A DNA stretch of 64,000 nt. Source: an uncultured Candidatus Rokubacteria bacterium. GTDB lineage: Bacteria; Methylomirabilota; Methylomirabilia; Rokubacteriales; CSP1-6. This document shows positions 1 to 64,000 of the stretch, piece after piece. Each line of letters begins with the position of its first letter. The stretch's first letter is position 1. The translations under genes and the position numbers were made by a program. The notes beneath the pieces are model-generated. The model had not been told where the DNA came from, did no database searches, and saw only the letters and a list, made by a program, of their open reading frames with translations. The DNA lies in assembly GCA_963758635.1 (NCBI GenBank), contig CAVWWD010000003.1, forward strand, positions 896,001-960,000, in the 5' to 3' direction.

Positions 1-55
1 CTTCGCCGTCCACATGCGCGCGTGTGTCGGAGCGGAGATCGACGATGTCGTGCAT
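1..55 (-). CDS. Possible 5' end of a low-specificity threonine aldolase-family gene (runs off window)
   Basis: ATG at 55 just after the bamD stop reads MHDIVDLRSDT; DLRSDT is the LtaE-family N-terminal motif. The following residues (RAHVDGE) deviate from the family. Confidence 0.4.
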   Translation of the reverse strand, partial: MHDIVDLRSDTRAHVDGE

Positions 56-62
56 CGGTGGG

Positions 63-842
63 CTACCTGGCCGCCGTCCGCAGGCGCTGCGCGGCCCGGC
101 GGCCCCATTCCGTGAACGGGTACTCGTCGCTGAGCCGCCGGAAGGCGTCCTGCGCTTCGCGCGGCCTCCCCTCGATCGCGTAGACCTCGCCGAGGCGGTA
201 GAGGGCCTCGGGGATCACGAGGGACCGCGGGTAGTCCTTCAGGAGCTGCTCGAGCCGCTGGCGCGCCGCGGTGGGAGTGCCCTGGTTGAAGTAGTAGGTG
301 GCGACCCACAGCTCCTTCTGCGCGAGACGGCCCTTGCAGACGTCGATCTTGGCCAGCGCGTCGGAGGCGTAGCGGCTGTCCGGATAGTCCCGCACGAGCT
401 TCGTGAAGGCCTCGATGGCGCGGACGGTGATCCCCTGGTCCTGCTCCACGGGCTTCATCTGATCGTAGTAGCTCATGGCGAGCCGGTACTGGACCAGGTC
501 GGCGATCTCGTGACGGGGGAAGAAGGCGAGGAACGCCTCGAACTCCTTGATGGCCTTGTCGAACTCACCGTCGCGATAGAAGGCCTCGCCGATCAGGAAG
601 CGCGCCCGCGGCGCGTAGTTCGACGTCGGGTGACGTTCGACGATCTTCTGGAAGTTGTAGCGCGCGTCCTCGTAGCGCCGCCGGTTCAGTTCGGTCTCCC
701 CGAGCTGGTAGAGGTCGGCGGCGGGCAGGAGGGGCTGGGGCTTGGGCTTGATGAAATCGGCGAGGCTCCCGAAGGACGAGCACCCTCCCAGGAGGAGCAC
801 CGCCATGAGGGCCAGAGGGATTCGTTGAAAGTACGTGCGCAT
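63..842 (-). CDS. bamD: Outer membrane protein assembly factor BamD (TPR lipoprotein)
   Basis: Lipobox LLGGC; TPR repeats; DQGIT..A..AF..LV..YPDSRYA.DA and LAQKELWVATYY motifs typical of BamD. Confidence 0.9.
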   Translation of the reverse strand: MRTYFQRIPLALMAVLLLGGCSSFGSLADFIKPKPQPLLPAADLYQLGETELNRRRYEDARYNFQKIVERHPTSNYAPRARFLIGEAFYRDGEFDKAIKEFEAFLAFFPRHEIADLVQYRLAMSYYDQMKPVEQDQGITVRAIEAFTKLVRDYPDSRYASDALAKIDVCKGRLAQKELWVATYYFNQGTPTAARQRLEQLLKDYPRSLVIPEALYRLGEVYAIEGRPREAQDAFRRLSDEYPFTEWGRRAAQRLRTAAR

Positions 843-1031
843 GCGACTGGGACGCGGTTTCACTTGGCCCATACTTGTAAGGGGAGACCCCAGGAAAGTC
901 AAGGAGGAGGGGGACCTTCCGGGGCCTCCCGCCGGCCCGGGCGCCGGTCCTCCGGGAGGCCTCGCCGGGCTGTCCCGGTCGGCCCGGCGGCCGACCCGGC
1001 CCCTGCTCCACGGGGCGTGCCCAGCCGTCGA

Positions 1032-1061
1032 TTGACACCCTGCTCGCCGCCTCCGTATGAT
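1032..1061 (+). promoter_or_regulatory. sigma70-like promoter TTGACA-N18-TATGAT
   Basis: Near-consensus hexamers about 40 nt upstream of AGGAGG/ATG 1103. Confidence 0.65.
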
Positions 1062-1102
1062 CCGCGCGTCTCTCTCGCGAGATCGACGACCAGGAGGCGC
1101 TC

Positions 1103-1714
1103 ATGGACCGGTGGAACGTAGGGATTCTCATCTTCGACGGGGTCGAGGTGCTGGACTTCGCGGGGCCGTTCGAGGTCTTCTCCCGGACCCGGCTCCACGC
1201 CGGGCCGGACTCCCGGCGGTCGGAGGAGGCCGCCCCGTTCTCGGTGTTCACCGTGGCCCGCTCCCGGGCGCCGATCAAGGCCACGGGCAACCTCGAGGTG
1301 GTCCCGCATCACGGGTTCGCCGACGCGCCCCGGATCGACCTCCTCCTGGTCCCCGGGGGCTTTGGCACCCGGGCCCTGGTCAACGACGCGGAGACCCTGG
1401 ACTGGATCCGCACGGTGGCCGCCTCCGCCCGCAAGACCACGTCTGTCTGCACCGGCTCGCTGCTCCTGGCCAAGGCCGGGCTCCTGCAGGGGCGCCGGGC
1501 CACCACCCACTGGGCGGCGCTGGATCTCCTGGACTCGCTCGGGGCCGGTGTGACGGTGGACCGGGAACAGCGGGTGATCGACGACGGGATCATCACGTCG
1601 GCCGGGGTGGCGTCCGGCATCGACATGGCGTTCTACGTGGTGGAGACGCTCTTCGGGAAGGCCGTCGCGGACGAGACGGCCCGCTACATCGAGTACCGGC
1701 GGATCGCGGCCTGA
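1103..1714 (+). CDS. DJ-1/PfpI family protein (isonitrile hydratase-like)
   Basis: EVLDFAGPFEVF, VPGG, SVCTGS nucleophile elbow, ATTHW, TSAGVASGID; AGGAGG RBS. Confidence 0.9.
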   Translation: MDRWNVGILIFDGVEVLDFAGPFEVFSRTRLHAGPDSRRSEEAAPFSVFTVARSRAPIKATGNLEVVPHHGFADAPRIDLLLVPGGFGTRALVNDAETLDWIRTVAASARKTTSVCTGSLLLAKAGLLQGRRATTHWAALDLLDSLGAGVTVDREQRVIDDGIITSAGVASGIDMAFYVVETLFGKAVADETARYIEYRRIAA

Positions 1715-1722
1715 AGGCCGGG

Positions 1723-1753
1723 CCGGGAGGGCCCGCATCGCGGGCCCTCCCGG
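1723..1753. terminator. 14-bp hairpin between convergent genes
   Basis: CCGGGAGGGCCCGC-ATC-GCGGGCCCTCCCGG. Confidence 0.6.
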
Positions 1754-1766
1754 ATCCGGAGCGAGC

Positions 1767-3951
1767 TCAGGACTTCTTCCGGACGAAGACGAAGTCGCCG
1801 CCGTCGTGGCCGGCGTACTTGATCGGCGCGTACTCGGGCGTCTGGCTGAAGCCGAGCCGCCGGGCCGCCGCGTAGAGACGCACCTGGAGCTCGCGGTACA
1901 CGTCGCGGCCCAGCATCATCCCGGGGTTGGCGCGGAGCACCTCGAGGAAGCTGCCGGCGAACACCGACGGCTGCGCCCCCGCACCCTCGGCCACCGGCTG
2001 GAGCCCTCCGGACGTCATCACCATGCGCGCCCGCTTCGCGGACAGGCTCTGGATCGCCCGCGCCACGTCGTCGTCCTTCGACGCCGGCTCCAGCCTGCCG
2101 CTCGCCGAGCGTGACAGCCGCGCGGCGTACGGGGAGTCCGACACCACCAGGAGCTGACGGGCCGACATCACGTTCAGGACGTCGCTGAGCTGGGTGTCGG
2201 AGATCCACGTGCCCGGCTCGCCGGGGCGCGCGTCGGCGGGCAGCCAGTGCGCGCGCTGGTTCTTCTGGTCCAGCTCCCCGCGGCCCGCGAAGTAGATCAG
2301 GAGGTTGTCCTTGGTCCCGAGGCGCTCGCGGAGGTCGTTCAGCTCGCTCATGATCTGGGTCCGGCTGGCGTTCGTGACGGTCCGGACGTTGAACCCGTAG
2401 TCCTGGCGGAGCGCGCGCGACACGGCTTCCGCGTCGCGCACCGGGCTCTCGAGCCGGCTCATGCGCGAGTACTCGCTCACCCCGATGACCAGCGCGTGGT
2501 AGTTGCCGGTGACCGAGACGGGCGGGCCGCCGCCTGGCTTGTCGCCGCGCGACGCGATCAGCTGCACCCGGGCCGGCACCCCGAGCTCGACCGAGGTCCG
2601 ACGCTTGCTGGAGTCGAGCGCGACCAGCCGCACGCGGTCCTCGCGGGCGTCGCGCACCGTCAGCTCCGCGCGGAACCGTGTGTCGGTGGGCGTGGTGTCG
2701 GCGAGTTGCTCGACGCCGTTGATCGTGAAGGACTTGATCGCGGTGGGGGACGCCACGCGGCCGACCACGAGCAGCGTGTGCGTCCCGGCCTTCGCGGCCG
2801 AGGCGTCCGAGCCCGACGCCTGCACCACCGGCGGGTCCACGAGCTGGACGTTGATCAGCTCGATCTCCGGGCCCGACGGGTCGCGCTCCCACTTCAGGGG
2901 CTCGAGCCCGGCGCGCTGCGCCCGGGCCTCGGACTCGGTGCGGGCCAGCTTGGTCCGGGTCTCCTGGACGGCGACCTCGGCGGCGGGCTTCGCCGCGGGC
3001 TCCGAAGCCTGGAGCTTGGACACCCGCTCCTTCAGCGCCGCCGCTTCCTTCTCCTTGGCCTGCAACCGGCTCTCCCGCTCCTGGATGGTCTTGCGCAGAG
3101 CCTCATGGGCGGCCGTCTGGGTGCGGTCCTTCTGCTCCAGGGCCTGGAGCTCCCGGCGGAGCTCCGCGACCTCGGTCCGCGCGGCCTGCACGTCGCCCTC
3201 CTGCTGGGACATGGAGGCGCGCAGGCTGTCGATCTCGCGCTGGGCCGCGCTCAGCTCTCCGCGCCGCGTGTCGAGCTCCTTCCTGTACTGCTCGACCTCG
3301 CCCTCGAGCTGGGCCAGGCGGTTGCTGTCGGCCGCATCGGGGGTGATCTCGTAGGTCAGCTCGCTGAGCCCCGACGCCTTGCGGTACCAGTTGAGGGCCT
3401 CGCGCTGGTCCTTCTGGACTCCGAGACCGCGCTCGTAGAGGCTCCCCAGGTTGATGGCGGCGGCGGAGAAGTTCTGCTCGGCCGCCTTCCTGTACCACTC
3501 GGCGGCGGCGGCATAGTCCGGGGCCGTCCCGAGCCCCTTCTCGTAGATCTCGCCCACGTAGGTCTGGGCCTTCGGGTCGCCCTGCTTGGCCGACTCGAGC
3601 CACACCTTCAGGGCGGTGGCGTAGTTGGCCCGGTCGTAGCTCACGTACTCACCGCCGCGGATCTCGCAGTCCCGCGTGCTGGTCTTGAGGGGGCGGCGGG
3701 GGCCCAGGAAGGTCATCTTGCCGCCGAGACGCCGGATCTGGCCCGGGAGGAGGCAATCGACCACCAGGAAGTCCTCGGCCTTGGCTGGCGGCCTCGGGGG
3801 TCTTCGGGGCAGTCGACGGGGGAGGGGCCTGGGCGATCGCGGTGGAGCCGGTGAAGCCGGCGGCGAGGAGGGCCAAGGCCCCCGCAGCGCTTACCCCGAT
3901 CCATGGAAACCGGCGGACTCTTCCAGGGCGACGGCGGGAGTGAGGTCTCAT
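1767..3951 (-). CDS. Exported Sel1-repeat / coiled-coil / caspase-like (C14) protein with catalytic dyad substituted; frameshift near 3785
   Basis: Signal peptide from ATG 3951 joins the VVDCLLPGQIR frame near 3785. Sel1 repeats (AQTYVGEIYEKGLG, AAINLGSLYERGLG), long heptad region, YHALVIG..Y..L..PV.DA caspase start; YFAGRG and SDSPYA where HG and DxC are expected. Confidence 0.8.
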
Positions 3952-4069
3952 GGCTTCCCCCGGGGAACGGCGTTCGATGGCTACAGTGGCACTACCGTAC
4001 GAGCGGGGGTCCCGCCGTGTCAAGCCACCGGCGGGGATGCTCGTGGCGGGCTGCGGCTGGCTCGAGGGT

Positions 4070-5556
4070 CTAGAACTCCATGCGGAAGCCGGCCGTGAAC
4101 TGGTGGTGCGTGATCCGCTTGAGCCCCAGGGCCGTCTCGTAGTTGAAGAAGGCGCCGATGCCCCGGCCCAGGAGGACCGAGAGACCTGCGCCAAGGGCGA
4201 AATAGTCCCGGTCGGGCTCGTCCGTGGGCACCGAGAAGAACGTGTTGCGTCACGTCGTGGATGTACCGCGCCTTGATGTTGCGGCTATCGTCTTCGAACT
4301 CATGACGCCACTCGCCCGAGATCTGTGGCACGAACACCCCGAACCCCGTGCTGATCGCGTACGCGAGGCGCCCGCCCAGCGCGCTCTGAACGGAGAGGAT
4401 GTCCTGCTTCTTGACCTGCAGATCGAGACCGGACGCGCCGTTTTCGCGATACCCGTCGATCTCCAGGTAGAGCGTCTCGATCCTGAGGGTCGGCGTGATC
4501 GTGAGCGCGCCGATCGGGAAGTCGTACCCCATGCCGACGTTGAAGGAGAACTGGTAGCCGTCGGTATCGCCCTTCGCGGTGCGGTCCACCACAAGCGGCA
4601 CTGTGCAGGCGTCCCCTTGCCGGCACCAGACATGCGGTGCCCGCCGCATGTAGCCGGCGGTATACGGATGCGGCGGTTCGTGTCGTACGTGTTCCAGGCG
4701 AATCCGACAGCGCCGTCGATGTAGAAGCGGCCGGGGGAGTAGGTCGCGTAGGCGGTGAGGCCGTAGCTACGTGAGTCGGTGTCACCGAGTCCCGCGTTGA
4801 ACTCCGCGTGGCCGCCGACGAACGTGAACGCGAGACCGCCGATGAAGGCGTCGGTGAAGCGATAGTCGGCGCCCAGGGTGACGCCTCCGTCGTGGAAGTC
4901 GAATCCCGGCTCGCGGTCGGAGTCGTCCCGGCTGCCAAAGCTGCCGTGGCCGTTCACGAACACGCCCAGACGGCTCAGACCGGCGCCGTTGGACGCGTCA
5001 CCCAGGAGCTCGCTCCAGTCGCCGACTGGTCCAGGGTGAGGGCGGCCCCGCCGAGCTGGAGGCCGCTGACGCGGACGCCGGTAGCGCCCGGCGCGCACCG
5101 CGGCGAGCCGGGCGCCGATGGTGCCCGAGAACGACCGGGCCCGCCGCTGGTCGTGCCTTGGCTGATGGCCTCGTCCGGGCGTCAGCGCCGAGCAGGACAG
5201 CCTGGTACGGCCGCTGAGGCTCAGGCCCAGAGAGTTCGGCCCTGGGACCGAGTTCGCGATTGGCTGACACGCGTTGGACCGCATCTCCGAGCAGCGGTCG
5301 AACAGGTCTTTCTGCAGCGGGTCTGCAGGCCGGAGCCGTTCGCTGCCGCCGCCGAAGTCACGAGCTCGGGCAAACGACGTCGATGGCCGCGCCCATGCGG
5401 AGCGCGGTGTCGGGTCGAGGCCAGGCACGGTGGCGATCGTTGGCTGGTACTCGGCGGAGCACTCTGAGCGAACACCGCGACCGGACATAGGCCGAGGATG
5501 ATTGCGAAGGTCAGCACTGTCCCGACCCACCAGGCGCCTCGCCGAATGCAACGCAT
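4070..5556 (-). CDS. Autotransporter beta-barrel domain protein with short passenger (multiple frameshifts)
   Basis: GGAGGT RBS plus signal peptide at 5556; RLGVFVNG...GVTLGADYRF...FNVGMGYDF...EWRHEF; C-terminal FTAGFRMEF* ends in Phe. The pieces lie in different frames. Confidence 0.75.
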
Positions 5557-5694
5557 AGTGACCTCCGTGACTCGTGTCGGGAGTGAACCCAGGTTCAGAA
5601 GCGCGGCAAGTCTACAGCAACGGAACATCGGGTGCCAACAAATTTGGCACGTCCCAGGCCGCGCCGGCGTCCAGAGTCTGCGGCGGTCGGAGGG

Positions 5695-6663
5695 TCAGTC
5701 GAGCAGGCCGATCTCGCGGTACCGGGGCTCCACCCGGGCGGTGAGGAGCCCCAGCCGCTGCAGGCGGGGGATCAGGACCTCGGTGAACAGGAACCGGTTG
5801 AACGCCTTCGCGGTCTGGGAGTTCTTGATGGTATCCCGGTGGATCGCCTCACCGTCCCAGCCCATCTCCTCCCACACGGTGCTGGATCGAGCGGAAGCCG
5901 GTCCGCTCGTCGCGCCCGTACATGGCGTCGCAGGTGCGGAGCGCGAAGTCCTCCAGGTAGTCCCGCCGTCCTCCGTCCATCGTGGGCAGCGTGCGGCGCA
6001 GGGCGAAGTAGCCGAAGTTCACGTGACGGCCCTCGTCCTGGAGCACGTAGTCGAGAGACGTCGCGCGAGCGTGGAGTCCTGGGTCTGCTTGTGCATCAGG
6101 TTGAACGCGGCGATGGCCAGCCCCTCGATGAGCATCTGCATGCCGAGGAGCTTCACCTCCCACATCTCGGACGAGAGGATCTCGTCGATCAGGCCCTTGA
6201 GCAGCGGGTCGACGGGATAGATCTTGTGGAGCTTCTTCACGTACCGCTCGAAGACTTCGACGTGCCGGCCCTCGTCCATCACCTGCGTGGACGCGTAGAG
6301 CTTGCAGTCGAGCTCGGGCACGGGGTTGACGAGCTGGCTGGCCACGAGGAGCGCGCCCTGCTCGCCGTGCAGGAACTGCGACAGGCGCCACGCCGAGACG
6401 CGGATCTCCACCTCCTTCCGCTCCTCCTCGCTGAGGCGCGGGAAGAACTCGGTGCCCTGGAAGGCCATGTGCACGTTCAGCACCGGCCCCTCCTTGCCGA
6501 TGGCGCGGCTCCAGTCCACGTCCGTCGAGCCGTTCCACTGGTTCTTCTTGGCCGTCTCGTAGAGCGACTCGAGCTCCTGGTGGGTGGGCTCGTAGTCGAA
6601 GTCCCACAGGGTGTCGAGCTGGTAGGACACTCGACGGGCGGCGGCGGCGTTCACGGTGGTCAT
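5695..6663 (-). CDS. Ferritin-like diiron protein (AurF-like); frameshifts near 6055 and 5880
   Basis: SQFLHGEQGAL, QVMDEGRHVEVF, IEGLAIAAF and DEGRHVNFG give two ExxH ligand sets. Confidence 0.8.
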
Positions 6664-6701
6664 GAGGGCGCTCCTGGTCACGGTTGCGTTTCGGCACTCG
6701 C

Positions 6702-6731
6702 AGCCTACGCGGCCCAGGCGATCCGGGTCAA
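6702..6731 (-). promoter_or_regulatory. sigma70-like promoter TTGACC-N18-TAGGCT
   Basis: About 40 nt upstream of ATG 6663. Confidence 0.5.
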
Positions 6732-6758
6732 CCGCGCTCGCGCGCTGCCAACACGCCC

Positions 6759-6787
6759 TTGACACTGCAGGGCCCGGGGCTTAGATT
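6759..6787 (+). promoter_or_regulatory. sigma70-like promoter TTGACA-N17-TAGATT
   Basis: Upstream of the ABC operon, back-to-back with the 6731 promoter. Confidence 0.5.
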
Positions 6788-6961
6788 CGGAGTGCCTTCC
6801 GGCCGGCGCATCGCCTCCGGAAGGCGTTGCATGCCTCCGATTCCGCACGAGGACAGACGCTTCGCGCTGCACGTCCACCTCGCTCTCGCCGCCGGGACGC
6901 GGGTCTGGACAGGTGTCTCATTTCCTCGATCCCCGATCTCACTCGTACCCGGGAGGTGCCC

Positions 6962-8236
6962 ATGGCTGTCGTGACGCGCCGCCGCTTCCTCACCACGTCC
7001 GCCGGTCTCGCCGGCATCCTCGCCGCGGGTGTCCCGCCCGCCCGAGGCCAGCAGCGCGAGATCTCGTACCTGTGCTGGAACAACTTCGCCCCCGCCTCGG
7101 ACAAGAAGCTCGCCGAGATCGGGCAACGCTTCACCAAGGACACCGGCATCAAGCTCAAGATCGACCACATCTCGCACATGGGCCCGCAGCAGGCGAAGTA
7201 CGCGGCCGAGGTGCAGACGCAAGCCGGTCACGACCTGGTCGAGATGCGGATGCACTTCCCGTGGCTCTACGAGACCCAGCTCGTCGACGTCTCGGACGTC
7301 GTCGCCGGGCTCGAGAAGCAGTACGGCAAGGCGCTGTCCTCCGGCTACGAGGGCGCGCACGTCCACGGCGTCTGGCGCGCGGCGCCGCAGTATCACGGCA
7401 TGTTCGTCTGCACGTACCGCGAGGACCTCTTCAAGAAGGCCGGCCTCAAGGTGCCCGACACCTGGGAGGATCTCTACACCGTCGGCAAGGAGCTGAAGAA
7501 GATGGGGAACCCGGTAGGGATCCCCATCTCCCAGAACTACGACTCGATCTCCACCGCCGGTCCCGTCCTGTGGTCGTTCGGGGGCATGGAGGTGGACAAG
7601 GACGGCAAGACCGTGCGCATCAACTCGCCGGCCACCGCCCAGACGATCGAGTGGTACAAGAAGATGTACAAGGACTGCATGGAGCCCGAGGTCCTGTCGT
7701 GGTCCGACGCCAGCAACAACGAGTCGATCCAGCAGGGCAAGGCAAGCTGGGTCCACAACCCGGTGTCGGCCTACATCGTGGCCAAGCAGCGCAAGCTGGT
7801 CACCGCCGACGGCATCAACCACCACCGGAGCCTCGGCGGCCCCGCCGGACGGCACGAGACGGACACGCCGCGGCACATCGGCATCTGGAAGTTCTCGAAG
7901 AACGTCGAGGCCTCGAAGGAGTGGATCCGGTACCTGCTCGGCAAGCGCGAGGTCTACGACGAGTACATCATGGCGGGGGACGCGTTCAACCTGCCCGCCT
8001 ACGAGAAGCTCCAGGACCACCCGGTGCTGCGCTCGGACCCGAAGTACGCCGCGCTCAGGGGCGAGGGCATCCAGTACCACACCTACGGCTGGCCCGCGCC
8101 CGCGTCCGACAAGGTGCAGCTCATCACCAACACGTATCTCCTGCCCAACATGATCGCGAAGGCGGTCACGGGCACCTCGACCAAGGACGCCATGGCCTGG
8201 GCCGAGAACGAGATGAAGAAGATCATTGCTGGTTGA
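6962..8236 (+). CDS. ABC transporter substrate-binding protein (carbohydrate type, SBP_bac_1), Tat-exported
   Basis: GGAGG RBS; TRRRFL twin-arginine signal; YREDLFKKAGLKVPDTWEDL motif. Confidence 0.88.
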   Translation: MAVVTRRRFLTTSAGLAGILAAGVPPARGQQREISYLCWNNFAPASDKKLAEIGQRFTKDTGIKLKIDHISHMGPQQAKYAAEVQTQAGHDLVEMRMHFPWLYETQLVDVSDVVAGLEKQYGKALSSGYEGAHVHGVWRAAPQYHGMFVCTYREDLFKKAGLKVPDTWEDLYTVGKELKKMGNPVGIPISQNYDSISTAGPVLWSFGGMEVDKDGKTVRINSPATAQTIEWYKKMYKDCMEPEVLSWSDASNNESIQQGKASWVHNPVSAYIVAKQRKLVTADGINHHRSLGGPAGRHETDTPRHIGIWKFSKNVEASKEWIRYLLGKREVYDEYIMAGDAFNLPAYEKLQDHPVLRSDPKYAALRGEGIQYHTYGWPAPASDKVQLITNTYLLPNMIAKAVTGTSTKDAMAWAENEMKKIIAG

Positions 8237-8239
8237 TTT

Positions 8240-8295
8240 GCGAGCCGAGCCGAAGGCGAGGCGAGCGCATATGGAAATGCAGTGGAAACGACCGC
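8240..8295 (+). repeat. Dispersed repeat family A, copy 1 (partial)
   Basis: GAGCCGAAGGCGAG...ATATGGAAATGCAGTGGAAACGACCGC matches 16969-17027 and the reverse complement of 54178-54267. Confidence 0.7.
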
Positions 8296-8376
8296 GGCGG
8301 GTTGTCCGCCAAGGGACGTGGGACAGGTCGCGGCGGGTTGTCCGCGAACGGACGTGGAGCAGTCCGCGGCGGGTTG
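8293..8376 (+). repeat. 36-nt tandem repeat, about 2.3 units
   Basis: CGCGGCGGGTTG at 8293, 8329 and 8365; the intervening sequences also resemble each other. Confidence 0.85.
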
Positions 8377-8380
8377 ACTG

Positions 8381-9322
8381 ATGGCGGTTCGAGCCGACGA
8401 GGTCATGGCCACCCGCCCGCGCCCGGGCGTCGTCGCCCGGGTGCGCGCGTCGCTCGACCGCGAGACCGTGCTGGGACCGGCGTTCGTCACGCCGGCCCTG
8501 CTGCTGCTCCTCCTGCTCGTCGCGTATCCGTTCGTGGTCGCGCTCTACTTCGCGCTCTCGAACTCCTTCATCGGGCGGCCCAGCGAGTTCATCGGCATCC
8601 GGAACTTCGTGAAGCTCTGGGAGAGCGACGCCTTCCGCCAGACCTTCCAGAACGCGTTCGTGTTCACCGGCATCGCGGTGGCCTTCAAGGTCGTCCTGGG
8701 CATCGCGCTGGCCCTGCTCCTGAACGAGCAGCTCTGGTTCAAGCGCATGATCCGGGGCGCGGTGCTGCTGCCCTGGGTCATCCCCACCGCGCTGTCCACG
8801 CTCGGCTGGTGGTGGATGTTCAACTCGCTCTACAGCGTCGTGAACTGGACGGGCATCGCGCTCGGCATCATGGACCCGCCGGGGCCCAACTGGCTCGGCC
8901 AGAAGGCCTACGCGATGGCGGCGGTGGTCACCGTGAACGTGTGGCGGGGGCTGCCGTTCTTCGCCATCACCATCCTCGCCGGGCTCACCGCCATTCCGAA
9001 GGAGCTCTACGAGGCGGCGGAGGCCGACGGGGCGGGGACGGCCTCCCGCTTCTGGCACATCACGCTGCCCCTGCTCAAGCCGGTGCTGGCGGTGGTGGTG
9101 CTCTTCTCCACCATCCTCACCTTCGGCGACTTCAACATCGTGTACGTGCTGACGCACGGCGGGCCCATCAACTCGACCCACCTCTTCGCCACGCTGTCAC
9201 GCCAGGTCGGGATCGACACGGGGCGGATCGGGGAGGGCGCGGCGATCTCGCTGTACCTCTTCCCGCTGCTGGTCTTCGTGGTGTGGGCGCAGCTCCGCTT
9301 CGTGCGGAAGCAGGAATATTGA
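8381..9322 (+). CDS. Carbohydrate ABC transporter permease (MalF/UgpA-like)
   Basis: Multiple TM helices; EAA loop IPKELYEAAEADGA. Confidence 0.92.
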   Translation: MAVRADEVMATRPRPGVVARVRASLDRETVLGPAFVTPALLLLLLLVAYPFVVALYFALSNSFIGRPSEFIGIRNFVKLWESDAFRQTFQNAFVFTGIAVAFKVVLGIALALLLNEQLWFKRMIRGAVLLPWVIPTALSTLGWWWMFNSLYSVVNWTGIALGIMDPPGPNWLGQKAYAMAAVVTVNVWRGLPFFAITILAGLTAIPKELYEAAEADGAGTASRFWHITLPLLKPVLAVVVLFSTILTFGDFNIVYVLTHGGPINSTHLFATLSRQVGIDTGRIGEGAAISLYLFPLLVFVVWAQLRFVRKQEY

Positions 9323-9332
9323 GGCGACGCGC

Positions 9333-10178
9333 ATGACCGTCGAGCGGCGGCCCCTCGCGGCCAAGATCGGCAAGCACCTGCTGCTCGCGCCGTTCCTGGT
9401 GTTCGCGCTGTTCCCCTTCTATCACATGACGCTCACGTCGCTGAAGCAGGACCGCGAGCTCTACGACCGGCACGCGGTGCCGCTCGTCATCCGCCAGGGG
9501 CCCACGCTCGAGCACTACAAGAAGCTCATCTGGGACACCGAGTTCCTGACCTGGACGAAGAACAGCCTGCTCGTGACGGGGCTGTCCACGGCAGTGTCGG
9601 TGGTGATCGGCACCATGGCGGCCTACGCGCTGGCCCGGCTCAAGTTCTTCGGGGTGGGCACCTTCGGCACGGGCATCTTCGTGACGTACCTGGTGCCGAC
9701 CTCGCTCCTGTTCCTGCCGCTCGCCCAGATCGTGAACTGGATCGGCCTCGCCGACTCGAAATGGGCCCTCGTCCTGACCTATCCCACGTTCCTCGTGCCG
9801 TTCTGCACGTGGCTCCTCATGGGCTACTTCCGGACCGTGCCCAAGGAGGTCGAGGAGTGCGCGATGGTGGACGGCGCCACGCGCATCCAGGCGCTGTGGC
9901 GGATCGTCCTGCCGATCGCGGTGCCGGGGCTCGTCTGCGCGGCCCTCTTCGCGTTCACGCTGTCGTGGAACGAGTTCATCTACGCGCTCACGTTCACGTC
10001 GTCGTCGGAGCAGATCACGGCGAGCGTCGGCGTCACCACGGAGCTGATCCGCGGCGACATCTACTTCTGGGGCTCGCTGATGGCCGGCGCGGTGCTGGGC
10101 TCCGTCCCGATCGTCATCCTCTACGTCCTGTTCCTCGACTACTACGTCTCCGGCCTCACCGCCGGCGCCATCAAGTAA
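9333..10178 (+). CDS. Carbohydrate ABC transporter permease (MalG/UgpE-like)
   Basis: VPKEVEECAMVDGA EAA loop; SWNEF; C-terminal GLTAGAIK. Confidence 0.92.
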   Translation: MTVERRPLAAKIGKHLLLAPFLVFALFPFYHMTLTSLKQDRELYDRHAVPLVIRQGPTLEHYKKLIWDTEFLTWTKNSLLVTGLSTAVSVVIGTMAAYALARLKFFGVGTFGTGIFVTYLVPTSLLFLPLAQIVNWIGLADSKWALVLTYPTFLVPFCTWLLMGYFRTVPKEVEECAMVDGATRIQALWRIVLPIAVPGLVCAALFAFTLSWNEFIYALTFTSSSEQITASVGVTTELIRGDIYFWGSLMAGAVLGSVPIVILYVLFLDYYVSGLTAGAIK

Positions 10179-10195
10179 AGACCAGCGCACCGACG

Positions 10196-10588
10196 ATGGC
10201 CCAGCTCCAGAAGTACGGCGCGCCCGGCGTCTTCGACCCGCCGGGCTACAGCCAGGCGATCAAGGTGACGGGCGCCCAGACGATCCTGTACCTCGCCGGC
10301 CAGGTGCCCTACGACGCCAGCGGCAATCCCGCGCACCCGGGCGACTTCACGGCCCAGGCCCGGGTGGTGTTCGGCGCCGTCAAGGCGCTGGTGGAGGCGG
10401 GGGGCGGCACGCTGGCCAACGTGGTGAAAATCACCACGTACGTGACGGACGCGCGCTACCGGCCGGAGTTCCGCGTGGTGCGCGACGAGTTCTTCGGGGT
10501 GCGGGGTCCGGCCTCCACGATGGTGCAGGTCGCCGCGCTCTCCCACCCCGACTACATGATCGAGATCGAAGCCGTCGCGATTGTCTGA
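10196..10588 (+). CDS. RidA/YjgF family protein
   Basis: YSQAI, YLAGQV, NVVKITTY, PASTMVQVAAL..P...IEIEAVA. Confidence 0.88.
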   Translation: MAQLQKYGAPGVFDPPGYSQAIKVTGAQTILYLAGQVPYDASGNPAHPGDFTAQARVVFGAVKALVEAGGGTLANVVKITTYVTDARYRPEFRVVRDEFFGVRGPASTMVQVAALSHPDYMIEIEAVAIV

Positions 10589-10589
10589 C

Positions 10590-10615
10590 GCGGGCACCCG
10601 GGCTTCGCCCGCCCG
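10590..10615 (+). repeat. 26-nt REP-like hairpin (family D), identical to 30456-30481
   Basis: GCGGGCACCCGGGCTTCGCCCGCCCG. Confidence 0.75.
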
Positions 10616-10618
10616 GCG

Positions 10619-11143
10619 TCAGCGCTCGAGCTCGGTGCCCAGCGCCTCGTTGACGCGGTTGGTGAAGTTGGCGGCGGCGATGACGAGCGTGAGCTGGGTC
10701 AGCCCTTCCGGCCCGAGCGCCTCCCGCAGCGCGGCCACCAGCGCGGCCTCCACCTGGACCTTCCGGGTCATCTCCTCCGCGTACCGGACGACGAGGCGCT
10801 CGAGCGGCGAGAAGAGCGGGCTCCGCGCGTAGTCCGGGAGCGCGTTGAACTTCTCCTTGGTCACGCCGGCCTGCTGACCGATGGCCATGTTGTGCGTGGT
10901 GCAGTACCAGCAGTGGTTGAGCTGCGAGACCTTCACGTAGGCGAGCTGCTTGAGCTTCGGATCGAGCGGCCCCTCGCTCAGGGTGGAATACCACGCGTGG
11001 AACGCCGGCAGCGACCGGGCGTGGTTGGCCATGATCTTGACGATGTTCAGGACCCGGCCGCTCGTCTCCTGCAGACGCTCGTATAGCGTCCGCACCTCGG
11101 CCGGGGCCTGGTCACGCTCGACGTAGGGTAGTCTCGCCGCCAT
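10619..11143 (-). CDS. Carboxymuconolactone decarboxylase / AhpD-like protein
   Basis: LKQLAYVKVSQLNHCWYCTTHN (CxxC); ANFTNRVN; GGAGGGAG RBS. Confidence 0.88.
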   Translation of the reverse strand: MAARLPYVERDQAPAEVRTLYERLQETSGRVLNIVKIMANHARSLPAFHAWYSTLSEGPLDPKLKQLAYVKVSQLNHCWYCTTHNMAIGQQAGVTKEKFNALPDYARSPLFSPLERLVVRYAEEMTRKVQVEAALVAALREALGPEGLTQLTLVIAAANFTNRVNEALGTELER

Positions 11144-11211
11144 CGCCGCATCTCCCTCCTGAAGGCCTCGGTACAACCTCGGGCTCGGGCGCGGGACGCA
11201 TCATAGCCGCG

Positions 11212-11712
11212 TCAGAGCAGCTTTTCCATGATCAGGGTGTCCACCCAGCGATCGTCCAGCCGGCCCATCTCCCGGTACACGCCCACCCGCTGGAACCCCA
11301 TGCGCTCGTACAGGGCCACGCCGGCCCCGTTCCACGGGAACGCGGACAGCACGAGCTTGTGGTAGCCGAGCGCGCGGCCGGCCTCGATCAGGCGCTCGAG
11401 GAGGCGGCGCCCCACGCCGCGGCCCCGCCACGCGCGCTCGACGTACACGGAAAAATCCGCCACGTGGTCATAGGCGGGACGGGGGTTGAACGAGTTGAGG
11501 CTGGCCCAGCCCACGACCGGCCCGTCGGCCACCGCGACGAGCACGGGATGGCGCGGGCCCCGGGCGGCCAGCCACGCTCGGCGCTCGTCGGGCGTGCGGA
11601 GCTCAGTCTCGAGCGTGGCGATCCGGTCCTCGATGCCCTGGTTGTAGATCTCGCAGATCGCCGCGGCGTCCGCCGCGACGGCGTCACGGACCACGAGGTC
11701 GGTCTTCGACAT
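11212..11712 (-). CDS. GNAT N-acetyltransferase (phosphinothricin/MnaT/ArsN1-like)
   Basis: IYNQGIEDRIATLET, SVYVERAWRGRGVG, N..GVALYERMGF. Confidence 0.85.
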   Translation of the reverse strand: MSKTDLVVRDAVAADAAAICEIYNQGIEDRIATLETELRTPDERRAWLAARGPRHPVLVAVADGPVVGWASLNSFNPRPAYDHVADFSVYVERAWRGRGVGRRLLERLIEAGRALGYHKLVLSAFPWNGAGVALYERMGFQRVGVYREMGRLDDRWVDTLIMEKLL

Positions 11713-11832
11713 GAGCCGCTGCGCCTCCACGGTGAGATGCTCCGGTATAATGCCAGCCGTGCTCGACGGCAAGCCTTCACTCATGCGACGCGCAAGGAGT
11801 TCGTCCGACCCGGCCGCCCCGCTGGTGCCCCG

Positions 11833-12825
11833 ATGAAGCCCCTCGTGGTGGTCGGCGGGGCCATCCACGCCGACGGGATCGCGCTGCTCGAGACCGAGGC
11901 CCGCGTGACCGTGATCGATCGGGCCACCGAGGCGCAGATGATCGGGGTGGCCAGGGACGCCGCGGGCATCCTGTTCATCCTCGAGCCCCCGTGCACCCGC
12001 TCGCTGATGGCCGCGTGCCCGTCGCTCCGGGTCGTGGGGCGTCATGGGGTGGGCCTCGACACCGTGGACCTGCCCGCCGCCACCGACCTCGGCATCGCCG
12101 TGGTCCACGCGCCGGGGTCGAACTCCGACTCGGTGGCCGAGCACGCCATGATGCTCATCCTGGGCGCGGTGAAGAACGTGGTGGTGGTGGACCGGCTCAC
12201 CCGGAAGTCCGACTGGTCGGAGGCCCGCTGGCGGGGCAACTTCGAGGTCCGGGGCAAGACCCTCGGCATCGTCGGCGTGGGGAACATCGGCCGCCGGGTC
12301 GCGCGCATGGCCGCGGCCTTCGGCATGCGGGTGATCGGCTACGATCCCTACCTGCCCGCCGCCGAGCTCGCCGCCCGCGGCGCCGAGCCGATGGCGAGCC
12401 TGGCCGCCCTCCTCGGCCAGGCCGACGTGATCACGTGCCACACGCCGCACACGCCCGAGACCCACCACATGATCGACGCCACCGCGGTGCAGCGGATGAA
12501 GGACGGCGTGGTCTTCGTCAACACCTCCCGCGGCAAGGTGCAGGACGAGGCGGCGCTCCTCGCCGGCCTCAAGAGCGGCAAGATCGCGCGCGCGGGGCTC
12601 GACGTGTTCGAGGAGGAGCCGATCTCGTCGGACAGCGAGCTCCTCCACCAGGACAACGTGATCGTCACCTCGCACCTGGCCGGCGTGACCGGCGAGAGCA
12701 TGCGCGGGATGGCGCTCCAGGTCACGGGGGAGATGCTGCGCCTGCTGCGGGGCGAGCGTCCCCACGTGGTGGCGAACGCGGACGTGCTCGCCACGCTGAC
12801 CCACCTCGTGCCCCCCACGCGATGA
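11833..12825 (+). CDS. D-isomer-specific 2-hydroxyacid dehydrogenase (SerA-like)
   Basis: GVGLDTVD, SVAEH, GIVGVGNIG, NTSRG, LDVFEEEP, HLAG. Confidence 0.92.
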   Translation: MKPLVVVGGAIHADGIALLETEARVTVIDRATEAQMIGVARDAAGILFILEPPCTRSLMAACPSLRVVGRHGVGLDTVDLPAATDLGIAVVHAPGSNSDSVAEHAMMLILGAVKNVVVVDRLTRKSDWSEARWRGNFEVRGKTLGIVGVGNIGRRVARMAAAFGMRVIGYDPYLPAAELAARGAEPMASLAALLGQADVITCHTPHTPETHHMIDATAVQRMKDGVVFVNTSRGKVQDEAALLAGLKSGKIARAGLDVFEEEPISSDSELLHQDNVIVTSHLAGVTGESMRGMALQVTGEMLRLLRGERPHVVANADVLATLTHLVPPTR

Positions 12826-12846
12826 GGTCGCACATGAGTGACGAGC

Positions 12847-12920
12847 CGGCGCTGCGCGTGGACGCGGAATCGCGGTATCGGCCCGCATGGCGAAGTCGAA
12901 TTCCGGAGTCCTTCACACCC
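12847..12920 (+). repeat. Dispersed repeat family B copy
   Basis: CCCGCATGGCGAAGTCGAA...CCTTCACA shared with 28624-28717. Confidence 0.7.
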
Positions 12921-12937
12921 TCGACGAGGAGTCCGCG

Positions 12938-13726
12938 ATGCCGATAGATCCTCGCCATCCCAAGGAGATCCGCGCCGACATCCGCCGGGGCGCGCTCACC
13001 GGCGTCACCGCCGGCCTCGCCCCCGGGTTCGTGCAGGCGAACCTCGCGATCCTCCCGAGGGACGCGGCGTACGATTTCCTCCTCTTCTGCCAGCGGAACC
13101 CGCGTCCCTGTCCCCTGATCGAGGTGACCGACGTGGGCTCGCCGGAGCCGGTGGGCGTCGCCCCGGGGGCCGACCTGCGCACGGACCTGCCGAAGTACCG
13201 CATCTACAAGGACGGCGTCCTCGCCGACGAGGTCACCGACCTCACGCCGTTCTGGCGCGACGACCTCGTGTCGTTCCTCCTCGGCTGCTCGTTCACGTTC
13301 GAGTGGGCGCTGCTCGACGCCGGCATCCCGCTGCGCCACATCGACACGGGCAAGAACGTGGCGATGTGGAAGACGTCCATCGACTGCCGGCCCGCCGGCC
13401 GCTTTCACGGGCCGATGGTCGTGTCCATGCGCCCCATCCCGCAGGCGATGCTGCCCAAGGCGGTGACGGCCTCCGCGCGCTTCCCGGGCGCCCACGGCGC
13501 GCCCATCCACATGGGCGACCCGGCCGCGATCGGCATCGCCGACGTGGACCGGCCGGACTGGGGCGACTCGGTCGGCGTGCGCGCCGGCGAGGTTCCCGTG
13601 TTCTGGGCCTGCGGCGTGACCCCGCAGGCGGTGGCGCTGGCGTCGAAGCCGTCGTTCATGATGACCCACAGCCCCGGCCACATGTTCATCACCGATGTCC
13701 CGAACCACGCGCTGTCGGTGATGTGA
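12938..13726 (+). CDS. DUF1445 / YcsI putative hydro-lyase (D-glutamate cyclase-like)
   Basis: GFVQANL, FCQRNPRPCP, GCSFTFE, PVFWACGVTPQ, THSPGHMFITD. Confidence 0.9.
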   Translation: MPIDPRHPKEIRADIRRGALTGVTAGLAPGFVQANLAILPRDAAYDFLLFCQRNPRPCPLIEVTDVGSPEPVGVAPGADLRTDLPKYRIYKDGVLADEVTDLTPFWRDDLVSFLLGCSFTFEWALLDAGIPLRHIDTGKNVAMWKTSIDCRPAGRFHGPMVVSMRPIPQAMLPKAVTASARFPGAHGAPIHMGDPAAIGIADVDRPDWGDSVGVRAGEVPVFWACGVTPQAVALASKPSFMMTHSPGHMFITDVPNHALSVM

Positions 13727-13777
13727 CATGGGCAACGCGCAGCGGTTCTCCGTTCCCGCCTGAGCGGGCCAACCGCC

Positions 13778-14539
13778 GTGGGCCTCTACGCCGAGCCGCG
13801 CCTGGCCCCGTGCGGCGACCTCGCCGTGGCCGTGGAGCTGGGCGACGAGATCAGCCGCGAGGTCAACGAGCGCGTCCTCGCCCTCGACTCGTTGATCGCC
13901 ACGCGGGCCGTCCCCGGCATCGTCGAGACCGTCCCGAGCTTCCGCTCGCTCCTGGTCTACTACGAGCCGCGGGTCGTGTCGCACCAGGCCTTGGCCGCCA
14001 CGCTCCGCGCCCTCGCCGCGGAGGCGGGCGCGGCGCCGCCGGCGGCGGCGCGGACGGTCGAGCTCCCGTGCTGCTACGGCGGCGAGCTGGGCTTCGAGCT
14101 GGCCGCGGCGGCCAGGCGCCTGGGCCTCGCCGAGGACGAGGTGGCCCGCCTGCACGCGACGGCCGACTACCACGTCTACTTCGTGGGGTTCACGCCGGGG
14201 CTCCCGTACCTGGCGGGCATGCCCGACGCGCTGGCGATCCCGCGGCTCGAGACCCCGCGCACCCGCACGCCTCCGGGCAGCGTGTCCATCGGCGGCTCGC
14301 AGTGCTGCATCTACTCGGTGGAGAGCCCGGGCGGGTTCTGGGTGCTCGGGCGGACGCCGCTGCGGCTCTACGACCCGCGTGCCGCCGACCCGATCCTGCT
14401 CCGCGCGGGGGACCGCGTGCGCTTCCGCGCGATCGATCGAGCGGAGTTCGACGCGATCGCCGCCGCCGTGGCCGCGGGCGAGTTCCGGCCCCTCATTGGG
14501 GCGACCCCAGGAGAGACCCGGGGGGAGGCCCGGCCCTGA
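13778..14539 (+). CDS. pxpB: 5-oxoprolinase subunit B (KipI-like)
   Basis: VPSFRSLLVYY, GFTPGLPYL, PPGSVSIGG.Q..IY..ESPGGFWVLGRTP. Confidence 0.88.
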   Translation: MGLYAEPRLAPCGDLAVAVELGDEISREVNERVLALDSLIATRAVPGIVETVPSFRSLLVYYEPRVVSHQALAATLRALAAEAGAAPPAAARTVELPCCYGGELGFELAAAARRLGLAEDEVARLHATADYHVYFVGFTPGLPYLAGMPDALAIPRLETPRTRTPPGSVSIGGSQCCIYSVESPGGFWVLGRTPLRLYDPRAADPILLRAGDRVRFRAIDRAEFDAIAAAVAAGEFRPLIGATPGETRGEARP

Positions 14540-15480
14540 GCGAGGCGCGCGTGGTCGTGCGGGAGGCCGGGCCTCTCACCACGGTGCAGGATCTCGGGCG
14601 GCTCGGCCACCTCCGTGTCGGCATCCCGCCCTCGGGTCCGGTGGACCGCGCGGCCTTCCTCCTCGCCAACCGTCTCGTGGGGAATCCCGACGGTGCCGGC
14701 GGCCTCGAGTGCACGCTGGTCGGCCCGCGGCTCGAGTTCGCGGACGACCGCGTGGTCGCGGTGACGGGCGCGGAGATGCCGGTCAGCCTGAACGGAACGG
14801 AGGCGCCGCGCTGGACGTCGGTCGCGGTGCGGGCGGGCGACGTCCTGCGTCTCGGCCCCGCGCGCGCGGGCGCGCGCGCGTACGTCGCCGTGTCGGGCGG
14901 GATCCAGACGCCGCTGGCCCTCGGCTCGCGCTCGACCTACGTGCGCGGGCAGCTGGGCGGCCTCGACGGCCGGGCTCTGCGCACTGGTGATACCCTGCCC
15001 CTGGGCCCGGCGGGCGTGAGCCGGCCGTCGCGCGTGCGGCGCGACCGCATCCCCGACTACGCAGCGCCGCTCGAAGCGCGGGTGGTGCTGGGACCCCAGG
15101 ACGACCGCTTCACGGCGGCGGGCATCGCCGCCTTTCTCGATGGCGTGTACGAGATGCTGCCGCAATCGGACCGCATGGGCGCCCGCTTCCGCGGGCCGCG
15201 CATCGAGCACGCGCGCGGCCACGACATCATGTCCGACGGCATCGCGCTCGGCGGCATCCAGGTGGTGGGCGACGGCCAGCCCATCGTGCTCCTCGTGGAC
15301 CGGCAGTCGACCGGCGGCTACACGAAGATCGCCACCGTCTGCTCCTTCGACGTCGACCGCGTCGGGCAGCTCAAGCCCGGCCAGCCGATCCGCTTCCGGC
15401 GGATCGGCGTCGCCGACGCCCACGCCCTCCTCGCCGCCCGTCGCCGCGACCTGGACGACGCGATGGAGCCGGCGGAGTGA
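14536..15480 (+). CDS. pxpC: 5-oxoprolinase subunit C (KipA-like); CTG start coupled to pxpB stop, or GTG 14551
   Basis: TTVQDLGR, ANRLVGN, SDRMG, QSTGGYTKI. Confidence 0.88.
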   Translation: MSEARVVVREAGPLTTVQDLGRLGHLRVGIPPSGPVDRAAFLLANRLVGNPDGAGGLECTLVGPRLEFADDRVVAVTGAEMPVSLNGTEAPRWTSVAVRAGDVLRLGPARAGARAYVAVSGGIQTPLALGSRSTYVRGQLGGLDGRALRTGDTLPLGPAGVSRPSRVRRDRIPDYAAPLEARVVLGPQDDRFTAAGIAAFLDGVYEMLPQSDRMGARFRGPRIEHARGHDIMSDGIALGGIQVVGDGQPIVLLVDRQSTGGYTKIATVCSFDVDRVGQLKPGQPIRFRRIGVADAHALLAARRRDLDDAMEPAE

Positions 15481-15538
15481 CGGGTCGCGCGGGGCCACCG
15501 TCGCGGCCGGACCGGCGAGGGAAGGGAAGCGGCGCGGC

Positions 15539-16369
15539 ATGACCCGGCGGCTCGTGATCTGGCTGGCTCTCGGCGCCATCGTCGCGGGATGCGCGCCGGC
15601 GGCCGGGCCCGCGCTCGTGCGTGTCGAGCGCATGACCGCGCCCCCGCTGCCCGCCGACCCGAGCGACGAGCGCCTGCTGTCCACGGTGTCGTGGGCCCTC
15701 ACCCAGCGCCTCGGCCTGCCGCTGTCGCTGCCCGTGCACGTGCACTTCTACCCGAGCCAGGCCGAGTTCGAGCGCGCCCTCACCGCGGAGGCCCGCAGCG
15801 ACAACCCGCTCGTCAAGGACCAGGCGCGCTACGCCACCGGCGTGGGCACGGCGAACGGCATCCACCTGCGCGGCGACCGGCTCGCGTCCGTTCCCCTCGA
15901 GGTCCGCGTGGCGCTCTTCGCCCACGAGCTCACCCACGTGAGCCAGTACGAGCTGGCGGGCGGCCGGCGGGCCACGTCGGAGCAGTGGCTGCGCGAGGGC
16001 TTCGCCGACTGGGTGCAGTTCCGCGCCACGGATCTCCTGTCCATCCGTCCCTACGCGGAGTCGCGGCGGCGCGTGGTCGAGTTCGTGCGACGCGGCGGCC
16101 CGGCGGACCGCTTCCCCTCTCTCGGCCTGCTCGTCAGCAACCGGCAGTGGATCCTCGCCCGCACCGAGCTGGGGAGCGCCGCCACCTACGGCCAGGCGTT
16201 CCTCGCCACGGACTGGCTCATCGAGCGCCACGGCAGCGACCGCGTCGTGGAGTACTTCCGGCGATTCGCCTCGGTGGACGATCGCGCGAGGAACTTCCGG
16301 GCGGCGTTCGGTCGTCCGCCCGGGGAGTTCGCCCAGGAGTTCCGGGCGCGCCTCGCCTCGCTGCTCTGA
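15539..16369 (+). CDS. Lipoprotein with zinc-peptidase (HExxH, MA-like) motif
   Basis: Lipobox IVAGC; AHELTHV followed by W.REG.A.W. Confidence 0.65.
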   Translation: MTRRLVIWLALGAIVAGCAPAAGPALVRVERMTAPPLPADPSDERLLSTVSWALTQRLGLPLSLPVHVHFYPSQAEFERALTAEARSDNPLVKDQARYATGVGTANGIHLRGDRLASVPLEVRVALFAHELTHVSQYELAGGRRATSEQWLREGFADWVQFRATDLLSIRPYAESRRRVVEFVRRGGPADRFPSLGLLVSNRQWILARTELGSAATYGQAFLATDWLIERHGSDRVVEYFRRFASVDDRARNFRAAFGRPPGEFAQEFRARLASLL

Positions 16370-16409
16370 TGGGTATCGTCCGCGCCGTCACGCGCGTGCG
16401 CCGGCCACC

Positions 16410-17114
16410 GTGCCGACGATCCTGACCCACGCGGTGGTTGCGGTCGGGCTGGCACGGCTCCTGCCAAAGCCGTTGCCCGTGGCCGCGTCGCTCCTGGGCG
16501 CCGGCGTGGCGATCCTGCCCGACGTGGACGTCCTCGCCTGGCCCCTCGGCCTCGCCCGCGACTCCGCGTGGGCGCACCGGGGCCTCACGCATTCGCTTCC
16601 CGCCGCCGCGGTGACGGCGGCCGCGCTGGCGCTCGCGGCGCGGCGGTGGATCGGCGTCGGGACGCCGCTCCTCGCCGCGTACCTCCTGGCCGCGATGGCC
16701 TCCCACGGCCTGCTCGACGCCGCCACCAACGGCGGCTGGGGCGTGGCCTTCTGGGCGCCCTTCGACATGGAGCGCCACTTCTTCACGTGGCGTCCCGTGG
16801 AGGTGTCGCCGGTCGGGTGGAGCTTCGTCGGCCGCCGGGGCCTCGCGGTGCTGTGGAGCGAGCTCCGGTGGATCTGGCTCCCTCTCGCCGCCGTGATCAC
16901 GACCGTGGAGGTCGTGCGAAGCGAGCCGAAGGCAGTGGCAGTGCGCAGCGAGCCGAAGGCGAGTGGCAGTGCGAAGCGAGCCGAAGGCGAGCGGAGCGAA
17001 CAAGGAAATGCCGTGGAAACAACCGCCGACCGACAACCGCTGACCGACCACCGCCGACGGACCGCACCTGACCGCGGGCGCGCGCGGATTGCGGCCTCCG
17101 AAGGGCTCGATTAA
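16410..17114 (+). CDS. YdjM-like inner-membrane metal-dependent hydrolase with repeat-derived C-terminal tail
   Basis: LPDVD, HRGLTHS, SHGLLDA.TNGG.GV, WRPVEVSP; the last ~65 codons run through repeats. Confidence 0.82.
   Translation: MPTILTHAVVAVGLARLLPKPLPVAASLLGAGVAILPDVDVLAWPLGLARDSAWAHRGLTHSLPAAAVTAAALALAARRWIGVGTPLLAAYLLAAMASHGLLDAATNGGWGVAFWAPFDMERHFFTWRPVEVSPVGWSFVGRRGLAVLWSELRWIWLPLAAVITTVEVVRSEPKAVAVRSEPKASGSAKRAEGERSEQGNAVETTADRQPLTDHRRRTAPDRGRARIAASEGLD
16914..17027 (+). repeat. Dispersed repeat family A, copy 2 (three 27-28 nt units plus tail)
   Basis: GTGCG(A/C)AGCGAGCCGAAGGC at 16914, 16941 and 16969, then GGAAATGCCGTGGAAACAACCGCC. Confidence 0.85.
17022..17074 (+). repeat. 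Degenerate heptamer tandem repeat (ACCGNNN)n
   Basis: ACCGCCG ACCGACA ACCGCTG ACCGACC ACCGCCG ACGGACC GCACCTG ACCG. Confidence 0.65.
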
Positions 17115-17140
17115 GATGTGTGGGGCCTTCCAAGGACTCG

Positions 17141-18259
<1,119 letters not shown>

Positions 18260-18270
18260 GAGCGCATCCG

Positions 18271-18663
18271 ATGGCGAACGTTCCGGCCGACCTGCGGTAC
18301 ACCCGCGAGCACGAGTGGGCGAAGGTGGAGGGTGACCGCGCCCGCATCGGGATCACCGACTTCGCGCAGAAGGAGCTCGGCGACGTGGTCTTCGTCGAGC
18401 TGCCCAAGGTGGGCGCGAAGGTCACCGCCCTGACGACGTTCGGGGTGGTGGAGTCGGTGAAGGCCGTCTCCGATCTCTACGCGCCGCTCTCCGGCGAGAT
18501 CGCGGAGGTCAACGCGGATCTCGCCAAGACCCCGGAGCTGGTCAACAGCGACCCCTACGGGGCGGGCTGGATGGTCGTGGTCACGCTCTCGAAGCCGGCG
18601 GAGACGGGCGAGCTGATGACCGCCGACGCCTACCGCCAGCTCATCGAAGGCGCGGGGCACTGA
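18271..18663 (+). CDS. gcvH: Glycine cleavage system H protein
   Basis: [19 protein letters not shown] lipoyl-Lys, NSDPYGAGW. Confidence 0.97.
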
Positions 18664-18676
18664 GGGGCTCACTCGC

Positions 18677-20020
18677 GTGCGCTACATCTCGAACACCCCG
18701 GCCCAGCAGCGCGAGATGCTCGCCACGATCGGGGCGGCGAGCATCGAGGACCTGCTCGCGGCGATCCCGCCGAAGGCCCGGCTGTCGCGGCCGCTGGCCC
18801 TGCCCGCGGCGATGGCCGAGACCGACCTCGTGCGCCACCTCCGCGCGCTCGCCGGGAAGAACGCCGACGCGAACGACCACGCGTGCTTCCTGGGCGCCGG
18901 CGCCTACGACCACGCGGCGCCGAGCCCCATCGACCACCTCGTCCTGCGCGGCGAGTTCTTCACCGCGTACACGCCGTACCAGCCGGAGGCGAGCCAGGGC
19001 ACGCTCCGCACCATCTTCGAGTACCAGACCATGATGGCGGAGCTGACGGGCATGGACGTGGCCAACGCGTCCCTCTACGACGCGGCGTCGTCCCTGGCCG
19101 AGGCCGCCCTCATGGCGCACTCGGCGACGGGGCGCGGCGAGGTGGCGCTGTCCCGCGGAGTGAATCCGCTCTACCGCCAGGTCGTCGAGACGTACGGCGA
19201 GGGGCCCGCGCTCCGCGTGCGAACCGTCCCCATCGGCGACGGCGTCACCGACCTCGAGGCGCTCGCGAAGGTCGTCTCCGAGCGGACCGCCGCCGTCGTC
19301 GTCCAGTACCCGAACTTCTTCGGCTGCCTCGAGGACGTGCGCGCGGCGGGGGAGATCGCCCACGCCGCCGGCGCGCTCCTCGTGGTCGTCGCGGACCCCG
19401 TGAACCTCGGCCTGCTCACCCCGCCCGGCGCCTTCGGCGCCGACATCGTCGTGGGCGAGGGGCAGGGGCTGGGCGTGCCGCTGTCCTTCGGCGGGCCGTA
19501 CCTGGGCGTCTTCGCCGCGCGGCAGGAGCTGGTCCGGCGCATGCCCGGCCGCCTCGTCGGCGCCACCGTGGACCGCGACGGGCAGCGCGGCTTCGTGCTC
19601 ACGCTGCAGACCCGCGAGCAGCACATCCGGCGCGACAAGGCCACCTCGAACATCTGCACGAACGTGGCGCTCTGCGCGCTGATGGCCACGATCTACGTGG
19701 CCATCCTCGGCAAGCAGGGGCTCCGGCGCGTCGGCGAGCTGTCCCTCGCCAAGGCCCACTACGCGGCCGGGGAGCTCGCGCGCATCCCCGGCGTGCGGCT
19801 CCGCTACGGCGCGCCGTTCTTCAAGGAGTTCACGCTGGACCTGCCGAAGGCGCCCGAGCGTGTGGCCAAGCGTCTGCTCCGCGACCGCATCCTCGCCGGC
19901 GTGCCCCTGAAGGCGTTCGACCGCACGCTCAAGAGCGCGCTCCTCGTGGCCGTGACCGAGCGGCGCACGCGCGAGGAGATCGACGCCCTCGTCGCGGGCG
20001 TCGGCCGCGCGGTGGCCTGA
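18677..20020 (+). CDS. gcvPA: Glycine dehydrogenase subunit 1
   Basis: FLGAGAY, TAYTPYQPEASQG, TREQHIRRDKATSNICTN. Confidence 0.96.
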   Translation: MRYISNTPAQQREMLATIGAASIEDLLAAIPPKARLSRPLALPAAMAETDLVRHLRALAGKNADANDHACFLGAGAYDHAAPSPIDHLVLRGEFFTAYTPYQPEASQGTLRTIFEYQTMMAELTGMDVANASLYDAASSLAEAALMAHSATGRGEVALSRGVNPLYRQVVETYGEGPALRVRTVPIGDGVTDLEALAKVVSERTAAVVVQYPNFFGCLEDVRAAGEIAHAAGALLVVVADPVNLGLLTPPGAFGADIVVGEGQGLGVPLSFGGPYLGVFAARQELVRRMPGRLVGATVDRDGQRGFVLTLQTREQHIRRDKATSNICTNVALCALMATIYVAILGKQGLRRVGELSLAKAHYAAGELARIPGVRLRYGAPFFKEFTLDLPKAPERVAKRLLRDRILAGVPLKAFDRTLKSALLVAVTERRTREEIDALVAGVGRAVA

Positions 20021-20023
20021 GCC

Positions 20024-21500
20024 ATGGCCGCCACGCGTCCGAGTTACGACAAGCTGATCTTCGAGCTGTCCGCGCCGGGGCGGTTCGCCCACTCGCTGCC
20101 CGCCGCCGACGTGCCGGTGACGGATCCCGCCGCGCTCCTGCCCGCCGCCTTCGTGCGGCCGGCCCCGCCCGAGCTGCCCGAGGTGTCCGAGGTGGACGTG
20201 GTCCGCCACTACTCGCGCCTGTCGCAGATGAACTACGGGCTCGACACGCACTTCTACCCGCTCGGCTCCTGCACGATGAAGTACAACCCGAAGATCAACG
20301 AGGACATGGCGCGCCTGCCCGGCTTCGCGCGGCTGCACCCGCTCACCCCCGCGGCGGCCGCGCAGGGCGCGCTCCAGGTCATGCACGAGCTGGCCCGGGA
20401 CCTCGCCGAGGTCTCGGGCATGGATCACGTCTCGCTCCAGCCCGCGGCGGGGGCGCAGGGCGAGCTGGCCGGCGTGCTGATGATCCGCGCCTGGCACCTC
20501 TCCCGCGGCGAGCGGCGCCACAAGGTCCTCGTCCCGGACTCCGCGCACGGCACCAACCCCGCCACCACCGCGCTCGCCGGCTTCCAGGTGGTCGAGCTCA
20601 CGTCCGAGGCGACCGGCGAGGTCGACCTCGGCGACCTCGAGAAGAATCTGTCCGAGGACGTGGCCGCGTTCATGATCACGCAGCCGAACACGCTCGGCAT
20701 GTTCGAGTCGCGGATCCACGCAGATCACCGAGATGTGCCACGCCCGCGGCGTCCAGGTGTACATGGACGGGGCGAACTTCAACGCGATCCTCGGCATCAC
20801 GCGCCCGGGCGACCTCGGCTTCGACGTGTGCCACTTCAACCTGCACAAGACGTTCACGACGCCGCACGGGGGCGGCGGGCCGGGCGCGGGCCCGGTGGGC
20901 GTGAAGGCGCACCTCGCGCCGTTCCTGCCCACGCCGGTCGTGGCGCAGCGCGCGGACGGCGCCTACGACCTCGACTGGCGACGGCCGCAGTCCATCGGCA
21001 AGCTCGTCACGTTCTGGGGCCACTTCGGCATGTTCGTGCGCGCCCTCGCCTACATCCGCACCATGGGCGGAGACGGGCTGCGCGCGGTGTCCGACAACGC
21101 CGTCCTCAACGCCAACTACGTGCTCCGGCGCCTCGAGGGCCACTACGACCGCTCGGCTCCCGGGCCGTGCATGCACGAGTGCGTCGTGTCGGCGCGGCGC
21201 CAGAAGAAGCTCGGCGTCACCGCCATGGACATCGCCAAGCGGCTCCTGGACCTGGGCTTCTACGCGCCCTCGACGTACTTCCCGCTGATCGTCGAGGAAG
21301 CGCTGATGATCGAGCCCACCGAGACGGAGTCCCGGGAGACCCTCGACGCGTTCTGTGACGCCCTGGTGCAGATCGCGCGCGAGGCCGAGACCGACCCCGC
21401 GGTCATCCACGAGGCTCCGGTGACCACGCCGGTGCGGCGGCTCGACCAGACGCTGGCCGCGCGGCGGCCGGTGCTGCGGTGGACGCCGCCCGCCCGGTGA
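20024..21500 (+). CDS. gcvPB: Glycine dehydrogenase subunit 2 (one frameshift near 20720)
   Basis: [12 protein letters not shown] and HGTNPA in one frame; YMDGAN and [15 protein letters not shown] (PLP Lys) in the next. Confidence 0.93.
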
Positions 21501-22352
21501 CGCGCTTCCGCCTGCTCGTCACGGAGCCCCTCGACGGCGCCTGGAACATGGCGCTGGACGAGGCGCTCCTCCAGAGCCGGCTCGACGGCGACGGGGCGCC
21601 CACGCTGCGGTTCTTCGGCTGGTCGCCCCCCACCGTGTCGCTCGGCTTCGGACAGCGCCTCGAAGCGCGGCATCGACCATGACGCCATCCGCCGTCTCGG
21701 ACTGGGGTTGGTCCGGCGGCCGACGGGTGGGAGCGCCATCCTCCACGAGGGCCCGGACCTCGAGCTGACCTACAGCGTGATCGCGGGCGCCGCCGACTTC
21801 CCCGGCGCCGACGACCTGCTGGGCACGTACCGCTGGATCGGCGACGGCCTCTGCGCGGGCCTCGCAGCGCTCGGCGCGCCGGTGGAGATGGTGCCGGCGC
21901 AGCCGTCCGATCCCGCGACGATGCCCGCCTTCTGCTTCGCGCGAACGGGCTCGTACGAGCTCGAGGTGGCGGGGAAGAAGCTCGTCGGCAGCGCCCAGCG
22001 CCGCCAGGGCCGCGCGTTCCTTCAGCACGGCGCCATCATGCTCGGCGCCGACCCGGCCCGGCTCCGCCAGGTGTTCACGGGGGCGGCCGATCCGCTCGGC
22101 GGCATGACCACGCTCGAGGCCGTGCTCGGCCGCCGCCCGACGTTCGGCGAGGTGGCGGAGAAGCTCGCCGAGGGCATGGCCTCCGCCCACGGCATCGAGG
22201 TCGCGCCGGGCGGGCTCTCCGAGCGCGAGATGGCGGTGGCCGCGGGGCTCGTGGACGGAAAGTACGGCGCCGCGGAGTGGACGCGCGCGGGGCGCGTCGT
22301 CACCGACCTCGCGCGCGTGTCCGCCGGCTCGGCGACCGAGGGCGCCCGATGA
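21497..22352 (+). CDS. Lipoate-protein ligase / octanoyltransferase (LipM/LplA family); frameshift near 21665
   Basis: [40 protein letters not shown]. Confidence 0.88.
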
Positions 22353-22822
22353 CCGACGCGCGGCGGGAATTCCCGGACGCGCCGCGCGTGGGCGTCGGCG
22401 GCGTCGTCCTGGACGACACGCGCGTGCTCCTCGTCCGGCGGGGCCGGCCGCCAGGCCAGGGGCGGTGGAGCATCCCCGGCGGGCTGGTGGGGCTGGGCGA
22501 GAGTCTCGAGGACGCGGTGGTGCGGGAGGTCGAGGAGGAGTCCGGCCTCCGCGTGCGCGTCCTCGGCCTGTGCGGCGTCATCGACCGCGTCATCCAGGAC
22601 GCCGACGCCGGCCGGGTCCGCTATCACTACGTCATCATCGACTATCTCTCCGTGGTCGAGGGCGGTCGCCTGTGCGCGGGGAGCGACGCCGCGGAGGCGC
22701 GCTGGGTCCCGGTGGACGCCCTCGGCGACTACGACATCACCGACGGGGTCGCGGACATGGTGCGGCGGGCCGTGCGCCTGCGCGCCGAGCTGTCACAGGC
22801 CTCCGCGGGAAAGGACAACTGA
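22349..22822 (+). CDS. NUDIX hydrolase
   Basis: Nudix box GGLVGLGESLEDAVVREVEEESGL. Confidence 0.9.
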   Translation: MTDARREFPDAPRVGVGGVVLDDTRVLLVRRGRPPGQGRWSIPGGLVGLGESLEDAVVREVEEESGLRVRVLGLCGVIDRVIQDADAGRVRYHYVIIDYLSVVEGGRLCAGSDAAEARWVPVDALGDYDITDGVADMVRRAVRLRAELSQASAGKDN

Positions 22823-22871
22823 TCATGAAGCTCTCTGTCGGAAGGGGACACCACTCATGAAGCTCTCCGTC
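22808..22871 (+). repeat. 32-nt tandem duplication of the pepA RBS and start, creating uORF MKLSVGRGHHS
   Basis: TCATGAAGCTCTC(T/C)GTCG at 22823 and 22855. Confidence 0.75.
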
Positions 22872-24353
22872 GAGACACGCGAGCCGGTGGAGGTTCGCGC
22901 CGATGCGCTCATCCTGGGCCGGTATGCCGGCGAGGCGCGTCCCGGCCCGGCGATCGCCGCCGTCGACGAGAAGGTCGGCGGGATGCTCCTGGCGGCGATG
23001 GGCGCCGAGAAGTTCGAGGGCAAGCCGGGACAGGTCAGCCAGGTCTTCGCGGGCGATCGGCTGCGCGCCCCGCGCGTCCTCGTGGTGGGGCTCGGGCCCC
23101 GCCGGGGTGGCGGCGCGGAGGCGGTGCGGCGCGCGGCCGCGACGGGAGCACGCCGCGCGCGGGACCTCGGGGCGGCGAATATCGCCATCGCCATGCCGCC
23201 CGACGGCCTCGACCCCCGGGCGCGCGCCCAGGCCGTCGTCGAGGGCGCGCTCCTGGGCACGTACCGCTTCGACAAGTACCTGAAGGAGAAGAGCACGAAG
23301 GTGCTCGAGGCGCTGACCGTGGTGGAGCCCGACCGGCGCCGCCACGCCGCGGCGCGGCAGGGCGTCCAGGTCGGCGAGGCGTGGGCGCATGCCACGGCCA
23401 CCACCCGTGACCTCGTGAACGAGCCGGCCAACGTCGTCACGCCGACGTACCTGGCCGAGCAGGCCCGGGCCATCGCCGAGGAAGGGGGCTGCCAGGTCGA
23501 GGTCCTCGACCGGGACGACTGCGGGAAGCTCGGCATGGGCGCGTACCTGGGCGTGGCGCAGGGGAGCCAGGAGCCGCCGCAGTTCATCCACCTCACCTAC
23601 ACGCCCCGGCAGCGCGCGCGGCGGCGGGTGGTGGTGATCGGCAAGGGGATCACGTTCGACTCCGGCGGGCTCGACCTGAAGAGCGCCGACGGCATGCTGC
23701 GCATGAAGGACGACATGTCGGGCGCGGCCGCCGTGCTCGGCATGTTCACGGCGCTGCCCCGGCTGCGCCTGCCCGTGGAGGTGCACGGGCTCGTCGCCGC
23801 CACCGAGAACATGCCGTCGGGGACGGCCCAGCGTCCCGGCGACATCGTGCGGGCCATGAACGGCACGACGATCGAGATCGGCAACACCGACGCGGAGGGC
23901 CGCTTGACCCTCGCGGACGCCCTCGCGTACGCCGCCCGCGAGATCAAGCCCGACGAGATGATCGACCTCGCCACCCTCACCGGGGCCGTGGTCGTCGCCC
24001 TCGGCCTCGGGGTGTCAGGCGTCTTCGGCTCGAACGACGGCTTCACCGGACGGGTGCTCGCCGCGGCGCAGGCCGCGGGGGAGCGGATGTGGCGGATGCC
24101 GCTCCACGACGAGTACAAGGAAGGCCTCAAGAGCGACGTGGCGGACCTGAACAACATCTCGAGCCAGCGCGGGGGCGGCGCGATCGTGGCCGCGCTGTTC
24201 ATGCGCGAGTTCACCGGCGGCCTCCCCTGGGTGCACATGGACATCGCGGGCACCGCGTTCGCCGAGCGCGAGTGGCCGCTCGGACCCAAGGGCGGGACGG
24301 GGGTGGCGGTGCGCACGCTGCTCGCGTACCTCACGAGCCTGGGCGGACGCTAG
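22857..24353 (+). CDS. pepA: Leucyl aminopeptidase (M17)
   Basis: GKGITFDSGG, MKDDMSGAA, NTDAEGRL, DLATLTGA, HMDIAG. Confidence 0.96.
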   Translation: MKLSVETREPVEVRADALILGRYAGEARPGPAIAAVDEKVGGMLLAAMGAEKFEGKPGQVSQVFAGDRLRAPRVLVVGLGPRRGGGAEAVRRAAATGARRARDLGAANIAIAMPPDGLDPRARAQAVVEGALLGTYRFDKYLKEKSTKVLEALTVVEPDRRRHAAARQGVQVGEAWAHATATTRDLVNEPANVVTPTYLAEQARAIAEEGGCQVEVLDRDDCGKLGMGAYLGVAQGSQEPPQFIHLTYTPRQRARRRVVVIGKGITFDSGGLDLKSADGMLRMKDDMSGAAAVLGMFTALPRLRLPVEVHGLVAATENMPSGTAQRPGDIVRAMNGTTIEIGNTDAEGRLTLADALAYAAREIKPDEMIDLATLTGAVVVALGLGVSGVFGSNDGFTGRVLAAAQAAGERMWRMPLHDEYKEGLKSDVADLNNISSQRGGGAIVAALFMREFTGGLPWVHMDIAGTAFAEREWPLGPKGGTGVAVRTLLAYLTSLGGR

Positions 24354-24382
24354 GCGCGGGCGCGCTCGAGCGAGGCCAGGGC

Positions 24383-25225
24383 ATGGGCGGAGCGGTCGAC
24401 CTGCACTCGCACACGACGGCGTCCGACGGCACGCTCACGCCGGAGGAGCTCGTGCGGGAGGCGGCCCGGCGCGGCGTCCGCGTCCTCGCCATCACCGACC
24501 ACGACTCCACCGAGGGCCTCGCCGCCGCCCTCGACGAGGCCGCGCGGCACCGGCCGCTCGAGATCGTCCCCGGCATCGAGATCAACTGCGACGTCGAGGG
24601 CGGCGAGGTCCACGTCCTGGGGTACTGCCTGGACTACCAGGCGCCATGGTTCCAGGAGTTCTGCCGGGCCCAGCGGGAGGAGCGGCGCGCGCGCGTCCAC
24701 CGCATGGCCGCGCGTCTCTCCGACCTCGGCATGCCGATCGACGCCGAGGAGGTCTTCGCCATCGTCCGTGAGGGCTCGGCGGGCCGGCCGCACGTGGCGC
24801 AGGTCATGGTCCGGCGCGGGTACGTGAAGACCGTCCGGGAGGCGTTCGATCGCTTCCTCGCCAGCGGGAAGCCCGGCCACGTGCCCCGGGCGAAGCTCGC
24901 CCCTGAAGGAGCGGTGCGCCTCATTCGTCGAGCCGGGGGGGTGCCGGTGTTCGCCCACCCGGGCCTCGGCGACCACGACGCCCTGATCCCCTCGATGGTC
25001 GAGGCGGGGCTGATGGGTATCGAGTGCTACTACAGCGAGCACTCCGCCGCCCAGACCGCCGGGTACGTCGAGACCTGCCGCCGCCTGCATCTGGTTGCAA
25101 CAGGGGGCTCGGACTTCCACGGCCCGAAGGTGCGCGCGGGTCATCTCGGCATCCCGTCGGTGCCGCTCGCCGTGTGGGAGTCCCTCAAGGCCAAGGCGGC
25201 CCTGGCCCGCGACTCCCAGCCCTGA
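24383..25225 (+). CDS. PHP-domain phosphoesterase (TrpH/YciV-like)
   Basis: DLHSHTTASDG, ITDHD, GRPHVA, AHPG, GGSDFHG. Confidence 0.92.
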   Translation: MGGAVDLHSHTTASDGTLTPEELVREAARRGVRVLAITDHDSTEGLAAALDEAARHRPLEIVPGIEINCDVEGGEVHVLGYCLDYQAPWFQEFCRAQREERRARVHRMAARLSDLGMPIDAEEVFAIVREGSAGRPHVAQVMVRRGYVKTVREAFDRFLASGKPGHVPRAKLAPEGAVRLIRRAGGVPVFAHPGLGDHDALIPSMVEAGLMGIECYYSEHSAAQTAGYVETCRRLHLVATGGSDFHGPKVRAGHLGIPSVPLAVWESLKAKAALARDSQP

Positions 25226-25380
25226 CGCTCCCCGCGGTCGCTCCGTCCCTCCCCACCGATTCTGCCGTGTAAGCCTTTCGCACATTGCTCGGTCGTGCGG
25301 GGGCGCCCAGCCCCTGGGCTAGAAGCCGCATCGCCACGCGCACTTCCGAGGCATCTGCGGCTGCCGCACCTGGCCTCTGG

Positions 25381-25396
25381 CGGCATGGTTCTTGCC
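25381..25396 (+). promoter_or_regulatory. sigma54-type promoter CGGCATG-N4-TTGC
   Basis: GG-N10-GC spacing about 30 nt upstream of ATG 25425. Confidence 0.5.
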
Positions 25397-25424
25397 CACG
25401 GGAAATCGCCAGGAGGTCTTCGCC

Positions 25425-25766
25425 ATGAGAATGATCACGACGATGGCGCTCATCGCGGCGCTCGGCCTGCTGCCGGCTGTAGGCGTGCGCGCCGCTGACG
25501 ACTCGAAGGTGAAGGAGCGCACCAACCAGGTCGAGGACGGCGCCAGGAAGATCGGCCAGGGCGAGGTCGGCCAGGGCGTCGGAGAGACGGCCAGGGGCGT
25601 CGGCGGCACGGTCGTGGAGGGCAGCAAGTACGTCGGCGAGAAGCTGAAGGAGTCCGGGCAGGCGGCCGAGCCGGCGGCCCGGTCCGCCTGGGAGCACACG
25701 CGGGACGGGGCCGTGTCCTTCGGCCGGAGCGTGAAGAGCTTCTTCACCCGGCTGTTCTCGAACTAA
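25425..25766 (+). CDS. Small secreted hypothetical protein
   Basis: AGGAGG RBS, signal peptide (VRA-A), amphipathic Gly/Lys/Glu-rich helices, GC3-biased codons. Confidence 0.75.
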   Translation: MRMITTMALIAALGLLPAVGVRAADDSKVKERTNQVEDGARKIGQGEVGQGVGETARGVGGTVVEGSKYVGEKLKESGQAAEPAARSAWEHTRDGAVSFGRSVKSFFTRLFSN

Positions 25767-25770
25767 TGGA

Positions 25771-25838
25771 GCCCCCGCGCACCAGACTCATGCCGAGCGG
25801 GGGGACTGTAGAGGCCCGTGGCGGTGACCGTATTCTGC
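25771..25838 (+). repeat. Dispersed repeat family C, copy 1
   Basis: Matches the reverse complement of 39974-40040 (core TGCCGAGCGG.GGGA.TGTAGAGGCCCGTGGCGGT.ACCGTAT.CTGC). Confidence 0.85.
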
Positions 25839-25894
25839 CCGGGTCACGAGCGTCGGGGTCCGGACGTACGACCAAAGGCCACCGGGATTAGTGG

Positions 25895-25924
25895 TTGACG
25901 CTGCCCGGGCCGACCGATTACCGT
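25895..25924 (+). promoter_or_regulatory. sigma70-like promoter TTGACG-N18-TACCGT upstream of rpsU
   Basis: Hexamer matches about 120 nt before the TTG start. Confidence 0.45.
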
Positions 25925-26045
25925 CATGGGGCCATACGGTCCCGGATGTTGCCGCTAAGTCGAGCAAGGAGCCGCCGGGGCCCGCACGCAGACGGTCGCT
26001 CCGCCTGCGCGCGCGAGATTTCGCGGATGGGGGGGAGCCAAGTTT

Positions 26046-26246
26046 TTGAAGATCGACGTCGTTGACAATCAGATCGAGTCCGCCCTGAAGGCCCTCAAGA
26101 AGCAGATGGTCAAGGAAGGGCTGTTCAAGGACATGAAGCGGCGGGAGTACTACGAGAAGCCGTCGGTGAAGCGGAAGCGGAAGCAGGCCGCCGCGCGGAA
26201 GAAGCGTCTCAAGGCCCTCAAGCGCTCGCAGGGCGACTCCGACTAG
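26046..26246 (+). CDS. rpsU: 30S ribosomal protein S21
   Basis: IESALKALKK...KRREYYEKPSVKRKRK; TTG start with GGGGAG RBS. Confidence 0.95.
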   Translation: MKIDVVDNQIESALKALKKQMVKEGLFKDMKRREYYEKPSVKRKRKQAAARKKRLKALKRSQGDSD

Positions 26247-26254
26247 TGCGACGG

Positions 26255-26288
26255 CACCGCCCCGGCCCGCGCCGGGGCGGTGTTCTCT
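26255..26288 (+). terminator. Intrinsic terminator-like hairpin after rpsU
   Basis: CACCGCCCCGGC-CCGC-GCCGGGGCGGTG followed by TTCTCT. Confidence 0.6.
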
Positions 26289-26323
26289 GCGCCCACCGCC
26301 GCGGGGACCACGTCCCGCGCGTT

Positions 26324-27175
26324 CTACGCGGCGTAGTTCGGAAACATCCTCGAAAAGACACCCGGCGCGCTCCGTCCCCGGAAGTACTCTATCTGCCGCG
26401 CCGAGTACTCCGGCCCGCCCCGGAACACGATGCTCGCCTGGGCGAGCGTGACGTCGGCCGCGGCCAGCGTCACCGCGGCGCGCCGGAACGACCCGCGCCG
26501 GTCCACCGCCGTGACCTCGTCGAAGCGGCCGAACGCCGCGAGCTCCGTCATCGGGGCGCGCGCCCCGGTGAGGGTGAGATCGATCCGGTTGGTGAGCCCG
26601 CCCTCCCGCATCGCCAGCGCGCCGAGCCACCAGGCGATCTCGTCGAGCACCACCGGCGCGAGCGCCGGATGGAGCGCCTGCGGGGTGCGCCACGCCGCCG
26701 ACGGCACGAAGCGGGCCCACACGCCCTCCGCGTCGAACGAGAGGCCTAGCTTGAGCCCGAGCGGGTTGACCGACCCGCAGGCGAGGCACTGCTCGGACAT
26801 GGGCAGGGGCCAGCCGCCCGCGCCGCCGCGCCACGGCGGCGCCGTCTCGGGTGCCAGCGCTCCGATCACCCGCACCGAGCCGGTGGTGAGCGGCTGCCCG
26901 GCGTCGAGGAAGCTCACGCTGACCGTTCCGTCCTGGACGTATCCCTCGAGCTCGAGCGGGGTCTCCACCGGCACCGACGAGGTGAGACGACCCTCGATCC
27001 GGCGCGCGCCCGCGGGGCCGCCGAGCCGCGCCGAGGCCTCGTCCAGCGCGGCCACGAGCCCGCCGCCATGGACGATGCCCGGCCAGCTCGACAGCTCCGA
27101 GGACGCGTGGAATCGCCCGCGTCCGTCGCCGCCGAGGCGCACCGCGCCGGCGAGCGCGGCGCCGATCGTCGTCAC
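26324..27175 (-). CDS. Double hotdog-fold thioesterase-like protein
   Basis: WPGIVHGGGLVAALDE and CLACGSVNPLGL...VVLDE PaaI-like motifs. Confidence 0.72.
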   Translation of the reverse strand: MTTIGAALAGAVRLGGDGRGRFHASSELSSWPGIVHGGGLVAALDEASARLGGPAGARRIEGRLTSSVPVETPLELEGYVQDGTVSVSFLDAGQPLTTGSVRVIGALAPETAPPWRGGAGGWPLPMSEQCLACGSVNPLGLKLGLSFDAEGVWARFVPSAAWRTPQALHPALAPVVLDEIAWWLGALAMREGGLTNRIDLTLTGARAPMTELAAFGRFDEVTAVDRRGSFRRAAVTLAAADVTLAQASIVFRGGPEYSARQIEYFRGRSAPGVFSRMFPNYAA

Positions 27176-27240
27176 GGTGAGGGTCGCGGGAGCGCCCGCC
27201 CGCCGCGCTCGTGTCCGGTCATGCTCGTGATTTTACGCTC

Positions 27241-27334
27241 GGGTTGTGATGGAACGCGGACGTTGGCTTCAGCGAGCGGGCTCATACCGCGATTCTGCGG
27301 ACTCGCGGCGTGCCGTCTCGCCCTTCATTCACGA
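27241..27334 (-). repeat. Dispersed repeat family B copy (left of MFS gene)
   Basis: Ungapped inverted match to 28624-28717, 67/94 identities by hand count. Confidence 0.8.
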
Positions 27335-27402
27335 TCTCCCGGTGGACCAGGATGGCGGTCGGGGATCGATCGCGAACGCGCGCCGGGGGCGCCCGCGCCG
27401 TG

Positions 27403-28629
27403 ATGCGGCCGCGTCAGCTCCTGGGGGGCCCCTTCGCCCGGGCCATGGTCACGAACTTCCTGTTCTTCGGGTGCCTGAACGGGTTCGTGCTCTTGCCGCT
27501 GTACATCCAGCAGCTGGGGGGCACCGAGGCGCAGATCGGGCTGGTGCAGGGGATGTACAGCGCGGCGGGCATCGTGTGCCAGCCCGTCATCGGCCTCTAC
27601 GTGGACCGGCTCGGCCGCCGGCTCTTCATGCTGATCGGCGCGGCGCTGCTCACCGGCGCCTCGGCGCTCTTCGTGGTGAGCGCCTCCATCCCGCTGTTCG
27701 CCGCCCTGCGGGTGCTCCACGGCGTGGCGTTCTCCACGTTCTTCGTCGCGAACTACATCCACGTGGTCGAGCTGGTGCCGCCGGAGCGGCGCGGCTGGGC
27801 GCTGGGCATCTACGGGCTCGCCGGCCTCCTGTCGACCGCGCTGGCCCCGCTGGTCGCGGAGTTCATCATCCGCCAGCTCGGCTTCCCCGCGGCGTTCTTC
27901 TTCTCGGCGCTGCTCGCCGCCGGCGCGCTCGGCATCCTGCTCAAGAGCCGCGACGCGCGCCCGCCGGCGCCCGGCGCGGGCCCGGGGCCCGAGGCCCTGG
28001 CCGAGATGGTCCGGGAGCTGCGGCGGCTGCACAACGGGCTCGCGTTCTTCTTCGGCCTCGGCACGGGGACGGTGTTCACGTTCCTGCCCACCTTCGCCGA
28101 GCAGCTCGGGGTGCGCGGGCTCGGCCTGTTCTACACGGCGTACGCCGGGGCCGCGATGGCCGTGCGGGTGGCGGGCGGCACGCTGATCGACGACCGTGGC
28201 CGGCGGGCGGTGATCGTGCCGTCGATGTTCGTGCAGACCTGCGCCACCGGCATCCTGGCCGCGCTGGCGATCCTGGTGACGCCCACGCTCGCCGTGCCGG
28301 TCCTGCCGTTCCTGTTCCTGGCCGGGCTCCTCGCCGGCGGCGCCCACGGCTTCCTCTATCCGGCGCTGTCGGCGCTCCTCATGGACGTGACGCCAGAGCG
28401 CCGGCGCGGCAGCGCGGTCGGCATCTTCAGCTCGGTCTTCCTGGTGGGCAACGCGATCGGCGCGATCGTGTTCGGCTACGTCGCGCACCGGCTCGGTTAC
28501 GCGCCCATGTGGGGGATGCTGGTCGCGCTGCTGACCGGGGGCTTCGCGTGGAGCTTGAAGCTGCCCGCGGCCGTGCCGCGTCGCATCGCGGCCCTGCCGC
28601 CGCACCGCGCGACGCCGGAGTCGTCGTAA
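27403..28629 (+). CDS. MFS transporter
   Basis: About 12 TM helices; motif A G.YVDRLGRR and G.LIDDRGRR. Confidence 0.92.
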   Translation: MRPRQLLGGPFARAMVTNFLFFGCLNGFVLLPLYIQQLGGTEAQIGLVQGMYSAAGIVCQPVIGLYVDRLGRRLFMLIGAALLTGASALFVVSASIPLFAALRVLHGVAFSTFFVANYIHVVELVPPERRGWALGIYGLAGLLSTALAPLVAEFIIRQLGFPAAFFFSALLAAGALGILLKSRDARPPAPGAGPGPEALAEMVRELRRLHNGLAFFFGLGTGTVFTFLPTFAEQLGVRGLGLFYTAYAGAAMAVRVAGGTLIDDRGRRAVIVPSMFVQTCATGILAALAILVTPTLAVPVLPFLFLAGLLAGGAHGFLYPALSALLMDVTPERRRGSAVGIFSSVFLVGNAIGAIVFGYVAHRLGYAPMWGMLVALLTGGFAWSLKLPAAVPRRIAALPPHRATPESS

Positions 28630-28717
28630 AGGCACGGCGACACGGCGCCGCCTGTGAACGCAGAAGCGCGGTGTTGTCCCGCATGGCGAAGTCGAAATCC
28701 GCGTTCCTTCACAACCC
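28624..28717 (+). repeat. Dispersed repeat family B copy (right of MFS gene)
   Basis: Inverted partner of 27241-27334; ends CCTTCACAACCC. Confidence 0.8.
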
Positions 28718-28795
28718 CGCAGTCGAGTTGACTTGCTCGGAGGGCGGCGGCAGGATACTGCGGGACGTCACCCTCGCGACACGGAGGACGATGCG

Positions 28796-29419
28796 ATGAT
28801 TGGAACGAACCGCCTGGGAACGGCCGGCGTCCTCCTGTCCAGACTCCTCGCACGCGTGGGCATGGTCGGCGCCCGGCCCGGCGCGGTGAAGCGCGTGGGC
28901 ACGCTCGGAGCGCTCCTGGCGTGCGCGGCGGCGCTGATGGCCGCCACCGGCAAGACCGACGCGCCGGCGCCCCGCGCGGGCGGGCCGCAGGAGGCCGAGG
29001 TCGTCGGCCTGCTCGTCCACCCGGACACGCAGCAGCCGCTCGTCGTGCTCCAGGGCAAGCGCGACCGGCGCGCCTTCGCCATGGCGATCGGGCCCGCGGA
29101 AGCCACCGGCATCGCCGTCCCGCTGCGCAAGATGACGCCGCCCCGCCCGCTCACCCACGACCTGTTCCTGACGCTCTTCGGCCGGCTCAACGTGGCGGTC
29201 AAGCGCGTGGTGATCACCGACCTGCGCGACAACGTGTACTACGCCACGCTGTTCCTCACCGCGGGCGGCAACGAGCTCGCGCTGGACTCGCGCCCCTCCG
29301 ATGCCATCGCGCTGGCCATCCGCGCCAAGGCGCCCGTGTACGTGGAGGAGCGCGTGTTCGAGAAGTCCGAGCGCATCGATCCCGCGCCGACCGACCCGGC
29401 GTCGGGGCCGAGGATCTGA
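28796..29419 (+). CDS. Bifunctional nuclease (DUF151) family protein with N-terminal hydrophobic segment; start uncertain (ATG 28796 or GTG 28886)
   Basis: IGPAEATGI, PPRPLTHDL, VYYATL, LDSRPSDAIALA. Confidence 0.85.
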   Translation: MIGTNRLGTAGVLLSRLLARVGMVGARPGAVKRVGTLGALLACAAALMAATGKTDAPAPRAGGPQEAEVVGLLVHPDTQQPLVVLQGKRDRRAFAMAIGPAEATGIAVPLRKMTPPRPLTHDLFLTLFGRLNVAVKRVVITDLRDNVYYATLFLTAGGNELALDSRPSDAIALAIRAKAPVYVEERVFEKSERIDPAPTDPASGPRI

Positions 29420-29423
29420 GCGC

Positions 29424-30413
29424 GTGTCCGAGCTGCCCCGTCCCGATACCGACCGAGCGCTCCCCGAGACGGCCAGCACGCCCGAGCTGTCGACGCAGCA
29501 GTGGGCCATCCAGCGCCGTATCGAGGACGTCTTCGCCAAGCTCGGCGAGAAGTTCGGCGACCTGTCCGGGCGGGTCGTCGTCACGATCCGGCCCGAGGCG
29601 TCCTTCGACTCGATCGGCGGCCTCGCCGAGGCCAAGGCCATCGTGCGCGGCTTCGCCACCGCGCTCACCGAGCCGGAGCTCTACCGGAAGTGGGGGATCA
29701 CGCCGCCCCGCGGCGTGCTGCTCTACGGGCCGCCGGGCACGGGCAAGACCTTGCTCGCGCGCGCCCTCGCCACCAAGGCCGGCGCGATCTTCTTCCACCT
29801 CAAGCTGATGAACCTGACCTCCAAGTTCGGCCCGAACACCGGCGAGCTTCTCCAGGAGATCCTCGGCATCGCCCGGGCGGAGGGCCGGGCCGTGGTGTTC
29901 CTGGACGAGGCCAACGCGCTCTCGCTCGAGCACCTGCTCCCGCCCGCGCAAGCGCGCGAGGCGAGCGCGCGGCTCGTGGCCGCGCTCTGCGAGAAGCTCG
30001 ACGGGCTCGGCGACTTCGCGCCGACCCTCGTCGTGGCCTCGACCGACCGCATCGACTCCATCGACGCGTCGCTGGTGGAGCCGCGCCGGCTCGATCGCCT
30101 CGTCGAGATCGCGCTGCCCGACGGTCCCGCGCAGCAGGAGATCGTGCAGCTTGCGAAATCTCGCGCGGAGTCGGCGGCGGGGCGGCCGCTGTTCGCCGAG
30201 ATCGACTACCGCTCCCTCCTGCCGCCCATGGGCGGCATGTCAGGGGCGGAGATCTCCGAGCTGCTCCGGCGCTCCCTTGAGCGGAAGGTGCAGGCGGCGA
30301 GCGAGGGACGCGACGAGGGCCTCGTCACCACCCAGGACGTGCTGCAGCAGATCGACGGCTACCGCCGCGTGCGCGAGGTGGTGGAGAAGATCCGGTACGG
30401 ACAGTATCTCTAG
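29424..30413 (+). CDS. Single-domain AAA ATPase (FtsH/PAN/Cdc48 clade) with atypical motifs
   Basis: SFDSIGGL, PRGVLLYGPPGTGKTLLARALA, VFLDE, GMSGAEI. Confidence 0.85.
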   Translation: MSELPRPDTDRALPETASTPELSTQQWAIQRRIEDVFAKLGEKFGDLSGRVVVTIRPEASFDSIGGLAEAKAIVRGFATALTEPELYRKWGITPPRGVLLYGPPGTGKTLLARALATKAGAIFFHLKLMNLTSKFGPNTGELLQEILGIARAEGRAVVFLDEANALSLEHLLPPAQAREASARLVAALCEKLDGLGDFAPTLVVASTDRIDSIDASLVEPRRLDRLVEIALPDGPAQQEIVQLAKSRAESAAGRPLFAEIDYRSLLPPMGGMSGAEISELLRRSLERKVQAASEGRDEGLVTTQDVLQQIDGYRRVREVVEKIRYGQYL

Positions 30414-30442
30414 TCGAAGGGGGCCTCGACGGCCCCCTTCGA
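30414..30442 (+). terminator. 12-bp hairpin immediately after the AAA stop
   Basis: TCGAAGGGGGCC-TCGAC-GGCCCCCTTCGA. Confidence 0.6.
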
Positions 30443-30455
30443 GCATCACCGGCGT

Positions 30456-30481
30456 GCGGGCACCCGGGCTTCGCCCGCCCG
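30456..30481 (+). repeat. 26-nt REP-like hairpin (family D)
   Basis: Identical to 10590-10615. Confidence 0.75.
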
Positions 30482-30696
30482 CACCGTGCGTGGTCTCGTC
30501 GGGAGCCCGCGCACGGTGCGGACTCGGCGACCCCTGGCGTGCACGTCGGCGTGGTAGGATTTCGAGCGTCGATGTCGTTCCGCGCTCCCTCCTCTCACCG
30601 GACTTCACCGAGCGTCGTGGCGGCGGCCGCTGGCTGTCCTGGGCTGGCCACGGCGGATCCGTCGGCGCGCCCGGCGGACACGGAAGGGCGGGGCGC

Positions 30697-31119
30697 GTGC
30701 CGTCGGTGACGTTGATCAGGGTGCGGTACAAGGACACGGACACGATGTCGGTCGTCTACTACGGGAACTACCTGACCTACTTCGAGGTGGCCCGCGTGGA
30801 GTACCTGCGGGAGCGGGGCCTGCCGATGTCGGAGGTGGACCGCCGGATGCACATGCCGGTGGTGGAGGCGCGCGTGCGCTACGTGAAGCCCGCCCGCCTC
30901 GACGACCTCCTCGAGGTGACCTCGCGCGTGAGCGAGAGGAAGCGCGCGAGCTTCACGTTCAGCTACGAGATCCGCAACGAAGCCAAGGAGCTGGTGGCGA
31001 CGGGCAGCACGCGCCACGCCTGCTGGGATCCCGCCACGAGCCGGATGATCCCGCTGCCCGACTGGCTCAAGGAGATCATGCCCGATGGCGACCTCGACCC
31101 CGACCCCCGCCACGCCTGA
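30697..31119 (+). CDS. Acyl-CoA thioesterase (YbgC/FadM family)
   Basis: RVRYKDTDTMSVVYYGNYLTYFEVAR, YVKPARLDD. Confidence 0.88.
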   Translation: MPSVTLIRVRYKDTDTMSVVYYGNYLTYFEVARVEYLRERGLPMSEVDRRMHMPVVEARVRYVKPARLDDLLEVTSRVSERKRASFTFSYEIRNEAKELVATGSTRHACWDPATSRMIPLPDWLKEIMPDGDLDPDPRHA

Positions 31120-32758
31120 GCCCCCGCGGCTCATCGCCGACGTCGCCCGCGACCTGGGCCTCGGCGAGGCCGAGTGGATGCCCTACGGCCGGTACAAGGC
31201 CAAGGTGCTGCTCGGCGCCCTCGAGGCCCGCCGCGCGCGCCCCGACGGCAAGCTCGTGCTCGTCTCCTCGATCACCCCGACGCCGGCGGGTGACGGCAAG
31301 ACGACGATGACGATCGGCCTCGGGCAGGCCCTCTGCAAGGCGGGGAAGCGGGCGGTGATCGCGCTGCGCGAGCCGTCGATCGGCCCGACCCTCGGCATGA
31401 AGGGCGGCGGCACGGGCGGCGGCCGCTCGCAGGTCGTGCCCATGGACGAGATCAACCTGCACTTCACCGGCGACTTCCACGCCATCACCTCCGCCAACAA
31501 CCTGCTCGCCGCCATGATCGACAATCACCTCCACCACGGCAACGCGCTCGGCATCGACCCGCGCCAGGTGTTCTGGAAGCGCGCGCTCGACGTGAACGAC
31601 CGCGCGCTCCGGAAGAACGTGCTCGGCCTCGGCGGCGCCATGGACGGCGTCCCGCGCGAGGGCGGCTTCCTCATCACCGCCGCCTCCGAGATCATGGCCG
31701 CGCTGTGCCTCGCCGAGAGCCTGGCCGACCTCCGGGCGCGGCTCGGGCGCATGGTGGTCGCGGTCACCCGCGAGGGGAAGCCCGTCGCCGCCGACGCCCT
31801 CGGCGTGACGGGGGCGATGACGGCGCTCCTGCGGGACGCCGTGCACCCGAACCTGGTGCAGACCATGGAGGGCACGCCCGCGCTCGTCCACGGCGGGCCG
31901 TTCGCCAACATCGCGCATGGGTGCAACTCGGTGGTGGCCACGCGGATGGCGCTCAAGCTCGGCGAGATCTGCCTGACCGAGGCGGGCTTCGCCACCGACC
32001 TCGGCGCCGAGAAGTTCTTCGACATCAAGTGCCGGTTCGCGGGCCTCTCCCCCGACGCCGCGATGATCGTGGCCACCGCGCGCGCCCTCAAGTACCACGG
32101 GGGCGTCGCGATCAAGGACCTCGGGCAGGAGGACGTGGAGGCGGTGCGCCGCGGCATCGACAACCTGGCCGCCCACGTCGAGTCGGTGCGGCAGTTCGGC
32201 GTGCCGGTGATCGTGGGCATGAACCGCTACCCCACCGACACCGCCAAGGAGTACGCGGTGGTGAGCGAGGCCTGCGCCCGGCTCGGGGTGCGCGTGGGAT
32301 TCGCGGACATCTTCGCGCGGGGCGGCGACGGGGGGCAGGAGCTCGCGCGCGAGGTCCTGGACCTGCTCGACCGCGAGCCGTCGGCCTACAAGCCGCTCTA
32401 CCCGCTGGACGCCTCGATCAAGACCAAGCTCTCGACCATCGCCACCCGGGTGTACGGCGCCGACGGCGTCTCCTACTCGGCGCGCGCCGAGCGCCAGATC
32501 GCCCAGGCGGAGGCGCTGGGCTACGGCGGCGTGCCCGTCTGCGTGGCCAAGACCCAGCGCTCGCTGAGCGACGACCCGTCGCGGCTGGGACGGCCGCGGG
32601 GGTTCACGGTCGCGGTCAACGAGGTCTACATCTCGGCGGGCGCCGGCTTCCTGGTGGCCCTCACCGGCGACATCACCACCATGCCCGGCCTGCCGCGCCG
32701 GCCGAACGCCGAGAACGTCGACGTCGCTCCCGACGGGGCCATCACTGGCCTTTTCTGA
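31085..32758 (+). CDS. fhs: Formate--tetrahydrofolate ligase
   Basis: TPTPAGDGKTT, INLHFTGDFHAI, HGGPFANIAHGCNS, TEAGF, TMPGLP. Confidence 0.97.
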   Translation: MATSTPTPATPEPPRLIADVARDLGLGEAEWMPYGRYKAKVLLGALEARRARPDGKLVLVSSITPTPAGDGKTTMTIGLGQALCKAGKRAVIALREPSIGPTLGMKGGGTGGGRSQVVPMDEINLHFTGDFHAITSANNLLAAMIDNHLHHGNALGIDPRQVFWKRALDVNDRALRKNVLGLGGAMDGVPREGGFLITAASEIMAALCLAESLADLRARLGRMVVAVTREGKPVAADALGVTGAMTALLRDAVHPNLVQTMEGTPALVHGGPFANIAHGCNSVVATRMALKLGEICLTEAGFATDLGAEKFFDIKCRFAGLSPDAAMIVATARALKYHGGVAIKDLGQEDVEAVRRGIDNLAAHVESVRQFGVPVIVGMNRYPTDTAKEYAVVSEACARLGVRVGFADIFARGGDGGQELAREVLDLLDREPSAYKPLYPLDASIKTKLSTIATRVYGADGVSYSARAERQIAQAEALGYGGVPVCVAKTQRSLSDDPSRLGRPRGFTVAVNEVYISAGAGFLVALTGDITTMPGLPRRPNAENVDVAPDGAITGLF

Positions 32759-32847
32759 TCGCTGCCGCCGGTGAGCGCGCTCCGGCGCGTGTTATACTTA
32801 CCGCCGCTCGCTGCTCCGCGCGAGCGTCGTCCCGTGCTTCCGCACTC

Positions 32848-33838
32848 ATGATCCACGTCGACCATCTGACGAAGCGCTACGGGCCGGTCACGGCCATCCG
32901 CGACGTCTCCTTCACGGTCGACGAGGGGAAGGTCGTCGGCTTCCTCGGCCCCAACGGGGCGGGCAAGTCGACGACGATGAAGATCCTCTCGTGCTTCATG
33001 CCGGCCTCGGGGGGCACCGCGACGGTGGCGGGCTTCGACGTCTTCCGCCAGTCGATGGAGGTGCGGCGCCGGATCGGGTACCTCCCGGAGAACGCCCCCC
33101 TCTACCTCGACCTCTCGGTGGCCGCGTACCTGGACTTCGTCGCCGAGATCAAGGGCGTGTCCCGTGGCGCGCGGAAGGCGCGGGTGGCCGAGGTGATGGA
33201 CCGGTGCTTCATCGCCGACATGAAGCACCGGACTGATCGGCAAGCTGTCGAAGGGCTACCGCCAGCGCGTGGGCCTCGCCCAGGCGCTCCTCGGCGATCC
33301 CAAGGTCCTGATCCTCGACGAGCCCACCATCGGGCTGGACCCGCGGCAGATCACCGACATCCGCGCGCTCATCAAGTCGCTGGCCGGGCAGCACACGGTG
33401 ATCCTGTCGACCCACATCCTCCCCGAGGTGCAGATGGTGTGCGACGGCATCGTGATCATCAACCGCGGCCGCATCGTGGCCCAGGGCACCCAGGCGCAGC
33501 TCGTCGAGCAGGTGTTCCCCACCGCGCGCGTGGAGCTGGCCGTGGGCGGACCCGCCGACGCCGTCGCCGCCGCGCTGCGCGCGGTGCCCGGCGTGCTCCG
33601 CGTGGCGCCCATCGAGCCCGTTGGCGCGCAGAACGGCGTGGTCGGCTTCGCCGTCGAGTCGCCCCGCGAGCACGACCTGCGCGAGGAGCTGGGCCGGCTC
33701 GTGCTCGCCCGCGGCTGGCGTCTCATCGAGCTGCACCAGGCCGGCCTCAGCCTGGAGGACGTGTTCATCCGCGTGGTCGCGGGCGAGGAGGCGGCGGAGA
33801 CGGCCACGATCGAGATGACCGCCGCCGAGGGCGCCTGA
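32848..33838 (+). CDS. ABC-2 type ATPase (GldA-like); frameshift near 33230
   Basis: GPNGAGKSTT; LSKGYRQRVG signature; LILDEPTIGLDP; STHIL. Confidence 0.9.
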
Positions 33839-34605
33839 TGCGCTGGCTCCCCGTGTTCAAGAAGGAGATGCGGCTGTACTTCGGCTCGCCCGTGGCCTAC
33901 GTGGTGTGCACGTTCTTCCTGGTCATCTCCGGCTTCTTCTTCAGCCAGATCTTCTACTTCTACACGATGCAGTCCATGCAGGCCACGATGAACCCCATGG
34001 CCGGCTCGAACCTGACGCCGACCGAGGGGATCCTCCGGCCGCTCTTCAACAACATGAGCGTGGTGCTGCTGTTCTTCATGCCGATGCTCACGATGCGGCT
34101 CTTCGCCGAGGAGGCGAAGTCGGGGACGATGGAGCTGCTGCTGACCTATCCGGTGCGGGACGGCGAGATCCTGTTCGGCAAGTTCCTCGCCGCCGGCCTC
34201 CTGTACGCGCTCATGCTGGCCTTGACCCTGCTCTATCCGGGCCTGGTCGGGCGCTTCGCGCGGCTCGAGTGGGGCAGCGTCCTCACCGGGTACCTCGGCA
34301 TGCTCCTCCTCGGCGCGGCGTTCCTCAGCATCGGGATCTTCCTGTCCGCCCTCACCGAGAACCAGATCGTCGCCGGCTTCTCCACGTTCGGCGTGCTGCT
34401 GGGGCTCTGGGTCATCGGCTGGGGCGCGGAGTTCGCGAGCGGCACCCTGCGGAGCGTGCTTCAGTACCTCTCCCTGATCGAGCACATGGACGGCTTCGGC
34501 AAGGGCGTGCTCGACACCAAGGACATCGTCTACTACGTCTCGGTGAGCGCGTTCGCCCTGTTCCTGGCCCTGCGCGCCGTCGAGGCGAAGCGCTGGAAGG
34601 GATAG
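33838..34605 (+). CDS. ABC-2 permease (GldF-like)
   Basis: KKEMRLYFGSPVAY, TMRLFAEE.KSGTMELLLT, TENQIVA. Confidence 0.88.
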   Translation: MRWLPVFKKEMRLYFGSPVAYVVCTFFLVISGFFFSQIFYFYTMQSMQATMNPMAGSNLTPTEGILRPLFNNMSVVLLFFMPMLTMRLFAEEAKSGTMELLLTYPVRDGEILFGKFLAAGLLYALMLALTLLYPGLVGRFARLEWGSVLTGYLGMLLLGAAFLSIGIFLSALTENQIVAGFSTFGVLLGLWVIGWGAEFASGTLRSVLQYLSLIEHMDGFGKGVLDTKDIVYYVSVSAFALFLALRAVEAKRWKG

Positions 34606-34609
34606 TGGC

Positions 34610-36250
34610 GTGAGCGCGCTGAAGGCGTGGATCGGCCCGCTCGGCGTGGCGTGTCTCGTGGGCGCCGGCGCCGTGTTCCTGTTCGTGCCCTGGCTGGAGC
34701 GCCTCCGCTGGGCGCTCCTGATCGCGGGCGTCCTGGCTCTCCTCGTCGCGGTGGCGCTCAACGCGCGCGAGCTGGGCGCCGTCCTCGGGCGCCGCTCCGC
34801 CCGCTACGGCCTCGGCCTCGGCGTGACCGCGCTCCTCGCCCTGGCCGTGCTCGTGTTCGCCAACGCGGTGTCGGTCCGGCACAGCGCGCGCTGGGACTTC
34901 ACCGAGAACCGGCGGCACAGCCTCTCGCCGCAAACCCTCAAGATCCTGAAGGGGCTCACGACGCCGGTGCAGGCCATCGCGTTCCCGCGCACCGACACCA
35001 CGAGCAAGCAGAAGACCGAGGACCTCCTCAAGCTCTACGCCGCGTACTCGAGCGGGAAGTTCACGTGGCGGGTGGAGGACCCGGATCGCTCTCCGGGCCT
35101 GGCGCGGCGCTACGGCATCGAGAGCTACGGGACGGTGGTGCTCGAGCGGGCGGGCAAGGGCGAGGCCCGGTCCGAGAAGATCCTCGACGCCGAAGAGGAG
35201 AAGGTGACCAACGGCCTCGTCAAGCTCACCCGGGACGGCAAGCGCGTGATCTACGTCCTCAAGGGGCACGGCGAGCTCGACCCCGCGAACGCGGAGCGGC
35301 CGGGCATGAGCCAGGCGAAGGAGCAGATGGAGAAGGTCAACTACGAGGTGCGGGAGCTCATCCTCGCCCGGGAGGCCAAGGTCCCGGCCGAGGCCGCCAT
35401 CGTGGTGGTGCCAGGGCCGAAGAACGATCTCCTCCCCCCCGAGCTGGAGGCGCTCGACGCGTACATCGCCCGGGGCGGCAAGGTCTTCTTCATGCTCGCG
35501 CCGTTCGAGGCCGATGGGCTTGCCAAGCACCTGGCCCGGTACGGGCTCGAGGTGGCCGACGACCTCGTCATCGAGACCAACCCGGTGGGCCGCCTCTTCA
35601 ACGTGGGGCCGGAGGTGCCCGTCGTCACCCAGTACGAGGGCCATCCGATCACCCGGGAGCTCGGGAACACGATGACGTTCTTCCCCCTCACGCGCTCGAT
35701 CGAGCCGGCCAAGACGCCACCGAAGGGGATCGTGGTGCAGGCCCTCGCCCGGACGAGCGCGCAGTCCTGGGGGGAGACCGACCGGGCGGCGCTCCGGCGC
35801 GGCGAGGTGCAGTTCGACGGTAAGGACCGCAAGGGCCCGCTGCCCGTGGCCGCGGTCGCCACGATCGAGGTCACCGCGGCGCCCGCGCCCGCCGGCAAGG
35901 CCGAGGGCGCCGGCAAGGGTGACGCGACCGGCAAGGGCGAGGCGGGCAAGGGGGACGGCGCCGAGCCGAAGCCCGCGCGCGCGCGGATCGTGGTCATCGG
36001 CACCGCGAACCTGGCCTCGAACCAGTTCCTCGCCGCCCAGGGCAACCGTGACTTCTTCCTGAACGTGATTTCCTGGCTCGCCGAGGAGGAAGACCTCCTC
36101 TCGATCCGACCCCGGGAGGCCACGGCCGCGCCGATCATCCTGACGGCCGCGCAGTCGCAGATGGTGTTCTGGCTGCCGGTCGTCGTGCTGCCGCTGGCGA
36201 TCGTCGCCTCCGGCATCGTGGTGAGGGTGCGCCGGCGGCGCGCCGGCTGA
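34610..36250 (+). CDS. GldG-like ABC auxiliary component
   Basis: RWDFTENRRHSLS, GHGE, GPKNDL, GNRDFFLN; C-terminal TM. Confidence 0.85.
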   Translation: MSALKAWIGPLGVACLVGAGAVFLFVPWLERLRWALLIAGVLALLVAVALNARELGAVLGRRSARYGLGLGVTALLALAVLVFANAVSVRHSARWDFTENRRHSLSPQTLKILKGLTTPVQAIAFPRTDTTSKQKTEDLLKLYAAYSSGKFTWRVEDPDRSPGLARRYGIESYGTVVLERAGKGEARSEKILDAEEEKVTNGLVKLTRDGKRVIYVLKGHGELDPANAERPGMSQAKEQMEKVNYEVRELILAREAKVPAEAAIVVVPGPKNDLLPPELEALDAYIARGGKVFFMLAPFEADGLAKHLARYGLEVADDLVIETNPVGRLFNVGPEVPVVTQYEGHPITRELGNTMTFFPLTRSIEPAKTPPKGIVVQALARTSAQSWGETDRAALRRGEVQFDGKDRKGPLPVAAVATIEVTAAPAPAGKAEGAGKGDATGKGEAGKGDGAEPKPARARIVVIGTANLASNQFLAAQGNRDFFLNVISWLAEEEDLLSIRPREATAAPIILTAAQSQMVFWLPVVVLPLAIVASGIVVRVRRRRAG

Positions 36251-36260
36251 CGCCCTCCGC

Positions 36261-38027
36261 ATGAGCTGGAAGACCTTCGCGGCGCTCGTCGTCCTCGCCG
36301 CCGGCTTCGGCGCCTTCTACGCCTACGACACGTACTGGCTCTTGCCCGCCCGCGACAAGGCGGAGACGGTCAAGGGCCGCCTCTGGCAGGTCGAGGCCAA
36401 GGACGTGGAGACGGTCACCATCAAGCGCAAGAGCGAGACGCTGAAGCTCGCCCGCGCCGGCGACGGCTGGGAGATGCTCGAGCCGGTCAAGGCGCGCGCC
36501 GATCGCGGCGCCGTCGACGGGCTCGTCACCAGCCTCACCACGGTGCGCGTCGATCGAGAGATCGATCCCTCGCCCGCGAAGCTCACCGACTTCGGCCTCG
36601 ACGCGCCGGACGCCGAGGTCACGATGCAGGTGAAGGGTCAGAAGGAGCCCCTCGCCCTGCTCCTCGGGGGCAAGAGCCCGACGGGCGCGTGGGTCTACGG
36701 CAAGGAGGCGGCCAAGCCCGCGGTGCTCGCGCTCTCGGACTCCGTCTCGCGCGAAGCGGCCCGTCCGGTGCCCGAGCTGCGCGACAAGACCGTGCTCGCC
36801 TTCGATCGCAAGAGCGTCACGGCCATGGACCTCGAGGTCGGCGGGGACCAGATCTCGCTCGAGGCGCAGGACGGCGGGAAGTGGCGGATCGTCAAGCCGC
36901 GGGACTTCGCCGGCGACCCCGACGTCGTGGCCGAGTTCCTCGACAAGCTCGGCGCGGCCAAGGCCGTCGAGTTCGTGGCCGGCGTCGACAAGCCCGCCCA
37001 GTACGGCCTCGACAAGCCGGCCAGGCTCACGCTGTGGACGGGGAAGGACAAGGACCGCGCCTCCAAGGCCCTCCTGTTCGGCCGGCCCGTGCCGGACAAG
37101 AAGGGCGTCTACGTGATGCGCCCCGGCGAGGCCGAGGCCATGCTGACCGGCGAGGAGGTCTGGACGGCCTTTCCGAAAACCGTCGCCGCGCTCCGCAACA
37201 AGGTCGTCGTCACCTACGCGTACGACAAGGTGAAGCGCCTCGACCTCGAGAGCTCGAAGGGCCCCGTGTCGATCGAGAAGGAGGCGTCGGGCTGGAAGCT
37301 CACCGGCCCCGAGACGCTCAAGGCGGACACGGGCGCGGTCACCTCGCTCCTCTGGCGCCTGCGCGACCTGCGCGCCTCCGGGTTCCTGGCCGAGGAGGCG
37401 GCCGACATCCCGCGCTACCTGGCCCGTCCCGAGGTCACGGTGCGCATCTGGGAGGAGGGAGCCAAGGAGCCCCGCACGGTGCTCCTCGGCGCCTCGAAGG
37501 AGGTCCGCGGCGGAGCGCCGGCGGCGGTGGCCGCGGTCGCTGGCCAGGGGCCGGTGATGCTCGTCGACGGCAAGGCGCTCCAGGACTTGGCCAAGACGAC
37601 CGACGACCTGCGCGACAAGTCGCTCGTCCCCGCGTTCGACCTGGGCGACCTGAAGGGCGCCCGGCTGTCCGCGGGCGGCAAGCGCATCGTGGTCGAGCGC
37701 GTCGGCGACCTCGACTGGAAGCTGGTCGAGCCCCGCGGCTCGCTCAAGGCGGGCAAGGTCACCGACGTCCTCCTGGCCGTGAAGGGCCTCGCCTGGAAGG
37801 CCATCGTCTCGCCGAAGGGCGACGACGCGGCGCGGTTCGGGCTCGACACACCCCAGGCCGAGGTGACGCTGATCAAGCGCGACGGGACGGAGCTCGCCAC
37901 GCTCCTCGTCGGCCGCGACGAGGGCGACGTGTCCTACGTCCGGCTGAAGTCCGGCCCGGCGATCTACTCGGTGGACGGCAAGGCGATCGGCGACATCAGG
38001 AAGGCGCCGGCCGAGATCCCCGGCTGA
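36261..38027 (+). CDS. DUF4340 domain protein (repeated domains)
   Basis: N-terminal anchor; repeated W....P...AD...V / (F/Y)GLD.P / LRDK modules. Confidence 0.8.
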   Translation: MSWKTFAALVVLAAGFGAFYAYDTYWLLPARDKAETVKGRLWQVEAKDVETVTIKRKSETLKLARAGDGWEMLEPVKARADRGAVDGLVTSLTTVRVDREIDPSPAKLTDFGLDAPDAEVTMQVKGQKEPLALLLGGKSPTGAWVYGKEAAKPAVLALSDSVSREAARPVPELRDKTVLAFDRKSVTAMDLEVGGDQISLEAQDGGKWRIVKPRDFAGDPDVVAEFLDKLGAAKAVEFVAGVDKPAQYGLDKPARLTLWTGKDKDRASKALLFGRPVPDKKGVYVMRPGEAEAMLTGEEVWTAFPKTVAALRNKVVVTYAYDKVKRLDLESSKGPVSIEKEASGWKLTGPETLKADTGAVTSLLWRLRDLRASGFLAEEAADIPRYLARPEVTVRIWEEGAKEPRTVLLGASKEVRGGAPAAVAAVAGQGPVMLVDGKALQDLAKTTDDLRDKSLVPAFDLGDLKGARLSAGGKRIVVERVGDLDWKLVEPRGSLKAGKVTDVLLAVKGLAWKAIVSPKGDDAARFGLDTPQAEVTLIKRDGTELATLLVGRDEGDVSYVRLKSGPAIYSVDGKAIGDIRKAPAEIPG

Positions 38028-38140
38028 CCGGCCGGGCGGGGCTCCCAACCGCCCCGGGGAACCGCGCGCGGCTCTCGGCGGTTAGCCATGCGTCCGTGGG
38101 CGGACGCGCATCTTCCTCAAACCAACGGAAGGAGATCGGC

Positions 38141-38701
38141 ATGACCAGGAGACGGCACCTCACGTGCGCCGTCCTGGCGGGCATGATCGGGATCCTGGCC
38201 CTGGCCGGCGTCGCGCACGCGCAGACGCTCGAGGTCGGCCAGAAGGCCCCCGATTTCACGCTCGCCGGGCCGGGCAACAAGCCCGTGAAGCTCTCGGAGC
38301 TGCTCGGGAAGGGCCCCGTCGTCGTCTACACGTTCATCCAGGCCTTCACCGCGACCTGAATCAAGGAGATCGGCGACTTCGAGGCGAACCTCGCCCAGTT
38401 CGAAGCCGCCAACGCCCAGGTCGTGGGTGTGAGCGCCGATCACGTTGCGACCCTCGATGCCTTCCGCAAGGCCAACCCGACCAAGCACCTGCTGCTCTCC
38501 GACTTCCGGCGCACCATGCTGCCGGCATGGGGCGCGCTGAACACCGACGAGAAGAGCCCGATCTTCCGCTACGCCAAGCGGACGTGGTTCATCCTCGACC
38601 GCGAGGGCACCGTCCGGTGGAAGAAGATCAACGACAACGCGCTGGACCTCCTCAAGGCCGACGAGGTGCTCAAGGCGCTCAAGGACTCGGGCGCGTCATG
38701 A
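38141..38701 (+). CDS. Exported peroxiredoxin (AhpC/TSA, AhpE/PrxQ-like) selenoprotein; UGA codon 73 at 38357-38359
   Basis: AAGGAG RBS; signal peptide AHA-Q; VGQKAPDFTL...AFTAT-TGA-IKE continues in frame to VVGVSAD, LLSDF, AKRTWFILDREG. The TGA sits at the peroxidatic Cys position. Confidence 0.88.
38375..38400 (+). promoter_or_regulatory. Candidate bacterial SECIS hairpin 1
   Basis: CGAGG-CGAA-CCTCG, loop 25 nt after the UGA, G at loop position 2; lower stem GACT/AGTT. Confidence 0.5.
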
Positions 38702-39225
38702 CACGGTCCGTCGCCGCCATGGCGCTGGCGCTCGTCGTGAGCGCCATGGCGGTGGCGTCCGCCGCCGCGCCCGCGTTCGAGCTCAACACGTACGCCCCGC
38801 GGAAGGCCGCGCCCGCGTTCTCCCTGCCCAACCTCGACGGGCGCGGGGTGTCCCTGGAGAGCCTCCGGGGAAAGGTCGTCCTCCTCTTCTTCTGGGCCAC
38901 CTGGTGACCGACCTGCCGGAAGGAGTTGCCTTCCGTCAATCGGCTGCACACGGAGTTGAAGGATCGGGGGCTCGAGGTCGTGCTGGTGACGTTCCGGGAG
39001 TCGCCCGAGGTCGTGGCGCGGGCGGTGCGCGAGCGCGGCTACGTCGCCCCCGTGCTGATCGACGCGAGCGGCGACGTCACGGGCAGGCTCTACGGTGTCT
39101 TCGGCCCCCCCACCGCGTACCTGATCGACCGTAAGGGACAGCTCGTCGCGCGGATCGTCGGCGAGCGCGACTGGTCGACCCCGGAGGCGCGGGCCACGCT
39201 CTCGCGCCTGCTCGAGGAAAGGTAA
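38698..39225 (+). CDS. Exported TlpA/ResA-like thiol-disulfide oxidoreductase selenoprotein (UxxC); UGA codon 70 at 38905-38907
   Basis: Signal peptide; APAFSLPNLDG...RGKVVLLFFWATW-TGA-PTCRKELP in frame to YGVFGPPTAYLIDRKG and GERDW. Confidence 0.9.
38908..38943 (+). promoter_or_regulatory. Candidate bacterial SECIS hairpin 2
   Basis: CGGAAGG-AGTTG-CCTTCCG perfect 7-bp stem, loop 16 nt after the UGA, G at loop position 2; CCGA/TCGG lower pairing. Confidence 0.65.
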
Positions 39226-39235
39226 ACTGACCGCC

Positions 39236-39919
39236 GTGACCGACACGCTCTACCTGAAGCAGATGGAGCTGGGCCCGATGCAGAACTTCGTCTACCTCAT
39301 CGGCGACCCGGAGACCCGCGACTGCGTGGCCGTCGACCCGGCGTGGGACATCGACGCCGTGCTCGACGAGGTCGCCGCCGACGGCATGCGCCTGACCGGC
39401 GTGCTCGTGACCCACACGCATCAGGATCACGTGGGCGGCCACCTCTTCGGTCACGACATCCCCGGCATCGCCGAGCTGATGCAGCGGAGCCCGGCGAAGG
39501 TCTACGTCCACAAGGCGGAGCGCGAGTTCCTCAAGGGCTACGGCGGGGACGTCGTCAAGGTGGACGGCGGCGACACGCTCTCCGTCGGCCGGATCCCCGT
39601 GACGTTCCTGCACACGCCCGGGCACACCCCGGGGTCGCAGTGCTTCCTGGTGGACGGCCGGCTCATTTCGGGCGACACGCTGTTCATCCGCTCGTGCGGC
39701 CGCACGGACCTGCCGGGCAGCGATCCGTCGGAGATGTACCGCTCGCTCACCCAGCGGCTCGGGGTGCTGCCGGACGACACCGTGGTCTTTCCCGGCCACA
39801 ACTACGGCGGCGCCGCGACGACCATCGGCGACGAGAAGCGCGAGAACCCGATGATGCGCTTTCCGTCGATGGGCGACTTCCTTCGCGTCATGGGCGGCGG
39901 GCGCATCGTCCGGCCGTAG
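39236..39919 (+). CDS. MBL-fold metallo-hydrolase (glyoxalase II-like)
   Basis: THTHQDHVGG, TPGHTPGS, SGDTLF, GRTDLPG, PGHNYG. Confidence 0.92.
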   Translation: MTDTLYLKQMELGPMQNFVYLIGDPETRDCVAVDPAWDIDAVLDEVAADGMRLTGVLVTHTHQDHVGGHLFGHDIPGIAELMQRSPAKVYVHKAEREFLKGYGGDVVKVDGGDTLSVGRIPVTFLHTPGHTPGSQCFLVDGRLISGDTLFIRSCGRTDLPGSDPSEMYRSLTQRLGVLPDDTVVFPGHNYGGAATTIGDEKRENPMMRFPSMGDFLRVMGGGRIVRP

Positions 39920-39973
39920 CTCGCTTCCGCCGCCGCGCCTCGATCCCACGCTCGCGCGTCCTCAGTGATCCTC

Positions 39974-40040
39974 GCAGGATACGGTAACCGCCACGGGCCT
40001 CTACAATCCCACCGCTCGGCACTAGTCTGATGCGCGGGGC
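39974..40040 (-). repeat. Dispersed repeat family C, copy 2
   Basis: Reverse complement matches 25771-25838; directly follows the SDR stop. Confidence 0.85.
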
Positions 40041-40042
40041 TG

Positions 40043-40822
40043 TTAGAGCACGCTCGCGCCCCCGTCCACGTGGAGGACCTGTCCGGTGATGTAGTCCGGG
40101 CAGGTGGCGAAGAAGCAGACCGCCTCCGCCACGTCGTCCGGCCGGCCGTGACGGCCCATGGGCACGCGGGCGGCGAGCCGGCGCCCCATCCTCGAAGGGA
40201 AGCCCTCGGGCAGCAGCACGACCCCGGGCGCCACCGCGTTGACCTGGATCCGCGGCGCGAGCGCGGCGGCGAGGCCCCGCGTGAGCATCACCACGCCCGC
40301 CTTGGAGATGCCGTACGGGATGTAGCCCGGCCACGCGCGCGAGGCGCCCACGTCGGCGATGTTGACGATCCGCCCGCCGCGGCGCCGCATGATCCGGGCC
40401 GCGGCCTGGGCGCAGAAGAAGGCGCCGCGCACGTTCACCGCGATGGCGCGGTCGAACTGCGCCGGCGTCGTGGTGTCGAGCGGTGTGCGCTCGAACACCG
40501 CCGCGTTGTTGACGAGGAGGTCGAGGCGACCGAGGCGGCGCGCCGCCTCGGTCACCAGCCGGCGCGCCGCGGCGGCGTCGGCGAGGTCGGCGCGGAGCGC
40601 GAGCGCCCGCACGCCGAGGGCGGTGAGGTCGCGCACGGTGGCCCGCGCCGCTTTCGCCGAGGCGTGGTAGCCGATGGCGACGTCGCAGCCGTGGCGCGCG
40701 AGGCCGAGCGCGATGGCGCGGCCGACGCGCGCCGCGCCTCCCGTCACGAGCGCCGCCGTGCCGGTCAGCGCGCGCGCGCGCGGCCGCGCTCGGTTGACTT
40801 GCCCTGACCCCTGTGGTGTCAT
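40043..40822 (-). CDS. SDR oxidoreductase (pteridine reductase/FolM-like); start uncertain (ATG 40822 or CTG 40768)
   Basis: VTGGAARVG, LVNNA, YGISK (YxxxK), VNAVAPG, ITGQVLHVDGG. Confidence 0.85.
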   Translation of the reverse strand: MTPQGSGQVNRARPRARALTGTAALVTGGAARVGRAIALGLARHGCDVAIGYHASAKAARATVRDLTALGVRALALRADLADAAAARRLVTEAARRLGRLDLLVNNAAVFERTPLDTTTPAQFDRAIAVNVRGAFFCAQAAARIMRRRGGRIVNIADVGASRAWPGYIPYGISKAGVVMLTRGLAAALAPRIQVNAVAPGVVLLPEGFPSRMGRRLAARVPMGRHGRPDDVAEAVCFFATCPDYITGQVLHVDGGASVL

Positions 40823-40831
40823 CGGGCCGAC

Positions 40832-41443
40832 ATGCCGGGCCCGGTGAGCAACTGGCTGAAAGTTCGGTTCATCACCGGCTTCTTCGTGACCGTCCCCGCC
40901 GTTGCCACGTCGTGGCTCCTCTACGTGTTCTGGGACAACATCGACGGGTTCTTCTCGCCGATGTACGAGCGCATCTTCGGGCGGCGGATCCCCGGCCTCG
41001 GCTTCCTCACCGCGATGGTGGTCATCTTCGTCATGGGCACGATCGCGACCAACGTGGTGGGCCGGCGCATCCTGTCCCGGGTCGAGCGCCTGTTCGAGCA
41101 CCTGCCCGTGTTCCGGAGCATCTATCCGTCGATCAAGCAGCTCTTCGAGTCGTTCTCGCCGCAGAAGCGCACGTCGTTCAAGGAGGTCGTGCTCGCCGAG
41201 CACCCGCGCAAGGGCGAGTTCGTGTTCGGCTTCGTGACCTCGGAGCTGCTCCTCGACGGGCCCGACGGCAAGCTCGACATGGTCACGGTATTCGTGCCCA
41301 CCAACAACCTCTACCTGGGCGACGTGATCGTGCTGCCCCGGGGGGAGACCGTGACCACGGGGCTGACCGTCGAGGAAGGCATCCGCGTCATCCTGTCCGC
41401 CGGCACCGCCACGCCGCGGCGGCTGCCGCGCCGGCGCGCCTGA
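40832..41443 (+). CDS. DUF502 membrane protein
   Basis: RFITGFFV.VP, IPGLG, P.FRSIY.SIKQL, VFVPT. Confidence 0.85.
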   Translation: MPGPVSNWLKVRFITGFFVTVPAVATSWLLYVFWDNIDGFFSPMYERIFGRRIPGLGFLTAMVVIFVMGTIATNVVGRRILSRVERLFEHLPVFRSIYPSIKQLFESFSPQKRTSFKEVVLAEHPRKGEFVFGFVTSELLLDGPDGKLDMVTVFVPTNNLYLGDVIVLPRGETVTTGLTVEEGIRVILSAGTATPRRLPRRRA

Positions 41444-41465
41444 CGCCGGCGGTCGTCCGCCTCCG

Positions 41466-42105
41466 TCACGCCACCGCGCCGATCACGTTCCGGCACCACG
41501 TCTCCACCGCCGCGCCCAGCGGGAACAGCTTGCCGAAGAAGAAGTGGTCGGCGCCCTCGATCACCGTGACGGTCGCGGCGGGCATGCGTCGGCCCAGGTC
41601 CTCGAGCGCGTCGACCGGACAGTACTGGTCTCGGGAGCCCGCCACGACGAGGGTGGGGTGGACGGCCGGCGCCGCGCTCACGTCGAGCATCGAGAGCGGC
41701 GGCGCGACCAGGCACAGCCCGGCCAGCGCGGCCGGGTCCTCGCCGGCGACCCGCGCGGAGATCCACGCCCCGAACGAGTAGCCGGCCAGCGCGATCCGAC
41801 GCTCCGCGCCGACCCGAGCGGCGAGGCCAGCGAGGGCCGCCCGGACGTCCGCCTGTTCCGCGCCCTTGCCGTCACGGGGTCCGGTCGATGCCCCGACCCC
41901 CCGGAAATTGAAGCGCAGCGTGGCCAGGCCCAGCCCCCAGGCTACCTCGGCGCACCGGATCACGACGGGGTTGTCCATGTCGCCCCCGTACAGCGGGTGC
42001 GGATGGCAGACCACGAGCCCGCCGGCGGGCGATGCGGGGAGCGCCGATCCTCGCCTCGAGGCGCGGCCCTCCGGGAACGTCCACGGTCAGGGGAGCTTCG
42101 TCCAC
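41466..42105 (-). CDS. Alpha/beta hydrolase; frameshift near 42040
   Basis: CHPHPLYGGDMDN, RFNFRGVG, GYSFG, GADHFF. Confidence 0.85.
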
Positions 42106-42138
42106 GGGTGGTCCGTCCTTGCTCGCTGCGGCGCGGCG

Positions 42139-42164
42139 GGAATAATCCCGTCCGGCTGGCCGTC
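42139..42164 (+). promoter_or_regulatory. Possible ECF-sigma promoter GGAAT-N17-CGTC
   Basis: Lies 28 nt before the anti-sigma gene start (GGAGG RBS). Confidence 0.35.
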
Positions 42165-42191
42165 AGAGGGTTCGGAGGTATACTTCACGCG

Positions 42192-42701
42192 ATGTTCGGG
42201 CTCGGCTGTTCCTGGTATCGATCCCGCCTCGAAGCGCAGGCCAGCGGACGACTCGAGGGCCGCGCCGCGGTCGGCCTCAGCCGCCATCTCGGTCGCTGCG
42301 AGGCCTGCCGGCGTACGGTCGAGGCGTTCGCCCGCATGCGCTCCCTGGTGCGAAGCGCGGCGGCGGCGCCCGGCCCGTCCGACTGGACCGGGTTCTGGCC
42401 GGCGGTGCGCGTCCGCATCGAGACCGAGGCGCCACGGCCCATCCGCGACTCGTGGTGGCTGCCCTTCTGGAAGCCGATCTGGGGGCACCCTCGGCTCGCC
42501 ACCTCGGCGGCGATGGCCGCCGCGCTCCTGATGGTGATCTCGCTGCAGCCCGTGGGCAACGACGGGTCGGCCATGCCGGTGACGGTCCACGACGTGACGG
42601 CCAGCGATCCGCGGGGCAGCGTCATGGTGTACTCCAGCCAGGACGCTACCGTGATCTGGATGTTCGCCGCCGATACCAGCGGCGCCGGCACCGACGACTG
42701 A
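42192..42701 (+). CDS. Zinc-binding anti-sigma factor-like membrane protein (zf-HC2)
   Basis: C...HLGRCEAC (HxxxCxxC), one TM helix, short C-terminal domain. Confidence 0.7.
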   Translation: MFGLGCSWYRSRLEAQASGRLEGRAAVGLSRHLGRCEACRRTVEAFARMRSLVRSAAAAPGPSDWTGFWPAVRVRIETEAPRPIRDSWWLPFWKPIWGHPRLATSAAMAAALLMVISLQPVGNDGSAMPVTVHDVTASDPRGSVMVYSSQDATVIWMFAADTSGAGTDD

Positions 42702-42845
42702 TCGCCCCGCCTCCTCACGACCCTGACGGGTTCGCCAGCTTTTCCTTCGGCCTGGATGTTCGCCGCCGATACGAGCAGTGCGGCCGGCGACGGCTGATTG
42801 GCGTCCCGGCGTCCTCATGACCCTGACGGGTTCGCCAGCTTTTCT
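42656..42845. repeat. About 95-nt diverged tandem duplication across a convergent gene junction
   Basis: CTGGATGTTCGCCGCCGATAC and GACCCTGACGGGTTCGCCAGCTTTTC each occur twice. Confidence 0.85.
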
Positions 42846-43676
42846 CTCGCCAGCGGCGCTTCCTGCGGACTGGGGGAAGTGCTCGATCAGGTATCGCAGC
42901 CGCGCCTCCGCGAGGCGCGGCTGCTTGAGCTCGATCAGAGCCAGGGCCTCCTTGTAGAGGGCCGTCGGCACCCGCTCACCTCTCGGATAGTTCACGACGA
43001 CACGCCGGAACTCCTGAACGGACTGCTCGAGGTGACGCGTCGCCTCGTCCCGGCGGCCAGCGTCGGAGCTGGCTCGCGCCATCCCGAAGTACGCCTCGCC
43101 CACCGAGTACTGGGCCTTGTCGGCGAGCGGGGAATCCGGGAACCTGCGCACGAACTCCCGGAAACCGGAGATGGCGAGCGGATAGTTGCCCTTGGTCAGG
43201 TCGAGCGACGCGGCCTGGAAGGCCTGCTCGGCGCTGGTTCCGTCCGCCGCCCCCCGCGGCGCGGCGGGGGCGATCGGGGGCGTGGGCGCCGTGGGCTGGC
43301 CGGCGGGCGCGCTTCCACGAGCGGCCACCTGACGGCTCAGCGCGTCCAGGCGCCCCGACACGTCCTCGAGCCGGGCCGACACCCGGCCGAGCTCGGCGGC
43401 GATGTTGTCGAGCCGGGTCGACAGCGCGTTGACCTGTCGCGCCGTCTCCGCCGACTCCGTCCGTGTGCGGCGATCGGTCTGGCCGACCGACGTCTCCGTC
43501 TCGGCCCGGCTCCGGTGCACCGCGAGCGTGAGGGCGTTCAGGTCCTTGCGGAGCTGGGCCACGTCCTGGGGCAGGCTCTCGTCGCCGGTGGCGCAGCCGC
43601 CGGCCATGGCCGCCGTCGCGAGGAGCCCGAAAACGACGAAGGGGAGCCCGAGGCTCCCCTTCGGGTGCTGCCGCAC
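42815..43676 (-). CDS. cpoB: Tol-Pal protein CpoB/YbgF; frameshift near 42865
   Basis: Lipobox-like AGGC, coiled coil, TPRs (F..FV.RFPDSPLADKAQY, VPTALYK); downstream of pal. Confidence 0.85.
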
Positions 43677-43690
43677 CGCGGGCGCTCGAC

Positions 43691-44288
43691 TTAGCGTGCC
43701 TTCACCAGGAAGTGGGCGTGCCGGTTGCGCTGCCAGCAACTCTCGCTCTTCTCGGTGCACACCGGGCGCTCCTCGCCGTAGGAGATGATCGTGATGCGAT
43801 TGGCCTGGACGCCCTGGGTCACCAGGTAGTTCATCGTCGCCTTCGCCCGGCGCTCGCCGAGCGCCAGGTTGTACTCGTTCGTGCCGCGCTCGTCACAGTG
43901 TCCCTCGATCAGGACCAGCATGGTGCCGTTCGACTTGAGCCAGCTCGAGTTGTCGTCGAGGATCTTCGCGTCGCTCGGACGGATGTCGTACTTATCGAAG
44001 TCGAAGTACACGTCCTTGAGCGCCGTGTTCTCCGCGAACTCGCTGGGCGCGGGCGGCGTCGCGGGCGCGGCGGTCGCCGGCGCGGGCGGCGGGGGCCGGC
44101 GCGGGGGCGGAGGCCGACGGCGTCGACGGTGAGGCGGCCGCAGGGGCGCTCGGGGCCATCGCGGCGGGGGCCGCGGGAGCCGGTGCGGATGCCGCCGTCG
44201 TGGCGGGCCGCTTCGGGCACCCCACCAGGAACAGCGCGGCGATGAGCAGGGGCATCACCAGGAGCGAGCTACCGCGTCCGTGCCGCAT
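43691..44288 (-). CDS. pal: Peptidoglycan-associated lipoprotein Pal; frameshift in the Pro/Ala linker near 44090
   Basis: Lipobox LVGC; VYFDFDKY, IEGHCDERGTNEYNLALGERRA, SYGEERP. Confidence 0.93.
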
Positions 44289-44396
44289 AGCCTCACATCC
44301 TCCTTGTGAACAACCGTTGGAGCCCGACCGGGCCATCGAAAGAGCGTCCCGCCGCGGGATCGCCGATGTCCTCGCTAACTTTTCGCCGAGAGTCTA

Positions 44397-45737
44397 TCAC
44401 GGAAGCCGCGGGGACCAAGCGGGACTTGCCGCGTCTCCCGCGCCGCGCGGCACCGCGTGCTGCTCGGAGCCGTCGGCGAGCATCGTGAAGAGCCCGATGC
44501 CGCGCCCGCGCGTGGACTGGAACACGAGGTGACGGCCGTTCGGCGACCAGGACGCGCTCTCGTTGTCGCCGGGCCCCGCGGTGAGCCGCCGCGCACCGCT
44601 GCCGTCCGGGCCCACCGCCCACAGGTCGTGATTGCCCTGCCGCGAGGTGTAGACGATCGCGTCGCCCTTGGGCGACCAGCGCGGCTGGGTGTTGAAGCCG
44701 CCCTGGGTGATGCGCCGGACGTTCGTGCCCTCCGCGTCCATCACGTAGACCTGTGCCGCGCCGCTGCGATCCGACACGAAGGCGATCTCGCGGCCCGTGG
44801 GCGACCACGACGGCTCGGTATCGATCCCCGGATGCGTGGTCACCCGGCGGAACGTACCGGCGGCCACGTTCAGGACGTAGACCTCCGGGTTGCCGTCCTT
44901 CGACAGGGTGAGGGCCACCGATCGCCCATCCGGGCTCCACGCGGGCGAGCTGTTGATGCCGAGGTGGCCGGCGAGGAGCTGCACGGGGCGGCGCTCGAAC
45001 GGGAACATGCGGTAGAGGTACGGATAGCCGCGCATGAACGACGTGAACGCGAGCGAGCGCGTGTCGGGGCTCCACGCCGGCGACATGTTGATCGACTGGT
45101 TCGCGGTGAGGGCGGCCACGCCCACCCCGTCGTAGTCCATGAGCTGGAGCTCGCGCACGCCGCGCTGCGGGGTGATGAACGCGATCTTGGTGTCGGCGAT
45201 GCCGGCCTCGCCCGTGAACTGGAGCACCACCTCGTCGGCGATGCGGTGGGCGAGCCGCCGGGACTCGGCCGGCGGCACCGCGAACGTCTTGGTCGCGATC
45301 TGGCGCTGCTCGGGCGACGTGAGGTCGTAGAGGCGCATCTCCGCCTCCGCGCGGTCCGCGCCCGCCCGCACCACCCCGTGGAGCGCGGCGTGCGCGCCCG
45401 CCGCGGCGGCGTCGGCCCACGCCTTGCGGAGCGCCTCGGCGTCGCCGGGCGGCGGCGCGGGGGCCCCCGCCACCACGTTGAAGAGCGCGGAGAACGTGAG
45501 GTCCTTGCCCGCGACCTCGGAGAGCCGGCGGCCCAGGGTGGGATCGGCGGCGGCGCCCGTGACCGCGAACTCCGGCACGAAGATGTTCAGCCGCTGGGCG
45601 CCGCTGCGCATCACGTTCAGGAACACGTCGGCGCCCTGCGATCGCGCGGGGGGCGCGCCGGTGAGGACGAGCCCCGCCGTCACCACGAGCACGGCGGCGA
45701 GCAGGGCCAGGAATCCGCGGAAGGGGCTCATCGGCAT
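44397..45737 (-). CDS. tolB: Tol-Pal beta-propeller protein TolB
   Basis: LAHRIADEV, TKIAF, MDYDG, repeated P.WSPDG blades. Confidence 0.93.
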   Translation of the reverse strand: MPMSPFRGFLALLAAVLVVTAGLVLTGAPPARSQGADVFLNVMRSGAQRLNIFVPEFAVTGAAADPTLGRRLSEVAGKDLTFSALFNVVAGAPAPPPGDAEALRKAWADAAAAGAHAALHGVVRAGADRAEAEMRLYDLTSPEQRQIATKTFAVPPAESRRLAHRIADEVVLQFTGEAGIADTKIAFITPQRGVRELQLMDYDGVGVAALTANQSINMSPAWSPDTRSLAFTSFMRGYPYLYRMFPFERRPVQLLAGHLGINSSPAWSPDGRSVALTLSKDGNPEVYVLNVAAGTFRRVTTHPGIDTEPSWSPTGREIAFVSDRSGAAQVYVMDAEGTNVRRITQGGFNTQPRWSPKGDAIVYTSRQGNHDLWAVGPDGSGARRLTAGPGDNESASWSPNGRHLVFQSTRGRGIGLFTMLADGSEQHAVPRGAGDAASPAWSPRLP

Positions 45738-46629
45738 CAGCCTCGCTCGGGTCGGAGCTCGAAACGGAACATCACGCGCAGCGATGCGCGGCTCCAGTCC
45801 TGGGGAAGGGGCGGGAATGGGCTGGCGTCGGCGATGGCCCGCAGCGCGGCCTGATCGTAGAACGTGTTGCCCGACGTCTTCTCGATCCTCGGCGGCCGGA
45901 TCGACCCGTCCCGCTGGATCTCGACCATGATGAACGGCTTCTGGGCCGGCGCCTGCGTCGGCCCCTGGCGCTGCCACTGGTCCTCGACCTTCTGGAGCAC
46001 CTGCCGCAGGTACCACGCGTACGGGAAGTCCGAGACGTCGAGGGCGAGGGTCCCCACGCCGGTCACCGACCCCGTGGCCAGGCCGGCGGGCGGAGGCGGG
46101 GCGGGCCGCGCCTCCACCGGATCGCCTGCGCGCGAGGCGGTGGGAGGCGGCGCGGGCCGTGGTTGCCGATCGGCGGGGCTGGACAGCGGCGGCGCCTCCT
46201 TGTCCCCGGGCCGGGGCAGGGCCACCGGCCGCGACGGCAGCTGCGGGAGCGCCGGCGGGCTGTTCGGAAGCTGGACCGGCTCGCGCGCCCGCGCCTCGCG
46301 GGGCGCCGGCTCGGGAAGCTTGACCTCCCGCGTGGGCGGCACGACGGTCGGACGAGTCGGCAGGGGCGGACGCGACTCGCCCCGGGGCGTGCCGACGGCG
46401 GCCACCGCGGGCACGAGGTTCACCACGTAGGTCTTCGAGGTCTCCCAGCCGCTCCACACCACCAGCGCGGCGAGGCCGCCGAGCAGCGACGACGTGGCCG
46501 ATGGCCGAGATGGTCAGCGCGGCCACGGGCACGCGGGGGCGCGTGAGGGCGAGGCTCGGGCGCCGGGGCGACCACGAGAGGGAGCCCGCGCGCGGGCGCG
46601 GGATAGCTCTCCGCGCCGAGGGCGCTCAG
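45737..46629 (-). CDS. TolA/TonB-family energy transducer; N-terminus frameshifted, start approximate
   Basis: TM with S...H (SAIGHV), Pro-rich linker, C-terminal IQRDG..SGN..YDQAALRAI..ASPFPPLP. Confidence 0.78.
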
Positions 46630-47064
46630 CGTTCCCTCGTGGGCTCGGTGACCATGCCGAGCTTTTCCACGCCGGCCCTGCGGATCCGGTCCATGGTCTC
46701 GACCACGAACCCGTACTGGAGCGCCTGGTCGGCCTTCAAGTAGAGCGTCTTGTCGGTCCGGTCCTTCATGGTCTCGCGCAGCCGCCCGTCGAGCCCCGAC
46801 ATGGGCACCGGCTTGTCGTTCAGGAAGACGGTCTGGTCCTTCGTCAGGGTCAGCACCAGGCGCTCCTCGGTGGCGGTGGGGCGGCCGGTGCTCTTGCGGC
46901 AGGTTCACGTCGATCCCGCGATGCATCAGGGGCGCGGTCAGCATGAAGATCAGGAGGAGGACGAGGATCACGTCCACCAGCGGGATGATGTTGATCTCCG
47001 AGAGCGTGGGTCCGATCCGGTACGCCCCGCCGCTTCCCTCCGACGACTCGAGCCTAAACGCCAT
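46626..47064 (-). CDS. tolR: TolR/ExbD protein; frameshift near 46895
   Basis: EINIIPLVDVILVLLLIFM.TAP; YLKADQALQYG.V. Confidence 0.88.
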
Positions 47065-47791
47065 CTTTCACCCGCGCGGCCTTCGGGGCCGGCCGCGCGA
47101 AGAGGTTGAGCAGGTCGAGGGCGAAGCCTTCCATCTCCGTGGCCCAGTGCTTCACGCGGTTGACGAAGAAGTTGTACGCCATGACGGCGGGAATGGCCGC
47201 GCCCAGGCCGGCCGCCGTCGCGATGAGCGCCTCCGAGATGCCCGGAGCCACCACGGCGAGGCTCGCCGAGCCCTGCTGCCCGATGCCGTGGAAGGCGGCC
47301 ATGACGCCCCACACCGTGCCGAAGAGGCCGATGAAGGGCGCGGCGCTGGCCGTGGTGGCGAGGAAGGGCAGGAACCGCTCCATGCGGGAGACCTCGCCCG
47401 CCGCGGCGCGTCGCATCGCGCGATTCACCGCGTCCACGCGCTCGGGCCCGAGGCCGTCCTCCGCCTCGTCGAGGGCGTGGTCGATCATGTCCGCGCCCCC
47501 GAGCGCGCCGCCCGCCTCCTGGCAGCCCGCGACGTAGAGCTGGGCGAGGGGACTGTCGCGGTACTTCTTGGCCGCGGCGAAAACGGCCGAGAACCGCCGG
47601 CCTTCGCGGAAGACCTTGAGGAACCGCACCGACTCCCGGCGGATCTTCCTGAACTGCCACCACTTCTCGACCATCAGCGCCCAGCAGACGACGGAGAGGA
47701 CGCAGAGCACCAACAGGACGACCTTCGCCATCGGGCCCGCGTTGAGGACGAGCTCGAACACGCTCGAGTCGAGGGATCCGCTGCCTTGCAC
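47054..47791 (-). CDS. tolQ: TolQ (MotA/TolQ/ExbB) proton channel
   Basis: APFIGLFGTVWG, VAPGISEALIATAAGL.AAIPA; AAGGAG RBS before GTG. Confidence 0.93.
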   Translation of the reverse strand: MQGSGSLDSSVFELVLNAGPMAKVVLLVLCVLSVVCWALMVEKWWQFRKIRRESVRFLKVFREGRRFSAVFAAAKKYRDSPLAQLYVAGCQEAGGALGGADMIDHALDEAEDGLGPERVDAVNRAMRRAAAGEVSRMERFLPFLATTASAAPFIGLFGTVWGVMAAFHGIGQQGSASLAVVAPGISEALIATAAGLGAAIPAVMAYNFFVNRVKHWATEMEGFALDLLNLFARPAPKAARVKDGV

Positions 47792-47841
47792 TCGGAGCTC
47801 CTTATCGCGTGGCTCGGGGACGAACCGGGAATTGCTTCCGA

Positions 47842-47905
47842 ATGATACAGAAGGGTCCGGAAACGTGTCAATCAATTGACACCGAAAGCAGTCGCGCCGT
47901 ATAAG
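47842..47905. promoter_or_regulatory. Back-to-back divergent sigma70-like promoters for tolQ (TTGACA-N18-TATCAT) and lgt (TTGACA-N18-TATAAG)
   Basis: GTGTCAAT-CA-ATTGACAC inverted repeat provides both -35 boxes. Confidence 0.7.
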
Positions 47906-48012
47906 CTGGCGAAGGGTTTTTCCATGCTCATCCCCGCGCACTCCCGTCGTTCGACGCGCCCCACGCCGCCCGTATTCCGCCCGGAGGCGGTGAAAGCGCG
48001 GCCGGCGCGCCC

Positions 48013-48798
48013 ATGATGTTCCGCTCGCCGGGCCCGATCGCCTTCCAGATCGGCCCGTTCAGCCTCCGCTGGTACGGAATCCTGATGGCCACCGCGATGG
48101 CGCTCGGCCTCTGGCTCGCGTACCGCGACGCGCAGCGCCGCCACCTGGATCCCGAGAGCCTCCTGAAGGCCGCGGAGCTCGCGCTCCTCGGCGGCCTCGT
48201 GGGCGCCCGCCTCTACTACGTGCTGTTCAACCTCGACCACTACCTCCCGAACCCGGCCAAGATCGTCGCGGTGTGGGAGGGGGGGCTCGCGATCCACGGC
48301 GGCGTGATCGGGGGCATCCTCGTCGGGGGCGGCTACGCGATGCGCCGGGGGCTCCCGGTGGCGAAGTACCTCGACATCGCGGCGCCGAGCCTGGCCCTCG
48401 GGCAGGCGATCGGGCGCTGGGGCAACTTCTTCAACGAGGAGGCCTTCGGCACCCCCACGGAGCTGCCGTGGAAGCTCTTCATCTCGCCCGCGCACCGGCC
48501 CCTGATCTACGCCCAGGACCAGTTCTTCCACCCCACGTTCCTGTACGAGTCGCTCTGGGACCTGGGCGTGTTCGCGATCGTCTACTGGGTCCTCCGCGAC
48601 CGGTTCGCCCGGGCGCCGGGGGCGCTGTTCCTCGCCTACGTCGGTCTCTACTCGCTAGGCCGCTTCGTGACCGAGGGGATCCGCACCGATCCCCTGATGC
48701 TCGGGCCGCTCCGCATCGCCCAGGTGGTGAGCGTGCTCGGCGTCGCCGCCGCGATCGTGGCCGTCCCGCTCCTGCTCCGGCGCGCCCGCCAGGCGTAA
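48013..48798 (+). CDS. lgt: Prolipoprotein diacylglyceryl transferase
   Basis: LRWYG, GARLYY, GGLAIHGG, GQAIGRWGNFFN.E.FG, HPTFLYES. Confidence 0.96.
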   Translation: MMFRSPGPIAFQIGPFSLRWYGILMATAMALGLWLAYRDAQRRHLDPESLLKAAELALLGGLVGARLYYVLFNLDHYLPNPAKIVAVWEGGLAIHGGVIGGILVGGGYAMRRGLPVAKYLDIAAPSLALGQAIGRWGNFFNEEAFGTPTELPWKLFISPAHRPLIYAQDQFFHPTFLYESLWDLGVFAIVYWVLRDRFARAPGALFLAYVGLYSLGRFVTEGIRTDPLMLGPLRIAQVVSVLGVAAAIVAVPLLLRRARQA

Positions 48799-48812
48799 AC
48801 GCCGGCCGGACC

Positions 48813-49604
48813 GTGCACTTCGCGTTCCTCGGCACGTCCAGCGCGCTTCCGTCGCCCCGTCGCGACAACACCGCGATGGTGTTCGTGGGGCGGAGCGACT
48901 CCGTCCTCGTCGATTGCGGCGGCAGCCCGCTGCAGAAGCTGCTCCTCGCCGCGGTGGATCCCGCCACCCTGGCCCACGTGGTGATCACCCACCTCCACGT
49001 GGACCACGCCTACGGTCTCCCCGCGCTGGTGCAGAGCCTGATCCTGACGCGACGCGAGGCGCCCCTCACGGTGTCGTGCCGCGAGGAGCACGTCGAGCCG
49101 CTGCGGGCCGTCCTGGGCGCGTTCGGGCTTCTCGGCCGCCCGGGCGCGTTCCCGCTCGAGCTCGTCGGGGTGCCGGCGCGGCAGGGCGCGCCGGTGGCGG
49201 CCACCGCGTCGTTCAGGATCACCGCCGCGCCGAACGATCACGGGACCATGCCGAACCTCGCCGTCCGCGTCGAGGCGGCAGGCGGGGGCACGGTCGTGTA
49301 CTCCTCCGACACCGCGCCGTGCGACGCCGTCGTGGAGCTCGCGCGGGGCGCGGAGACGCTCGTCCACGAGGCCACGTTCACCGCCGCCCGCGAGTCGCCG
49401 CGGGTCGGCGCGCACTCCACGGCCGCCGAGGCGGGCGAGATCGCGGCGCGCGCGGGCGTCCGGCGGCTGATCCTGACCCACATCGACCCGGCCTTCCACG
49501 ACGACCCGGCATCGCTCGTCCGCGAGGCGGCCGCGCGCTTCCCGGGCGAGGTGGAGATCGCCGAGGAGCTCGTGCCGTATCCCATTCCGGCCCGCGCGTC
49601 ATGA
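48813..49604 (+). CDS. RNase Z-like MBL-fold hydrolase
   Basis: FLGTSS..P, LVDCG, THLHVDH, YSSDT, VHEAT, HST, LTH. Confidence 0.82.
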   Translation: MHFAFLGTSSALPSPRRDNTAMVFVGRSDSVLVDCGGSPLQKLLLAAVDPATLAHVVITHLHVDHAYGLPALVQSLILTRREAPLTVSCREEHVEPLRAVLGAFGLLGRPGAFPLELVGVPARQGAPVAATASFRITAAPNDHGTMPNLAVRVEAAGGGTVVYSSDTAPCDAVVELARGAETLVHEATFTAARESPRVGAHSTAAEAGEIAARAGVRRLILTHIDPAFHDDPASLVREAAARFPGEVEIAEELVPYPIPARAS

Positions 49605-50410
49605 CCGGCCCGGCGGGGACGGGCGGCGGCGAGGAGCCTCGAAAAGGCATGAGCCGGCGGCCGTTTCTACTTCGATTTCCATGTGCGCTCGGCTCGCCTG
49701 CGGCTCACCTCGCGAGCGCTATACGCAGCCGGGACGGCCGCCACCGGCTCTACGCCCGCGACAGCCGGGACCTGTCTCCGATCGCCACCGGGAGCGTCGG
49801 CGTCATCGTGACCTCACCGCCCTACTGGCAGTCCGGACGCGGGGTTGCCGCGGCCGATCGCTACGCGAGGACGCTCGCCGAGCGGTTCAGCCCGGAGTGG
49901 CGCCGCGTGCTCTCGCCCGGGGGAGATCTCTGGATCGTCATCGGCGACCGTCACGACGGCCGCGAATGGGCGGGGATCGACGGCCTCCTCACGAGCTGGC
50001 TCAGGCAAGCGGGGTTCGGGCTTCAGGCCAAGGGGTGCTGGGCCCAGACACGCTCGCGCGAGCGGTGGTACGACCGCATCAACCACGTCCTTCGCTTCCG
50101 GAAGGCCCGCCGGCGCGCGCGGCCCACCTCCACGACGCTCGCCTGGATGCTGCCGCTCCCGCGCTCCCATCGCGAGAGCCAATGGGACGCCACGCCGGAC
50201 CCGATCATCCGGACGGCCATCTCGGAGAGCGCCCGGCGCGGCGCCGTCCTCGATCCGTTCGCGGGCGCGGGCACGGTGGGGCTCGTCGCCGCAGCCATGG
50301 GACGAGCCTGGATCGGCGTGGAGCGCGATCCGAAGATGGCTGCCCTGGCCGCCCGCCGGCTCGGCCTTCGTCCGATAACGGGCCCCGGAGCGCGTCCCGC
50401 CGGCGTGTAA
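49601..50410 (+). CDS. Orphan beta-class amino-DNA methyltransferase (N4-C-like); start 49601 or 49649
   Basis: Motif IV TSPPY precedes motif I VLDPFAGAGT and WIGVE. Confidence 0.78.
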   Translation: MTGPAGTGGGEEPRKGMSRRPFLLRFPCALGSPAAHLASAIRSRDGRHRLYARDSRDLSPIATGSVGVIVTSPPYWQSGRGVAAADRYARTLAERFSPEWRRVLSPGGDLWIVIGDRHDGREWAGIDGLLTSWLRQAGFGLQAKGCWAQTRSRERWYDRINHVLRFRKARRRARPTSTTLAWMLPLPRSHRESQWDATPDPIIRTAISESARRGAVLDPFAGAGTVGLVAAAMGRAWIGVERDPKMAALAARRLGLRPITGPGARPAGV

Positions 50411-50518
50411 GACTTGCCTGGGCCGTGCCACTTTGGCACGGCAACGCTGTTCCAAGTTCCTCGCGAGCAGCTTCCAAGGCATTGCCACATCTTGCCGATT
50501 CGGTGCGGCGGCCCTGCG

Positions 50519-50534
50519 TGGCATGGGCGTTGCT
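50519..50534 (+). promoter_or_regulatory. sigma54 promoter TGGCATG-N4-TTGCT
   Basis: Near-consensus -24/-12; upstream inverted repeat CCGTGCCA-CTT-TGGCACGG at 50423-50441. Confidence 0.62.
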
Positions 50535-50609
50535 CCTCCAGGGACCCACGGCACGCCGGCCTTGCTGGCGCGCCGGACGACCTTCACAGCTTCCAAGGAG
50601 GATGTACCG

Positions 50610-51336
50610 ATGAGAGGCACGCGGATCAGCTTGGCGTTGATCGGGGCCGTGACGTTCCTGTCCGTCGGATGCGCGACGAGGGCGTACGTGCGGGAGCAGG
50701 TGCAGCCTACCCAGGCGCAGCTGGCCCAGACCAACCAGCGGGTCGACGCGCAGGAGACTCAGCTGAAGCAGAACGTCGAGCCTCTCCGAGACCAGCCGCA
50801 TGCGGCTCGACACCCTCGACGGGCGCATGGGCGAGACGCAGACGACGGCGAACCGCGCGGCCGCTCGCGCCGAGGAAGCGGCGGGCAGCGCGGCCGAGGC
50901 CAACCGGAAGGTCGACTCCGTGTCGGAGCAGGTACGCGACCTCGACGGGCGGCTCACGGCGCGGATCGCCAACCGCAACAAGTTCAGCTCCCTCGACACC
51001 CGCAGCATCTTCTTCGACTCCGGCAGGTCTGACCTGAAGGACGAGGGCATGACGATGCTCCTCGAGGTGGCCAAGGCCCTGAAGGAAGACCCCAACGCGA
51101 TCGTTGAGCTGCGCGGGCACACCGATGGTGTGGGCAACGAGCGGCAGAACGTGCTCCTCTCCCGGGAGCGCGTGGACGCCGTCGTGCGCTATCTCGTGCA
51201 GAAGGAAGGCGTCGAGCTGCGGCGCATCCACTCGGTGGGACTGGGCAAGGCCGTGCCCGTGGCCGATAACAACACCCGCGAGGGTCGCGCCAAGAACCGG
51301 CGGGTCGACGTGACGTTGCTGTCTCCCCAGAGCTGA
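50610..51336 (+). CDS. OmpA-family lipoprotein with coiled coil; frameshift near 50790
   Basis: AAGGAGG RBS; lipobox SVGC; IFFDSG, GHTD..G...N..LSRER, GRAKNRRV. Confidence 0.85.
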
Positions 51337-51364
51337 TCCGGGATCGGATCGGCGGAGCCCGCGG

Positions 51365-51970
51365 ATGAGGCGTGAGGGCGCCGTGCTCGCCCGGCGGATC
51401 GCGAGGCCGATGGTCGGGCTCGTGATCCTGCTCGGAACGGGCGCGTGCGTCCTCCCGCCGACCGCCGCGTTGCCGCCGGTGCAGCCGGTCAGCGCCGACG
51501 CGCGCGCGCTCCGCTACGGGGCCAGCGCGGCGGAGATCATGAATCATCCCGCGCTCCGCGACGGCGTCGTCGCGCTCTACCAGGCCGAGGGGATCCCGCG
51601 GAGCGGCCTCACCGCCCTCGGCGCCCCGCCCCCCGAGTTCTTCGCCCGGACCGAGTCGCTCCGGCTCCTGCGCGTCGGTGATCGCGTCTACATCGCCGCC
51701 GTCGGGTGCGCGCCCGCGGCCTGCGCGGCGCGCCGCGGCCTCCTGCTGGTGCGGGAGGACGGCGGGGAGCTCCTGTCGCGGCTGGACGAGGGGGGCTTCT
51801 CGCACTACTACGTCCACGGCGCCGGGGCCACTGCCGGCCCGGGCGTCCAGGCGCTTCTGGACGAGGCCTGGTACGTGTCGATGCGGGCCGCCGTCGTCGG
51901 CGTCGTCGTCGCCGGGCTCCGCTCGCTCGCCCTTCCGTCCCCCGCCGCTCGACCGTCCCCCGCCGGCTGA
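51365..51970 (+). CDS. Hypothetical lipoprotein
   Basis: Hydrophobic leader with GAC; coding-like codon bias; no family recognised. Confidence 0.55.
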   Translation: MRREGAVLARRIARPMVGLVILLGTGACVLPPTAALPPVQPVSADARALRYGASAAEIMNHPALRDGVVALYQAEGIPRSGLTALGAPPPEFFARTESLRLLRVGDRVYIAAVGCAPAACAARRGLLLVREDGGELLSRLDEGGFSHYYVHGAGATAGPGVQALLDEAWYVSMRAAVVGVVVAGLRSLALPSPAARPSPAG

Positions 51971-51992
51971 GCGCCCCGGCGCGCCGGGGCGC
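51971..51992. terminator. Perfect 22-nt palindrome between convergent genes
   Basis: GCGCCCCGGCGCGCCGGGGCGC. Confidence 0.5.
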
Positions 51993-51996
51993 CGGA

Positions 51997-52992
51997 TCAG
52001 TCCACGGAGCCGAAGCGCTCCTCGAGGACCGCCAGCATCTCCTCGATCCGGTGCCGGAGCGTGTGCTCGGCGAGGGCCCGCTTGTGTCCTGCCTGGCCGA
52101 TGGCGCGCGCCTCGTCGGGATGCGCGAGGTGGTAGTCGATCACGCGTCGCAGCTCCGCGGGGTCGCGGTAGGTGAGCACCTCGCGGCCCGGGGCGAAGAG
52201 GCTCGCCAGCTCCTCGCGGTAGTCGGCCACCTGGCACGCGCCGCTCGCCGCCAGCTCGAAGGCGCGGCTGTTGACCGCGGCGATGTCGTTCATCGGGTGG
52301 TGGTGGTTCAGGAGCAGCGTCGAGCCCGAGTACACCGCGAGCTTCGCCCGTCCCCACACCGGCCCGCCCGCCGCCATGGCGCGCACGGTGGCCGAGGCCG
52401 CCCGCTCCCACCCCGTGCCCCAGAGGCGCAGGGGGTAGCCGCAGAGTTCCTGCACGAACCGCTCCCGGAACGCGTAGTGGCTGCCCACGAACGCCACCGG
52501 CGACGCGAAGCGCCGGGCCTCCTCGTCGGTCAAGTCGAGGGGATGATGGAACTCGGGGACGCAGTAGAGCGGCAGGTAGTGGAGGTTCCGGAGCCCCACC
52601 GACTCGAGGGCGCGGAGGGCATAGCGCTCCTTGGTGAAGAAGAGGTCGTATGGCTCGATGCACTCGAACGGCATCATCCACAGGGGGTTGTCGGGGAACA
52701 GGTTCAGGAAGCGGGTGTCGATGCGGCGCTTGACTCGCCCGATGAGCCCCGGCGTGATGGGCCCGCCCTTGACCACGAGCACGATGTGGGGCTCCCAGCG
52801 GAGGCACACGCGCTCGAGCCGCCGCAGGATCCAGAGCTGGTAGGCCGCCTTCGTGCCCCGGTTCTTGTAGAGCAGGTTGTCGCGACGATAGGCGAAGGTC
52901 TGCGCCTCGTGCCCCATGGCCCGGAGCTCGTCGCGGAAGTCCATGCCCATGTGCTCGGGGCGGGCGGAGGGGAGCACGATCAGCCAGCGCAT
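51997..52992 (-). CDS. CgeB-family glycosyltransferase
   Basis: VAFVGS.Y..RE, WGTGW, NSRAFE.AASGA, HT..HR. Confidence 0.85.
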   Translation of the reverse strand: MRWLIVLPSARPEHMGMDFRDELRAMGHEAQTFAYRRDNLLYKNRGTKAAYQLWILRRLERVCLRWEPHIVLVVKGGPITPGLIGRVKRRIDTRFLNLFPDNPLWMMPFECIEPYDLFFTKERYALRALESVGLRNLHYLPLYCVPEFHHPLDLTDEEARRFASPVAFVGSHYAFRERFVQELCGYPLRLWGTGWERAASATVRAMAAGGPVWGRAKLAVYSGSTLLLNHHHPMNDIAAVNSRAFELAASGACQVADYREELASLFAPGREVLTYRDPAELRRVIDYHLAHPDEARAIGQAGHKRALAEHTLRHRIEEMLAVLEERFGSVD

Positions 52993-53041
52993 CGGGGGGA
53001 GCCTATCACACGGGTCGAGGGCGCAGCGGCCCGTGCCGCGC

Positions 53042-54157
53042 TCAGCGGGCGGCGCGGGCGCGGGCGGCGATGAGGGGATTAGCGAGGGCGGCCGTTCCCA
53101 CCAGGACGGCCTCGGCGCCCGTGGCAAGGGCGGCCCGCACGCGCTCCGGCGTGGTGAGCCCGCCCTCGGCGAAGACAACCCGGCTCCACGCGCCCGCGCG
53201 GCGCCACGCCAGGAGCTCGTCGACCTGGACCCGGGAATGCTCGTACACGTCCGCGCCGGAGATGGCGGCCACCTCGCGTCCCGGTCCCGGGAACGCCGGG
53301 GTCCCGTCGGGCTTGACCACGCGGCGCTCGAGGCTCGAGACGAGCGCGAAGCCGTCGACCCAGGGCGCGAGGCGCCCCGCGAGCTCGTGGAGCGCCCGCG
53401 GACTCTGGGCGCTGCCGAGCCGGGCGACCACGGGGCGCGTCCCCACGGCGCGCCGCACCTGCTGGGCAACGTGGGCGGCCAGCGGCGGCTGCTCGAACAC
53501 CATCGGGGCGCGGTCGACGGTCGACGCCGGGCAGGCGAGGTGCACCTCGATCACGTCCGCCCCCGCCTCGCCGGCCCAGCGCGCGCACTCGGCGTAGTCC
53601 AGGGCGAGGCGCTCGCCATCGCCATCTGGCACCGGGGTGCCGGCCACGCTGACGCTCAGGAGCTGCGTCGCGGAGAGCCGGCTCTTGGCCCGGCGCACGT
53701 CGGCACGCCACTCGTCGGGCGCCGCCGACGGCAGGCCGAAGGACCACGCGAGGGTCACGCTCCCGGGGTCGGCCCGGCGGGGCGCCCGCGGCTCGATCAC
53801 CGCGGGGTCGCCGAAGTGGCAGAAGGCGAGGTTGGGCGGCGAGAAGGCCGCGCGAGCCACGCTCCGGACGGTCGCGTACGTGAGGAGGCCGTAGCCGAGC
53901 CGCGCGTAGCCCTGGATCCACCGCGCGTTCGGCAAGGGCCCCGCCGCCACGCCCACCGGACACTCCACCGGCAGGTCGAAGAGGCGGGTGGGCATCGGAG
54001 GAACCTTCCGCGGCCGCGCCGGGAGCCGGGGCGGGTGGGCCGCGTTCCACGCGTGCGAGCGCCCGGTGCGGTACGCGATCAGGTGCCGACCCTCCCACAA
54101 GGCGGTCGCTTCCGGCTGCTCTCGCAGGGGGAGCGGTTGGTTCCACGGCATTACCAT
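53042..54157 (-). CDS. Dihydroorotate dehydrogenase-like FMN TIM-barrel protein with degenerate motifs; start uncertain
   Basis: PVGVAAGP, TVRS, SFGLPS, IEVHLACP, ISG, GG.......A...GA.AV.VGTA. Confidence 0.7.
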   Translation of the reverse strand: MVMPWNQPLPLREQPEATALWEGRHLIAYRTGRSHAWNAAHPPRLPARPRKVPPMPTRLFDLPVECPVGVAAGPLPNARWIQGYARLGYGLLTYATVRSVARAAFSPPNLAFCHFGDPAVIEPRAPRRADPGSVTLAWSFGLPSAAPDEWRADVRRAKSRLSATQLLSVSVAGTPVPDGDGERLALDYAECARWAGEAGADVIEVHLACPASTVDRAPMVFEQPPLAAHVAQQVRRAVGTRPVVARLGSAQSPRALHELAGRLAPWVDGFALVSSLERRVVKPDGTPAFPGPGREVAAISGADVYEHSRVQVDELLAWRRAGAWSRVVFAEGGLTTPERVRAALATGAEAVLVGTAALANPLIAARARAAR

Positions 54158-54267
54158 ATCCGCTCCTCTCGGCTCCAGGCGGTTGGTTCCACGGCATTGC
54201 CATATTCGCTTCGCTCGCCTTCGGCTCGCTGCGCACTGCAAGTCGCCTCCGGCTCGCTTCGCACTGC
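54133..54267 (-). repeat. Dispersed repeat family A, copy 3, with tail duplicated at 46-nt period
   Basis: Reverse complement GTGCGAAGCGAGCCGGAGGC...GTGCGCAGCGAGCCGAAGGCGAGCGAAGCGAATATGGCAATGCCGTGGAACCAACCGC. Confidence 0.85.
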
Positions 54268-54288
54268 GGGTGTCATGGTGGGCGGCGC

Positions 54289-55279
54289 TCAGGCGAACGC
54301 CGGCAGGACCTCCTTCGCGAGCAGCGTCAGCTCGCGCATGATGTGGCGGTGCGGCATGCCGGGGAAGAACAGCCGGCAGATCAGGTGCGTGGCGCCGTAG
54401 CGCTCGACGAACGGCTTGAGGTCGCGGATCACCTGGTCGGGCCCGCCGATCAGGAACCGGTCCTTCTTGATCGGTGTCGAGGTCGGTGGCGATGGACGCG
54501 TCGATGAACGGATGCTTCCACCCGCCCGCGTACTCGCGCCGGTACGAGATCATGATGTGCCGCTCGGCGAGCTCGCGGGCCTCGGCGTCGGTGTCGGCGA
54601 TGATCACGTCGCGCGTGAGCGGCCACTCCGTCACCGGCTCGGCGCGGCCGGCGGCCGCGCGGTTGGCGAGGAACTGTTGCTTGCCCTGGAGCAGCCGCGC
54701 CAGGTCGGCGGTGGGGCCGGGGATCCAGTTGTCGGCGAGCGTGGCGGCGCGGCGCAGCGTGATGTCACCCCACCCGCCGATCCACACCGGCGGGTGCGGC
54801 TTCTGGACGGGCTTGGGCTCGAGCCGGCCCGTCACCTGGTAGTAGCGCCCGGCGAACGAGAAGCTGTCCTGCGTCCACAGGCCGCGGAGGATGGCGAGCT
54901 GCTCCTCGAAGCGGGCCCCGCGCCTGTCCAGGTCCACGCCGTAGAGCGCGAACTCGTCGGGCTTGTAGCCGATGGCCGCGCCCAGCACCACCCGGCCCCC
55001 CGAGATCACGTCGAGCATGGCCACGTCCTCGGCGAGCCGGACCGGATGGTGGAAGGGGGCGACGACGATGTCCGTCCCGAGCGTCATCCGGGACGTGCGG
55101 GTGGCGAACCCGGCGAGCACGGTGAGGGGAGAGGGCCAGTAGTGATCGACCACCGAGTGGTGCTCCTCCATCCACACGGAGTCGAACCCGAGGTCCTCGG
55201 CGCGGACGACCTCCTCGATCGCGTCGGTGTAGAAGTGTCCTCCCTCGATGGGGATGAACCCGACCTTGAGCCTCGCCAT
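54289..55279 (-). CDS. LLM-class flavin-dependent oxidoreductase; frameshift near 54473
   Basis: GFDSVWMEEHH, HPVRLAED.A.LD.ISGGR, PKPVQKPHPPVWIGG, C-terminal LAKEVLPAFA. Confidence 0.88.
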
Positions 55280-55296
55280 GCCGGCCTGCCTCGGGC

Positions 55297-56214
55297 CTAT
55301 AGCTCGCCGGCCTCCTCGAGCGCCTGCTTCAGCCGCTGCCGGTCCTCGGGCCCCACGGGCGTGAGCGGCGGGCGCATGTGGCCGTGCTCGAGGATGCCCT
55401 GCATCACCAGGACTTCCTTGCAGCGCGCCCGGTAGTCGCGGATCGGCGTGGCGAAGATCGCGTCGACCAGGCGCTGGATGCGATCGCCCCGCTCCCGCGC
55501 CGTCGCCCAGTCGCCCCGCATGGCCGCGGCGTGCACGGCGACGTGGCTGGCCGTGGTCACCGCGCACGCCCCCAGCAGCGCGCCCTCGGCGCCGAGGAGG
55601 TACGACTCCCAGATGAAGTTGTCGTTGCCAGTGAGGATGGTGATGCGGCGAGGCGCGGAGCGGATCACGTCGACGATCTCGCGGAAGCGCTTGGCGTCGA
55701 AGAGGGCCTCCTTGATCGCCACCACCTGGGGGATCTCGATGAGCCGCGCCAGCGTCTCGTCCGCGAAGTTGGTGCCGCCCAGCGCGGGCTGGAGCGTGAA
55801 GATGACCATGGGCAGGCCCGCGGCGTCCGCGATGGCCTTGTGGTACGCGTACGGAACCTCCGCGGGGAGCGGCTGGCCCAGGTACGCGGTGATCGGGAAG
55901 ACGAGGAAGGCGTCGGCCCCCGCCTCGCGATAGTCCTTCGCGTACTTCACGGCCTGGGCGGTGAACGAGGCGCCGAGGCCGGCCACGATCGGGATGCCGC
56001 GCCCGGCCAGCTCCTCGCGGTAGATGGCGAGGACGCGGAGCCGCTCCTCGTGCCAGAGGTGCGGGCCCTCGCCCGTGTCCACGTTGACCGCCACCGCCTT
56101 GATCCCCTGACCGGCGATCCAGCGGATGTAGCGGCGCAGCGCGGGCTCGTCGATCTGCGCGTCCGCCGTCATCGGGAGGACGGTGGCGGGGACGATGCCG
56201 GCGAGGTCGAGCAT
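55297..56214 (-). CDS. DHDPS/NAL-family class I aldolase
   Basis: GIVPATVLP, TGEG, VVAIKEA Schiff-base Lys, LTGND, GAEGALLG, RPPL. Confidence 0.85.
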   Translation of the reverse strand: MLDLAGIVPATVLPMTADAQIDEPALRRYIRWIAGQGIKAVAVNVDTGEGPHLWHEERLRVLAIYREELAGRGIPIVAGLGASFTAQAVKYAKDYREAGADAFLVFPITAYLGQPLPAEVPYAYHKAIADAAGLPMVIFTLQPALGGTNFADETLARLIEIPQVVAIKEALFDAKRFREIVDVIRSAPRRITILTGNDNFIWESYLLGAEGALLGACAVTTASHVAVHAAAMRGDWATARERGDRIQRLVDAIFATPIRDYRARCKEVLVMQGILEHGHMRPPLTPVGPEDRQRLKQALEEAGEL

Positions 56215-56224
56215 GGCGGGGCTC

Positions 56225-56410
56225 GCACGCGTCGCTGGCGAGCTTGCCGTTCACGCCCCAGTTCGACTTCTCCACGTCCTGGAAGACGATGTGGACCTGG
56301 TCGGCGGTGGTCTTGCCGATCTTGACCATCGCCTCGGTGATGGCGGCGGTGATCTCGCGCTTCTGCTGGTCGGTGCGGCCCGCGTACCACTGGACGGTGA
56401 TGTTCGGCAT
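56225..56410 (-). CDS. 4-oxalocrotonate tautomerase family protein; stop apparently lost by an indel, end approximate
   Basis: MP start (catalytic Pro1), GRTDQQKREI, V.IVF.DV...NWG.NG. Confidence 0.85.
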
Positions 56411-56513
56411 GTGCGCCCCCTTGTCTCGCGGCGACGGCGAGGTGGATGGACCGACGGCGCGCATTATCCCACGTGCGGCGGCGCGGCGCCGCGCGGCGAG
56501 TTCGTGCGGCCGC

Positions 56514-56543
56514 TTGACGCCTCGGGCGCGTTCCGCCTAGGGT
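56514..56543 (+). promoter_or_regulatory. sigma70-like promoter TTGACG-N18-TAGGGT
   Basis: About 45 nt upstream of the cupin ATG. Confidence 0.5.
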
Positions 56544-56586
56544 GAACCAAGCGTTTTTCGATCGCCGTCCCGCGAGGAGGACAGCC

Positions 56587-56952
56587 ATGCCGGTTCCGGT
56601 CATGCACGGGTACGCGAGGCTCCGCGAGCTTCCGGAGGAGAAGATCGGCGACAAGATCACCCGCCGCATCGTGGTCGGCGAGAAGGGCATGATCGTGTTC
56701 TGGTCGATGAAGGCGGGCGCGCACGCCACGCGCCACCAGCATCCCCACGAGCAGATCTTCTGGATGATCTCCGGCCGCATGGAGTTCGACCTGGACGGCG
56801 ACAAGCGCACCTGCGTGGCCGGCGACTGCGGGGTCATCCCCGGCAACACGCCGCACGAGGCCTTCTTCCCGGAGGACACCGAGGTCATCGACGTGTTCTC
56901 GCCGCCGCGGGAGGACATGTTCACGGGGGACGACACCTACCTGCGGCGCTGA
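56587..56952 (+). CDS. Cupin-domain protein
   Basis: HQHPHEQ, IPGNTPH, DVFSPPRED; GAGGAGG RBS. Confidence 0.88.
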   Translation: MPVPVMHGYARLRELPEEKIGDKITRRIVVGEKGMIVFWSMKAGAHATRHQHPHEQIFWMISGRMEFDLDGDKRTCVAGDCGVIPGNTPHEAFFPEDTEVIDVFSPPREDMFTGDDTYLRR

Positions 56953-57131
56953 GGAATGGGGACAGCGTACCGGCGTCCGCGCGGCGGTCCGGGAGCGTTG
57001 GCGCTTGCGCTCGCCGGGCCTTCGGAGCCAGAGTGACGCGAGAAGGGACTCACCGGACGCTACCGACCTCCGGCGGGCGCCGCCCGCCGAGAGCGCAGCG
57101 AAGCGCTTGTCATCCACGAAGGAGAGGCGCG

Positions 57132-58248
57132 ATGCAGCCTGGATGGCTCAAGGAGTACTTCCAGCCCCGGCCGGACCGGGGTCCCCGAAGGCGCGACCGA
57201 CAGGCGCCGACAGTCGAGGAAACGCAGGACGGCGTGTCACGGCGCGACTTCGTGAAGAGCGGGTTCGTGGCCGGGATGACGGCCGGGCTCGCCGCCGGCG
57301 CCGTGGTGGCCCAGACGGGCTCGGCGCAGGCGCAGGCGACGCCGAATCCGCTCGCCCGGGCGCATGGTGGCCATCGCCCTGGGGCGCCCAGGACCAGCGC
57401 GGCGCCAACAACCGCATCACGCCCGCCAAGGTGCTGGAGGCCGCGCGCCTCATCAAGACCGGAAAGATCTACCCGCTGGGGCGCGTGCTCGAGAAGGGCA
57501 TCCCGCTGTTCGGCGAGCGGCTCGGCGCGCACGTGGTCATCCCGGGCACGCCGACCGGGGGCCCTTCGGCAAGCACAACCTCTACTACCACGACGAGCTG
57601 TTCGTGGGGGAGATCGGGCAGGCGGGCTCGCAGTTCGACGGCCTCGGCCACATCGGCATGGCCGCGAGCGACGGCAAGATCCGGTACTACAACGGCTTCA
57701 CGCAGGAGGAGGTCGGCTCCGCCTACGGTCTGAAGAAGCTCGGCATCGAGCATCTCCAGCCGTTCTTCACCCGCGGCATCCTGCTCGACGTGCTCGCGCT
57801 CAAGGGCGGCGATCGCCTGCCGATCAACTACGTCATCACGGTCGACGACATCCGGGCGACGCTGGCGCGCCAGAACATCCGCGAGCCCGGCGAGGGCGAC
57901 GCCGTCGATCTTCAACACCGGCCACGGCAAGCTCTGGAAGAAGGACAACGCCGAGTTCAACAAGGGCTGCCCCGGCCCCGGCATCACGGCGGGGCGGTGG
58001 CTCGCCGAGCGGAAGGTCGCGGTGGTCGGCGCCGACACGTGGCCGGTGGAGGCGGTGCCCGGCGAGAACCCGGACCTGCCGTTCGCCTGCCACGCCATCT
58101 GGCTCACGCTGAACGGCATCTACATCAACGAGAACCTCTTCACCGAGGACCTCGCGAAGGACCGGGTCTACGAGTTCGCGTGGTCGTTCAACCCCGTGCC
58201 CATCAAGGGCGCGACGGGCGCGCCGGGAACTCGGTCGCCATCGCGTAG
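57132..58248 (+). CDS. Tat-exported cyclase-family (kynurenine formamidase-like) metallohydrolase; several frameshifts
   Basis: SRRDFVK Tat motif; WG..DQRGA.N; GSQFDGLGHIG; TRGILLDV; GADTW.VE; ENL. Confidence 0.8.
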
Positions 58249-58359
58249 CCGCGGCGGCGGGGGCGCCGGCACCGCCTCCACCCGCTGTCCCGCGGGTGCG
58301 CTTACTCGTATGCCCCCGGTACGGCGAGCATTTTCGCGCAACACACGGCGCGTGCGCCG

Positions 58360-58389
58360 TTGACACGTCCCGGAGCCGGGCGCTATCCT
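58360..58389 (+). promoter_or_regulatory. sigma70-like promoter TTGACA-N18-TATCCT
   Basis: About 75 nt upstream of ATG 58465. Confidence 0.6.
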
Positions 58390-58464
58390 GCGCCTGCTCG
58401 GCGCGCGTCACGAGACGCGTGGCGCTCCGCGAGGCCTCGGACCCCAACGTTGAGGAGAGGCGAC

Positions 58465-59332
58465 ATGAGAAAGTCAGCCGTCGCAGCGCTCGCTCTGACC
58501 CTGCTGTGTCTCCTTCCCGCGATCGCGTCCGCCCAGGTGAAAGGCGTGTACTGGACGGCGAGCGGCGTGTTCGGCCCGTTCCCCCTCAACGCGTTGATCC
58601 CGTCGCTTCCGGCGGACAAGTCCCGCGAGGTCACCCTGCCGGTCAACATGTGGATCATCGATCACCCCAAGGGGCTGGTCGTGTTCGACACCGGCAACAA
58701 CGTCGCCGATCTCGGACGGCAAGTGCAAGTCGTACTGGGCCGCGGGCCTGTGCGACCTCCTCAAGCCGAGCCAGAAGCGGGACGACGTGATCGACATGCA
58801 GCTCAAGAAGCTCGGGTTCTCGACGGATCAGGTGAAGGCCGTGATCTCCTCCCACGCGCATCTCGACCACATCGGCAACATCAAGCTGTTCCCGAAGGCC
58901 GTTCACGTGATCCAGAAGAAGGAGCTCTACCAGGCCTGGTGGCCCGAGAAGTTCCAGGGGCGCGAGGGCGGAGTCTTCGTGCTGGGCGACTTCGACGGTC
59001 CCGCGCGCGGCTTCAACTACCTCGAGCTCGAGGGCGACTACGACCTGTTCAGCGACGGCAGCATCATGATCATCACCACGCCGGGGCACACCCTGGGCCA
59101 CCAGTCGGTGAAGGTGAAGCTGCCCAGCGGCAAGACGATCGTGATGACGCAGGACGCGGTGTGGGTGAAGGAGAACCTCGAGGGGTTCCCCGCCGGCATC
59201 AACTACAGCGTCAAGGACTACGAGGCGTCGGTCCAGCGGCTCAAGATGATCCGCGACCTCGAGAACGCGGAGCTCTTGTTCGGCCACGATCCCGATCAGT
59301 TCAAGCAGGGCGGCAACAAGTGGCATAGGTAG
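58465..59332 (+). CDS. Exported N-acyl-homoserine lactonase-family MBL hydrolase; frameshift near 58708
   Basis: Signal peptide ASA-Q; IDHPKG..VFDTG; SHAHLDHIG; DLFSDG; TPGHT.GHQS; GHD. Confidence 0.82.
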
Positions 59333-59393
59333 CTCGCGAACCTCCCCCGCCGGCCCGCTCTCGCGCGGCGCCGGCGGGGGCGTCTCCGCCGTC

Positions 59394-60368
59394 GTGACCT
59401 CCCGTCCCGCCGCCATCGTCCTCGAGTCCGTCACCAAGCGCTACGGCTCCACCGTCGCCGTCCAGGACCTGTCGTTCACCGTCGAGCCCGGCGAGATCGT
59501 CGGATTCCTCGGGCCGAACGGGGCGGGCAAGACGACGACGATGCGGATGATCGCCGGCTTCACCGCCGCCACCTCCGGACGCGTGACGGTGGGTGGTCAT
59601 GACATGGCCACCGACAACGTGCGGGCGGCGCGGCTGCTCGGCTACCTGCCCGAGCGGCCGCCCCTCTACGACGCGCTCGACGTGGCGGCCTACCTGCGGT
59701 TCGTCGCGCGGGCCAAGGGGGTGTCCCGCTCGGAGATGCGGGCCGAGCTCGAGCGCGTCACCTCGGCCTGCCGGCTGGAGGCGGTGTTCCGGAGCGAGAT
59801 CTACAAGATCTCGCGCGGCTACCGGCAGCGGGTCGGGCTCGCCCAGGCCTTGCTCGGTCGGCCCCAGGTGCTCCTGCTCGACGAGCCGACCGCCGGGCTC
59901 GATCCCGGGCAGATCCACGAGACCCGCGAGGTCATCCGGTCCTTCGGGGAAGCGCACGCGGTGCTGCTGAGCACCCACATCCTGGCCGAGGCCACGCTCA
60001 TCTGCCGCCGGGTGGCCATCATCGACCACGGGCGCCTGCTCGCCATCGACTCGCCCGCCGGGCTGCAGCGGGCCGCGGAGCAGACCAACGTCGTGACCCT
60101 CCAGGTGGCCGGCCCGGCGCCGGACGTGCGCGAGGCGCTCGCCTCGATCCAGGGCGTGGTCGGCGTCGAGGTCCGCGGGCCCGCCGGTGACCGAGGCCTC
60201 CTGACGTGCTCGTGTCGGGTCGAGCCCATCGAGGGGGTGGAGGCGGCCATCGCGCGCGTCGTCTCCGGCCGTTTCCACCTCCACCGGCTGGAGCGGCAGC
60301 AGCCCACGCTCGAGAACGTCTTCCTCCGGTACGTGAACGAGGCGACCCGGCCCGGGGATGCGGGATGA
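59394..60368 (+). CDS. ABC-2 type ATPase (GldA-like), second paralogue
   Basis: GPNGAGKTT, ISRGYRQRVG, LLDEPTAGLDP, STHIL. Confidence 0.92.
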   Translation: MTSRPAAIVLESVTKRYGSTVAVQDLSFTVEPGEIVGFLGPNGAGKTTTMRMIAGFTAATSGRVTVGGHDMATDNVRAARLLGYLPERPPLYDALDVAAYLRFVARAKGVSRSEMRAELERVTSACRLEAVFRSEIYKISRGYRQRVGLAQALLGRPQVLLLDEPTAGLDPGQIHETREVIRSFGEAHAVLLSTHILAEATLICRRVAIIDHGRLLAIDSPAGLQRAAEQTNVVTLQVAGPAPDVREALASIQGVVGVEVRGPAGDRGLLTCSCRVEPIEGVEAAIARVVSGRFHLHRLERQQPTLENVFLRYVNEATRPGDAG

Positions 60369-61072
60369 CCGGCCTGGGCGCCGTCTATCGCAAGGAGATC
60401 GCGACGTACTTCAGATCGCCGATCGCCTACTTCGTGGTCGCGGTCTTCCTGCTCGGCACCGGCTACTTCTTCCTCTACAACATCTTCCTGACCGGCGACG
60501 CCACGATGGCGAGCACGTTCCTGAACATGGGCCTGCTCCTGCTCACGCTGACCCCGCTCCTGTCCATGCGCCTGTTCGCCGCGGAGCACGGCGCGGGCAC
60601 GATGGAGCTGCTCATGACGCTGCCGCTCACGCCCTGGCAGATCGTGCTCGGCAAGTACCTGGGCGCGGTCACGATCCTGGTCGCGATCGCCGTCGGCACC
60701 GGCATCGACCTGGTGCCGCTCTACCTGTTCGGCAACCCCGAGACGATGACGATCGTCTCCGGCTACGTCGGCTTCCTGCTGCTCGGCATGGCGTGTCTCG
60801 CCGTCGGCCAGCTCGCCTCCGCGCTCACGGAGAACCAGATCGTGGCCGCGCTCCTGACCGCGGCCATCCTGCTCGCGTTCTGGCTGGTCGGACACCTCCA
60901 GGGCTTCCAGACGTCGCCGGCCCTGCGCGCGCTCATCGCGTACCTCTCGTTCGCGCTCCACTTCGCCGATTTCATCCACGGGCTCGTGCGCACGGAGGCG
61001 ATCGCCTTCTTCCTGATCGTCTCCGCGGTCGCCCTGACGTTGAACGCCAGCTATCTCCAGTGGCGGCGCTGA
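60365..61072 (+). CDS. ABC-2 permease (GldF-like), second paralogue
   Basis: RKEIATYFRSPIAY, MRLFA.E..AGTMELL.T, TENQIVA. Confidence 0.88.
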   Translation: MTGLGAVYRKEIATYFRSPIAYFVVAVFLLGTGYFFLYNIFLTGDATMASTFLNMGLLLLTLTPLLSMRLFAAEHGAGTMELLMTLPLTPWQIVLGKYLGAVTILVAIAVGTGIDLVPLYLFGNPETMTIVSGYVGFLLLGMACLAVGQLASALTENQIVAALLTAAILLAFWLVGHLQGFQTSPALRALIAYLSFALHFADFIHGLVRTEAIAFFLIVSAVALTLNASYLQWRR

Positions 61073-62634
61073 CGTGGACGGGCGCGTTCCGGGCGGGCCT
61101 GATCCTCCTCGCCGGCCTCGTCCTCCTGGGCGTGGCCGCGAGCCTCTCGATGCTCCTCGTCGAAACGCCCTGGTGGACGCTCGCCGTGGCCGGGGCCGGC
61201 GCCCTGCTCGCGGCGGCGGGGGGCTGGGGGCTCCGCGCCGATCTCCGGGAGTGGGGACGCGGCCGGCGGGGCGAGATCGCGCTCTACACCGCGGGGGCGA
61301 TCGGCGTGCTCCTGGTGCTGGCCCACCTCTCCGTGCGGTACCCCGCCCGCTTCGACCTGACCGAGTCGCGACGCTACTCGCTGTCGGCGGCCACCGTCAC
61401 GATGCTGGAGAAGCTCGACCGGCCCGTGCACGTCGTGTTCTTCCACGATCCGATGATGCGGGAGACGGTGGAGCTCTATGAGCTCATCGCGAAGCGCACG
61501 CCGCGCGTCACCGTGGAGTTCTACGATCCCGTGATCAATCCGGCCCAGGCCCGGATGATGGGCGTGCAGTTCGCGGGCAGCGCGGTGCTGGAGAGCGAGG
61601 GCCGCCGGCTCCAGGTGCACGGCCCGAGCGAGACCGACATCGCCAACGGCATCCTCCGTGTCTCGCGCAGCGCCACACAGCGTGTCTGCTTCCTCGACGG
61701 CCACGGCGAGCCCGATCCGTTCAGCCTCGAGTCGCACGATCACCTCGAGGGCGCGGTCGGACACAGCCACGGGCTGGGGGTGAACTACGTGCTGCACGAG
61801 CGGCACGGGATGGCCAAGGCGCGCCACGCCCTCGAGACGCTCAACTACCGGGTGGAGAAGGTCTCGCTGCTGCAGGGCGGCGACGGGCTGGCCGGCTGCG
61901 GCGTCCTCGTGGTGGCGGGGCCGAAGACCGCGCTGCTCGCCGTGGAGGTCACCGCGGTCCGCGCCTACCTGGCCGCGGGCGGGAACGCGTTCCTGATGCT
62001 CGACCCGTTCCTCGTGAGCGGCCTCGAGCCCATCGCCCGCGAGTACGGGATCGTCGTCGACGACGACCTCGTGATCGACGAGGCGAGCCACTTCTGGGCC
62101 GATGCGTCGTCGCCCGCGGTGACGGACTACAACCGGCATCAGGTCACCCGCGAGCTTCCGCTGACGTTCTTCCCCGGCGTGCGTTCCCTGTCGCCCACCC
62201 GGGAGCGCGTGCCCGGCACCGCGGTGCTGCCCCTCGTGAACTCCTCCAAGCGGAGCTGGGGGCAGAAGAATCGCGAGCGCGTCGAGTTCACCCCGGGCCG
62301 CGACGAGCTGGGCCCGCAGACGCTGATGGTCCTGGCCTTGAGCGGCGGCGGGGAGGGCGGGGCGACCCGGCGCTCGCGCCTGGCCGTGGTGGGGGATTCG
62401 GACTTCGCGACGAACTCGTTCTTCCACGTCATGGGCAACGGCACGCTGTTCGTGAACACGATCAACTACCTCGCGGCCCAGGAGAGCCTCATCGGCATCC
62501 CGCCGCGCACGCACGACCTCCCGCGCGTGAACCTCACGAATCGCCAGATGAAGGGCACCTTCCTGCTGTCCGTGGTCCTCGTGCCCGCCGTCCTCGCCAT
62601 CGTCGGGACCGCGGTCTGGTGGAAGCAGCGGTGA
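61060..62634 (+). CDS. GldG-like ABC auxiliary component with His-rich insertion
   Basis: RFDLTESRRYSLS; GHGE followed by SHDHLEGAVGHSHG...HERHG; VGDSDFATN; C-terminal TM. Confidence 0.85.
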   Translation: MAALTWTGAFRAGLILLAGLVLLGVAASLSMLLVETPWWTLAVAGAGALLAAAGGWGLRADLREWGRGRRGEIALYTAGAIGVLLVLAHLSVRYPARFDLTESRRYSLSAATVTMLEKLDRPVHVVFFHDPMMRETVELYELIAKRTPRVTVEFYDPVINPAQARMMGVQFAGSAVLESEGRRLQVHGPSETDIANGILRVSRSATQRVCFLDGHGEPDPFSLESHDHLEGAVGHSHGLGVNYVLHERHGMAKARHALETLNYRVEKVSLLQGGDGLAGCGVLVVAGPKTALLAVEVTAVRAYLAAGGNAFLMLDPFLVSGLEPIAREYGIVVDDDLVIDEASHFWADASSPAVTDYNRHQVTRELPLTFFPGVRSLSPTRERVPGTAVLPLVNSSKRSWGQKNRERVEFTPGRDELGPQTLMVLALSGGGEGGATRRSRLAVVGDSDFATNSFFHVMGNGTLFVNTINYLAAQESLIGIPPRTHDLPRVNLTNRQMKGTFLLSVVLVPAVLAIVGTAVWWKQR

Positions 62635-63251
62635 CGGGGACGCCGCGCCCCTCGGTGGACGCCCCGCCGCGGCGCCGGCGCGTGCTCGTCGTCTGGTCGA
62701 TCCTCGCCGTGCTGGCCGGAGCCGCGGGGGTGATCGAGCTGCGGGACGTGATGGCCTCGCGCGCGGGGCGCGGCCCGACCATCGATGCCCGCCTCCTCGT
62801 CCCGGCGCCCGCGGCGGAGCTCGGCGCGCTCGAGATCGCCGCGGCGGGCACGCTCCACCGGTTCGAGCGCGACGAGGCCGGCGCGTGGTTCTCCCACGGC
62901 GTCCACACCGGCTCCGAGGGCGCTCACGCCCACGCCGCCGACGCCGGGACGGCGGCCCGGATCGAGCAGGTGGTGCAGGCGTTCGCGCGCACGCGCGTGG
63001 AACGACGGCTGCCTCCGGGCACCGACGCGCGCGCGCTGGGCCTGGCGAGCCCGCGCGTCCTCGTCCTGGTCTATCGCCGGGGCGAGCGGCAGCCGCTCGC
63101 GCAGTACGCGGTCGGCGACCTCGCGGCCGACACGCTCAGCCGCTACGTCGACGTGGTCGGAGGCGCGGGGATCGTCACGATTCCCGGCTACCAGATCGAC
63201 AACCTCATGACCCTCCTGGACGCCGCCCGGAGCGCTCCTGGCTCGCGATGA
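62631..63251 (+). CDS. Short DUF4340-like membrane-anchored protein with His-rich loop
   Basis: N-terminal TM; WFSHGVHTGSEGAHAHAAD; LGLASP; position after the GldG-like gene. Confidence 0.6.
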   Translation: MTGTPRPSVDAPPRRRRVLVVWSILAVLAGAAGVIELRDVMASRAGRGPTIDARLLVPAPAAELGALEIAAAGTLHRFERDEAGAWFSHGVHTGSEGAHAHAADAGTAARIEQVVQAFARTRVERRLPPGTDARALGLASPRVLVLVYRRGERQPLAQYAVGDLAADTLSRYVDVVGGAGIVTIPGYQIDNLMTLLDAARSAPGSR

Positions 63252-63321
63252 CCTGGCGCCAGAGGCGGTGCGCGAGCCTCGGGGTCTTCTGCCGATGACC
63301 TGGCGCCAGAGGCGGTGCGCG
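63247..63321 (+). repeat. 28-nt perfect duplication of the HupE/UreJ gene start (47-nt period)
   Basis: GATGACCTGGCGCCAGAGGCGGTGCGCG at 63247 and 63294. Confidence 0.85.
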
Positions 63322-64000
63322 GCCCTCGTCGTCCTGGCCGTGGCCGGCGGCGTGGCGCCGGCGCTCGCCCACGTGGGCGGCAGCACCGGCCACGCCGCGT
63401 TCGCCATCGACGGCGCCACGATTCGCTACACCCTCACGCTGTGGCCCGCCACCTTGCCGGCCCCGATCGCCGCCGACCTCCGGCGCGTCGTCCCGGGGGA
63501 GGCCCCGCCGGGGATCCTCGCCGCGTTGCCCGAGAAGGTGATTCTCGTCGCCGGGGGTGGGCGGTGCGGCGCGGGGACGGCGGCGGTGGAGAGCGGAGCG
63601 GGGGAGAGCGTGATCGTGCGGGTGGCCTTCACGTGCCCCGGCCCGGTGCGCGATCTCCTGGTCCGTGACGACCTGTTCGACGTCCTCGGCGCGGACCATC
63701 ACACGCTGGCCCGGATCGACGCTCACGGCCGCACCTGGCAGTTCGTGTTCTCGCCCGAGGCGCGCGAGGCGCGCGTGAGCGTCGACGCGGCCGGGTTCCG
63801 CGGCGTGGTGGGCTTCGTCGGCCTGGGCGTCGAGCACATCTTGACGGGGTACGATCACCTGCTGTTCCTGCTCTGCTTGCTGCTTCCCGGCGGGGGCATC
63901 GTGGCGCTGGCCAAGATCATCACCGCCTTCACCGTCGCCCATAGCGTCACGCTCTCGCTCGCCGTGCTCGACGTGGTGACGCTGCCCGAGCGGCTCATCG
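63295..64000 (+). CDS. HupE/UreJ-family protein (partial, runs off window; absent from the ORF track)
   Basis: Signal peptide ending ALA-H; in-frame GVEHILTGYDHLLFL and TAFTVAHSVTL. Confidence 0.88.
   Translation, partial: MTWRQRRCAALVVLAVAGGVAPALAHVGGSTGHAAFAIDGATIRYTLTLWPATLPAPIAADLRRVVPGEAPPGILAALPEKVILVAGGGRCGAGTAAVESGAGESVIVRVAFTCPGPVRDLLVRDDLFDVLGADHHTLARIDAHGRTWQFVFSPEAREARVSVDAAGFRGVVGFVGLGVEHILTGYDHLLFLLCLLLPGGGIVALAKIITAFTVAHSVTLSLAVLDVVTLPERLI

Follow-up and report, generated by a model that had tools for sequence, protein, structure and literature searches.

Two overlapping genes in the window, which is the whole 64,000-nucleotide stretch of DNA analysed here from an uncultured Candidatus Rokubacteria bacterium, are proposed to form a two-gene selenocysteine (Sec) unit in which an exported, Sec-only protein of peroxiredoxin (Prx) fold is recharged by an exported UxxC TlpA-like reductase, a reading to which we give a probability of about 60%. 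Decoding of both in-frame UGA codons as Sec is itself very likely, since the conserved catalytic TGA codons, natural Cys forms, the Sec machinery of the genome and the SECIS element of gene 2 all point to it. The product of gene 1 (38141..38701, forward strand) has 186 aa, a BCP/PrxQ-like peroxiredoxin fold and one Sec predicted at U73; that of gene 2 (38698..39225, forward strand) has 175 aa, a thioredoxin fold of the TlpA/ResA-like type and, as its predicted motif, U70-x-x-C73. As the initial annotation had described, the two genes are adjacent and overlap by ATGA (38698..38701, forward strand), the stop codon of gene 1 and the start codon of gene 2, and each holds one in-frame TGA. ATGA or GTGA is found at the gene-1 stop in 63/71 pairs, an arrangement which would be consistent with translational coupling. 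A Shine-Dalgarno-like AAGGAG (38129..38134, forward strand) lies 6 bases upstream of the gene-1 ATG, where it may serve as ribosome-binding site; a promoter scan gave no promoter-like site, and the two terminator-like sites (0.8 expected) both lie within coding sequence and are uninformative. Translated with TGA as U, each gene has a single internal TGA, and after read-through both yield full-length Pfam AhpC-TSA and Redoxin matches (E 4e-26 and 1e-26).

Open reading frame calling stops at the TGAs, and the fragmented public gene calls that had been anticipated are indeed found as 72-aa and 69-aa N-terminal fragments in public collections, where the cluster members are named 'hypothetical protein' or Sco-type factor. 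Among the best 120 database matches for gene 1, 106 fall below 140 aa, and Cys occurs in just one of these 106. None of the 14 long matches among these 120 contains U; as records with U may be missing from the collection, the earlier expectation that the pair is probably unannotated stands for its mostly fragmentary public form and does not extend to absence everywhere.

The TGA codons are strongly conserved. In a survey of 151 genomes of the class, with cut-offs of E<1e-50 for gene 1 and E<1e-49 for gene 2 and weaker matches left out, exactly one TGA was found in 83/84 strong gene-1 matches and in 80/80 strong gene-2 matches, and the TGA is the catalytic codon in 51/52 distinct gene-1 copies (the exception being TGT) and in 46/46 gene-2 copies. 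A second, partly overlapping set consisting of the best 80 of 139 confirmed loci has the catalytic TGA of gene 1 in 80/80 and that of the adjacent gene 2 in 70/70 scored. The relatives are mostly Methylomirabilota (Rokubacteria), with record titles that mostly read Rokubacteria, Methylomirabilota or NC10. The halves downstream of the TGA, described earlier as intact, are of near-constant length (111-115 codons in gene 1 and 104-117 in gene 2) with about 67% identity among relatives. Conservation at the catalytic codon rules out chance or sequencing error as the source of the TGAs. The idea that the TGAs arose by faulty sequencing or by nonsense mutation of genes under decay could draw on the frameshifts in several housekeeping genes of the assembly, and its probability is nonetheless negligible, refuted as it is by the recurrence of the same TGA codon across dozens of genera with conserved downstream halves. 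In four public runs, each from a different study, contigs span both codons, and as far as differences are listed none falls there. A rhizosphere RNA run has contigs across these two positions as well, but as contigs they carry no weight for transcription. Several records titled as other taxa (L112, L113, L137, L143, L156, L159, L176, L179 and others) carry the gene at 62-77% identity and may be mislabelled bins or transfers.

TGA and Cys interchange at both codons, as natural Cys forms exist for both genes: Cys occupies the same column in 6/14 long gene-1 matches and, as a natural CxxC, in 17/21 gene-2 matches, and further natural Cys forms are P0003 and L084. In a gene-1 tree obtained by a quick search of 124 rows, to which the 52-sequence alignment contributed every fourth of its rows, the Cys forms are interspersed with Sec forms (clade support 89% SH-aLRT, rooted at the midpoint), which suggests Sec-to-Cys reversion in the gene-1 family. 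At L084 (G013:C79) the pair is present a second time, its gene 1 having TGT (Cys) together with Asn for Thr and its gene 2 keeping the TGA; this natural mixed Cys/Sec pair would be a useful experimental control.

Gene 2 carries a canonical bacterial SECIS (bSECIS) hairpin (38917..38935, forward strand) with a 7-bp stem, the loop AGUUG, a UGA-to-loop spacing of 16 nt and a folding energy of -10.0 kcal/mol, in agreement with the consensus. The hairpin is paired in 97.8% of cells and fits the consensus in 67/71 relatives, and it is accompanied by a marked codon bias: its Leu codon is TTG or TTA in 45/45 copies against 27/826 for the remaining Leu codons of these genes, and its Pro codon is CCT in 45/46 against 32/595 at other Pro codons. 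A consensus bSECIS in gene 1 is not found above background (14/77 relatives pass, against 117/600 background sites), and the hairpin at the consensus position in this sequence has only -5.7 kcal/mol. Gene 1 instead has a longer stem 3' of the UGA (38375..38407, forward strand; arms 38375-38382 and 38400-38407) of 8 bp, spanning +16 to +48, which is paired in 94.8% of cells with compensatory changes on both sides. It has 7.2 Watson-Crick pairs against a mean of 6.0 (maximum 6.3) in 300 synonymous resamplings, kinship being known to inflate such counts, and its register is kept with swapped pairs in six paralogs of about 40% protein identity; RNAalifold recovered only 5 pairs of the stem. We infer that this stem may recruit SelB as a candidate atypical SECIS. 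According to a 2026 review some selenoprotein genes misfit the bSECIS model and non-consensus classes must exist (PMC13188914), and the gene-1 stem offers a concrete candidate for them. Another Sec-Prx candidate of the genome (L197, G000 C5:337973, reverse strand), apparently cytoplasmic and with its Pro kept, is likewise without consensus SECIS and has a long hairpin similar to that of gene 1, and the two hairpins could possibly represent a Prx-type SECIS class.

The search of the genome for selA, selB, selC and selD found all four, two of them (selA and selD) with frameshifts in the assembly. The tRNA-Sec gene (TCA anticodon, 67.7 bits, one copy), a single intact selB and selA lie together in a cluster on contig C10, and SelD is encoded on C3 as an Ndh-SelD fusion; selA and selD are each split into two frames (G000 C10:236178-237271 and C3:51092-52010). 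These breaks are probably assembly errors, because the genes for Pal, ExbD/TolR and an ABC ATPase break alike and because selA, present in 131/151 class genomes, is whole in nearly all of them; 10/76 genomes with both genes of the pair, which are incomplete bins, gave no selA match. In the window, single frameshifts split the ABC ATPase gene, a presumably CpoB-like gene and the Pal and ExbD/TolR genes (32758-33838, 42798-43760, 43691-44336 and 46420-47064). A TlpA gene elsewhere is frameshifted too (L104:2160-2732). The assembly is apparently rich in indel errors, and its apparent pseudogenes should therefore be distrusted.

It is very improbable that UGA is read here as Cys or Trp, or that gene 1 is rarely read through, so that the products would not be selenoproteins. 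The missing consensus SECIS of gene 1, the broken selA and selD and four database entries with Trp at this codon could be taken in favour of such a reading, but TGA is the main stop codon of the genome (1269/1723 long ORFs), one tRNA-Sec and one selB are present, and a wrong code is evident in the Trp entries, where the terminal stop too is given as Trp. A codon-model scan of the genome moreover returned 225 TGA sites, and a consensus SECIS is found in 24/29 other Sec candidates picked from them by hand on amino-acid motif, against 29/194 of the remaining sites. NCBIfam matches exist for 26/29 of the picked sites, many of them to known selenoprotein families (FdhA, GrdA, GrdB and UGSC), and these approximately 29 further candidates are a lower bound. 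They (L186-L214, G000) comprise FdhA, GrdA, three GrdB/PrdB-like, six UGSC-family and three YciW/AhpD-like proteins, and also DsbA-like, PDO, rhodanese, OsmC, MoeB and MerB-like proteins, two Sec-Prx and three TlpA-like proteins. A Methylomirabilota bin with 63 predicted selenoproteins is reported in the 2026 review (PMC13188914). Among individual sites, L186 (C3:880064, forward strand) has an exported-type N-terminus, a UGC motif and a strong hairpin (-12.3), with no NCBIfam match at 1e-6. L212 (C8:410450, reverse strand) is an in-frame TGA in a class III aminotransferase, beside a Cys in a Cys-rich loop (weak hairpin, -7.4), and L209 (C8:966154, reverse strand) precedes a small CxxC...CxxC protein (weak hairpin, -4.2); each of the last two could be a new Sec site, an error or a genuine stop.

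Both proteins are predicted to be exported to the envelope. Gene 1 starts with a predicted cleavable signal peptide (38141..38221, forward strand) that has a basic start, a hydrophobic core and an AHA site, and by the same hydrophobicity and AxA heuristic 69/72 relatives have a hydrophobic 11-mer of at least 2.0 and 70/72 an Ala at -1, without a lipobox. For gene 2 a hydrophobicity heuristic predicts a signal peptide ending at approximately 38769 (38698..38769, forward strand), and a hydrophobic 11-mer of at least 2.0, again without lipobox, is present in 68/71 relatives. The host can be taken to have a periplasm because Tol-Pal genes are encoded in the window. The sole Cys of gene 1, Cys9, lies inside its predicted signal peptide, and the earlier observation that the mature product is free of Cys extends to the relatives (0 Cys in 51/51 Sec forms).

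Gene 1 consists of a peroxiredoxin-like fold with an altered active site. Its motif I-x-x-x-T-x-x-U (38336..38359, forward strand; TGA at 38357-38359), as aligned to PDB 2cx3, agrees in part with the initial annotation, which had compared it to PxxxTxxC: the TGA is at the peroxidatic position and Thr70 is present, but the Pro is replaced by Ile66. The conserved Arg noted earlier is Arg147 (38579..38581, forward strand), which aligns with the catalytic Arg of 2cx3 and is invariant in 52/52 sequences; Glu76 of helix 2 is invariant too. The AlphaFold model (pLDDT 94.8) has a thioredoxin-derived Prx fold and places the catalytic residue where helix 2 starts (mature residue 44, in helix 42-53), and all Foldseek matches listed are peroxiredoxins, the best being Sulfolobus Bcp4 (TM 0.89). 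BCP/PrxQ is the nearest subfamily by both sequence and fold, yet the curated NCBIfam cut-offs are missed (NF006960, 51.7 against 140 bits; NF053650, 43.1 against 260). In the best 80 of 139 loci the Pro position holds Ile in 77, Val in 3 and Pro in none, and the Thr position holds Thr in 65, Ser in 2 and Asn, Ala or Gly in the other 13. Two other Sec-Prx candidates of the genome keep the Pro, hence its loss is specific to the gene-1 clade. Pxxx(T/S)xxC is described as an essential Prx feature with an absolutely conserved Pro, and about one third of PrxQ members as being without a resolving Cys (PMC4749874); by that account the lack of a resolving Cys is nothing unusual, unlike that of the Pro. 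Gene 1 is thus peroxiredoxin-like, strict membership of the Prx family failing on the Pro by sequence, and its peroxidase activity is not assured because the Pro is absent in 80/80 and the Thr replaced in 13/80 of these best loci.

Such departures give weight to the alternative that both products are selenoproteins and partners but that gene 1 is not a peroxidase and acts on another oxidised substrate of the envelope, for example oxidised thiols of proteins, sulfane sulfur or an oxo species of selenium or a metal. The Cys forms of the clade are also without Pro, no NCBIfam peroxiredoxin cut-off is reached, and the Caulobacter PrxL protein is described as having neither the conserved Prx residues nor peroxidase activity (PMC3322552). 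The alternative is nevertheless unlikely, given that the Arg and the helix-2 Glu are invariant, that Thr or Ser is kept in 67/80 of the best 80 of 139 loci and that the fold is close to BCP/PrxQ; a residue other than Pro also occurs in 13/87 database homologues scored, some of which are Cys forms of the same clade. The relay proposed here is preferred, and the family would provide natural tests of whether Sec relaxes the need for the Pro/Thr activation motif of Prx, with the Cys forms for comparison, and of how a Cys-free peroxiredoxin gets recycled.

The gene-2 product has its UxxC motif at 38905..38916 (forward strand; TGA at 38905-38907, resolving Cys codon at 38914-38916). The TGA had been assigned to the first position of the thioredoxin motif, and W-U-x-x-C is invariant in 46/46 copies, all of which have exactly one Cys, that of the motif. 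Matches in the PDB are ResA, TlpA and DsbE, the Pfam Redoxin and AhpC-TSA models score above cut-off, and the NCBIfam cut-offs are all missed (ResA, 101 against 170 bits; TlpA, 71.7 against 230). A G-P-P-T loop is nearly invariant in the gene-2 clade.

The conservation of the pair, which the initial annotation had left to be checked, is high: 76/79 genomes with either gene have both. Across the 151 genomes, with four contig-end fragments scored as present, both genes occur in 76, gene 1 only in 2, gene 2 only in 1 and neither in 72. The pair does not simply follow the Sec trait, because 62/72 genomes with neither gene still have selA; the co-occurrence does overstate the link between the genes, related genomes not being independent. 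Gene 2 lies directly downstream in 71/80 of the best 80 of 139 loci (L166 is the 71st, beyond the 70 scored above), gene 1 is alone in 8 and one is cut by a contig end. A third conserved neighbour was not found in these 80 loci, where the best cluster reaches 17/80, and a Prx-TlpA fusion was not recognised in 24, mostly long, of 150 profile matches. A gene for a metallo-beta-lactamase-fold hydrolase (39236-39919), whose closest models are those of glyoxalase II, with scores under the cut-off, begins 10 bases downstream of gene 2; it was considered as a third part of the unit and rejected, as it is not a conserved neighbour. In a paralogous clade a CxxC TlpA gene precedes a Sec-Prx gene in six loci and the order is reversed in one. 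The paralogs L085-L090, of about 40% identity, have the CxxC TlpA gene followed by an exported-type Sec-Prx also without Pro, and in L086 a further Sec-Prx-like gene comes directly after the Sec-Prx.

Whether the two selenoproteins work separately has to be weighed against this, with the Prx being recharged by a diselenide homodimer, a small thiol or another redoxin, and the TlpA-like protein serving the assembly of cytochrome c or copper centres, or reduction in the envelope generally. Stand-alone gene-1 copies exist, the two genes are on different contigs in some genomes, gene 2 is closest to ResA/TlpA/DsbE models, and Sec-MsrA is described as dimerising via its catalytic residue (PMC4479559). 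Several further TlpA-like genes are present in the genome, and other predicted exported TlpA-like proteins (L104, L187 and L207) could serve instead of gene 2. Separate functions are nonetheless rather improbable in view of the tight co-occurrence independent of the Sec trait, the start-stop overlap and the repetition of the Prx-TlpA pairing in the paralogs; the genome moreover has a separate CcdA-TlpA locus, and no cytochrome-assembly gene is found among the 22 commonest neighbour clusters listed.

The relay is preferred on the basis of the gene overlap, the co-occurrence and the precedent of the ScsB-TlpA-PprX pathway of Caulobacter. It is proposed that periplasmic peroxide would be reduced by the Sec73 selenolate of gene 1, which would become a selenenic acid. 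As there is no resolving Cys, this selenenic acid would be attacked by Sec70 of the TlpA-like protein to give a mixed Se-Se intermediate, from which Cys73 of the TlpA-like protein would free the peroxiredoxin and leave an Se-S bond in the TlpA-like protein. That bond would in turn be reduced by a membrane transporter, of DsbD/ScsB type or a CcdA, whose gene lies elsewhere in the genome. Candidates are a CcdA and a 694-aa protein with DsbD_N, DsbD_TM and Thioredoxin_7 domains encoded beside a redoxin gene, which by its domains is a DsbD-family transporter of either the ScsB or the DsbD class. At L105:200-3018 a DsbD/ScsB-type gene directly precedes a gene for a redoxin whose N-terminus is twin-arginine-like, an order that resembles the scsB-prxL arrangement described in PMC3322552. 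The catalytic steps are those of general Prx and thioredoxin chemistry (PMC4749874, PMC3322552), of which the use of selenium would be an extension. A wider version, in which a lineage-wide Se-to-Se relay combines a Cys-free peroxidase whose Pro is made dispensable by Se, a dedicated UxxC TlpA and a long-stem SECIS class shared with other Sec-Prx, is possible but doubtful.

The individual parts of the proposed relay have counterparts in known systems. Sec-Prx proteins (PF00578, TxxU; PrxU of Eubacterium acidaminophilum) are catalogued in Table 1 of PMC13188914 and Table 2 of PMC2398784. Gene 1 shares TxxU at the peroxidatic position and the AhpC-TSA fold with this family, but the family motif is given as a highly conserved PxxxTxxU (PMC13188914) whereas gene 1 is without the Pro, scores 28.5 bits against a cut-off of 270 with the PrxU model and has a predicted signal peptide. 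Archaeal BCP/PrxQ proteins provide the best sequence match (Aeropyrum pernix 2cx3, E 2e-24) and the best fold match (Sulfolobus Bcp4, 3hjp); unlike gene 1, both chains keep the Pro and their entries have no signal peptide, and in 2cx3 the catalytic Cys is followed, five residues on, by another. UxxC Prx-like/thiol-disulfide-isomerase-like selenoproteins (cd02966, TlpA-like) are also catalogued (PMC13188914, Table 1), and gene 2 resembles them in its WUxxC motif, TlpA/ResA fold and canonical bSECIS, but differs in being tied genetically to a Sec-Prx and in its near-invariant G-P-P-T loop. A paper on this exported Sec-Prx/TlpA pair was not found in the literature searched, where supplements and bin-wide predictions may include the genes, and neither peroxiredoxin nor Methylomirabilota gave a match in the main texts on deep-Sep and BSepDB, whose supplements or databases may list these sequences.

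For recycling, the closest comparison is the Cys-free Sec-MsrA of Clostridium oremlandii, which is described as being recharged by glutaredoxin (PMC4479559). Both are selenoenzymes without a resolving Cys, and a thioredoxin-fold partner recycles MsrA as is proposed here for gene 1; Sec-MsrA is, in contrast, another enzyme with another substrate, from a Gram-positive anaerobe, and not an envelope Prx (PMC4479559). The pathway as a whole is most similar to the Cys-based envelope peroxide reduction of Caulobacter crescentus, in which electrons pass from ScsB to TlpA to PprX (Cho et al. 2012, PMC3322552). The two share a BCP/PrxQ-like Prx paired with a TlpA, both exported in Caulobacter and predicted to be so here, and a DsbD-family transporter beside a PrxL-like gene, but PprX has Cys, PxxxTxxC and a resolving Cys, whereas the present pair has predicted Sec in both proteins, a Prx without Cys or Pro and overlapping genes; electron flow was demonstrated in Caulobacter and is here suggested by linkage and precedent. 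If the relay is true, an abundant uncultured soil lineage protects its envelope by a selenium version of the TlpA-PprX pathway, one that is hidden publicly with its genes held mostly as fragments without the catalytic residue. Both selenoprotein families and the Cys-based relay are known, and the pair is therefore not a new kind of system; what goes beyond a routine annotation fix is an active site with neither Pro nor Cys, the atypical stem of gene 1 and the passing of electrons from Se to Se that likely takes place in the envelope.
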